A program made the translations under genes and the position numbers. From Octopus vulgaris (lineage: Eukaryota), in assembly GCA_951406725.2 (NCBI GenBank), contig OX597814.1, positions 113,956,001 through 114,020,000 on the forward strand: a stretch of DNA of 64,000 nt. Reading direction: 5' to 3'. The notes under the pieces were generated by a model, which saw nothing but the letters and a program-made list of their open reading frames with translations, had not been told where the DNA came from and searched no databases. This document shows, piece by piece, positions 1-64,000 of the stretch; position 1 is the stretch's first letter; each line of letters opens with the position of its first letter.

Positions 1-174
1 ATACACTTAGATATAATAGACGTGCGTGTATGTGTGTGTATGGGAACATTATACATCAGTGAGAAAACCGAAAAGCTGGTGAGCTACGAATGAATATGTG
101 GTCCGCATTGGGTTACAAACACTCCCTTGACACTCTCATTACTACAAATTACTACAATGAACCAGTGATTTTTT

Positions 175-520
175 TCCCGAGGTCGACTTTGCCTTTCATC
201 CTTTCGCGGTCGATTAAATAAGTACCAGTTACGCACTGGGGTCGATGTAATCGACTTAATCCTTTTGTCTGTCCTTGTTTGTCCCCTCTATGTTTAGCCC
301 CTTGTGGGCAATAAAAAAATAAGAAACGTCAGCATGCCGAACGAAATGCTTAGCAGTATTTCGTCTGTCTTTACATTCTGAGTTCAAATTCCGCCGAGGT
401 CGACTTTGCCTTACATCCTTTCAAGGTTATATAAATTAATTACAAGTTTCGTACTGGAGTCGATCTAATCGACTGGCCCCTTCCCCCCAAATTTCGGGCC
501 TTATGCCTAGAGTAGAAAAT
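175..520 (+). mobile_element. SINE family A (tRNA-derived, Meta-like central domain), composite copy
   Basis: Contains the family hallmark GAGTTCAAATTCCGCCGAGGTCGACTTTGCCTTTCATCCTTTC..GGTCGATAAA.TAAGTACCAG, which recurs many times in the window. B-box-like GAGTTCAAATTCC is present. Confidence 0.85.
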
Positions 521-599
521 AATATATTACATTAGACCACGAATCGCTACACTAATCTTACATTCTCCCGTAATAAACAACATAACACTGCAACACGCT

Positions 600-786
600 G
601 CACGATAAAAGCAGTTCATTTTTGCCTTTGGTCAAATGTCTGATCTCCGAGATTAACTGTCTGATAGCACCGATTGATTGCAAACTTGTTGATTGACTTT
701 TCTAAATATATATATGCATTAACACCCCGCCTCTCCCACCACTCTCTTTCCGTTTATCTTTCTTTTTCTTTCTTTCTCTCCTTTTT

Positions 787-818
<32 letters not shown>

Positions 819-2270
819 TGTCTTTCTTTCTCTCCTTTCTTTCTGTTTTTCTCTTTCTTTTTTATTTCTTTCTTTGTCTTTCTTTCTTTCCTTCTTTCGT
901 TCTTTCTTTTTTTCTTTCTTTCTTTCTTTCTTTTTCTTTTCGTACCTTTCTCTATTTCGTTCTTTCTCAATTTTGCTTTCCTTCCTTCCTTCCTTCCTTC
1001 TTTCTCTTCCTCTCTCTCTCTTCCTTCCTTCCTTTCTTTTTATTTCCCCCTCACGTTGTTTCCTCCTCTCTCCCCCTCTATCTCCTCATCCACCTCTCTG
1101 TTTTTTTTCTTTCTCCTCACCTTCCATCTTTGTACGTCTCACTTTTTATTATTACCTCACTTAATCCACAGCACACTGCAATACCCTCCCTCCATGCGGC
1201 ATAGATCCCTTCCAATCGGGTACAACAAACACCCTGCTCCATATACCGCCAGGAACAACGATAAACTACCCAAAATGGAACGCAATCTGAACCTCTCTGC
1301 ATAAACAGGCATAAATATATGCTTCTCTGGAGTAGCCGGAAACAATAATAAAACAAGTTCAAATATGTTTCCATGCTTTACGTAATAAATTATATTTAGT
1401 GTGACTCAACAGAGATTTCACAAATAAATAGCAGACAGCTCGCGGTTAAAGAATAAAGAGAAATACACGAGGGGGAGAGAGAAAGTAAAAGAAGAAAGTC
1501 TAGTTGTTCTTTATTGCTATTTTTTTTTTTATCAGAAGGAAGTAAATATGTAAAAGAGAAAAGAATAAATATGAGAGAAACTAACGAAACGATGAAAGGT
1601 AATGAAACGTGATGATGTGAATGCAAGCGAAAATCTTTAAGAGAATTATAGTCGAAATTGTCCTGCGGCCGAGAAAGGAAGGATTAATGTGGGACGTTAG
1701 AGAAAATAACTGAGTGTTGCGGCCCTGCAGAACCTGGTTCAGGAACTTTCAGCTTATAGCAGTGAAGCTTGATGCTTGTAATTAGCTATTGATTTTCTTC
1801 GTTTTTTTGTTGTTGTTTTTTTTTTAGTTGATATTTAAGTGGTAGGCTAGCAAAAATGAACGACCTTAATTGATTACAGCAATCAAATTAGACGGCAAAA
1901 CAAAAGTGAAAATGAAACAACGAAAGAAAGAAAGAGAAAAAGAAGAAGGGAAAAGAAATGAAAAAACAGTAAGTTAATTCATGTTAACTAAAATTAGAAG
2001 TGATGTGAGATAAGTAATAAAAAATGAGCCGCATAAATGCAGAAGGTGAGGAGAAAAAGAATAGGCAGAGAGAGAGAGACACAAGGACAGAGAGAGAGGA
2101 AGAAAGGCTGAGATAAAGAGAGGTAGAAAAAAAGAAAGAGAGTGAAGTTAATGAATATATGTTTATAAAAGTCAATTAACAAGTTTGTAGGTAATCTACA
2201 AGATGAAACATTTGACCGAAGGAGGAGATGAGCCAACGAACCGTTGAATGCGATCAATGTGTGTTTGTCA
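600..2270. repeat. Long imperfect inverted repeat, possibly a decayed foldback/TIR element
   Basis: 624-720 (GGTCAAATGT..CAAACTTGTTGATTGACTTTT.TAAA) and 1090-1165 (TTTCTCCTCACCTTC..TTTTTATTA) match the reverse complement of about 2140-2222 and 2000-2075. The left arm contains a CT/CTTT microsatellite. Confidence 0.55.
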
Positions 2271-2480
2271 AGATACACAAATATTAAACGTGGATGATTT
2301 TCTAAAGCCGTTGACTTTTGGTTTTTATCTGCGGCTCACTTGAGCAAGGAATATCGAGATACCAGGAGATATCTAGATGTACCAGATGTACCAGATGAAC
2401 CACAGATGTTTTGAAATACAATTCAAGACTTTTGATTATTGTCTTGAAAAACGTTTATAATTTCGTTAAACGCAAGTCAA

Positions 2481-2790
2481 GGCACGTGGTTTAGAGGTTA
2501 TGTTATTTGGCTCATGATCTTAAGGTCCTGAGTTCGATTCCTGGCTGAGCGCTGTGTCTTTGAGCAAAGTACTCTATTTCACGCTGCTCCAGTTCACTCA
2601 GCTGGCAAAAATGAGTAGTACCTGTATTTCAAAGGACCAGCCTTATCCCATTCTGTGGCATGCTGAATCTCACTGAGAACTACGTTAAGGGTACACGTGT
2701 CTGTGGAGTACTCAACCACTTGCACGCTAAACTTCATGAGCAGGCAGTTCCGTTGATCGGATCAACAGGAACACCGACGGAGAACCAGAA
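2481..2790 (+). mobile_element. SINE family C (tRNA head plus V/CORE-like GTGTCTTTGAGCAA..CACTCAGCTG body)
   Basis: tRNA-like head with B box GAGTTCGATTCC. Homologous copies occur at 17245-17517 and 54685-54995 on the minus strand. Confidence 0.7.
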
Positions 2791-2969
2791 TACTTAAGTA
2801 TAGGTGTAGGCATGGCTATGTGGTTACGTAGCTCAGTTCCACTTGTGGTACGTTGGGCAAGTGTCTTCTACTGTACCACACTCCTCGGACAGACCAATGG
2901 AACTGAATCTGAGACACGGACACTGTCGGAAACTCACCATTACACACGCACACACATACTTTTTTAAAT

Positions 2970-3357
2970 ACTCTTTTACTTCTTTCAGTCATTTGACGGC
3001 GGCCATGCTGGAACATGCCCTTCAGTCGAAGAAATCGACACCAGGACTTATTCTTGATAAGCCTAATACTTATTCTATCAGTCCCTTTTGCCGAACCGCT
3101 AAGTTTCGGGGACGTAAACACACTAACATCGGTTATTGGGTGATGGTGGGCGGGGTCAAGCACAAACAGACAAATACATAATACGTATATATACACGACA
3201 AGCTTCTTTCAGTTTCCGTCTACCAAATCCACTCACAAGGCTTTGGTCGGCCCGAGGCTATGGTAGAAGACATTTGCCCAAGATTCCTTGCAGTGGGACT
3301 GAACCCAGAACCATGTGGTTGGGAAGCAAGCTACTTACCATACAGCCACTCCTGCAT
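2970..3357 (-). mobile_element. SINE family B (tRNA-derived CORE-SINE-like, internal TA/TG microsatellite)
   Basis: Reverse complement of GCAGGAGTGGCTGT.TGGTAAG..CTTGGGCAA.TGTCTTCTA..GACTGAAA.AAGTAAAAGAG. A short plus-strand head fragment lies just upstream at about 2803-2940. Confidence 0.85.
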
Positions 3358-3387
3358 CTTATATAGATATATATATATATATATATA

Positions 3388-3878
3388 CCGTAAATCCTCG
3401 AGTATAGTCCGCTTTTGAGTATAATACGCTAGGGATTTTTAGGGGGCTGTACCTCTGAAAAACCTAAAACTTGTGTACAATACGCACCCCTTCTCTCCTT
3501 GGTTTGTAAAACTGTATACGGTAACGTACTTTATCATTATTGTATATATAATATAATGCAAACGTGATGCATTTTTGTGCATTTTGTTTGCAGAAAATAA
3601 AGAAATAACAGTAATAATAGTAATAACGTTTAGTAAATATTACTTATTGCAAGTTATGGATGATTCTTTTACGACTTCATTGCTTTCAGGTTTAGCTTAA
3701 GGTATTTTCGTGCCCGACATCACAAAATGCGTCTGAATAAACATTGCCGGACAGCAAATAGAGACTCGAACATTGCTTAGAAAATAATTTTCATTTTTAA
3801 CCTTGTGTATAATACGCACTAGGGATTTTGACCTTTAAATTTTGGGGAAAAGTGCGGTTTATACTCGAGGATTTATGG
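3388..3878. mobile_element. Non-autonomous Tc1/mariner-superfamily (Tc2/pogo-like) MITE
   Basis: TIRs CCGTAAATCCTCGAGTATA / TATACTCGAGGATTTATGG with flanking TA dinucleotides. Internal TATAATACGC subrepeats. No ORF. Confidence 0.8.
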
Positions 3879-4447
3879 TACACACACACATACACACACA
3901 CACACACACATACATGGATGTGCGTGTTTGTGTTTGTTCCTTAACGCTTGGCTACTAGTAAATATTTCTTAGCAGGTCGGCAAAAAGAGACTGATACATT
4001 AAGCACATAAAAAAAGTTACTTACTGCAGGAGTGGTGGTGGTGGTGGTGGTGGGGGCCGTATTTAATCTGCTGAAAATTTTGAAAGTATGGCCGCATTTT
4101 GATGGCGGAAAGAAGTAAAGGAACAAAAGAATGGTTTTCTTTCTTTTTTATTATGTTATTTAGCTTTAAAACATAATCCATGCGTCTATGTCTTTTACTA
4201 TTTCTTGTGAACTGTATTGTTATCTTTCCTGTTTGATTCTCAGAGCTTTACGAAATATGGCGAACACCAGACAGTTGCTGTATACAAAAAATTGTCAATT
4301 CTCATCTTGGTGATTAAAGATGTAAATAAAAATTCATGAATAATAAAACGAATATATTCAGCTTATAAATTCTCTAGTTAGTTTTATTTGTCTTGCTTTA
4401 GATGCTTTAGAATCTTCATGATTCTTTCATCATTACTTTAGCAAATA

Positions 4448-4835
4448 CTAGCAATATTGCTCGGCATTTCTCGAGTTTGTTTCAACCCTTTAGAATTGGA
4501 ATTTTTGAAAAGTAAAAATTTTTCATTATGTAGCTTGTTATTCTCTTTAAGTGAACATTTTTCTGGTTGAAATACACCGAAAAATGACGACACTACAGTA
4601 AAAAAATCGTAAAAAATACGGATTTTCATAGAAAAAAGCACCCTTTTGATGTAAATAATTTTTGTTAACATGGTTCGATTTGGATTTTTTCTTCTACGGA
4701 AGGAAGAGCAAGCCTTCTTCTATCATACTCTCAATTTTGGTCAACTTGCGCCGCAGGGTCTCGGAGGAGATAGTGTTAGTTGAAGACTACCAAACCTGCC
4801 ATACACAGACAACTTCAGCTTTAGCTAGAGAGAGA
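4448..4835 (-). mobile_element. Non-autonomous Helitron-like element, copy 1
   Basis: Near-identical to 18967-19358. The minus strand starts TC and ends with a decayed subterminal hairpin followed by CTAG. Confidence 0.7.
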
Positions 4836-5999
4836 TAGTGAAGTTTATGAACTACTGACAAGGCCATAATAATGCTGAAACGTGACTCGAGTTGTCTCCC
4901 AAACTACTTGCGGCTATTTGCAACCAGACTAATTAGAACATCAAGGGTTGTATGTCTATGTTTAAGACAAAGAGCTGATGTTTCTATGTATAACATCGAC
5001 CGTTCGGCCAGAAAACTGGCGTCTATCAATTCGAACAGGTGTGATCTACGTCATAGATATTGAGTAGATATTCTCATCATATTCTGTATGTAGCCACCAT
5101 GTCTGCCTGACCAAGAAAATTTAAAACTATGTTATTACTCTAAGATATTCTGTCGATGAGTTATCTGTAAGGTTAATATTTCAATATTTACTTTTCTTCA
5201 TTGAAGTTATTTTCCATCAACTGTCACTAAGAAAAGTGTTCTGTACCGGAGACTGTGGGAGAAGAATTGGTGTTAGATAAACCTGTAATGACTTAATGTA
5301 AATTATTGATGGACGTGGGGTTAGCCGTTGGTTCAATTTAATTATTTTAACATTACAGTGATGTTGGCAATATACTAAGGCGTTTCTTCAGCTCGTTTTG
5401 AGAAGCTTAGTTCAACTACAAGTTTATTTTCTCAGGAGAGAAAAGTTTAATTTAGTCAGGTATTTCGATTAATCGAGGTCAAAATTTCGTTTAGTTCAAA
5501 TGGAAGTTTAAATTACTCTTGGGGAAAATTACAATTACTCGAAACACTTAAGATTAGCTTGGAATAATAATATAATAATAATAGTAAAAACTTCATACTT
5601 AAGATGTACGCTAGTTATAACATTATATCAATCCAGTAGAAGTTTAAATAAATTAATTTGGATTAGAAGCTATGCAATTAGTTTAAGTAACATCTTAATT
5701 GTTTCGCTTTCATAGTTATGTTGTTCCTTCGGAATTCAAATAAAATTATAATCATGAAATTGTATCTTGATCGTTGTAATGTAGTTATAGTCTATTAAGA
5801 ATCAAATATACGGTCTTCTGTCTGCAAGTCTAGGCTATGATATATTCAATGAAAATTCGTGTCTGCATTTTAAAATATCGAGATAATAAAAGTTACAAAA
5901 ATATTTTGTTGCGTAACTGAATTTTCAAAACAATTTATATGATAAGATGATTATTATTTCGTTAAATATGCGTCAAACAGTTTTGTATTATTTTAAGGA

Positions 6000-6450
6000 C
6001 CTAGGTTGGCGAGCTAGCAGAATCGTTAGTACACTGGACGAAATACTTAGTGGTATTTCGCCCGTCGCTACGTTCTGAGTTCAAATTCCGCCGAGGTAGA
6101 CTCTGTCTTTCATCCTTTCGGGTTCGATAAATTAAGTAACAGTTATACACTGGGGTCGATATAATCGACTTAATCCGTTTGTCTGTTCTTGTTTGTCCCC
6201 TCTATGTTTAGCCCCTTGTGGGCAATAAAGAAATAAGAATCCTTAGCGCGACGGACAAAATGCTTTGCGGTATTTGTTCCGACCGTTTACATCCCGAGTT
6301 CAAATTCCGTCGAGGCCAATTTTATCTTTCATCCTTTTAGGGATTGATAAAAATGAGGTATCAACTATCAGTCTTAAACTGGATTCTATCTGATCGAGTG
6401 ACACCCACTCTGCTTCAAAATTGCTGTCCTTGTGCCTTAGTTAAAAATCA
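6000..6450 (+). mobile_element. SINE family A, dimer
   Basis: Head GGCGAGCTAGCAGAATCGTTAG and two copies of the central domain. Confidence 0.85.
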
Positions 6451-6899
6451 TTATTTTATTAACGCAGAAAATGAAGGAATATCATTGATTTCTCATGAGG
6501 ATATGAATGAGAAATCCACAAAATGTAGTCAGATGTTATTGGTTACTAAATCCTCTGAGAGATACATTTCCGTGATCGATTAGAAATAGATAGACTCTAA
6601 AAGGTTAGTTCCATTTTAAAATGACCAAAAAGTTTTCGCACTGGGAACGATAAACAATGTAGGATTAGTAATATTTCTATGAAAGATTTATAATAAAAGA
6701 GATATCGTTTTCAGTAAGAGCATTTATATAACAGAAATAGAACCTTCATGAAGACAAATGAGATGATAATCCTAATGGCTTTAAAACGACCGAATAACAA
6801 ACAACGGGTTGGCACACATTACAGACAATTCAGACTTGTGTCTTGAATTGTCCTAGGATAATAACTAATAAAGCATTTAATGTTCGTCTGTTCGTTTTC

Positions 6900-7117
6900 C
6901 TTTACTTGTTTCAGTCATTAGACGGCGGCCATACTGGGGCACTGCTTTGAAGAATTTTAAGTCGAATAATTCGACGCCGGTACATTAAAAAATAAAAGAC
7001 TGGTACTTATTCTATCGGTTTGTTTTGCCAAACCGCTGTGTTACGAGGACAGGAACACATCAATACTGGTTGTCAAGCGGTGGTAGTGGGACAAACAGAG
7101 ACATAATGACACGCACA

Positions 7118-7140
<23 letters not shown>
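6900..7140 (-). mobile_element. SINE family B, 3' half
   Basis: TTTTACTTGTTTCAGTCATT..TACTTATTCTATCGGT..GGTTGTCAAGCG matches the other family B copies. Confidence 0.75.
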
Positions 7141-7149
<9 letters not shown>

Positions 7150-7810
7150 TTCGTTTTTGGACTTGGTTTGCAAGATTCTTTATGTGAGTTCGTATGTTGA
7201 AGCATATTCTGTTGTGTCTGGGGAGAGTCATTTTCTTTTTGTGCCTTATAATGTAACACACTTAGTGGTAAAATTTCCACTTATATCTTATTTTTATTTT
7301 CCTAAAATATTCGTTGCGTCTTGCAAACCTTTTCAATAGTCTGAGAGTATAATGATTTCTGGTAGATTCGTTCGAAGAAATTGCCAGCATCTTTTTGCTG
7401 CCGACAAAAAAAAAACAAACAAACTGCGCTTGCGCGGTGGATTTGAAGAAAAAAAAATGTATAAGCCAGAGGCACATACTGGATTGGCCTCGTGTTTATA
7501 TGTTTAATCTTGGCGTCCCTGTTGAAGAAGACTTCGCCTGGTAAATTATTTTATTTGCTAAAATAAGTCAGAAACCATGGTCCAGGAAAGAGATGGTAAA
7601 TGTTTTTATCTTTCTTTCCCTTCGAGAATTTATCCCTAATTAGTGGTTTGAACTTTAGCTGTTCTTTCTAGCGTAAAGGATTCCTATGAGGGAAACCTCT
7701 TAATGTGTTTAAATGTACACTGTATTTTATATGAATAATATATAGTCTATTGACTAATTTTTCTATACGCTAGGCCACTGGTAGTAAAAATTTCTAAAAT
7801 CTTTATTACC

Positions 7811-7813
<3 letters not shown>
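7150..7813 (+). mobile_element. (TA)n-flanked non-coding element carrying a hammerhead motif
   Basis: Bounded by CT/TA and (TA)n tracts. 7497-7735 aligns with the reverse complement of 57092-57342. Ends TTACCCTG followed by (AT)n. Confidence 0.65.
7518..7586 (+). ncRNA. Type I hammerhead ribozyme, core variant (TTGAAGA)
   Basis: CCTG-[TTGAAGA]-AGACTT..AAGTCA-[GAAA]-CCATGG-TC-CAGG. Helix I is CCTG/CAGG, helix II is GACTT/AAGTC, helix III is the palindrome ACCATGGT. The core C is changed to T. Confidence 0.6.
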
Positions 7814-7861
<48 letters not shown>

Positions 7862-7865
<4 letters not shown>

Positions 7866-8062
7866 CTTAGATAAAACTTATTCGACCAAAGGCCATGTCT
7901 AACTTAATAGCACCACCTGATAGGATTATCTAAATCCTTTTTAAGTCAAGTTTTGTGGTATCATGGTCCATTCAAGTAGTGAGTTTTTGTTGAGTCAGTT
8001 GTATCCAGGTATGGGTGGCTTATCCGGTATTCCTTGAAGAAATTTGTCCAGACTCCGTTTAT
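7862..8062 (-). mobile_element. CR1-like LINE 3' end
   Basis: Reverse complement of about 27180-27390. Encodes ..LDKFLQGIPDKPP.. followed by the 3' UTR. Confidence 0.7.
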
Positions 8063-8827
8063 ATATAATATATATAATAAAAAATATAAGGATAAAAATC
8101 TATATGAGATTTTATCGAGAATAATCGCCACCCGTTCTAAGAATCGAACATACGATCTTATAGTCATGAGTCCAATACTCGAAGCTCTAAGCCACACGCC
8201 TTCGCCAGTTATCGCGCATTAGTGATATTTAATAATTTGATAACCACTATGCTATTCAATAAACTCATTTTTCAACAGCTTTGAAACTATATTTCACGAA
8301 TGGAATATTTAATATCTTGTTTGGAAGTGGGTCAGAACAGGTCAACAAAGATATACTGATACGTTGAAGATTTTCGACGAAGGATGCACTCTATATCGAT
8401 GTCTGATATCTCTACATCAGTGGAAATATCGGAGGTCGGCAGGTATCATATCACACATCAATTATGTAGCTTTTCATGTTTTAACACTATTTACGCATGT
8501 TTTTACGAAGCTATTTGCTGCTGTTTGTAGCCAGATTGAATGGAACTGCAAAAGCTGTATGTCTATGTTGAAGGCATAGCGAAGATCCGATTTCGCTGTA
8601 TGTTTATCACCGACCGTTCGGCTGACAAGCTGGTCTCTATCAATTAGAATTCTAATATAATTGAGTCAATGTCTCGAGGTTGATTCCAGTCGAATGATCG
8701 ACAATATTTAAACTCCGTTCAAAAGTTCTCAGCACACAAATTTATACGAAGAACTGTACTCCATATTAAAAAAAAAAGGATTTTAATCAAATGAAGTAAA
8801 ATTTTGTCTGTTATACAACTCTTGTTA

Positions 8828-9256
8828 GTTATAAATTCAAACTTATTACCAGTTCAATATACGTGAGAGATATTCGAACCCGCAAGAAAGACATTCACTG
8901 TAGATTGTCATGGCGAAAATTTCTCGCAGTAGGCAAATAGGTGTAAATATCCAGAGTCAATTCACAGTGTCCCCTAACCAAACTATAGGATGCATATATT
9001 TCGGAGTTATTATCACTTCTTCAGCCGCAGAGATCGGAAAACCAGACGCTGCGAACGGACACGAGATGCAGATCCTTCTTATGTTATATCTGTCATCGTT
9101 CAATGACTAGTTGCGCTATTCGGTTGCTCGCCGTAAATAAAATACAGGCTGACAACGTTAAGTAATAATGCGTATAAATACAGGTTTGTAACGAGTTCAA
9201 ATTTTCTTGAGGCATATTTGAATCTGTAAGAAAGCTATTCACTATATTTTGTCAAT
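8828..9256. repeat. Unclassified dispersed repeat, about 340-bp unit plus about 85-bp terminal redundancy, copy 1
   Basis: TATAAAT.CA..TTC.AA.C.G.AAGAAA..ATTC.C..T.TTTTGTCA occurs at about 8830 and 9173. The whole region is homologous to 23638-24062. Confidence 0.6.
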
Positions 9257-9260
9257 GCGT

Positions 9261-9433
9261 AGACGCAGGAGTGGCTGTGTGGTAGGTAGCTTGCTTACCA
9301 ACCACATGGTTCCGGGTTCATTCCCACTGCGTGGCACCTTGAACAAGTGTCTTCTACGATAGCCTCGGGCCGACCAAAGCCTTGTGAGTAGACGGAAACT
9401 GAAAGAAGCCCGTCGTGTATGTATGTATGTATG

Positions 9434-9495
<62 letters not shown>

Positions 9496-9700
9496 TGTGT
9501 CTGTGTTTGTCCCCCATCATCGCTTGACAGCCGATGGTGGTGTGTTTACGTCCCTGTAACTTAACGGTTCGGCAAAAGAACCGATAGAATAAGCACTAGC
9601 TTCCAAAGAATAAGTCCTGGGGTAGATTTGGTCGACTAAAGGCGGTACTCCAGCTATGACCGCAGTCAAATGACTGATACAAGTAAAAGAGTAAAAGAGA
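9261..9700 (+). mobile_element. SINE family B, full length
   Basis: tRNA head, CORE-like segment, TA/TG tract, and (AGTAAAAG)n tail. Confidence 0.9.
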
Positions 9701-10359
9701 ATGAGAAAAGTCTCGCTGTAGACAGAAAGGTGTAAATAAGACTAAGTTTGTCACCCCGTATTGATAGTTAAATATCCGCGACTGATTGGGATGGTAAAGA
9801 AGATTGCATGCTTTTTGGTTCAATTGAACATTTCCCCTGCTTATATGATTCTCCACAACCATGTGTGTCTGGCAAAATAACTTTATTTCGAAACAATTTG
9901 AAATATGTTTTGGAACAGAAACAGAAACTGTTCTTTTCCTTCGTTATATGAAGTAAAACATTCGATTCAATTAATATTCTAACAACATTGCAACTGCCAT
10001 GCTCTGTCAGCTGAAAGAAGCTGTACCTGATATTTACTAGACAATAGGTTTCTGTTTATTCCATCATTTCAACTTTTAGGTCCGACTGCTGCAGGTGGAG
10101 ATGCTTCGAGTTTTAGAAAAATCGTGATAAAAAGCAGATTTTGAAAATAAATAAAAAGTTGTCTTAATTGAGGAAGTTGTATAAATTCGTGTGGCTGAGG
10201 AGAAAAAAGAATCCTTACATTTCAGGCCACCATCAATATATTCTACTTCTCTTCACGGCATATAAACTTAACCAAATTTACCAATGTTTCTTAACGATTT
10301 TACTCATAGACGACCGATAGTCACCTGGGTATCTGTTCTTTTTTCTTATTCTTCTTGTT

Positions 10360-10590
10360 ATTTACTCTCTTACTCTTTTACTTCTTTCAGTCGTTTGACT
10401 GCGGCCATGCTGGAGCACCTCCTTTGGTCGAGGGAATAGACCCCAGGACTTATTCTTTGTAAGCCTAGTACTTAGTCTTTCGGTCTCTTTTGCCGAGCCG
10501 CTAAGTTACGGGGACATAAACACACCAGCATCGGGTGTCAAGCGATGTTGGGGGGGGGGGCAAACACAAACACACAAACATACACACACA

Positions 10591-10628
<38 letters not shown>

Positions 10629-10799
10629 CATATATACGACGGGCTTCTTTCAGTTTCCGTCTACCAAATCCACTCACAAGGCTTTGGTCGGCCCGAGGCT
10701 ATAGTAGAAGACACTTGCCCAAGATGCCACGCATTGGGACTGAACCCAGAACCATGTGGTTGATAAGCAAGCTACTTAACACACAGCCACTCCTGCGCC
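10360..10799 (-). mobile_element. SINE family B, full length
   Basis: Complete reverse-complement copy ending ..CACTCCTGCGCC. Confidence 0.9.
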
Positions 10800-11744
10800 T
10801 TGGTAATATATTTGGTAATATATTTAAAATTAAAATATTGTAAGCATTATGGTAAGTTTTGTGGTGGGTCAGCTATAAACACCTATGCTGGTTATTCAGT
10901 GAACGACTTAATTCGTCACCCTGTTTATCATCGTTACTTGGCATTTAAATGTCTTGAGTGGTGTCTGCTAGGTTGCTAGTATTCTGACTATGTCTCCGAT
11001 TTGAGAATAACTTCTTTTGATTAGTAAGTCTAACCATGAAGAATGTTATGGGCGCTGCAATGCCCCTGTTTGCCAAGGTATAAAAATGATTTTGAATTCG
11101 TAGAGTTGCTGGCGTATTGACTAAAATGCCTCAGCTCAGAATGTCTGGTCATATTACTCGATTTTGCGAACTAGATTCTGCGCATTGTATTCTCTTTATT
11201 GAGGTTCTAGTTGGGGTAACGGTACGTGTTGGTCGGCCACATGCATCATGGTCACAGCATATGAGATGAGATCTGACCGAGATACGCCTCAGAAGGTTGC
11301 CCAAGACGACCCGAGCAAATGCAGACAAGTGGTGGATGCAAAGACGCACTGCAACGGCACACGTCCCATAACTGATCTTTGCACTCTGAATTCAAATCCT
11401 AGCAAAGTCAGTTTTGCCTTATCTCCTTTTGGGGGTCGATAAAATGTATCAGTCTAAAGTGATGAATTATTAAAACTTGAAGAACCGGGCAAGTTGCTTT
11501 GCAATGTATGTTCCGGTTATTTACGTTCTGACAGCAACGCCCGAGGCGACAGTTTGTGCTAAGCTGTATCGGCCCTACGGTGACAGCTTTTCCCATGGTG
11601 GCGTGGAGAGAGGAAACTTTCAGGTATGGGCAACTTCCAGGTTTTCTGATGAAGGAAAAGACCATCCTCAGTCATGCACAAACATATGCAAATGGCCGGT
11701 TAACTCTGACCGAAGAAAACTTCCAAAACGCTATAAAAATATAT

Positions 11745-12110
11745 TGCATGGCTGCGTGGTAAAAAGTTTGTTTACCAATCATATGGTCCTGGGTTCAATA
11801 CCACTGTGTGGCACTTGGGGCAAGTGTCTACTATAGCCTCGGGACGACCAAGGCATTGTGAGTGGACTTGTTAGACGGAAACTGAAAGAAGCCTGTCGTA
11901 TATATATATATATATATACATATGTATATATATATATACACACATGCGCGCGCGCACACATACACACGCATATATAAGTGTGTGTGTGTCTTTGAGTGTG
12001 TGTTTGCTCCCACCACCGATTGACATCCGCTAAGTTACGGAGATGTTTATATCTCTGTAACTTAGCGGTTCATCAAAGGTGGACAAGAGAATAAGTATCA
12101 GGCTTGGATC
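11745..12110 (+). mobile_element. SINE family B, diverged
   Basis: TGGCTGCGTGGT head, GGGCAAGTGTCT, AGACGGAAACTGAAAGAAGCC. Confidence 0.8.
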
Positions 12111-14133
12111 TGGGTTTTTTTATTCGCAAAATGAACCCCCTTTAATTTTGCTCCGATCGCTTTCAATTTTGGTGTATCGATGCAACCCTGGATTTTGATT
12201 ACGATCAACCAATTACTTCATCTCATGAATTAAAGAATCTGATGTTATTCGGAAATAAATTTGGGAAAGTTGGGTAATTTTAGCCAATCAACAGACAGCG
12301 AGGCATTAACAGCTTGTTACCATGACAATCTCATGTTGTGTAGTGTTTCACTCAATTGTCGTGTTGATTCTTCACACCACGAGACTTACTTCACCCGCGT
12401 GTTTTGTTTTAATAAAAATTTATATTTATCAATTAGAATTTTATCATAGATATTTTTCGTCAATTTTCTTAATATTTTTGCGATGTTTATACAGTTTCTT
12501 GGCATTATGAAGGTGAATGGAATATGCGAACTTAGTACAGATAATTTGACATTATTTTTGAATTCTGCATGCAAAAACATATACGATACGGGTACTCTTT
12601 TTCTTGGAACAAATTCTTTGTTGACCAGTGTTATTCCTATTGTAGTTTACAAATCAAAGCATGAAAACGTTACACAACTTTGAAGTTTTGGAGATGGACA
12701 CCCCCTTTTTACACATACACATGCACTTATATATTAATGATGTACACAAATACATGACAGATATACATAATGCTGAAATACGCATAAAGTAAACACATGC
12801 AGACAAATATATTAATATAACAAATTAAAAATATGATAAAAACATACAACCAATGAAGAGACAATAGAAAAAGTAAGATGATACATGTTGATTTTATTAG
12901 GATTTCATTAGTTTATTTAGAAACCTACAATGAAGAGGTCATTTCACAGACGCTATAAATTTCACAGGGTACAACCTTAAAGTTGACACGGCGCCGCTAA
13001 ACGCAGGAAATTTCTGTCTCGCTATTGGCTAAAAATAAACAGTTTTATCGATTTTTAAACTACTGTAACTTTTTCCTCCAATTTATTTCTCCACACCATC
13101 ACACCTTTATAGCAATTAGACTGGAAAACTATATTATTATAGCCGATTTTCAGGTTTTTTACTGTCTTTTAAAAAATGCATATTTTGCGACTGAAAAAAA
13201 AACTATATCCCCTGGCTTTAAAAGAAATAATTACTGGGTTCAATTCGTTCGCCTAAAATTCTTCAAGGTGATGCCCCAGTATGGCCACAGTCTAATAATT
13301 ATCACAAGTAAAAGGTAAAAGATAAGCAGATTTATGCAGTTAAGAAAGTAGGATTGTTTAGCTCACTGGTCGGACTGTAGTGGTTGATTAAAAATTATGT
13401 TGTCAGTTTTATTATACAAAATGGATATTATAATTAACTACCAAAAATTTAACACTGAACTCAATTAAATAGAGAATGGTGATATAATTTAATTTTTATT
13501 CAGAAAACAATTTTTAAAGCTGTGGCTCAAAGGCATAAAATTTCTGTTTAATTCTCAATTTTTTCCTGCGAATAATTTAGAAATCCTTGCAGTAAATAAC
13601 AGCAAGAATCGCTAGAAAAATAATTATTTACAAAACAAGAAAAACAATTGTTTCTAATTATGATAGAAGGCCAGCGATTTTAAGGAGAATGGGTAAGTTG
13701 ATGACATCGAGTTCAGTATTTAATTAGTATCAAATTTTTATCAACCTAGAAGGAATAAAGGCAAGGTTGGTCTTGATAGAATTTGAATTCACAACATAAA
13801 CAGTTGCGAAGCATTTTGACCAATGCGCTAACAATTCCGCCATCTGGCTGCCTTAGTAAATATAAATCCTTCAAGTTTTGGTGCGATGCCATCAATATTT
13901 AGGGAAGTGGGTAGGTAAATAGACTTGCTATAGTCTATAAATTAAAACTGACCCCATAAAAGACAGTAACTAGCAAAAATCGGTAACAAGTTTTTCTTCC
14001 AGGTACCTTTGTAGCTTCTAAGCTGAAGGGAAGGCAGCATGTTCTTTGTCTATTTCCTTAACTTCTTGGAGATTTTAGGTAAACTTATACTAATGTGTTC
14101 ATCTGTTTTAATTTAATTAAATTCTATGTCTTT

Positions 14134-14221
14134 GTGCAGCTGAAGATTGCTCTGTATTTAAACTGATGTAATGATTGCATTGTTCGATTAGATGGAGTTG
14201 CGTGAAACGATCGTACTGCAT
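14134..14221 (+). ncRNA. Type I hammerhead ribozyme, intact core
   Basis: GTGCAG-[CTGAAGA]-57-nt helix II region (GCTCTGT/ATGGAGT, ATGTAA/TTGCAT)-[GAAA]-CGATCG-TA-CTGCAT. Palindrome ACGATCGT. Predicted cleavage after GTA at 14215. The base of helix II is imperfect. Confidence 0.7.
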
Positions 14222-14249
14222 TATCTCTAGATATCCTTGTTGCTTATTT

Positions 14250-14251
<2 letters not shown>

Positions 14252-14324
<73 letters not shown>

Positions 14325-14419
14325 TGTATGTATGTATGTATATGTATGTATGCATCTATATATATATATATATGTATGTATGTATGTATATATGCATGTA
14401 TGTGTATATGTATGTATAT

Positions 14420-14460
<41 letters not shown>

Positions 14461-14607
14461 TATATGTATATATATATAGATGTATTTATATATATGTATG
14501 TATATATATACATACATACAAGTTCAGTATGTGCAAAGTAATTTATTTTATGCCTAATTATATAATGTATATATGTATATATATATATATATGTATATAT
14601 ATACATG

Positions 14608-14644
<37 letters not shown>

Positions 14645-14741
14645 GTATGTATATATATATATATATATGTATGTATATATATATATTTATGTATATATAT
14701 GTATATATATATTTATGTATATATATATATATATATGTATG

Positions 14742-14774
<33 letters not shown>

Positions 14775-14779
14775 GTATG

Positions 14780-14813
<34 letters not shown>

Positions 14814-14878
14814 TGTACATATATATATATATATTATATACACACTACACACACACACATATATATATAGTATATATG

Positions 14879-14914
<36 letters not shown>

Positions 14915-14951
14915 ATATATATATATATATATATTTATACACATACATATA

Positions 14952-15012
<61 letters not shown>

Positions 15013-15020
15013 CACACACA
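14252..15020. repeat. Compound (TA)n/(TATG)n microsatellite
   Basis: Direct inspection. Confidence 0.95.
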
Positions 15021-15280
15021 CATTCACCCACTAGAAATAACACACACAAAAATAACATATTCCGTAAACCAGGAGAAAATTAAAAACATTTACCCTGTAT
15101 ATATATATACTGTTTAATGGTAAACTAACATCAAGCCAATATATAGATTCCTCAGTAAGAAATATATATATATCTATATATAGCGGCCTAGTGGGAAAAA
15201 ATTAAATAGTCATAGACCATTTATAAGTTCAACATCACAATCAAGGAACGGCCATAATAGGCCATTCATCCGTTCTGGCT

Positions 15281-15387
15281 ATTTCTTACTGAGGAATCTA
15301 AGGGCCTATGGAAGATTGGCTTGATTTAATTTAATCAGGTTAGTTTACCATTAAACAGTAGATGAAACGGTGCATCGTATAAGAAAT
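15281..15387 (+). ncRNA. Type I hammerhead ribozyme, intact
   Basis: ATTTCTTA-[CTGAGGA]-ATCTA..TAGAT-[GAAA]-CGGTGCATCG-TA-TAAGAAAT. 8-bp helix I, 5-bp helix II base with inner hairpin GATTGGCTTGATT/AATCAGGTTAGTT, near-palindromic helix III. Predicted cleavage after 15379. Confidence 0.85.
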
Positions 15388-16550
15388 TACAGGGTAAATG
15401 TTTTTAATTTTCTCTGGTTTACGGAATTAATGTTATTTTTGCGGTTGAAGCTTTGGCTGTTATTTCTAGTGGTGAATGGCCTATATGGTTCCTTGATTGT
15501 GATGTTGAACTTATAAATGAACGGTGTATATATATATATATATATGAACGGTGTAATATATATATATATATATACACGAACGTTTCTCAAATAAAGACGT
15601 AGACTTTGTGCTTTACCAAATTACAATCGCAATGTTTCGTGGTGTAGTCAGTTACTATTCCTAACTAGGAAATCATTTCTCCTCATTTACATCATCGTTA
15701 ATGCTCGTTTAATTTATGAAAGACAATGTTTTGTCGATTCGTCTTCTTCTGCACGAGTTTTCGTTTCAATAAAATCGCAACTAATTTCTTATTCCTGATG
15801 CTTTAAATAGTCTAATTTATGACTAGCTACCTTAATCTTATTTAATTATTTCCCCCTAATTAAAACATATAGTTCTATGTCCTAAGATTTTCTTGCAAAA
15901 ATACTAGTGTAATTCTAACACAGATTGTAACAACAGATAACTTATCACGAGATAGTTTCACAGCAAAACACGTCTCTATGCTTCTTAATTTCAATTTGAC
16001 GTAATCAGTAAAATTATTAAGATTCTATAACTAGACATGTTATCAATAATAGCTATATCCAATCAATAAAATTACCGAAACGGCGTATGAAATGACATTA
16101 TCAAATTGATATAATCAATAGCCTTTTCCAAGTGACTTTCACAATAACATTATCACCGTGATGTCAGTTTGTAAATTCATCAAAATATATTGCGTACGAG
16201 TATTAATCGATACCAAATGATTCCGCTGTTTGACTTGCCGTTCAGCACAAATATAACATTTAACACTTTCATTTGTTAGTATTAGTATTAGTATTACTAT
16301 TTTTCTATCTTTATTTTTTTTTTACACAAACCATTCAGCTATAATTTTCAGACGTACAGTAACTATTATCTCGATAAACACATTAGTCAGGAGTCAGTGA
16401 AATAACTTATAAATTTATTTTAGGATTACGTAAGTTGCATTATACTGGAAATAGTTTCAGCGATGGTGGTTTCACGATTCCTTGGTTCCGGGATACGATC
16501 TCAGTACTTGTACAATAGCTTGAGTTTGAGCAATATCTTATGAGATTTTA

Positions 16551-16940
16551 AGGCGGCGAGCTGGCAGAAACGTTAGCACGCCGGGCGAAATGCGTAGCCG
16601 TATTTTGTCCACCGCTGCGTTCTGAGTTCAAATTCCGCAGATGTCGACTTTGCCTTTCATCCTTTCAGGGTCGATAAATTAAGTTCCAGTTACGATATAA
16701 TCGACTTAATCCCTTTGTCTGTCCTTGTTTGTCCCCTCTATGTTTAGCCCCTTGTGGGCAATAAAGAAATAGGTATTTCGTCTGCTGCTACGTTCTAAGT
16801 TCAAATTCCGGCGAAGTCGACTTTGCCTTCCATCTTTTCGGGGTCGATAAATTAAGTAGCAATTGGGTACTGGGGTAGATCCAATCGACCGGCCCCCTTC
16901 CACCAATTTTGGGCCTTATGCCTAGAGTAGAAAAGAATAC
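16551..16940 (+). mobile_element. SINE family A composite with 14-bp TSD
   Basis: CTTATGAGATTTTA at 16537-16550 and 16941-16954 flanks one head plus two body units. Confidence 0.9.
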
Positions 16941-17029
16941 CTTATGAGATTTTAGCTCAACGAAAACGGTGTGGAAAACCGTCGTTTAATATGCATGAAT
17001 GAACATACATAGGGGCATAAATACATACT

Positions 17030-17130
17030 CTGTTGATGTTGTTGAAATTCCAGTGAAAGAGCCTTGGATCTAGGTTAGAAACCGACTCTTTCTCTTATTG
17101 GCGAGAAATCTTGAAATAAAACTAGATGAC
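17030..17130 (+). mobile_element. About 100-bp mini-element in (CATA)n context, copy 1
   Basis: Collinear with 60816-60920: CTGTTG.TG.TGTTGAAATTCCA.TGAA.GAGCCTTGGAT.TAGGTTAGAAACCG..TCTTTC..TATTGGC.AGAAATCTTGAAATAAAA. Confidence 0.65.
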
Positions 17131-17244
17131 ATACGAAATAAAACTTGATAATGACATACATACACACAAACATACATACATACATACATACATACATACA
17201 TACATACATACATACATACAAACACACACATAGTCATAGCCACT

Positions 17245-17517
17245 CAACGGAACCTACGCGTGAAATTAACTTCCAAGTGACTGAGTACTCCAAAGACACG
17301 CTTACACTAAACGTAGTTCTCAGGGAGATTCAACATGACACAGGATGTGACAAGGTTGACTCCTTTGAAACACAACTACTACTCATTTTTGTCAACTGAG
17401 CGGACTGATGCAACGTGAAGTAAAATAACTTGCTCAAGGAGACAACGTGCTGCCATGAATCGAACTCAGGACCTTACGATCGTGAGCCGAATACTCTAAG
17501 AACTAAACTACTCGCCT
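17245..17517 (-). mobile_element. SINE family C
   Basis: Reverse-complement match to 2481-2760. Confidence 0.7.
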
Positions 17518-17576
17518 TCACTTTGCTTCAATACAAAGAAATGAAGAGACAGCAGGAGCACACGAGCCCATTACGA

Positions 17577-18699
17577 CAGGAGTGGGGAAACTTTTTTGTG
17601 CAGCGGGCAAAAATTTCCACTGATAAAGGTCCTCGGGTGGATCACTAGTTCTGACTCTTAAATCTGTAAAAATCTTGTATATATCTATGTATAATTCGAT
17701 ATACAGTAATTAAGATAAGCTTAACACATTAAATTAACGAGTAACACCTTCATTAACACTACCTATTTCTTTACTACCCACAAGGGGCTAAACACAGGGG
17801 GGACAACCAAGGACAAACAAACGGATTAAGTCGATTACATCGACCCCAGTGCGTAACTGGTACTTAAGTTATCGACCCCGAAAGGATGAAAGGCTAAGTC
17901 GACCTCGGCGGAATTTGAACTCAGAACGTAGTGGCAGACGAAATACCGCTAAGCATTTTGCCCGGCATGCTAACGTTTCTGCCAGCTCGCCGCCTTACCA
18001 CTGAATCTAGGATGTTTATATTACTATTTTTTTCAGCTAGAGTGTAGTTGGGTCTTAAGGGGGTGGTACAAACCTGGCAGTATGTGTTTTATAGTGAAAA
18101 CAAAATTTCCGTTCAAATGGAAATTACCAAACAATTTTCTGTTCGAGTCTAACCGTTTTAGTGGAAACGCGACCTATGTCGCAAATAGGCATAGGAATAT
18201 TGTATGAATTTCCAAAGAAAAAGGTCTGCAGGCGGATCACAAGTTCTAACTCTTATAACTGTATAGATCTTGTATATATCTATGTATAATTCAATATACA
18301 TTAAGATAAGTTTAACACATTAAATCAACGCATAACATGTTCAATATTGCCGCCACAGAATTTATGACGTTTATATTACTCATGAGGTATTCTATATTGT
18401 TCAGCGAGAGTGTAGTTGGGTCTCAAGGGGGTGGTACAAACCTGGTAGTATGTGTTTTATAGTGAAAGCAAAATTTCCGTTCAAATGGCAATTACCGGAC
18501 GATTTTCTGTTCGAGTCTAACCGTTTTATGTCGTAGTGGAAACGCGACCCATGTCGCAAATAGGAAAACGAATATTGTATAAATTTTATAATTGAAAAAT
18601 TTACTATATTTTGTACATACGAGTATATCAGCCTGTGGGCGAAATAAAATGCGCTTACTGGGGTATTTGCACCCGCGGGAGGGGGTTTCCGTACCCCTG
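17577..18699. mobile_element. Non-autonomous hAT-type element
   Basis: TIRs CAGGAGTGGGGAAAC / GTTTCCGTACCCCTG. 8-bp TSD CATTACGA (17569-17576) / CATTAAGA (18700-18707). Contains an internal tandem duplication of about 350 bp. Confidence 0.75.
17760..17996 (-). mobile_element. SINE family A inserted in the hAT element
   Basis: Monomer ending GCCAGCTCGCCGCCTT. Absent from the second internal duplicate. Confidence 0.9.
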
Positions 18700-18966
18700 C
18701 ATTAAGACAACGAGATGTATCTTTTAATGTGTATCTTTCTTAATTGTCTTAAAGCTCTTTGTTGTAAAGGAATGTATGTGTGTAGATATATGTGAGCGTG
18801 AGCGTGAGGGTATGTGCGTGTGGCGTCGGAGTACTTTCGTTTATATGTGTGAACGTAGACAAAAATCAAAGGGGAAATAAGAAAAACAAAAAAAGACATA
18901 TGGGCCAACAGCATCTTATGTATGTCAACCTTTTTAACTTTCTGACTTTGGCAGTCTAAAATAAAA

Positions 18967-19358
18967 CTAGAAGTATCGCCCGGCGTTGCTCGGGTTTGTT
19001 TCGACCCTTTAGAATTGGAATTTTTGAAAAGTAAAAATTTTGCATTATGTAGCTTGTTATTCTCTTTAAGTGAACATTTTTCTGGTTGAAATACACCGAA
19101 AAATGGCGACACAGCAGTCAAAAAATCGTAAAAAATACGGATTTTAATAGACAAAACGCACCTTTTTGATGTAAATAATTTTTTATGTTAACATGGTCCG
19201 ATTTGAATTTTTTCTTCTACGGAAGGAAGAGCAAGTCTTTTTCTATCATACTCTCAATTTTGGTCAACTTGCACCGCAGGGTCTCGGAGGAGATAGTGTT
19301 AGTTGAAGGCTACCAAACCTGCCATACACAGACAACTTCAGCTTTATATATAGAGAGA
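18967..19358 (-). mobile_element. Non-autonomous Helitron-like element, copy 2
   Basis: Minus strand reads 5'-TCTCTCTATATATAAAG ... CCCGAGCAACGCCGGG hairpin, 8 nt, CTAG-3'. It sits between A and T with no TSD, which matches canonical Helitron termini. Confidence 0.75.
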
Positions 19359-19744
19359 TAAAATGAAAACTAAGAAAAACAAATACATAAGACATCTCCA
19401 AATGCATACACGCAAGACAAAAGACGACGGTATCCTTCGCTCAGCGTCCAATCATATCCCGTATTATATTCAAGCGCTTTCCTGGTATTTTGTGCGTGTG
19501 TGTTTGTGTTCGTGTAAGAACTTATATATACTCTTTGCACTCGCCCCGGCACTCATTGCCATACGAATTTCATTAAGTTGAAACTCGGAGTAACGGTTAG
19601 TGAAGTTCTCAGCTTAAAGCAATTAGGATCCAACTCAACAATATGTATTGAATAGCCTTCCCCACCATTTTGTTACGCATTTCTTTGTTCCACAACATAA
19701 ACATACGCGCGCGCACACACACACACAACTAAATGAATCTTGAT

Positions 19745-19955
19745 TTCAAATTTTGGCACAAGGCCAGCAATTTCGTGAGAAAGGGTTAAATCGATTCCAT
19801 CGGCCGCCATTACTCATCTGGTACTTATTTTATCGACTTCGAAAGGATGAAAAGCAAAGTCAACCTTGGCGGAATTTGAACTCAGAACGTGAGGACGGAC
19901 GAAATGCGCTAAGCAGTTCGTCTGGCGTGCTAATGATTCTGCCATCTCGCCTCCT
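19745..19955 (-). mobile_element. SINE family A, diverged monomer
   Basis: GAAAGGATGAAAAGCAAAGTCAACCTTGGCGGAATTTGAACTCAG. Confidence 0.8.
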
Positions 19956-20169
19956 TAGAACTAAAGGAATATTAAATACTCTAAATATTTGATGTGCTGA
20001 GTTCCTTATTTCAATTTTGGATTCAGTAGTGTTTTGATTGAGCATATCATACATATATGATTATACTCACCAACATACATACATACATACATACATACAT
20101 GAAATATCAACCAAGTACCAAGGGATACGAATGTAAGAAAAGCAGTAAAATGTGACAACCGATGCAGAC

Positions 20170-20211
<42 letters not shown>

Positions 20212-21139
20212 CAAAACGCCCCCCGTCCAATGGACGGTGCTGAGTTGTCAAACATTTAAACCAAATTTTCTCAAAACAACTTGTCCGACCACCCCATAGG
20301 CCTCCCCTTTGAGAAACACTGATTTAACCTAAATTTGAGACACCAGCAAAATAAGAAATAAAGATAGACTATTTTTCTATTCCAAGAAAAACGATTTTAT
20401 AAATGCACGTTCCCACGGCTTTATCGATCACATATTACCTGGAATCGATTTTTGTAATTTTTTCAAGACTTATACACGCCCTGATACCGTCGGTATCTAC
20501 ACATCAAATTTGAGCGCAATCGGATGGAGGATGCCCGAGATCCTAGAAGACACACAGACAGACAGACAGACAGAACGGATTTTATATAATAGATATACAG
20601 ATATATATAAGTGTGCCCCCCACCCACCGCTTTTGTTTCCTCATAGCTTCCAGAAAACTAAATATTTTTCAATGAAATTTTCTTCAAATAGGCCTCAGAT
20701 AAGGTAGATTCCATCTATATCTAAATTTAATATGAAAAGTAAAAATATATTGATGGGCTCTCATACATGCATATTGACATACATGTTGTGTGAACGCGCG
20801 CGCGCATGTGTATTTGTATTTTCCTAAAATCTACCTACGCCGTAATCGTGTTCTTTTTTTTGTTGCATGAGTCTAAGTAATTCGTTCTGCCAGGAAAACA
20901 AAGAGAGACAACTGCTGTGCTGGTGACGGAAATTGATGCAGAAACACGTATCTACAACTGTTTTACTTGTCTCCTGACAATCAGACTGTCTTTTCTTTTA
21001 TAGCATGTCAGTTTTTGGCGAATTATTGATTATTAAGATTATCTTTTGGAGTCGGTCCCAACTGCCACCGTGTGTTTCTTCTAACTTTACTGGAAGCAAA
21101 GATAATTTCAATAAATCAAAACTATTCTTGAATGCTATG

Positions 21140-21186
<47 letters not shown>

Positions 21187-21433
21187 CTATATATATATGT
21201 GTGTGTATGTATGTATGTCTATATAAATATGCTATATTTTCTACATTTTAATTTTTTTTATTTCTTATTGATGTAAAATTTATTGATCTCCAAAAATTAT
21301 GGGCAACATTTATGAAAGTATGAACGTCGCGAAAAATTAAATAATCATATATATATAGTATATAAGTATGGGTATGTGAGTGTGCGTGTATGTCTGTTTG
21401 AGTGTGTGTTTTCTGTATATCTCACTATGTTCT

Positions 21434-21464
<31 letters not shown>

Positions 21465-22191
21465 CTGTGCTTGTAGCTTTTGTGCGTCAAGAAAACAGCT
21501 GGAAAGAATCGGTATTAAAATTACTGGTGCCAACTTCCGTGATTTTGCATTGCAAATGAGAGTTGAGCAAAGACACTTCTTTTTCCATGGTTCACGAACT
21601 GATGAGACAATCCGAAGTAAAATGTCATCTGGCTGCCTGCCAAAAGCAATTGGCATCCGATAACCAAGATGTTGAATAATAACTCTTTAGGAATTACTGA
21701 TATCTTGGATATATTCCATATATCTCAGATATATAACAACTCACAAGTTTATATGAGCCATCTAGTTCAGTTTTGATTTTCAAGAAGCTGGTTTGTCGAT
21801 GTCCTTCCTAATATTGCTAAAGTTAAACGAAAATATACCATTTCAGTTTACGACGATGAAACAAAATGTCGAGATAACCCAGAACGTGAGAAAAACATCA
21901 CTTATGAAAGCAAAAGACATTATACGTATAATATATATAAAACATTTTATAATGGGATATTTTAACAGAGAGATAATTCAACACAGAGGAAACCGTCATT
22001 GATTGGTATTAGAGAGCTTAGCATAAAAACCATGTCGACTGCATCGTAATCCTCGTGCAAAGTTTACACTAGGCTTTCAGAAGCAATTATCAAAGAAGGC
22101 AAAACAGCTTTGTATTGTTAAATTGCGGGAAGTTTTCCCTTGTATCAGCTGTTCGAGTAGTTTATCTTTTAATATATCAAGTTACGCGTGC

Positions 22192-23000
22192 AAGGTGGCG
22201 AGCTGGCAAAAACATTAGCACGCCGGGAAAAATGCCTAGCGATATTTCCTCTATCTTTATGTACTGAGTTCAAATTCCATTAGATCGACTTTGCCTTTCC
22301 TTCTTTCAAGGTCGATAAATTAAGAACCATTTGTGTACTGGGGTCAGTCTAATCAACTGGCTCCCTTCCCCAAAATTTCAGGCCTTGTGTCTAAAGTAGA
22401 AAACATTATTTTTTAAGATGACGGCGAGCTGGCAGAATCGTTAGCACGCCAGGCGAAATGCTTTGCGGTATTTCGTCTGCCGCTACGTTCTGAGTTCAAA
22501 TTCCGCCAAGGTCGATTTGCCTTTCATCCTTTCGGGGTCGATATATTAAGTACCAGTTATGCATTGGGGTCTATATAATCGACTTAATCCGTTTGTCTAT
22601 CCTTGTTTTTCCTCTCTGTGCTTAGCCCCTTGTGGGTAGTAAAAAAATAGGTATTTCGTCCGCCGCTGCGTTCTGAGTTCAAATTCCGCCGAGGTTGACT
22701 TTGCCTTTCATCTATTTGGGGTCGATAAATTAAGTACCAGTTATGCACTGGGGTCGATGTAATCGACTTAATCCGTTTGTCTGTCCTTGTTTGTCCCCTC
22801 TGTGTTTAGCCCCTTGTAGGTAGTAAAGAAATAGGTATTTCGTCAGTTTTTACGGTTTGAGTTCAAATTCCGCCGAGGTTGATCTGCCTTTCATCCTTTC
22901 GGGGTCGATAAAATAAGTACCAGTCGAGCACTGAAATGTATGTAATTGACTTACGCCATCCCTCGAACGGGCTGTCCTGGAGCCAAAATTTGAAACCGAT
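22192..23000 (+). mobile_element. SINE family A tandem cluster
   Basis: Two heads (about 22193 and 22422) and four central-domain units. Confidence 0.9.
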
Positions 23001-23179
23001 ATATTGAGTTGTATTGTAATCGTTGGAGCAAAGAGTGGTACAGGATCGCATCAAACTATAATCGAATGACGGTGCTTTATACCAGAAGACAAACTTAGAA
23101 GAATTAGAAATACATTATTACTAACCCTTTTACTCAGTATCGACTACTGTCTTTCCTACAAACTGGACTAACTGCAATA

Positions 23180-23597
23180 ATGGTTTCAAATTTTGTCACA
23201 AGTGCAGCGGGTTTTTTTTGGGGGGGTGAGTATGAGTCAATTACATCGACCCCAGTACTCAACTGGTACTTATTTTATCGACTCTGGAAGGATGAAAGGC
23301 AAAGTCGACCTCGGCGGAATTGAACTTAGGACGTAGCGGTAGACGAAATATTGCTAAGCATTTCGCCCGGCGTGCTAACGATTCTTTTCTACTCTTGGCA
23401 CAAGACCCTAAATTTTGGGGGAAGGGGGCAGTCGGTTAGATCTACCCCAGTACGCAACTGGTACTTATTTTATCGGCTCCGAAAGGATGAAAGGTGAAGT
23501 CGACCTCGGCGGAATTTGAACTCAGGTTGTAAAGACAGACGAAATACCGCTTAGCATTTCGCCCGGCATGCTAACGGTTCTGCTAACTCGTCGCCTT
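23180..23597 (-). mobile_element. SINE family A, dimer
   Basis: Two reverse-complement units. Confidence 0.85.
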
Positions 23598-23637
23598 TTG
23601 ACTAAATGCATTAATGCTATCATTACGGGGCGGCAGC

Positions 23638-24062
23638 GTGTATAAATACAAGCTTTTTCACCGCTTCAAATATGCTTGGGGCATATTCGAACCTGTAAGA
23701 AAACTATTCGCCGTGTTTTGTCATGGAGAAAATTTCCTGTTGTAGAGACAAACACCTTAAATCACCTTGAATCAGCTCGCAGCCCCCAGACTGAAATGCA
23801 AGCATTTTAGTGTGCTCGTATCCTTTTCAGTCACTGAAATCGGACATGATGCGCTGTGAGCTGAGAAGAGATTATCTCTCTTATGCTATTCCCATCATCA
23901 TACAATGACTAGTAGCGCTAATCGGCGGCTCATCGTAAACATTTTTACGAGGTGGTAGCGCTAAGCAGTGATGTCTATAAATACAAGGTTATTATCAGTC
24001 CAAATATGCTTGGAGTATCTTCTAATCCGTAAAAAAACCATTGTTTTGTCATGGAGAAAAAT
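23638..24062. repeat. Unclassified dispersed repeat with terminal redundancy, copy 2
   Basis: TATAAATACAAG..AAATATGCTTGG..TTTTGTCATGGAGAAAA occurs at about 23641 and 23976. Homologous to 8828-9256. Confidence 0.6.
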
Positions 24063-24404
24063 TTTTGTATAAACAGTTCGATTAAAATCCTTTGAAGAAT
24101 ATAAAATTGTGTTAAAAGTTTAACGCTCTCTAAACTGGTCTAATCCAGCTGCTGATGGTTTCCTGCGTTGTTGCACGACATGTTAGAAATAACGGCATAA
24201 TCAGTTTCAAATTTGCAAACTGCAGTCTTAGAAAAGAAGAGAACGCTGGATGATATGGGTGTATGGACAAGGTGTACTGTGCCTGGTAAAACTCACTACT
24301 GGAATATTTTTTCTCATAAGCCTGCTTGATCAGGTCTAAGAGTTAAAAACTACCAGAAACAATGGTAGAGAACAACAACAATAAAACAAGTGTTTAATTC
24401 TACA

Positions 24405-24787
24405 AGAGTGGATGTGTGGTAAGTAGCTTGCTTACCAACCACATGGTTCCGGGTTCAGTCCCACTGCATGGCACCTTGGGCAAGTGTCTTCTACTATAGC
24501 CTCGGGCTGACCAAAGTCTTGTGAGTGGATTTGGTAGATGGAAACCGAAAGAAGCCCATTGTATATATACATATATGTGTGTGTGTCTATTTTTGTCCCC
24601 CCACCATCGCTTGACAACCGATGCTGGTGTGTTTATGTCCCCGTAACTTAGCAGTTCGGCAAAGAGACCGATAGAATAAGTACTAGGCTTACAATGAAGA
24701 AGTCCTGAGGTAGATTTGCTCGACTAAAGGCAGTACTCCAGCATGGCCACAGTCAAATGACTGAAACAAGTAAATGAGTAAAAGAGA
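24405..24787 (+). mobile_element. SINE family B, full length
   Basis: Collinear with 9261-9700. Confidence 0.9.
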
Positions 24788-25394
24788 ATTACATATTTAT
24801 TACAGTTTCTAACATTCATGACAAGATCAGTGAGGCTGGTTGACCGGGGTTGACCTAAGGATAAACGTCATCACGACGACAACGACGATCACTAAAAACC
24901 ACCACCACCACCACCAGCAGCTCAATAACGGCTAATCTAGAGTTAAAAAACATTGACAACTGCAACAACAACAAAAACAACACAAACGTACATCAACAGA
25001 TTTAGACATTTATTAGAGTTTGTGATATTCAACAGCAATTAAATAGGAACCTCATTAGTGGAATCTAAAGAGGGGAAGGTTATGTCAGGTTGTTCCCTGC
25101 CAGAAGTGATAAACGACCCGAGACCAAAGAAGGGAGATAATTACGAATAGGCTGATTCTAATCCTCATTATTTTCTAGAAACTAAGGAACAAATGCTTTG
25201 CCACTTTTCTTTCGGCTTTTCGTTCTGTGTTCAATCCTGCCCAGGCTATTTTGCCTTTCATTTATTCGGGGACAATAAATTTAGTTTACATTTATTCTTT
25301 GAGGAGTCAAAATTTTCGTCGCACCACTGCGGCCTGGTCACTGATAGAGTTCCACGGTTTTTGGCGATCGTGGAATAATTTATTTCGATATTTC

Positions 25395-64000: not shown

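What the first reader, a model, noticed from the sequence alone, without database searches (positions are those of the whole stretch)
15281..15387. Best-preserved hammerhead: perfect core, 8-bp helix I, extended helix II
All core nucleotides (CUGAGGA, GAAA, GUA) are present. Helix I ATTTCTTA/TAAGAAAT and helix II base ATCTA/TAGAT are perfect. Helix III ACGGT-GC-ATCGT is long enough that it might fold within a monomer. It is the strongest candidate for activity.
Basis: partly seen in the sequence, partly recalled or inferred. Interest (0 to 1): 0.75.

Follow-up and report, generated by a model that had tools for sequence, protein, structure and literature searches.

The report
Damaged copy of Penelope-inserted hammerhead retrozyme
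The self-cutting RNA motif is really in the sequence, but it is one damaged copy among more than 2,600 in a protein-free 491-base jumping repeat of a known kind, whose insertion scars match those of Penelope-type jumping genes and whose ribozyme is predicted to cut best as a pair rather than alone.

Summary
The type I hammerhead at 15281-15387 is real (0 equal matches in 300 resampled windows) and its helices covary across subfamilies. It is not a special locus: it lies in a 251-bp piece of a 491-bp non-coding tandem unit with 2,686 hammerhead matches in the genome, and the same 107 nt recur in 51 of 222 sampled copies. The family is a non-LTR retrozyme. Its insertions carry the Penelope footprint: (TA)n targets and head-to-head arms with two fixed 3' ends about 104 nt apart (42 of 49 two-armed insertions), like autonomous Neptune-type elements of this genome, whose tails are only 36-42 nt and share no sequence with it. 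Helix III is a 12-nt palindrome; folding favours the double hammerhead over the monomer. The window copy has no partner unit, and its eroded antisense arm is predicted to lock the ribozyme (+31 kcal/mol), so it is a weak candidate in vivo. Cleavage, expression and circles are untested. The scan reported this kind of element before on other DNA of this genome.

The parts
15281..15387 (+). Type I hammerhead ribozyme motif, 107 nt (unit positions 157-263); predicted cut between 15379 and 15380
   Evidence: covariation
15281..15288 (+). Helix I 5' strand, pairs with 15380-15387
   Evidence: 2 of 8 pairs with changes on both sides
15289..15295 (+). Core CUGANGA; N7 = 15293 takes all four bases across subfamilies
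   Evidence: G 68, T 62, A 50, C 42 of 222
15296..15363 (+). Long helix II: 5-bp base (15296-15300/15359-15363), internal loop, 18-pair distal hairpin 15308-15351
   Evidence: 3 of 5 base pairs with changes on both sides; distal hairpin nearly invariant, so uninformative
15364..15379 (+). GAAA box, 12-nt palindromic helix III (15367-15378), GUA cleavage triplet (15377-15379)
15269..15519 (+). Plus arm of the insertion: positions 145-403 of the 491-bp unit, 1 mismatch and 8 gap bases against the reference unit, 3' end lost
15182..15268 (-). Inverted arm, first piece (unit 353-439); inversion junction at 15268/15269
15021..15164 (-). Inverted arm, eroded piece (unit 156-358 in fragments patched with TA/TG); keeps helix I 5' strand, CUGAGGA and parts of helix II, lacks GAAA, helix III and the cut site; antisense to the ribozyme
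   Evidence: folding
14252..15012 (.). (TA)n-rich microsatellite, left flank (likely target)
15520..15577 (.). (TA)n right flank

Best explanation
The motif is the type I hammerhead of a 491-bp protein-free tandem repeat with more than 2,600 copies in this genome (a non-LTR retrozyme), and this window holds one eroded two-armed insertion of it, likely written into a (TA)n tract by a Penelope-like (Neptune-type) enzyme acting in trans and likely inactive in place. Steps: (1) shown: dispersed young arrays of 1-9 units, (TA)n flanks, head-to-head arms ending at two fixed points (unit about 387 and about 491); (2) shown: helices I, II and III covary and only N7 and H17 of the core vary between subfamilies; (3) predicted: multi-unit transcripts fold as double hammerheads through the 12-bp palindrome and cut into 491-nt monomers; (4) inferred from other retrozymes: monomers are ligated to circles; (5) inferred: a PLE protein nicks both strands of AT-rich DNA, starts reverse transcription at the two fixed sites of one RNA unit and runs through the cut site, giving two arms; (6) predicted: the window copy lacks a partner unit and its antisense arm sequesters the ribozyme.
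For: Family: 491-bp period, 97-100% identity in the best hits; 394 exact copies of a 30-mer; 2,686 matches to a relaxed hammerhead pattern, 0 for the reversed control; contigs of four coded organisms hold it. Selection on the fold: 6 of 37 pairs with changes on both sides, 99.2% of cells paired, slid controls at most 43% (14 hand-picked variants); of 18 genome copies with a changed third base of helix II, 13 are Watson-Crick compensated (4 arrays), 3 wobble, 2 broken singletons. Footprint in 80 loci: 49 simple two-armed, 42 of them with one short and one long end, 89 of 98 outer ends on (TA)n; 117 5' ends spread evenly, 0 at unit 250-262 (3.1 expected). The same anatomy in two autonomous RT plus GIY-YIG families of this genome, tails 42 and 36 nt; PMC11167929 calls this tail unique to PLEs and ties it to two RT start sites. 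One template per insertion: 17 of 20 array-private fixed variants are seen on both arms, 1 arm-discordant site of 3,274. Dimer: palindrome kept in 206 of 222 copies (four variants), double fold 2-9 kcal/mol better than two monomers in 4 of 4 subfamily dimers. Window copy: +31 kcal/mol with the antisense arm.
Against: No autonomous partner found: the unit shares no significant sequence with the PLE loci examined (36, 40 and 30 loci), their tails are 36-42 nt against about 104 nt, and their hammerheads are minimal U3-A8 types. One six-unit array carries a helix III with a broken centre, so perfect dimer pairing is not required. The A10.1-U11.1 pair and the absence of a normal loop 2 may lower activity; in 10.64898/2026.07.22.740005 only 1 of 9 predicted dimers cleaved. 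The 80 loci were taken from the first-listed hits of patterns that require a hammerhead, so the 211 of 222 intact cores are partly forced. 31 of 80 loci are single-armed or complex. Folding energies are models without protein or Mg.
Confidence: 0.78

Rival explanations
1. Same family and same PLE mobilisation, but the template is an uncleaved linear multi-unit transcript and no circle is involved; the ribozyme acts at another step (for example trimming read-through RNA) or only with protein help.
For: PMC11167929: a PLE inserted unprocessed RNA as the main substrate, hammerhead mutants did not affect insertion, and the ribozyme needed the protein. Homogeneous source arrays (0.1-0.7% unit-specific differences) would also give homogeneous daughters. 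Autonomous PLEs here show the same tandem and inverted build.
Against: The canonical C3-G8 core and all three helices are kept across subfamilies 90-98% alike; arms reach 9.3 units; circles were shown for coral, mussel and axolotl retrozymes (PMC7229834).
Confidence: 0.3
2. The ribozyme works well as a monomer, including this copy.
For: Three pairs beyond A15.1-U16.1 plus a tetraloop is longer than the 1-2 bp typical of metazoan hammerheads (PMC4209133); invertebrate retrozymes cut efficiently as monomers (PMC7229834); the hammerhead fold costs only 2.3-3.7 kcal/mol in short or one-unit RNAs.
Against: Monomer helix III -0.1 kcal/mol against -17.5 for the duplex; the central two bases, unpaired in a monomer, change together GC to AT in 13 arrays; the antisense arm blocks this copy in context.
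Confidence: 0.3
3. The piece is a solo terminal repeat (pLTR) of an autonomous Penelope-like element rather than an independent non-autonomous unit.
For: PLE footprint; retrozymes resemble pLTRs in Xenopus (10.64898/2026.07.22.740005); one array runs straight into a PLE 3' fragment through a 3-nt overlap (L162).
Against: Units join head to tail with no ORF between them; no PLE locus examined carries this hammerhead or unit sequence in its 3' end.
Confidence: 0.07
4. A host-domesticated ribozyme with a role at this locus.
For: The ribozyme is intact while the rest of the insertion is eroded.
Against: It is identical to the commonest young variant (51 of 222), so it has had no time to show locus-specific selection; it sits in microsatellite-rich DNA with no host Pfam domain over cut-off in the 13 window frames scanned.
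Confidence: 0.02

Closest known systems
Metazoan non-LTR retrozymes (Cervera and de la Pena 2020, PMC7229834; Li, Clavereau and Pollet 2026, 10.64898/2026.07.22.740005)
   Same: Non-coding tandem units with one type I hammerhead each, GC 37%, dispersed arrays, no LTR/PBS/PPT seen, highly self-paired unit (z = -7.4), PLEs in the same genome.
   Different: Unit 491 nt (typical 150-450; within the 51-972 range of Li et al.); helix II 68 nt; helix III a 12-nt palindrome instead of 1-2 bp plus loop; insertions show two arms and two fixed ends; no sequence link to a pLTR found; expression and circles not shown.
Penelope-like elements, Neptune-type (PMC8557442, PMC11167929, PMC4209133)
   Same: (TA)n targets, inverted 5'-truncated arm, partial tandems, a tail on one end only, palindromic helix III.
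   Different: No ORF; tail about 104 nt against 30-40 nt in print and 36-42 nt here; canonical C3-G8 core and long helix II against the minimal U3-A8 hammerheads of the PLE families sampled.
Dimeric (double) hammerheads of amphibian satellite repeats (as described in PMC7229834 and PMC4209133)
   Same: Palindromic helix III that lets two tandem motifs complete each other.
   Different: The palindrome is 12 nt, so a weak monomer hairpin is also possible.

Membership tests
Type I hammerhead ribozyme | Core CUGANGA, GAAA, UH with three helices, helix I open | tested here: met
Type I hammerhead ribozyme | Helices supported by covariation | tested here: met
   (related sequences, so shuffle counts are not probabilities)
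Type I hammerhead ribozyme | G10.1-C11.1 pair and canonical loop 1-loop 2 contact (6-bp helix I, 4-bp helix II) | tested here: not met
   A-U at 10.1-11.1; 8-bp helix I, 68-nt helix II; Rfam models do not match. This removes it from the 'canonical' subtype only.
Type I hammerhead ribozyme | Mg-dependent self-cleavage after H17 | not testable with these tools
   needs in vitro assay
Non-LTR retrozyme (family level) | Tandem units, each with a type I hammerhead, GC below 50% | tested here: met
Non-LTR retrozyme (family level) | No protein coding, no LTR structure, dispersed copies | tested here: met
   no ORF of 100 aa over 15021-15519 apart from microsatellite frames; no PLE protein match inside arrays; copies on many contigs
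Non-LTR retrozyme (family level) | Expressed as linear and circular monomer RNA | not testable with these tools
   only contigs of runs not on record as RNA were available
Active retrozyme locus (Li et al. 2026 criterion) | [quoted passage not shown] | tested here: not met
   window copy has one complete motif in half a unit
PLE-mobilised element | Two fixed 3' ends (tail), inverted 5'-truncated arm, AT-rich target | tested here: met
   tail longer than published
PLE-mobilised element | Sequence shared with the terminal repeat of an autonomous PLE | tested here: inconclusive
   none in 106 PLE-containing loci from several families; census incomplete
Autonomous Penelope-like element | RT plus GIY-YIG ORF between the repeats | tested here: not met

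The most novel reading that the evidence does not exclude
These long-helix-II retrozymes are circular RNA parasites that hijack Neptune-type Penelope enzymes without sharing their sequence: each circle offers its own pair of reverse-transcription start sites about 104 nt apart, both nicked DNA strands are primed on one circle, and the dimer-only hammerhead cuts multimers while sparing the monomer circle. A second, unrelated 586-bp family in the same window with a tail of about 100-110 nt and an equally long helix II would make this a general class.
Probability: 0.3. Interest if true: 0.7.

Novelty: new variant of a known kind. Interest (0 to 1): 0.4.

Why it matters
The locus itself is ordinary: a broken copy. 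The family matters because the mobiliser of animal retrozymes has been proposed (PLEs) rather than shown, and here the PLE-specific two-start-site footprint is written on a protein-free ribozyme repeat, with young, intact PLE families in the same genome. That gives a ready in vitro test (PLE protein plus circular or linear unit RNA; read the start sites). The long helix II also hides these ribozymes from Rfam models, so such families are likely undercounted.

Tried and rejected
Rfam: no match in the window at gathering score, only AT-repeat noise at E <= 10. Expression: no RNA holder listed; the contigs laid cannot show starts, ends, strand or circles, and none bridged the 15268/15269 junction, which proves nothing. 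Partner search: three genome searches for PLEs gave several Neptune-type families, none sharing sequence with the unit; a 20-nt match behind both hammerheads was reached by 10 of 300 shuffles and was rejected; a 53-nt unit fragment in L257 was not examined further. Homology between the 491-bp and 586-bp families: global score reached by 18 of 200 shuffles, not accepted; they share one 18-nt motif (16 of 18). Clustering of 5' ends at the cut site: none (0 of 117 at 250-262; 12 at 256-285, p = 0.054). Host gene context: 13 window frames gave no host domain over cut-off. Whether the erosion of the window's arms is biological or an assembly error could not be decided. Literature searches listed no paper on cephalopod retrozymes or on this footprint in retrozymes; subscription journals, Repbase and all supplements were not seen, and the supplements of PMC7229834, PMC4209133 and the 2026 preprint may list such families.

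Full report
Observation. A type I descriptor finds three candidates in the window: this one (helices 8/5/5 by pairing alone), one at 44315-44406 and a weak one at 58144. At thresholds 8/5/4 there is 1 match in the window and 0 in 300 resampled windows. The motif folds with z = -3.5; the model forms helix I, the helix II base and a long distal hairpin, but not helix III. A 5-bp helix III would need a 2-nt loop; the possible monomer form is 4 pairs plus a 4-nt loop at -0.1 kcal/mol, whereas the same 12 nt form a 12-bp self-duplex at -17.5. Pair 10.1-11.1 is A-U. Rfam does not see the motif.

What it belongs to. A search of the own genome (2.8 Gb; the animal looks like an octopod by recalled SINEs and genome size, not by any search) returned hits spaced about 490 bp apart. 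They are head-to-tail units of 491 bp (unit = L005:865-1355, cut site after 255). A 30-mer across the 3' half of the ribozyme has 394 exact copies and a relaxed hammerhead pattern 2,686, with 0 for the reversed control. 117 distinct full units fall into eight clusters 90-98% alike. Contigs of four coded organisms hold the unit. The window has only positions 145-403 on the plus strand (15269-15519) and, head to head with it, an inverted arm: 353-439 (15268-15182), then fragments of 156-358 patched with TA/TG (15164-15021), which lack GAAA, helix III and the cut site. Both sides are (TA)n. The plus arm has 8 gap bases and 1 mismatch against the reference unit; whether this erosion is real or an assembly error is open.

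Selection on the ribozyme. In 222 full-length motifs from 80 loci, 211 keep the core, N7 takes all four bases about equally, H17 is A (180), C (41) or G (1), and 51 are identical to the window's 107 nt. These loci came from the first-listed hits, mostly on four contigs, and the patterns demand a hammerhead, so core conservation is partly forced; as a less biased check, the variant tables of the laid contigs list core changes only at N7 (five rows hidden; none). On 14 hand-picked variants, 6 of 37 pairs change on both sides (2 in helix I, 3 in the helix II base, 1 at the centre of the palindrome); the distal hairpin hardly varies and so says nothing. Of all 18 genome copies with a changed third base in helix II, 13 are compensated and form arrays at four loci, 3 wobble and 2 are broken singletons. 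Helix III occurs as ACGGTGCATCGT (160 copies, 61 arrays), ACGGTATATCGT (29, 8), ACGGTATACCGT (15, 5) and ACGATGCATCGT (2, 1), all self-complementary; one array has a broken centre (6 copies) and ten copies carry other changes. A loose end in run X20 shows a further perfect palindrome.

Monomer or dimer. In real two-unit stretches of four subfamilies the double-hammerhead fold beats two single folds by 5.7, 3.1, 8.9 and 2.2 kcal/mol (ensemble), and the inter-unit duplex has probability 0.93, 0.66, 0.63 and 0.97 unconstrained. Monomer activity is not excluded: the fold costs only 2.3-3.7 kcal/mol in short or one-unit RNAs, and invertebrate retrozymes with shorter helix III cut as monomers (PMC7229834). 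For the window copy, RNA from 15040 to 15560 pairs the ribozyme with its antisense arm and the hammerhead fold costs 31 kcal/mol; from 15180 or 15260 it costs 3.6. There is no partner unit in cis.

How it spreads. Of 80 loci, 49 are simple two-armed insertions, 19 single-armed, 12 complex; 42 of the 49 have one arm ending near unit 387 and the other near 491, and 89 of 98 outer ends abut (TA)n; arms reach 9.3 units; 117 5' ends are spread evenly with none at 250-262. So reverse transcription starts at two fixed points about 104 nt apart and runs through the cut site. In 40 of these loci, 17 of 20 array-private fixed variants are on both arms and only 1 of 3,274 tested sites differs between arms; 'private' is relative to the 40 sampled. 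This fits one template unit per insertion, a circle, but also a homogeneous linear multimer. Autonomous elements of this genome (RT plus C-terminal GIY-YIG with a CX4CXXC linker, hence Neptune-type by PMC8557442) show the same build with tails of 42 nt and 36 nt (6 of 10 stretches show both outer ends, all six short plus tailed); the second family has about 100 copies with an identical 233-aa stretch. PMC11167929 shows in vitro that a PLE protein nicks and extends both strands of AT-rich DNA, starts at two internal RNA sites, and that this makes the tail, which it calls unique to PLEs; it also found the hammerhead dispensable for insertion and protein-assisted. Against a simple descent from these PLEs: no shared sequence in 36, 40 and 30 PLE-containing loci, shorter tails, and minimal U3-A8 hammerheads. 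One array runs into a PLE 3' fragment through a 3-nt overlap (L162), either a template switch or a later deletion.

Comparison with what is known. It works like, and by the testable features belongs to, the metazoan non-LTR retrozymes; the window copy fails the two-unit criterion for an active locus. It is not an autonomous PLE. Variant features are the 68-nt helix II, the 12-nt palindrome and the long tail; a second family in this window (586-bp unit) shows the same three traits. Papers seen: PMC7229834, passages, section 14 and part 4 of 6; 10.64898/2026.07.22.740005, parts 1-3 of 5; PMC4209133, outline and parts 1-2 of 4; PMC8557442, passages; PMC11167929, parts 1-2 of 4; PMC6962438, passages (235 hammerhead hits in giant squid). 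No supplements were opened. Searches listed nothing on cephalopod retrozymes. Hammerhead numbering is from established knowledge. Earlier notes of this scan reach the same reading for 359-495-bp families elsewhere in this genome; I had recorded the family and its footprint before that look-up and took from it the one-template test.

Verdict. Observation confirmed, interpretation partly supported. The locus is a damaged member of a real and young retrozyme family; interest lies in the family's Penelope footprint and dimer-type long hammerhead, which make a proposed mobilisation route testable. Interest 0.40; new variant of a known kind.

Noticed in passing
window 44063-44597 (+), hammerhead 44315-44406: Copy of a second, unrelated retrozyme family: 586-bp tandem unit, type I hammerhead with 61-nt helix II, palindromic 8-nt helix III and GUC site, (TA)n flanks, inversions and two fixed ends about 100-110 nt apart.
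   Followed up: partly
window 37434-38318 (-): Internal fragment (C-terminal RT to GIY-YIG, 96% to L091) of a Neptune-type Penelope-like element, cut off on both sides by TA/GA repeats.
   Followed up: partly
L091:5340-5390, L245:3930-3975, L266:2665-2705: The Neptune-type PLE families sampled carry minimal hammerheads with the U3-A8 core variant and a 6-nt palindromic helix III; the variant is described for Schistosoma PLEs in PMC4209133.
   Followed up: partly
L245 family (G000:C2:45342500-45352400 and about 100 other places): Very young PLE family: 4,386-bp unit, 784-aa open frame, identical 233-aa stretch in about 100 copies; a natural source of protein for in vitro tests.
   Followed up: partly
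L162:5146-5682: A six-unit array joins a diverged PLE 3' fragment through a 3-nt overlap.
   Followed up: partly
L040:2581 (-), L070:83 (+), L074:2629 (+), L088:3095 (-), L089:803 (+), L263: Further hammerheads with 31-69-nt helix II and palindromic helix III, apparently other repeat families.
   Followed up: no
L025, L028, L134, L141, L144, L156, L161 and the window copy: Some two-armed insertions have internal deletions, several patched with TA, near the inversion; either repair of inverted repeats or assembly error.
   Followed up: no
window 22467-22924, 55161-55659, 63206-63595, 16600-16864: Tandem 173-196-bp units of a common SINE-like repeat; octopod SINE by recall only.
   Followed up: no
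window 34544-35122 (-), 58843-59301: Frames that look like the 3' ends of LINE-type retrotransposons (by eye; no Pfam match).
   Followed up: no
window 41530-43142: 1.6-kb trinucleotide array (AAT/GAT/AGT mix).
   Followed up: no
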